Of a stretch of 20,000 nucleotides of DNA, positions 1 through 20,000 are shown piece by piece; position 1 is the first letter of the stretch; each line of letters opens with the position of its first letter. The DNA lies in contig NC_057749.1 of assembly GCF_004010195.1 (NCBI RefSeq), positions 17,694,002 to 17,714,001 of the forward strand, written 5' to 3'. A model generated the notes under the pieces. It was not told the origin of the DNA. It saw only the letters and a list, made by a program, of their open reading frames with translations, and ran no database searches. The position numbers and the translations under genes were made by a program. This DNA comes from Chiloscyllium plagiosum (taxonomy: Eukaryota).

Positions 1-455
1 ATGGAAATAGACCCTTCGGTTCAACCCGTCCATGCCGACCCGATATCCCAACCCAATCTAGTCCCACCTGCCAGTACTTGGCCCATATCCCTCCAAACCT
101 CTCCTATTCATATACCCATCCAAATGCCTCTTAAATGTTGCAATTGTACCAGCCTCCACCACTTCCTCTGGCAGCTCATTCAATACGCGTACCACCCTCT
201 GTGTGAAAAAGTTGTCCCTTAGGTCTCCTTTATATCTTTCCCCTCTCACCCTAAACCTATGCCCTCAAGTTCTGGACTCTCCGACCCCAGGGAAAATACT
301 TTGTCTATTTACCCTATCCATGCCCCTCATAATTTTGTAAACCTGCAACATGACCTCCCAATTCCTGTACTCAATACTCTGACCAATAAAGGAAAGCATA
401 CCAAACCCTTCTTCACTACCCTATCTACCTGCAACTCCACTTTCAAGGAGCTATG
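1..455 (-). mobile_element. CR1-clade LINE 3' fragment (ORF2 C-terminus + 3' UTR), internally deleted near 343, running off the window start
   Basis: Minus ORF 58..249 reads NFFTQRVVRVLNELPEEVVEAGTIATFKRHLDGYM, the typical CR1 ORF2 C-terminus. The 343-455 part resembles upstream ORF2 sequence (LKVELQVDRVVKK). Confidence 0.9.
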
Positions 456-1411
456 TTCAGTTTGGTCTGGCTGGATTTGCACCATTTCCAGGGACACAGG
501 AGTCTGAGTACATAATCTGTTTGGATATTCTAATTCAGTATTGTGAGACATTCAGGGGAGATCTCAAACCAAGGTCAGCATTTGCCTGTTCAGGCTGATG
601 TTGGAAGGCCCTGGATGTCAGGGAGAATACAGCCCAGGCTGTTTCCCTTACGCGACCGTGTGAGATCTTGCTATGCACTGATTGGCTGCTGGGCTTGACT
701 ACATACAGAAAGTTTTATGGCTCAATAACTCGGTTCATAAGGGCGCTATGTGCGTGCAGTTACTTTTTTTTTCTTGGCCTGGCGTGCTATGTGGGAGCTG
801 GAAGTCAGTTTATCTTCACTACAGTTTGTATCTCTGCTACAAATCCCCTCCCACACTAGTTCCCCAATACTGTCCAACACAATCCCACCCTCCACCCTCT
901 ACCACCCCCAACTCATTAACCGTAGTCGTGTTTTTGGTCTGCGTTGCTATTTGTCCTAGTTTTCAGGATGAAGGTTGAAGTTGTAGACTGAAGTTGCCTT
1001 GAGGCATGTCCGATGTATTGAATGCTTCCATCTAAAGTGGCTTTTCTTCCTCTTGCTTTATTTAACTTACATCACTTTTTAACATGTTAAACTTCCAGAG
1101 TGCGTTTTAAATTCTAAAGCACCTCATCCATTTTCTGCGCATGAAAGAAGTAGTTAGCCTGCAGGCTACAATGTAGAATATGTAACCACATGGTTACAGC
1201 AGAAACTGCATTGTCCTTCATTTCTTTCCTGGGAACCTTAAGTTTTTAAGGTCCTATTCAAAAGCTACAAAAGAAATGGTGTGCTTAGAAGGAACGACAA
1301 GAAAAGCTAACAAAGACATTTTCAAAATCGAGTCCTGCATTTTCTGTCTCAATTAATTTAATCTCAAAGATTTTCTGAGTAAGTGATTTGTAATGAGATA
1401 GTTGGCTAATT

Positions 1412-1857
1412 CAGGATAAGGGGGCATTCATATGACTCTAGACATTAAGAGGCATCTGGATGGGTATATGAATAGGAAGGGTTTGGAGGGATATGGGCTG
1501 GGTGCTGGCAGGTGGGACTAGATTGGGTTGGGATATCTGGTCGGCACGGATGGGTTGGACCTAAGGGTCTGTTCCATGCTGTGCATCCCTATCACTCTAT
1601 GACTCTATTTAAGGTGAGAGGTGGAAAGTTCAGAGGAGCGTGGTAGGTGCCTGAAAATTACTGCCCGGGTTGGTGTTAGAGGCAGATACGATCGGATCAT
1701 TTAAGAAACTTTGAGATAAGCACATGAATATATAAGGAATGGAGGGATATGGACCAAGGGCAGGCAGAAGGGATTAGTTCAATTTGGCATTATGTTTGTC
1801 ATGACATCATGGGCTGAGGGGCCCATTCCTGTGCTGTACAGTTCTATGTTGTATATG
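1412..1857 (+). mobile_element. Older CR1 3' fragment (1412-1427 + 1609-1857) interrupted by a younger CR1 tail
   Basis: AGGGGGCAT...TTAAGGTGAGAGG is normally near-contiguous in CR1 ORF2 and is split here. It continues through a decayed 3' UTR ending CCTGTGCTGTACAGTTCTATG. Confidence 0.75.
1441..1608 (+). mobile_element. 5'-truncated CR1 tail of the same subfamily as 1-140, in inverted orientation
   Basis: Closely matches the reverse complement of 1-140 (GGATGGGTATATGAATAGG...GGTGGGACTAGATTGGGTTGGGATATC). Ends in a CTCTATGACTCTAT tail. Confidence 0.88.
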
Positions 1858-2531
1858 CACTCTGCGTGATGTAAGCTTGTTTTATGACTGAGAGCATTAC
1901 CACAGCTCACTGAGCTACATTCCTCTGCCTCTGGCAGTGTTTGTGTGAGATAATAATTTATCAGGAGTTTAAGAGTGCATGGGTTATAGGTGAGCTATTC
2001 AGTCAATATTTGTCTTTGTACTAAACAGATTTTGCTTACATTGGCTATTTCTGGGGCTTTGATAAGTATTAAGAGAGTAATGCTCTGTCAGGGTAAAGCT
2101 CACTGACCTTACAGTTCCATGTGGAAACTCCAAGTTTGTTTTGTGTGATTCTTTTTTTACTGTTAATAAGTAGTCATCTGAAATACTTCGGCCCACAATG
2201 AAGGAGTTTTGCAACAGAACTGTTCAATTGATGGGGTTAGTGAGAGGTCACTTAACTGCTATGGTGTGCACCAGGAAGGGTATGACACCATTACCCTAGC
2301 CCACAGTCATAAAACCTGCAACCACCTAGAATCCCACTCAGCCCAATTGAATGCTCAGATTCCCAAAGTCTTCAGCATGTTTCCCAGACCTGGAGGCCCA
2401 CCTCCCAGTCCTCCATCAGACACTGCAGAAGCTGTAACTCGCAGAGTCAGAGAAGATGGTCACCTCAAAGTCACAAGCACCAGCCTCTTTCTCCCCATCA
2501 CCAACATTATTGGCTTCATGAGAAACAAAGG

Positions 2532-3384
2532 TAGAGTCATACAGCATGGAAATAGACCTTTCAATCCAACTCATTCATGCCGACCAGATTTCCCAAACTG
2601 AACTAATCCCATTTGCCATAGAAGGGCATATCCCTCTAAAACTGTTTCTATCCATGTGCCTGCCCAAAAGTCTTTTAAATGTTGTAACTTACCTGCACCT
2701 ACGGCTTCTTCTGACAGTTCATTCCACATATAACCACTCTCTGTGTGAACAAGTTGCCTCTCAGTTCCCTTTTAAATCTTTCCCCTCTCACCTTAAATCT
2801 ATGCCCTCTAGTCTTGAACTCCCCTACCCTAGGCAAAAGACCTTGACTATTTACCCTATGCATGTCCCTCCTGATTTTATAAACCTTTCAACCTCCTATG
2901 CTCCGGGGAAAAAGTTGCAGCCAATCCAGCTTCTCCTTATAAATCAAACCCTCCAGTCTCGGCAATATCCTTGGAAATCTTTTTTACACCCTTTCCAGTT
3001 TAATAATATCCTTCCAAAATTCCTGTATGCAGTACTCCAAATGTGGCCTCACCGATGTCCTGTACAGCTGCAAGTTGATGTCCAAAACACAGGGCTCTGA
3101 CTGATGAAGGCAAGCATGCCCAATGCATTCTTCACCATCCTGTCTATCTGTGACACAACATGCTAGGAACTATGTACGTGCATCCCAAGGTCACTTTTTG
3201 CAACAACACTCCTCAGTGCCCTACCATTACCTTGTAAGCCCTATCCTGGTTTGTCTTACCCAAATGCAACACCTCTCATTTATTCAAATTAAACTCCATC
3301 TGCTGTCCCTCTGCCCATTGGTCCAGCTGATTAAAATCCTGTTATACTCTTAGATAAGCTTTTGCATTGTCCACAATACTATCA
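2532..3384 (-). mobile_element. Degenerate CR1 LINE 3' fragment
   Basis: Begins TAGAGTCATACAGCATGGAAATAGACC (reverse-complemented tail, similar to 1-60) and parallels the 1-455 copy. No intact minus-strand ORF. Confidence 0.85.
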
Positions 3385-3599
3385 TCTCAGGAGCCTAGTC
3401 ATCTTCCAGAACCTTCCTCCTGAGTGTAGGAGACTAACTGACCACTGCCACCCTTATGCCTTAAGAAACTTGAATTCAATTCCGACTTCCAGAATGCTCT
3501 GGAAAACTCCACAGCTTTTCTTTCATCGCTATTTGATTTTCTGGAGGAAGCATCATTGGTGCCTGCCTTAACTAAATGCCTGCTAGGTGACTAATCCCG

Positions 3600-3757
3600 A
3601 ATAATTACAATCATCTTCTTTTGTGCACACTATGTCTCCTGATTTTATTGATGTTCTCCCTTCACCTGATTGCCATTGACACTGGTTTTGCTCAGGCTCC
3701 GCGATGCCACACTCGGCCAGATGCAGCCTGGATGTCAAGGGTAGTCACTCACACCTC
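3600..3757 (-). mobile_element. Old non-LTR retrotransposon RT-domain fragment (CR1/L2 group)
   Basis: Minus strand reads EV*VTTLDIQAASGRVWHRGA, a decayed form of the RT motif ALDIKAAFDRVWH. Confidence 0.7.
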
Positions 3758-3954
3758 GCAATAGCAGGAATTATTTGACTGCTGCATTTAGCATCAAGTA
3801 CAATTTTTAATTGCTAAACTGCACTTTTTTTTTCTCACTTTTAACAAGGAATCAAAATTGAATGAGCACTTGGAAGCAAAAAGATTGATTCCCTGTCCCA
3901 GCCAATAACACATCAAAACATATAAGAAAGAAAATCAAAAAATCCTCAAAATGG

Positions 3955-4270
3955 GAGACAGAGCAGTAGTAGTGATGACAGTAAAATTCTTACTGCAGTG
4001 GCCCAGTGGGAACAAATCCCATTACAGAAGCTGGTGGGATTTACATTCTGTGAATAAATTTGGAGTTGAAAGCTCATCTTGCTAATGGTGACCATGACAA
4101 CTATTGTCAATTATCATATAAATCTCATCTTGTTCTTTAGAGAAGGAAATATGCTGTCCATTCAGGTCTGGGCCTACATGTGACTCCAGACCCACAGCAA
4201 AATGTGGTTGACTCTTAACTGCCCACTGAAAACACCTCTCAGTTAAAGGGCAATTAGCGATGGATAACTA
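3955..4270 (+). mobile_element. Decayed tRNA-derived SINE, same family as 16140-16269/17615-17862
   Basis: Shares GGCCTACATG(T/C)GACTCCAGACCCAC, TGTGGTTGACT(C/T)TTAACTGCCC and GGGCAATTAG blocks with 17740-17805. Confidence 0.8.
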
Positions 4271-4943
4271 GGGGCAGTATAATGACTCAATGCATAAGTC
4301 TGCAATTTTGGGAGATATTTTATGCATTTACTGCAAAGTAGTTCTTGTCTATGCAGGTTGATAATGACGCCATCCTAGTACAATATCAGCATTTCATTTC
4401 CAAGTGCTACATAAACTCATGTAGACATTTGACATGATAAACTTCAAGATAGTGGAGGAATGAAGGTAGCTGAGACTAGGCGACATCTCCTGACAGTGCA
4501 CACACTGGACATTTCTCCCTGCACCAACAGACTCTTATTAATGACATGAAGCCAGAATGGGCAAATGGAGTTGAGGCAGAGATTGGCGATAGTTTGAACA
4601 AGGAACACCTTTGAGGCATTGAGTGGTCATTTCCGGTTCCCGTGTTTCATCACTGAGTGAAAAAGTTGTGGCAATGCCTCGGTAAATCGCTATCTGATTT
4701 CACACAGTGCCCATTCCCTTTAACCATCAATAAACCATCATTAATTCACCATCGTCAAGTTGTGACCACTTATAGTCATTGAGTAAAGTGGGGAGTAAAG
4801 GGTTGGTGGCACAGTCAACTCAATGCCTCAAAGATGCTTCTATAGCTGATCTCTGCCTCAACTCCATTCGTCCATCCAGGCTTCATATCCTTAACAAGAA
4901 TTTAACATTATTTTGATGTGCTTCCATTAGAACCTCCATTGGA

Positions 4944-5239
4944 TGCCACGGTGGCTCATTGGTTAGCACTGCTGCCTCACAGTGCCAGGGACTCAGGTTC
5001 AATTTCACCCTTGAGTGACTGTCTGTGTGGAGTTTGCACATTCTCCCTGTGTCTGCATGGGTTTCCTCTGAATGCTACAGTTTCCTCCCACAGTCCAAAG
5101 ATGTGCGGTTAGGTGGATTGACCATGGGAAATGTGGGGTTACAGGAATAGGGTGGGGGTAGGTAGGATGCTCTTTGGAGGGCCAGTGTGGATATAATGGG
5201 CCAAATGGCCTGCTTCCACACTGTAGAGGTTCTATGATT
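4944..5239 (+). mobile_element. HE1-type SINE (V-SINE superfamily; tRNA head, CR1-derived tail)
   Basis: A box TGGCTCATTGG, B box GGTTCAATTTC, core TGTGTGGAGTTTGCACATTCTCCC, CR1-like tail CCACACTGTAG...TTCTATGATT. Similar to 14167-14490. Confidence 0.92.
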
Positions 5240-5569
5240 TACAATGGGACCTGCCTATGTAAACATGTCACATGGACAGGACCACATTAAGCAGATAAAT
5301 TAGTCTTTACTGAATGTGGCTATAGGATCAAAGCCTGGGTATATCTATGATCTCTGTGTGCAGCAGAATCTAGGTATTAATATCTAATAAATAGGGATAC
5401 GGTGATGTCTAAGCCTGAATGACTTTGGCATTTCCTCAATCAGTCTGTAAATAACCCAAACTCATGGTGTGGCAACAACACTCACAGTGAAAGAGGAACG
5501 AGCTTTGACTAATCCAAGAAAACAGTGGCACAATGCAGAAAAAAATTTCACTGCATCGATCAATATGAT

Positions 5570-5800
5570 ACAACAACAACTTGCATTTGTAAGTCGCCTT
5601 TGATCAGGTGAAACATTCGCAGCGATTTGTATACCAAGCTAGGGAAGGCACCATTAGGAGGGAGGACCAAACATCTCTTTGGGAGCAGATTTAAGGAGGA
5701 CCTGGAAGAGAAAGGGGAGTGTTGTCAAAGGTTTCAGGGAGGGAAGTTCAACACTCACTGAGACCAATAATGGGGTGAAAGGGTGGCAGACTGCAGTCAG
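5570..5800 (-). mobile_element. Decayed L2 LINE 3' end
   Basis: ACAACAACAACTTGCATTTGTAAGTCGCCTTT is the reverse complement of an L2-type tail (AAAGGCG..ATAAATGCAAGTTGTTGTTG); compare 14608-14636. Confidence 0.65.
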
Positions 5801-5898
5801 AGATTACTGGAGTGGACGTTAAAGTTTTATTGGTAAATGATTTAAAGTTTATGCAGGATAAAATTACGCTGATAGTTACATTTCTAAAACGTTTCCAG

Positions 5899-5992
5899 GC
5901 TTAAAACACCACGAGCCCGAGACATGCTTGATGCTGGAGTGATTGTTGCTCTTGGTAGTGACTTTAATCCCAATGCATACTGTTGCTCGATG
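5899..5992 (+). CDS. AMDHD1: Internal coding exon of imidazolonepropionase (amidohydrolase domain-containing 1, HutI family), probably equivalent to human exon 7
   Basis: Acceptor TTTCCAG|G at 5898/5899 and donor ATG|GTAAGT at 5992/5993; 94 bp, phase 2 to phase 0. Translates (R)LKTPRARDMLDAGVIVALGSDFNPNAYCCSM, matching my recollection of human AMDHD1 RLKQPRARKMLDEGVIVALGSDFNPNAYCFSM, including the HutI SDFNP motif. Confidence 0.95.
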
Positions 5993-6133
5993 GTAAGTAA
6001 ATCCATTCTGTCATTGTTTCATCCAGTGCCTCTGGAAGAAAAGGAACGATGTATTTGGTGGAGAGGACAGTTGAGCTCATTGCTTTGATCTGGAGCCTTC
6101 GAAATGAAAGGTCCCTTGTTTATCCAGCATTTT

Positions 6134-6613
6134 TTTTACAACATTGGGGAAGTATTTGTGTACTTTTACAACATTGGGGAAGTATTTGTGTACTTTTACA
6201 ACATTGGGGAAGTATTTGTGTACTTTTACAACATTGGGGAAGTATTTGTGTACTTTTACAACATTGGGGAAGTATTTGTGTACTTTTACAACATTGGGGA
6301 AGTATTTGTGTACTTTTACAACATTGGGGAAGTATTTGTGTACTTTTACAACATTGGGGAAGTATTTGTGTACTTTTACAACATTGGGGAAGTATTTGTG
6401 TACTTTTACAACATTGGGGAAGTATTTGTGTACTTTTACAACATTGGGGAAGTATTTGTGTACTTTTACAACATTGGGGAAGTATTTGTGTACTTTTACA
6501 ACATTGGGGAAGTATTTGTGTACTTTTACAACATTGGGGAAGTATTTGTGTACTTTTACAACATTGGGGAAGTATTTGTGTACTTTTACAACTTTGGGGA
6601 AGTATTTGTGAAC
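6134..6613. repeat. 30-bp minisatellite (TTTTACAACATTGGGGAAGTATTTGTGTAC), 16 units
   Basis: 15 identical units (6134-6583) plus a final unit with 2 substitutions (6584-6613). No spacers. Confidence 0.98.
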
Positions 6614-6965
6614 TTTTGAAGTGTACCCAAATGCCAAACAGACACTTTTCACAAGCAAAAAGCTTTCTGAAAATGCAAGTTGTTACAAACAACTCCCATG
6701 TGAAGTTCTCCAAGTTAGAATATTTTCAGACAGAAATATTCCAAATCGTTAAGTTCCAGGGTGAGGAGGAATGGACTGAGTCCCACTGCTCCCTCAGTTT
6801 GTGACAGTAAGGTTCGTTTTAAAAGGATTCCTCTGTTGTGAACGCCTTTTACCCAGACCAAATTATGTTTCAAAAAGAGCCAAATTAGCTGGGCTTTACT
6901 TGAATTAACAAAAATGTGAGTTTATTAGTTTCTACATGTGGGAAGTATTAATAATATATTGGGAA

Positions 6966-7158
6966 TATGATGTGGAGGTGCCGGTGTTGGACTGAGGTGG
7001 ACTAAGTCAGAAGCCACACAACACTGGGTTATAGTCCAACAGGTTTAATTAAAATCACAAGCTTTCACAACAATGCCCTTTAATCAGGTGGAACTTCACC
7101 TGACGAAGGAGCAGCGCTCCAAAACCTTGGACTATAACCTGGTTTCGTGTAACTCCTG
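6966..7158. mobile_element. Short palindromic Penelope-derived non-autonomous element with decayed hammerhead cores
   Basis: 10-bp TSD ATATTGGGAA at 6956-6965 and 7159-7168. Inverted arms GGTTATAGTCCAA / TTGGACTATAACC around a TCAGGTG-GAACTT-CACCTGA centre. CTGACGA-A-GGAGC-AGC-GCTCC-AAAA at 7100-7124. Confidence 0.8.
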
Positions 7159-7464
7159 ATATTGGGAAGAAAAAGTGGGTCCAAAGAAAAGGTAAAATTT
7201 AAAGGTTATAAGCAGATAATCTCTCTGGATAGTTCAGGAAAAGTAGACAGTGGAACATGGATAGCGGAACAGTTAAACAGCCATTTTTGGGATTTTAGTT
7301 TTTGCAGGTTAGTTGATATCCTTTTGACCTGTTTCCTTTCGATGGTAACTGGTTAGCAGCACTTCAGAGCAAGAGAGCCCTTCTGTCTTTTGTTTCATTC
7401 TGACTGGCTTCTCACTTAATTGGCTTCTAGCATGTAGAGTGACAGATTCATAGATCAAAACATT

Positions 7465-7773
7465 TGAGATCCAGACAGTACAGCAGAGGTTCTTCAGCCC
7501 ATCAAGTCTGTGTGCCACCAAAATGACACTAAATCTACCCTCATCCCACTTTACAGCACTTGGCCAATGCCTTGAATGTTATAGCATTTCAGGTGCTCCT
7601 CCGTGTAATTTTTAAAAGTTGTTAGGTTTCCCACCTCAACTACTCTCCCAAACAGTGCATTCCAGATTCACATCACCCTCTGGATGAAAAAATAGTTTCC
7701 TCAAATCCTCTCTAAACCTTCACTTTAAAATTATATCCCCTTGTTATTGACCCCTGAACTAAGGGGAAGAGCT
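7465..7773 (-). mobile_element. Decayed CR1 3' fragment
   Basis: TTCAGCCCATCAAGTCTG...CAGTGCATTCCAGATT...CACCCTCTGGATGAAAAAA resembles the reverse complement of the CR1 ORF2 end (FFxQRVxNxWNAL). Confidence 0.75.
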
Positions 7774-7775
7774 GC

Positions 7776-7866
7776 GTGTATGTGTGTGAGAGTGTGTATG
7801 TGTGTGTATGTGTGTGTGAGAGTGTGTATGTGTGTGAGTGTGTATGAGAGTGTGTATATGTGTGTG
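7776..7866. repeat. Compound (TG)n microsatellite with TA/AG interruptions
   Basis: GTGTATGTGTGTGAGAGTGTGTATG... read directly from the sequence. Confidence 0.95.
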
Positions 7867-8595
7867 GTTATTTGGGGTATAGAAGGTGGCCAGCAATAAC
7901 TGGACTGTCCTACACTAACAGCTGGTATGGAGGCTTATAAAAGGAAGCCAGGAGAAAGCATTGTGAAAGAAAATTAAAAATAGTGATGGAATGAAGAAAT
8001 TCTTACTTCTATATTAGTGAGAAATTGAGCAGGAAAGAACAGCTCTTGGACTGCATTCAAGACATCCCTCATTTATTCCATTATGATTATATTTTTATTC
8101 AAGTGTAGATGAAATAACAGAGACTGTGAAGCAGCATAGCAAACAGTCCAAATACAAACAACTCCATAATATAATAAAAAGTATTCTATTAAATTCAGAG
8201 AACTCTTTTATAACTGTAATATATAAGAAAGAAATAGCAACAGTGCATTATAGACTCTAATATTCTTTTGCAAAGTAGACTATATTGATTGGAGACTGTT
8301 CTCAGCATTACTGTACATGCCTAACGTTATTAGCAATGATTGATTTCAAAGAAATTGTATGATACCAAAGAAAATCTGAATTTTAAAACAAGTCAGGAAT
8401 CTAGAAATTAGTCTGCAGAATTCTCTGGAATATAAGTTCATGCGGCATTTGGCCCAAAACAGCCCCTAACCCACTTTGAGATTGAACCCTGACCTTCAGT
8501 TTTGTCAGAGGCCGGAAGCTTTTTGTCCCATTCACCATCTGAAGAATTGAATATCAGACTGCTTTCCTCACCTGCATGAAGGCATATTGTGTATA

Positions 8596-8854
8596 TTTTT
8601 AAGGTGAGAGGCGAAAGATTTAAACACGACATGAGTCACAATGTGGTTCGTGTGTGGAATGAACTGCCAGACGATGTGGGTACAGTTACTCCATTTAAAA
8701 GACATTTTGATAAGTACATGAATAAGAAATATTTGGATGGATATGGGCCAAGCGCAGGTAGGTTGGACTAATGTACTCTGGCATTATGGTTGGCATGGAC
8801 GGGTTGGGGCCAAAGGGTCTGTTTCCGTGCTGCATTCTATGATTCTGTGACTCT
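8596..8854 (+). mobile_element. CR1 3' fragment
   Basis: ORF 8589..8771 reads FKVRGERFK...VVRVWNELP...FKRHFDKYM. The 3' UTR ends TTCTATGATTCTGTGACTCT. Confidence 0.88.
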
Positions 8855-8919
8855 CTGGGTATAATGGTGGTGGGGGATATTGAGTTGCCACATTTTTACA
8901 TTGATCACCTTCAAAGATA

Positions 8920-9183
8920 CTCAGGGGAAGTGAGGACTGCAGATGCTGGAGATCAGAGCTGAAAATGTGCTGCTGGAAAAGCGCAGCAGGTCAGGCAGCA
9001 TCCAAGGAACAGGAGAATCGACGTTTCGGGCATGAGCCCTTCTTCAGGAATGAGGAGGGTGTGCCAAGCAGGCTAAGATAAAAGGTAGGGAGGAGGGACT
9101 TGGGGGAGGGGCGTTGGGAATGGCGGAAGATGAGGCGCTCTTCCTCCAGCCGTCGTGTTGCTATGGTCTGGCGATGGAGGAGT
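8920..9183 (-). mobile_element. Penelope-derived terminal fragment with an intact hammerhead core on the minus strand
   Basis: 12-bp TSD CCTTCAAAGATA at 8908-8919 and 9184-9195. Terminus AAGTGAGGACTGCAG(A/G)TGCTGGAGATCAGAG shared with the 11018 and 17890 elements. Confidence 0.82.
9020..9047 (-). ncRNA. Minimal hammerhead ribozyme core motif (predicted)
   Basis: Minus strand reads CUGAAGA-A-GGGC-UCAU-GCCC-GAAA-CG-UC: catalytic core, 4-bp stem II, palindromic ACGU in place of stem III, GUC cleavage triplet. Stem I is weak. Confidence 0.7.
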
Positions 9184-9345
9184 CCTTCAAAGATAACTTA
9201 TTGAAGTGGTTCAGGAGATCCTGCAGTCATTAAGAGTGCTCTGTAAGATCCAGGCTCATTCTTCAACCTGGTCCTGATGGAGGTCACCTTGTGAATCACC
9301 ATTTTGGATTAAGAACCTCTCTTTCTGTTAGGGTCATGTTGGTTT

Positions 9346-9668
9346 TCTTTTGGATGGATGTTGAACTGGGACATTGCCTACGCTCTCAGGTGGCGATTAA
9401 AGAGCCCACAGCCAGTGTTAGAAAAGGTCAGGCGATTTCTTCCTGATGCCTCGGTCAATTTTTATCCCTCAAGCAACATTGTAGGAAACAAATTAACTGG
9501 TCATTATCCCATTGCTCTTTATGGGATCTTGCTGTGTGCAAACTGACTGCTACTTTCCTGTATTGAAACGGTGATTTCATTGTAAAACCGCAACACTGGT
9601 TGTAGAGAGCTGCAGTATATCCTGGAGCCTTGAAAGATGCTATAGAAATAAAAGGTTTGTCTTTCTTT
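9346..9668 (+). mobile_element. Decayed Deu-domain SINE (SacSINE1/AmnSINE1-like) lacking its head
   Basis: CTCTCAGGTGG, TTTATCCCTCAA, CTGGTCATTATC.CATTGCT and GGGATCTTGCTGTGTGCAAA match recalled DeuSINE blocks. L2-like tail GAAAGATGCTATAGAAAT...TCTTTCTTT. Confidence 0.78.
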
Positions 9669-10205
9669 ACGGGGTCCTATTAAAAAATCAAATAAAATTT
9701 CTGCAGATGAGGCAGCAAAACTATATTTACAGAGGAGCAGGGATCACTCAGTGATCAGCATCAAGCCCTCCCTCTCTTTCTTGTAGTGACTGGTCTCTAT
9801 CAGCAGCTACTGACCCAGTTCGGGGCCACCAATGGGGACAGTATGGAACTGGCTCAAGAACTTGTGAAGTTCATTAGCCGCTGACCTTGGGAACAATGAG
9901 GGAAGACCGCAGTTACACTCATTTGTGTTACAAAGGGTGGACACACAGAGCAAACACTGAGTGTCAGAGGAAAATGCTGAAGGCTAGTGTTTCTGTGCCG
10001 CAGTCCCAAGCTCATTAAAATGTGCCTTAATAGGGAACAAGAATATGATGAAAATTGTGCATTTAATTTTGGATCTTCACACAGGTCAGTTCAGAAGTTA
10101 GTTTTATGTCATATTATTTCAGTCATTTCTCTTCCTGTCATCCTCATCCCCAGATTGACATGATGATCAGGGATCTCCTCTCGGACCCTGTGATCTGAAG
10201 TTTTT

Positions 10206-10371
10206 CATCACAGAACCCCTACAGTGAGGGAGCAGTCTATAAGTCCACACTGACCCTGCAAAGAGCATCCAACCCAATCACTGTAACCCCCCATTTCCTG
10301 TGGCTAATCCACCTAACCTGCACACCTTTGGACTGTGGGAAGGAAACCCATGCAGACACAGGGAAAATGTG
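10206..10371 (-). mobile_element. HE1-type SINE, headless fragment
   Basis: CCACCTAACCTGCACACCTTTGGACTGTGGGA...GGAAACCCATGCAGACACAGGGA is the reverse complement of the core at 5044-5120. Confidence 0.85.
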
Positions 10372-10732
10372 GCTGAAGGGTGTGGGACAGGGTGGGGTTT
10401 AATGTTTTGAACACTCCATCTAATGTCCTCTTGACAGAACATTGTAGGATCTCACTAGCAATCCACTCATCCAATAGTGCTTCAGTGGGAATTCCAGTTG
10501 TACAGGATGAGATAGAATCTATAACACAGAATAGGGCATTCGGCACATTACTTTGTGCTGATGTTTACACTCCTCCTCCCCCCCCAATCTCTCAATCGGC
10601 CTATACCTTTCTTCTTTCGTCACAATACATCAAGGTGTTTACCTGACCAGTCCCCGTGGGAACAACGTGCACACTATCGCTACTCTTCTGCTGAAGACAA
10701 TTTAGTTTAATTTCCAGCTGGCATTATTAGTG

Positions 10733-10868
10733 TTCTGAGGAAAGGTCACTCAACCTAAAACATTAACTCTGATTTTTTACGCTGCTGATGCCAGACCTGC
10801 TGAGCTTGTCCAGCAATTTCTGTTTTTGTCTCTGATGTACAGCATCCGCAGTTCTTTCGGTTTTTATT
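10733..10868 (+). mobile_element. Penelope-derived terminal fragment (distinct subfamily) with a decayed hammerhead core
   Basis: 14-bp TSD TGGCATTATTAGTG at 10719-10732 and 10869-10882. CTGAGGA-A-AGGT-CACTCA-ACCT-AAAA-CA-TT at 10735-10764. Tail CCAGACCTGCTGAG...CAGCATCCGCAGT resembles the reverse complement of the 8920 element's end. Confidence 0.78.
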
Positions 10869-11079
10869 TGGCATTATTAGTGACTGTCTTATCTTGAAGT
10901 CCTCAGTTTTACCTCCCCTCTGAGTTGGAAACTTCTTTTGCCATTTTACACAATTAAAATCCTTTGATAATTTTAGCAATCTCTTCTTGGGTTTCCTCCA
11001 GTCTACTCTTTTCCCTCGAGGAGAAAGTGAGGACTGCAGGTGCTGGAGATCAGAGCTGCAAATGTGTTGCTGGAAAAGC

Positions 11080-12043
11080 NNNNNNNNNNNNNNNNNNNNN
11101 NNNNNNNNNNNNNNNNNNNNNNNNNNNNNNNNNNNNNNNNNNNNNNNNNNNNNNNNNNNNNNNNNNNNNNNNNNNNNNNNNNNNNNNNNNNNNNNNNNNN
11201 NNNNNNNNNNNNNNNNNNNNNNNNNNNNNNNNNNNNNNNNNNNNNNNNNNNNNNNNNNNNNNNNNNNNNNNNNNNNNNNNNNNNNNNNNNNNNNNNNNNN
11301 NNNNNNNNNNNNNNNNNNNNNNNNNNNNNNNNNNNNNNNNNNNNNNNNNNNNNNNNNNNNNNNNNNNNNNNNNNNNNNNNNNNNNNNNNNNNNNNNNNNN
11401 NNNNNNNNNNNNNNNNNNNNNNNNNNNNNNNNNNNNNNNNNNNNNNNNNNNNNNNNNNNNNNNNNNNNNNNNNNNNNNNNNNNNNNNNNNNNNNNNNNNN
11501 NNNNNNNNNNNNNNNNNNNNNNNNNNNNNNNNNNNNNNNNNNNNNNNNNNNNNNNNNNNNNNNNNNNNNNNNNNNNNNNNNNNNNNNNNNNNNNNNNNNN
11601 NNNNNNNNNNNNNNNNNNNNNNNNNNNNNNNNNNNNNNNNNNNNNNNNNNNNNNNNNNNNNNNNNNNNNNNNNNNNNNNNNNNNNNNNNNNNNNNNNNNN
11701 NNNNNNNNNNNNNNNNNNNNNNNNNNNNNNNNNNNNNNNNNNNNNNNNNNNNNNNNNNNNNNNNNNNNNNNNNNNNNNNNNNNNNNNNNNNNNNNNNNNN
11801 NNNNNNNNNNNNNNNNNNNNNNNNNNNNNNNNNNNNNNNNNNNNNNNNNNNNNNNNNNNNNNNNNNNNNNNNNNNNNNNNNNNNNNNNNNNNNNNNNNNN
11901 NNNNNNNNNNNNNNNNNNNNNNNNNNNNNNNNNNNNNNNNNNNNNNNNNNNNNNNNNNNNNNNNNNNNNNNNNNNNNNNNNNNNNNNNNNNNNNNNNNNN
12001 NNNNNNNNNNNNNNNNNNNNNNNNNNNNNNNNNNNNNNNNNNN
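11080..12043. other. Assembly gap (964 N)
   Basis: Run of N characters. All long ORFs crossing it are artefacts. Confidence 1.
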
Positions 12044-12168
12044 CACCCCCACTCCGGCCTATCACCCTCACCTTGACCTCCTTCCACCTATTGCATTTCC
12101 TACGCCCCTCCCCCAAGTCCCTCCTCCCTACCTTTTATCTTAGCCTGCTGGACACACTTTACTCATTC

Positions 12169-12196
12169 CTGAAGAAGGGCTCATGCCCGAAACGTC
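12169..12196 (+). ncRNA. Minimal hammerhead ribozyme core motif (predicted), sense to AMDHD1
   Basis: CTGAAGA (12169-75), A, GGGC TCAT GCCC (12177-88), GAAA (12189-92), CG TC. Predicted cleavage after 12196. Identical to the minus-strand core at 9020-9047. Confidence 0.7.
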
Positions 12197-12763
12197 GATT
12201 CTCCTGCTCTTTTCCCTCCCCCACCTTCATCTTGCCCAGATGATGAGGCTCTCATTAATGCTCACACCCATGTATTACCTAAACGATGGCTTCTGTACCA
12301 CAGTGGCAAATTAAGGTGATTTTGAATGTGACTGCTCCTTCCTGAATCTGTCCCTGAGGTTCAGGTATTGCAATTGGTTCAATATCAAAAAATTGCAGTT
12401 CAATGTCAAAAGCCCCAGATAGACCAGATCACAGAGATGGATTCTCTTCGATAGTGTGAAAGAGACATTCCACTCACTAACACCTGCAGAGAGGGAGTGA
12501 GGTGAGGCACATTATGTACAGAATTGTGATGCCTGGGACTGAGTTATTTGGTTCTAATGTACACTTGGGAATTAGACAGCATCATAAAGCTCACAAGCAG
12601 AACCTTGAATTGATCACGGTAACTTCTGAAGGCTGAGATTAAGTGAACCTTCCACATATTGTGCCTTCCACAATGTTTCTATAAGATACCTGTATTAACT
12701 CCTCAATCAAAGCTTTTGACAGTTACAGGCAGAACTGAGTTCCCTCAAGGAGACACTTCGCCC

Positions 12764-12850
12764 CCTTAAAATGGGCAGATTTGAGTTGGAGATGTGAAAC
12801 TTGCTCCTTAAAATGGGCAGATTTGAGTTGGAGATGTGAAACTTGCTCCT
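12764..12850. repeat. Perfect 42-bp tandem duplication
   Basis: CCTTAAAATGGGCAGATTTGAGTTGGAGATGTGAAACTTGCT at 12764-12805 and 12806-12847, followed by CCT. Confidence 0.95.
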
Positions 12851-13061
12851 CAAACCCACTGTAGTTAATCTGGGAGCTCCCTTGTGTGAAGTTTGGGACA
12901 TGTCATCGTGTTTTAATGGCTGTAGGACCCTGGTGTCTGATACACAGCAGGATTAGAGAAACACAGAGGGGAACGCTACTCAACCAGACCTTGGTCATCA
13001 ACTGTCAGCCAAACATTATTGAGAATTTTTGTGTCTGCCTTTCATCCTGTGATTGTTCAGG

Positions 13062-13815
13062 ATATAAGAACTAGGAGGAGGCCATTCAGCCCCTCGAGAC
13101 TCCTCTGCCATTTGATAGCGTCATGGCTGACCTCAACCCCACCTTCCCGCCCACTCTCCAGAGCTCTGCAGCACATTACTCATTAAATACCTGTCTATCG
13201 CCTCCTTACATTTACTCAGTGTCCCACATCTATCTCAATCTGGGGAGGGTGAATTCCCCAGACTCACAACCCTTAAGAGAAACAATTTCTTCTCATTTCC
13301 ATTTTAAATCATAGAATCCCTATCGTGTGGAAGTAGGTCATTCAGCCCATACTGAAGAGCATCCCACCCAATCCCCATAATCCTGTATTTCCCTTGGCTA
13401 ATCTACCTAACCTGCACATATTTAGACAGTGGGAGGGAACTCACGCAGACAGTCACCTGAGGCTGGAATCAAACCTGGGTCCCTGGTGCTGTGAGGCAGC
13501 AGTGCTAACCACTGAGCCACCCTCTGCGACCCCTTATCCTATAACAATGACCTCTCATTCTCGACTATAACACATGAAGAAACATTCTTTCAACATCTAC
13601 TTTGTCAATTCCCTTTATCATCTTATTGACCTCAATTAGATCTCCTCTCATTCATCTGTACCCTAGAGAGTATAGGCCTAAACTGCTCAATCTCTCTTCA
13701 TAAGGCAAACTCTTCATCTCTAGATTCAATCTAGTGAACATCTTTGAACTGTCTCCAATACAACTACATCCCTCCTGAAGTGAAGGGACCAAAATGTGCA
13801 TTGACCATTCTCCTG
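13062..13815 (-). mobile_element. Old CR1 3' fragment split by an HE1 SINE
   Basis: ATAAGAACTAGGAG..GGCCATTCAGCCCCTCGAG is a reverse CR1 tail. It resumes after 13522; minus ORF 13726..13908 ends FWSLHFRRDVVVLETVQR (compare FWSPNLRRDILAIEGMQR in the 16363 ORF). Confidence 0.82.
13310..13522 (-). mobile_element. HE1-type SINE, internally deleted
   Basis: GTGAGGCAGCAGTGCTAACCACTGAGCCACC is the reverse complement of the tRNA head at 14172-14202. Tail ATAGAATCCCTA at the left end. Confidence 0.9.
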
Positions 13816-14059
13816 GATGAAGCACATTATGGTTGGAAGTCGCCGGTTACTAGAATGTGTGCCATGTTGAGTTATGGTAAAGAATATGGTGAACAGTTTT
13901 GATTCCACTTTGTGTATCTTCCAGATCTCTAGCAGGACCCCATCAGTCAGCTGCCTGAATCTTTCTTCATAGCTCAGTCGCTCTGACCCTGGGAATTAAC
14001 CTGCCTGCCTGTATTACTCTGGGCTTGATTCTCGTGTTTCAGTGACCAGAATAGTACAG

Positions 14060-14636
14060 ATCTTAATCACTCCACTGTAGATAGTCATGTCTTCAGCTGC
14101 CTGGACTCTAAGCAATGGTGTTGCCCTCCAAACATTTTCAACTCACTATTTCTCTATTGATGTTCTGGCACGGTGGCTCAGTGGTTAGCACTGCTGCCTC
14201 ACAGCGCCAGGGAACTGGGTTCAATTCCCACCTCAGGCAACTGTCTGTGTGGAGTTTGCACATTCTCCCCGCGTCTGCATGGGTTTTCTCCGGGTGCTCC
14301 GGTTTCCTCCCACAGTCCAAAGATGTGCAGGTCATGTGAGTTGGCCATGGGAAATTGCCCGTAGTGTTAGGTGCATTAGTCAGGGATAAATATAGGGGAA
14401 TGGGTCTGGCTGAGTTACTCTTTGGAGGTTCGGTATGGATTTGTTAGGCTGAAGGGCCTGTTTCCACACTGTAGGGAATCTAATCTAATCAAAACAGACT
14501 GTTTGATAATTCACTTGATGAGCTGGCTGGAATCTCCTTTATTGGCTCAGTGTACAATTATGGTCTGATGAAGCTATCGCAAACTGCTCAGAAAGGTTTA
14601 CTTTGTTAAAGGTGCTGCAAATGCAAATTATTGTTG
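14060..14636 (+). mobile_element. Old L2 3' end (14060-14166 + 14491-14636) split by an HE1 SINE
   Basis: TCTTCAGCTGCCTGGACTCTAAGC before the SINE and ATCTCCTTTATTGGCTCAGTGT...GTTAAAGGTGCTGCAAATGCAAATTATTGTTG after it resemble a recalled L2 3' end. Confidence 0.65.
14167..14490 (+). mobile_element. Full-length HE1-type SINE
   Basis: Pol III A box TGGCTCAGTGG (14174-14184), B box GGTTCAATTCC (14218-14228), V-SINE core with CpGs retained, tail CCACACTGTAGGG(AATCT)n. Confidence 0.95.
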
Positions 14637-15194
14637 AAGGTGGACACAGTGCTAAGGAGCTGCAACATAATAACGTCCAGTATATATTTGATGATTTGGT
14701 CATTTCTGCATGTCATTTGATTTGGGTTATTGATTGCTGCTCAGGCTAGCATTGAGACTAAAATCATCTCCAGACCTTTCCATTTATTACTGAATACCCA
14801 GAAGAGAAGATGATTTAAATGGACACAAGGCTTTGGTTCATTCCTGTCAGAAACTGTATACAGTCACTCTATTATGGAGTCTCTATAAATGATCTAATCT
14901 ACTATCCAAGGGTCTCTGCATGTTTTGCTCTCTCTCTTCTCTCCCCCATCAAGGTAAATGGTGCATTTCACCCAGCTTTCTAATGTCCCCCAGCTCAGCC
15001 GAGTCAGATTGCTCAGGTAGCCTTCTCAGGTTCACTGAGTGACGGAAGCAGTCAGACTCGAAGGTGGAGGTAACACTGGGAGCTCAGCGATGGACATGGA
15101 GCCGAAAGAGAATCACTTTGCCAGTAGGTCAGAGCTCCCCCACCCATTGAAGGTTAAAATTCTTCCCACTGGACCAGAGTGACTGTCAAGTTTA

Positions 15195-15359
15195 ACTTTT
15201 AACATTGTTTCTTATTTCTTTCCATCTTGTTCTGAAGATTTTGCACCAGGGAACTTGTACCTAATATGGCACGGCATGGTAACATTGGGAACTTCTCACT
15301 GTCCTCCTGTGTTTTTGTATTTGAGTGCACGTGACAAGAAAGTCTAAATCTAAATCTAA
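15195..15359 (+). mobile_element. Probable non-LTR retroelement 3' tail (Rex1/L2-like)
   Basis: TCACTGT...GAGTGCACGTGACAAGAAA followed by a (TCTAAA)n tail. Family assignment is tentative. Confidence 0.5.
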
Positions 15360-15501
15360 GATGCATCTTGTTCCCACACTGGCTGGCAGGTAGGGAACAT
15401 GAAACAACTTACACAGAGCAGAAGGAACGTAGGAACGGGTGAAAGCCATTCGGCTCCTAGAGTCTGTTCTGTCACTCATTTTAAACCCATCTAGTTACTG
15501 T

Positions 15502-16124
15502 TGTCACAAAACTGGTTCCTTTTTTTCTAAACGCTGTTCCTTTTCTCAAAGATATTATGTCCTTGGTTTTTTTCCCGCTCCTGGTGCTGATCAGTGTGGT
15601 TTGGTACAGAGATTATAGGGTATTGAGAGGCCTTTTTGTTTATATGTAAACAGATGAGCCTTCAGGCCAAAGTGGTCATGTTTTAGAAATGACCTGTATA
15701 ATGAAAGGGGAATGGTCAGCTCTCTAGCTGAGCAGTTCAGTTCAGAACTAGCTGGGAGCTATGTGGAAACAATCTCTCTCTCTCTCTCTCTCTGCCCTTC
15801 TAATTTCAACCTGTAAGCATCTGTTCCATTCCTTTATATTGTTTTTCAAAAGGGTTAGCTTAGTGGGACTGTTGTGTATATTCGGAACAGCATAATTAAG
15901 TCTAGTTTGGATAGACTGAGTTCTGTAGGGATTCTTTATTCTGGTCTTTGTGTTTCATTGTATAATTTTGTGAATAAATTTCTGTCTGTTTTAAAACCTA
16001 GTAATCAACCGAGCTAGCTTATTCTGGGCAATTCTCACTGTACATTTACCAAAACGAATTGCAAAAGTATGGTCTTTGTTGCCTGCCCAGGAATGTTTTG
16101 AGTGGTCTGGCCTAGTCCATAACA
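15502..16124 (+). mobile_element. Solo LTR (623 bp), Gypsy- or ERV-type
   Basis: TGTCA...TAACA termini, 4-bp TSD CTGT at 15498-15501 and 16125-16128, internal (CT)n at ~15773-15793, AATAAA at 15973. Orientation is inferred from the poly(A) signal. Confidence 0.8.
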
Positions 16125-16139
16125 CTGTAGCCCGCTAAC

Positions 16140-17862
16140 CATGTTGGTGGTGTGTTGGTAATGTCGCTGGGTTAGTGATCCAGACCCACAGTCTAACGTT
16201 CTGGGGACATGGCTTTCAATCCCATCGAGGTAGATGGTGGAATTTGAATTTAATGAAGATCTGGAATAGACAATAGACAATAGACAATAGGTGCAGAAGT
16301 AGGCCATTCTGCCCTTCGAGCCTGCACCACCATTCATTATGATCATGGCTGATCATCCTTATTCAGTATCCTCTTCCTGCCTTATCTCCATAACCCTTGA
16401 TTCCACTATCCGTGAGAGCTCTATCCAACTCTTTCTCAAATAAATCCAGGGACTGGGCCTCCACTGCCCTCTGGGGCAGAGCATTCCACACAGCCACCAC
16501 TCTCTGGGTGAAGAAGTTTCTCCTGAGTTCTGTCCTAAATGGCCTACCCCGTATTTTTAAGCTGTGTCCTCTGATTCGGGACTCACCCATTAGCGGAAAC
16601 ATGTTTCCTGCTGGCAGAGAGTCCAATCCTTTCATAATCTTATACGTCTCAATCAGATCCCCTCTCAGTCTTCTAAACTCAAGGGTACACAAGCCCAGTC
16701 GCTCCAGTCTTTCAGCGTAAGGTAGTCCCGCCATTCCAGGAATTGACCTCGTGAAACTACGCTGCATTCCCTCAATAGCCAGAATGTCTCTCCTCAAATT
16801 TGGAGACCAGAACTGCACACAGTACTCCAGGTGTGGTCTCACCAGGGCCCTGTACAGCTGCAGAAGAACCTCTTTGCTTCTATACTCAATCCCTCTTGTT
16901 ATGAAGGCCAGCATGCTATTAGCCTTCTTCACTACCTGCTGTACCTGCATGCTTACCTTCATTGAGTGGTGTACAAGAACCCCCAGATCTCTCTGTACTG
17001 CCCCTTTACCTAAATTGATTCCACTTAGGTGGTAATCTGCCTTCCTGTTCTTGCCACCAAAGTGGATAAGGATCCATTTATCCACGTGAAAGTGCATCTG
17101 CCATGCATCTGAGCACTCACCTAACTTGTCCAGGTCACCCTGTAATCTCCTAACATCCTCATCACATTTCACCCTGCCACCCAGCTGATGAAATTTGCGA
17201 ATGTTATTGCGAATACCATCTTGTATATCCTGAAGATAGATCGTAAAAAGCTGCGGCCCCAGTACTGATCCGTGCGGTACCCCACTGGTCAGTGCCCGGC
17301 ATTCCGAAATGGAGGGGGGGAGGAGTGTGGAAGGATGAGAGAATGCAGGCTGCGGCCCTATGAAGCAGGGGGAGGGCTTGCAGTTCGCCTGTGTGGGGAT
17401 GTGGGTACTTCCCAATGGCTCCTTCACTTCGAGGTCTCTGACCAATTCTGGTTCGTTGCACAATACCAGATCCAGAATTGCCTTCTCTCTGGTCGGCTCC
17501 AGCATCAGCTGCTCTAAGAATCCATCTCTGAGGCACTCCACAAAGTCTCTTTCTTGAGGTCCAATACCATCCTGATTCTCCCAGTCTACCTGCATGTTAA
17601 AATTCTATTGTCTATTAATGAAGATCTGGAATAGCTGACTGACCCCATGGCAACCTATAACCACAGCTGATTGTCATTAAAACCCATCTGGGTCACAAAT
17701 GTCCTTTAGGGAAGGAAACTGCCATCCTTACCTGGTCTGGCCTACATGCGACTCCAGACCCACCGCAGTGTGGTTGACTTTTAACTGCCCTCTGGGCAAT
17801 TAGGGATAGGTAATAAATTCTGGCCTGGCCAGTGACACCCACATCCTGTGAATGAACATAAT
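16140..17862 (+). mobile_element. tRNA-derived SINE (16140-16269 + 17615-17862) split by a CR1 insertion
   Basis: Head TGGTGTGTTGGTAATGTC...GCTTTCAATCCC. The body resumes after a 20-bp duplication and ends CCCACATCCTGTGAATGAA. Homologous to 3955-4270. Confidence 0.85.
16270..17603 (-). mobile_element. Young CR1 LINE, 5'-truncated, with an apparent large internal deletion
   Basis: ORF 16363..17595 joins the endonuclease C-terminus (FLEQLMLEPTREKAILDLVLCNE) to RT/C-terminal sequence (TSGVPHGSVLGP, LYRALVRPHLEYCVQFWSP, FFTQRVV). (CTATTGT)n tail on the minus strand. 20-bp TSD TTAATGAAGATCTGGAATAG at 16250-16269 and 17615-17634. Confidence 0.95.
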
Positions 17863-17889
17863 AAATTCTATTGTCTGGCCATAAGCTAT

Positions 17890-18096
17890 CATTAGGAGAA
17901 AGTGAGGACTGCAGATGCTGGAGATCAGAGTTGAGAGCATGGTGCTGGAAAAGCGCAGCAGGTCAGGCAGCATCCGGGGAGCAGGAGAATCGATGTTTTG
18001 GGCATAAGCTTTTCATCAGGAATGGTGAATGTCTTATGCCTGAAACATCGACTCTCCTGCTCCTCAGATATTGCTTTTCCAGCACCACGCTCTCGA
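17890..18096. mobile_element. Short palindromic Penelope-derived element with decayed hammerhead cores
   Basis: TSD CCATAA(G/T)CTAT at 17879-17889 and 18097-18107 (1 mismatch). Inverted arms TGGTGCTGGAAAAGC / GCTTTTCCAGCACCA and GAGCAGGAGA.TCGATGTTT / AAACATCGA.TCTCCTGCTC. Confidence 0.85.
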
Positions 18097-18339
18097 CCAT
18101 AATCTATTGTTCCCAGATTTAAAACAATTAATGGATCCCCAGCAGATGCCACTCCACACTTTGTGTATGAGAGGTCCTCACTCTGATGTCAAGGTGATTA
18201 CTCCTCATCCTGGAGACTCTCTCTGTCTCCCTGTCTCCTCCATAAGGGACATTCCGCTGTATGCTGGAGGAAGGGAAGGAGAAGTACATCAAACAATCAA
18301 GTACTGTGTTGCAAAACGAGGCCTGGAGTTGGAAGGAGA

Positions 18340-18532
18340 GGTACACCAGGGAATAATTGAAACAGAGGTCTGTAAATACTTTTAGAAGCCATTTAGAATA
18401 AGAGATATTAAAATGTATGAGGGTAAGCAGGAGAGTGGGATCAGACTAGGTCAATTATACGGTACATGGAGAAATAGCTGGGCAAATTGATGGTCCCAGT
18501 ATATGTTTTCTGTGCTGCACATTCTGTGATGT
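18340..18532 (+). mobile_element. Highly decayed CR1 3' end
   Basis: TATGAGGGTAAGCAGGAGAGTGGGAT...TTCTGTGCTGCACATTCTGTGATGT resembles the CR1 3' UTR seen at 1740-1850 and 8740-8850. Confidence 0.55.
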
Positions 18533-19099
18533 TAAGGAGAAATAGCAGATTGCAAGGTTGGATTTGAAGACTCTGTGAATTGCAGGAGGATGGACTGAAG
18601 GAAGTCTGCTTTTGCCCTTTTTGAAATGAGACACAGAGCAGCCCCACAGAGCTGGCGATAAGACAAACCAAGAGTTGCCATGGTACAGATGGCCTATCAG
18701 TGGGAAGATTTAAAAAATGACGATTCAATGTTTGAGTATTGCTGGCATGCTTCTCCAGACTTGGAGAGTTCAAGACCTATCAAGTAAAACTCAATGACAA
18801 GAGACAACAGCAAGCTGTCCACAAATATCCCCAGCCTTGGCTGTTGACAGATTCACTGCTTTTCTAGCTCACATAGTCTGCTTTCTAAAGAAAACTTGGA
18901 GCTCCTCAGACAGTTAACTTCACAACATCAACTCCCACACAAGCAAGTAATTTTACACCCATTTAATATTACAAAACTATTTCCACTCAAAATGCCTGGG
19001 CCTGCTGTGGCTCTGGACTCGATCCCATGTATCCTGCACTGGGCACTCGACCACAGCAAAGAAACACGCACTAAACTGTACACAGGCCATGAAGCCAAA

Positions 19100-19503
19100 T
19101 ACAGCACAGGGTTAGATACAGAGTAACGCTCTTTCTACGCTGTCCCAATCAAACCCACCCAGGATAGGGACTGGGTTGGATATAGAGTAAAGCTCCCTCT
19201 ATACTGAGGCCCATCAAACACTCCCAGGACAGGGAGACATGGGTTTGGATACAGAGTAAAGCTCCCTGTACATGATCCCCCATCAAACACTGCCAAGACA
19301 GGACAGCACAGGGTTAGATACAGAGTAAAAGTCCCACTACACTGTCCCCATCAAACACTCCCAGGGCAGGGACAGCACGGGGTCAGATACAGTGTAAAGC
19401 TCCCTCTACTCCATCCCCTTCAAAACATCCCAGGACAGGGACAGTACAAGGTTAGATACAGAGTAAAGCTCCCTCTACTATGTCCCCATCAAACCCTCCT
19501 GGG
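19100..19503. repeat. Diverged tandem array of a ~63-70 bp unit, about 6 copies
   Basis: Unit approximately GGGTTAGATACAGAGTAAAGCTCCCTCTACACTGTCCCCATCAAACACTCCCAGGACAGGGACAGCAC. The GATACAGAGTAAA-like core recurs near 19115, 19179, 19248, 19317, 19386 and 19455. Confidence 0.92.
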
Positions 19504-19507
19504 GTTT

Positions 19508-20000
19508 ATTAGTCTGACCTCAGTGGTGGGAAAGATGCTGGAGTCTATTATAAAGGATGAAATTACTGCACATCTGGATAGTAGTAACAGGATAGGACAG
19601 AGTCAGCATGGAGTTATGAAGGGGAAATCATGCTTGACTAATCTTCTTGAATTTTTTGAGGATGTAACTCTGAAGTTGGACGAGGGAAATCCAGTAGATG
19701 TAGTGTACCTGGACTTTCAGAAAGCTTTTGATAAAGTCCCACACAGGAGGTTAGTGAGTAAAATTAGGGCACATGGTATTGGGGGCAAAGTACTAGTTTG
19801 GATTGAAAATTGGTTGGCTAATAGGAAACAAAGGAAATAAACGGCTCCATTTCGGAATGGCAGACAGTGACCAGTGGGGTACCGCAGGGATCCATGTGGG
19901 ACCGCAGCTTTTTACAATATATGTTAATGATATAGAAGATAGTATCAGCAATAACATTAGCAAATTTGCCGATGATACAAAACTGGGTGGCAGGGTGAAA
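19508..20000 (+). mobile_element. CR1 LINE ORF2 reverse-transcriptase region, 5'-truncated and frameshifted, running off the window end
   Basis: ORF 19523..19840 reads SQHGVMKGKSCLTNLLEFFEDVT...VDVVYLDFQKAFDKVPHRRL. After a small deletion near 19833 come TSGVPQGS and KFADDTKLGG. Confidence 0.95.

Follow-up and report, generated by a model that had tools for sequence, protein, structure and literature searches.

Minimal hammerhead motifs in probable end-pieces of Penelope-like retrotransposons in the shark Chiloscyllium plagiosum

What are the hammerhead-like cores that recur in one short stretch of the genome of Chiloscyllium plagiosum, and does their self-cleavage make the ends of the RNAs from which the surrounding insertions were copied? 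A first-pass annotation of this stretch (20,000 nucleotides of contig NC_057749.1, positions 17,694,002 to 17,714,001; hereafter the window) described five small insertions of three families, and proposed that they are very abundant non-autonomous elements whose transcript ends are defined by self-cleavage. We conclude, with a probability of roughly 0.85, that the motifs lie in 3′-terminal (pseudo-LTR, pLTR) pieces of endonuclease-bearing Penelope-like retrotransposons (PLEs) of three families, each with the metazoan minimal hammerhead. The five motifs are of a known kind, in mostly dead end-pieces.

Motifs and their insertions

All five motifs were found where the annotation had placed them, each in an insertion with a target duplication of 11–14 bp (Table 1), and each place has a hammerhead core with one A added; helix II is paired in four of them and broken in that at 17996–18019. 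The three families were confirmed, with family A at 9047, 12169 and 18019, family B at 10735 and family C at 7100. The description of the insertions as small fails for that at 11018–12206, which spans 1.19 kb including a run of N. The count of five holds for the motifs listed; two further decayed cores, at 7063–7087 on the reverse strand and at about 18027–18050 on the forward strand, had been missed, and are the partner arms of head-to-head pairs. L042, a candidate second insertion, was rejected as a duplicate of the window region.

Table 1. Hammerhead-bearing insertions in the window and their parts (window coordinates).
Feature	Position	Strand	Details
Family C insertion, head-to-head pLTR stubs	6968..7158		Left arm with tail
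Target duplication of the above	6956-6967 / 7159-7170		12 bp, 1 mismatch
Family C core of left arm, decayed	7063..7087	-	G8 and helix II broken
Family C core	7100..7124	+	G12→A at 7121; internal deletion of the cut site and of the 3′ strand of helix I
Family A insertion, internal deletion	8920..9183	-	Target duplication 8908-8919 / 9184-9195, 12 bp exact
Family A minimal hammerhead, intact	9020..9047 (core 9024-9047)	-	Extra A, 4-bp helix II, 4-nt palindrome; predicted cut after 9020
GIY-YIG endonuclease C-terminal coding remnant	9123..9183	-	On the ribozyme's strand
Family B insertion	10733..10868	+	136 bp; starts 2 nt before C3
Target duplication of the above	10719-10732 / 10869-10882		14 bp exact
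Family B core	10735..10764 (core 10735-10760)	+	G12→A at 10757; palindrome broken
Family A insertion, inverted ends	11018..12206		Left arm 11018-11079 (-) with tail; N at 11080-12043
Target duplication of the above	11006-11017 / 12207-12218		12 bp exact
Family A minimal hammerhead, intact	12169..12196 (core 12169-12192)	+	Predicted cut after 12196; ≥125 nt of 3′ untranslated element sequence before it
Family A head-to-head pair	17890..18096		Right arm begins inside core near 18027
Target duplication of the above	17879-17889 / 18097-18107		11 bp, 1 mismatch
Family A core, decayed	17992..18019 (core 17996-18019)	-	G12→A; two helix II G→A; palindrome broken

The pattern used in the annotation, which ends in (G/A)AAA, gave the places correctly but not their intactness: it masks the loss of G12 in three of the five copies, and the core is intact in two. 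In hammerhead chemistry the change of G12 to A means loss of cleavage.

It is scarcely credible that these motifs arose as chance matches within repeats. A loose core pattern did not exceed expectation (4 matches against 1.79 expected, with at least 4 in 23 of 200 shuffles), and no hammerhead covariance model of Rfam matched the window at E ≤ 10. However, a strict pattern, in which the extra A and a stem of 4 bp were required, gave 2 exact matches against none in 40 shuffles, and 4 matches when one mismatch was allowed (shuffle mean 0.175, maximum 1); further matches of the loose pattern at 14565 and 18882 were dropped, as they lack the closing stem under the strict one. Across the whole genome we counted at least 83,350 exact intact motifs (70,555 of family A, 1,729 of B and 11,066 of C), and none with the reversed controls, which bears out the description of these elements as very abundant. 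Compensatory pairs between families and accord with the published consensus also speak against chance.

At family level the boxes CUGANGA and GAAA are intact. Tabulated by position, the extra base is A in 126 of 127 motifs, and the pair G10.1-C11.1 is G-C, or G-U after CpG decay, in all of them, although for both the search patterns had demanded this spacing. (A MAFFT alignment of 16 motifs set family C one column off, and the pairs were tabulated by position instead.) In helix I, pair 2.1-1.1 is C-G in families A and C and U-A in B, while pair 2.2-1.2 is U-A in A and B and A-U in C. The palindrome pair 15.2-16.2 is C-G in 70 of 85 family A motifs and G-C in 29 of 31 of family C; in family B it is mostly decayed (C-G in 1 of 11), although many among the matches listed keep the palindrome. 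There are compensatory changes between families in helix I and the palindrome, across three families only; position 2.3-1.3 is a U-U mismatch in the main form of family A (63 of 85). As the helix II classes were imposed by the search patterns, the free test comes from helices I and III alone.

Folded as single copies the motifs form helix II at most, and no hammerhead fold, whereas in a co-fold of two 12169 motifs the palindromes pair between molecules. By their anatomy the motifs are minimal type-I hammerheads in which a palindrome replaces helix III, and they are predicted to cleave as dimers or with the help of a protein. This agrees with the Penelope-type reading of the annotation and with the consensus for the minimal hammerhead of metazoan PLEs as it appears in the accessible part of PMC4209133; that consensus already includes the extra base, so that the additional A is present here but is not a new trait. 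Helix II is 4–5 bp here, compared with 7–8 bp in Schistosoma (PMC4209133).

Ties to Penelope-like elements

For family A the expected link to Penelope reading frames was found. In one long copy (L071) a single frame encodes a reverse transcriptase (RVT_1, E 4.7e-8, above the cut-off) and a GIY-YIG endonuclease (E 2.9e-4, just under the cut-off), and ends about 160 nt before the family A motif; L005 has the same arrangement. Within the window, the endonuclease remnant at 9123–9183 has 82% nucleotide identity to the L071 frame over 62 nt. Both long copies carry a CX4CX2C cysteine motif between the reverse transcriptase and the endonuclease, and by this linker motif family A may be of the Neptune/Nematis type, in which a similar zinc-finger-like linker is described (PMC8557442), unlike the Poseidon element of Anolis carolinensis, PAc (PMC11167929). 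A solved-structure search with the L071 protein gave 0 matches. No autonomous copy showed its 5′ junction between pLTR and reading frame; the 5′ end of L071 is rearranged.

The tie of family C to endonuclease-bearing elements is suggested more weakly, by one long copy (L192) whose predicted C-terminus resembles an endonuclease in a single weak pairwise match (33% over 48 aa, E 4e-4) and by a peptide in L196 that resembles that of L192; no reverse transcriptase was present in the 8 upstream stretches examined. Family B probably belongs with the PLEs by kinship with family A (a 29-nt match, 86%) and by an upstream tract common to 5 copies; beside 30 copies we found no reading frame, reverse transcriptase or endonuclease sequence.

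These results qualify the description of the elements as non-autonomous. The copies are non-coding, but the long members of families A and C run into endonuclease-coding sequence, so that stubs of autonomous elements suffice and no separate class is needed. It is nevertheless conceivable, if rather improbable, that certain families, most of all B, consist of genuinely non-autonomous short elements made from 130-nt masters with their own promoter. The barren flanks of family B, its uniform length and clean target duplications would fit such masters, as would the position of the start, which in about 24 of 29 copies lies no more than a few bases from the core (judged by eye, in copies ranked by likeness to that in the window). 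However, five family B copies share a tract upstream of the core, two of them over 158 nt, and sequence runs on upstream in 14 of 75 copies of family A and about 11 of 20 of family C.

The insertions resemble those of endonuclease-bearing Neptune/Nematis-type PLEs (PMC8557442, PMC3846280) in their 5′ truncation, inverted pLTRs, palindromic junctions, target duplications and optional tail on one arm, 30–40 bp in those elements; they differ in that stubs here far outnumber long copies. They also share with the non-LTR retrozymes, as far as these are set out in the accessible part of Li et al. 2026 (10.64898/2026.07.22.740005), a non-coding sequence, a type-I hammerhead and an origin from PLE pLTRs. 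Those retrozymes, reported in one chondrichthyan, are head-to-tail tandem arrays, whereas each of the five insertions in the window is either solo or head-to-head.

Insertion ends and their origin

The copies begin at a preferred place, and it is not the cut site. Among 75 copies, 17 start 3–4 nt upstream of the core and 1 at the cut site; 17 of the 57 informative 5′ ends fall in one 2-nt bin (P ~7e-12 against a uniform spread). A further 16 of the 75 family A copies start inside the core. Head-to-head pairs show the same preference, with 10,873 at the upstream edge of the core compared with 612 at a place some 45 nt further downstream and 1,504 around the cut site. A related organism has this boundary too, in its contigs and RNA reads, where loose ends occur at place 1572, 4 nt before C3. 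The 3′ ends fall into two groups, 57–69 and 92–102 nt beyond the cut site; these sites are separated by about 35 nt, and the interval is the known tail.

The proposal that self-cleavage defines the ends is not supported for inserted copies, and it is very improbable that these are non-autonomous elements whose RNA ends were made by the hammerhead and copied as such. A cut RNA would lack the core, but most copies keep it; the motif stands uncut in them, they tend to start upstream of it, and their 3′ ends lie well beyond the cut. Three of 75 copies do begin within 2 nt of the cut site, but a uniform spread would already put 3.8 in such a 5-nt bin. There are also 1,504 head-to-head places with an arm near the cut site, exactly at it in some among the matches listed. 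In PAc, insertion in vitro needs no cleavage, and ribozyme mutants insert normally (PMC11167929). PAc is like the shark elements in its two 3′ end sites, which bound a tail about 100 nt past the ribozyme, in the use of uncut RNA as template, which for the shark elements is our proposal, and in that extension can proceed from either strand of the target. The accessible part of that report mentions no clustering of 5′ ends ahead of the core, and it places the start of the PAc reading frame inside the ribozyme.

The pile-up might instead come from the enzyme, through a stall of the reverse transcriptase on leaving helix I or a cut made by the endonuclease in the newly made DNA, at the ATT that immediately precedes the family A core, although we consider this unlikely. 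The anole endonuclease favours 5′-ATT-3′ (PMC11167929) and family A has ATT at -4, but families B and C begin just before the core without it. Microhomology accounts for 6 of 10 resolved junctions, and the one RNA run gave no pile-up of molecule starts or ends along the stretch and no transcription start, both as an enzymatic origin would have it. What this leaves aside is an excess of G, found before 21 of the 40 junctions in the peak (11.8 expected) but before only 8 of the 35 others (8.0 expected). This excess hints at a copied cap (P 0.002 for all junctions, 0.044 for those outside the arms), although the idea was formed on overlapping data and these P values are not independent tests; of ten non-arm G junctions, one has a clean extra G, three are target-derived and six are unresolved. 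A 3′ splice site at the upstream edge of the ribozyme, as in Drosophila Penelope, was rejected: CAG is present in family B and absent from A, so that this reading is not general.

For the insertion step we lean towards an internal start followed by run-off, which would cover stubs, head-to-head pairs and long copies alike. The target would be nicked by the element protein, and reverse transcription of an uncut RNA would start inside it, some 60 or 97 nt beyond the cut site. Where the RNA starts immediately ahead of helix I, the enzyme would run off the 5′ end after 90–130 nt and leave a stub. Head-to-head pairs could arise by snap-back or by the joining of two such cDNAs, and long copies from read-through RNAs. 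The ribozyme would most likely cut only as a dimer or with help from the element protein, and the cut would remove the first ~32 nt of the transcript, as a side reaction. Genomic copies would then decay neutrally, with G12 lost through CpG deamination; among 51 copies, 34 keep the core, 25 keep core and palindrome, and 8 carry G12→A.

We also put forward, tentatively, a more specific possibility: a capped RNA may start 4 nt ahead of the core, at a site that resembles an initiator, so that the ribozyme is transcribed first, and the stubs may be run-off (‘strong-stop-like’) cDNAs that record this 5′ end, often with the cap as an extra G. The ribozyme might then decap or silence short pLTR transcripts once their numbers suffice for dimerisation or for binding to the element protein. 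If this is true, it would be a built-in brake on parasitic stubs rather than the maker of template ends.

Significance for Penelope-like elements

This work adds three families from a large genome to the 2014 finding (PMC4209133), a modest step on its own. The copy number is some tenfold above the largest counts in the accessible part of that report (~4,000 in coelacanth and ~9,000 in Xenopus), although the methods of counting differ; sharks are not mentioned there. Among the papers listed by literature searches, none describes PLE hammerheads in sharks or a pile-up of 5′ ends; the supplements of PMC4209133 and 10.64898/2026.07.22.740005 may name sharks. The function of PLE hammerheads is stated to be unclear (PMC8557442). 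The sharp 5′ boundary, which tens of thousands of natural insertions record, allows a direct test of where PLE RNAs start and of the role of the cut.

Hammerhead motifs in the window and their Penelope-like carriers

The five hammerhead motifs proposed in the first-pass annotation were all found in the window, and they are genuine and rightly named as hammerheads of Penelope-like elements.

Hammerhead motifs in the window, by family
Feature	Position	Strand	Family	Core
Hammerhead motif	7100-7124	plus	C	sole difference G12 to A
Hammerhead motif	9024-9047	minus	A	intact
Hammerhead motif	10735-10760	plus	B	sole difference G12 to A
Hammerhead motif	12169-12192	plus	A	intact
Hammerhead motif	17996-18019	minus	A	decayed further than the G12 to A copies

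A loose core pattern is not above chance in the window (four matches vs 1.79 expected), and an Rfam search of the window returned no hammerhead. When the pattern was tightened to include the extra A together with a stem of 4 bp, two exact matches were obtained in the window vs none in 40 shuffles and, with one mismatch, four vs a shuffle mean of 0.175. The extra base and the palindrome are already published consensus features, given where PMC4209133 describes the motif; the same source reports no cleavage of monomers and low cleavage of dimers.

Each of the five motifs lies in a separate insertion with a target duplication of 11-14 bp, although the description of these insertions as small fails for one of 1.19 kb with an N interior. 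Two of the five are head-to-head pairs, whose decayed second core had been overlooked. Within the long family A insertion, 964 N occupy 11080-12043, and several related copies have similar internal N runs.

The proposed link to Penelope-like elements was borne out for family A. At L071, a locus outside the window, a single frame comprises a reverse transcriptase (Pfam, E 4.7e-8), a CX4CX2C linker and a GIY-YIG domain (E 2.9e-4, just under the Pfam cut-off), and is followed by a family A motif; a second locus, L005, is arranged similarly. By comparison with the types treated in PMC8557442, the linker at both loci points to a Neptune/Nematis type. Furthermore, the window insertion at 8920-9183 contains 62 nt of endonuclease-coding sequence. 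Long copies of family C have several hundred upstream bases in common, and one (L192) has an endonuclease-like C-terminus (weak match, E 4e-4), and no ORF was detected next to the 30 copies of family B examined. The 5' part of the L071 ORF contains four tandem 120-bp in-frame repeats (2800-3330), through which the frame stays open. In a second type of GIY-YIG element (L049:2301-3050), the 3' end includes a further hammerhead-like stretch, itself with an extra base, and related pieces occur at L066, L004 and L048.

Other repeats are also found in the window. At 6136-6606, a 30-bp unit is repeated in tandem about 16 times, almost perfectly; the stretches 5016-6167 and 6584-7775 have a >99% identical copy on another contig (L042, G000:C23), in which the array region differs in length and which may be a recent duplication or an assembly duplicate. 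At 19101-19511, about six units of 69 bp form a degenerate tandem repeat. Several further dispersed families (4944-5106, 13442-13521, 14166-14328; 1-344, 1445-1573, 2546-2886, 8593-8797) are putatively tRNA-SINE-like and LINE 3' end-like.

Abundance and decay of the three families

Exact patterns for intact motifs gave at least 70,555 matches for family A, 1,729 for B and 11,066 for C in the 3.56-Gb genome, and none when reversed. The fetched loci supplied 85 motifs of family A, 11 of B and 31 of C; in 126 of these 127 the extra base is A, and both sides of helix I and of the palindrome change between families, although helix II classes were preset by the search patterns and three families represent few independent events. 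The core is preserved in 34 of the 51 family A copies that span it, 25 of which also preserve the palindrome; eight copies carry G12 to A. The variable sites are mostly CpG (N7 and one loop position excepted), a pattern that fits neutral decay. A single locus (L029:736-799) holds a fourth hammerhead family, with U3-A8 core covariation and a perfect head-to-head palindrome; such covariation is already published for Schistosoma in PMC4209133.

Where inserted copies end

Self-cleavage had been suggested to define transcript ends, but it does not appear to set the ends of inserted copies, which tend to start just before C3 (the first core base), with a peak 3-4 nt before it and no enrichment at the cut site. 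In a first sample of 40 places, taken in list order from family A exact matches and leaving out most other subfamilies, homology was lost 0-6 nt before C3 in 29 of 43 cores (one at an N gap), at 7-42 nt in none and further away in 14. A second sample (75 copies from the first 76 of 63,094 genome-wide matches) took its anchor on the downstream side of the cut site, which would make cut products visible. Here, the start falls in the interval from 8 nt before C3 to 2 nt inside it in 30 copies (17 exactly 3-4 nt before), inside the core in 16 and no more than 3 nt from the cut site in four (one exactly there); the remainder start further downstream (4) or 12-15 nt before C3 (3), run on upstream past 36 nt (14) or abut N (4). 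The peak before C3 departs strongly from uniform (P about 7e-12), whereas the cut site in this sample does not (3 vs 3.8 expected). The same upstream start was judged by eye in families B and C.

At the 3' side, two clusters of ends lie beyond the cut site, by about 57-69 and 92-102 nt. Of head-to-head pairs spaced by no more than 30 nt, the upstream edge of the core has 10,873, a point roughly 45 nt downstream has 612 and the surroundings of the cut site have 1,504; these were counted with patterns unequal in length and subfamily reach and with some places counted twice. Inverted pseudo-LTRs, palindromic junctions and the tail between the two 3' end sites are described in parts of PMC3846280 and PMC8557442. 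In PMC11167929, reverse transcription initiates internally at two sites bounding the tail, cleavage is protein-assisted and insertion is independent of cleavage.

Loose ends at the same upstream place also occur in a related organism, in both contigs and RNA reads; their flanks are diverse, as read-through of genomic stubs (short 3'-terminal copies) would produce. In a weak test on one library made by random fragmentation (3,055 reads), molecule starts and ends did not pile up at the cut site or elsewhere. Low-depth contig joints at L007:1572-1604 lead from the cut site 33 nt back to the -4 start (4 nt upstream of C3) in two sequencing runs; these are possibly head-to-tail ribozyme dimers from template switching.

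A proposed origin of the stubs

The simplest reading, to which we give a probability of about 0.55, is that reverse transcription would initiate within the RNA and then run off the RNA 5' end immediately upstream of helix I. The A at -4 falls within a word resembling the initiator, YYANWYY, in families A and B. A post hoc test placed G in front of 21 of 40 peak junctions vs 11.8 expected (nine of 11 exactly at -4), and of eight of 35 non-peak junctions vs 8.0. An extra G is presented in PMC11702581 as a mark of cap copying in full-length L1 insertions; counting against such copying here, only one of our ten non-arm G junctions has a clean extra G, three being target-derived and six ambiguous. 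The main rival is that the 5' pile-up comes from stalling or endonuclease cutting. R2 is known to snap back after full-length cDNA (PMC11371274). If internal initiation and run-off do operate in these families, presumably of a shark, the -4 start arrangement would not be general, because in Drosophila Penelope an intron separates the ribozyme from a start that lies well upstream (PMC2377424 and PMC4209133).
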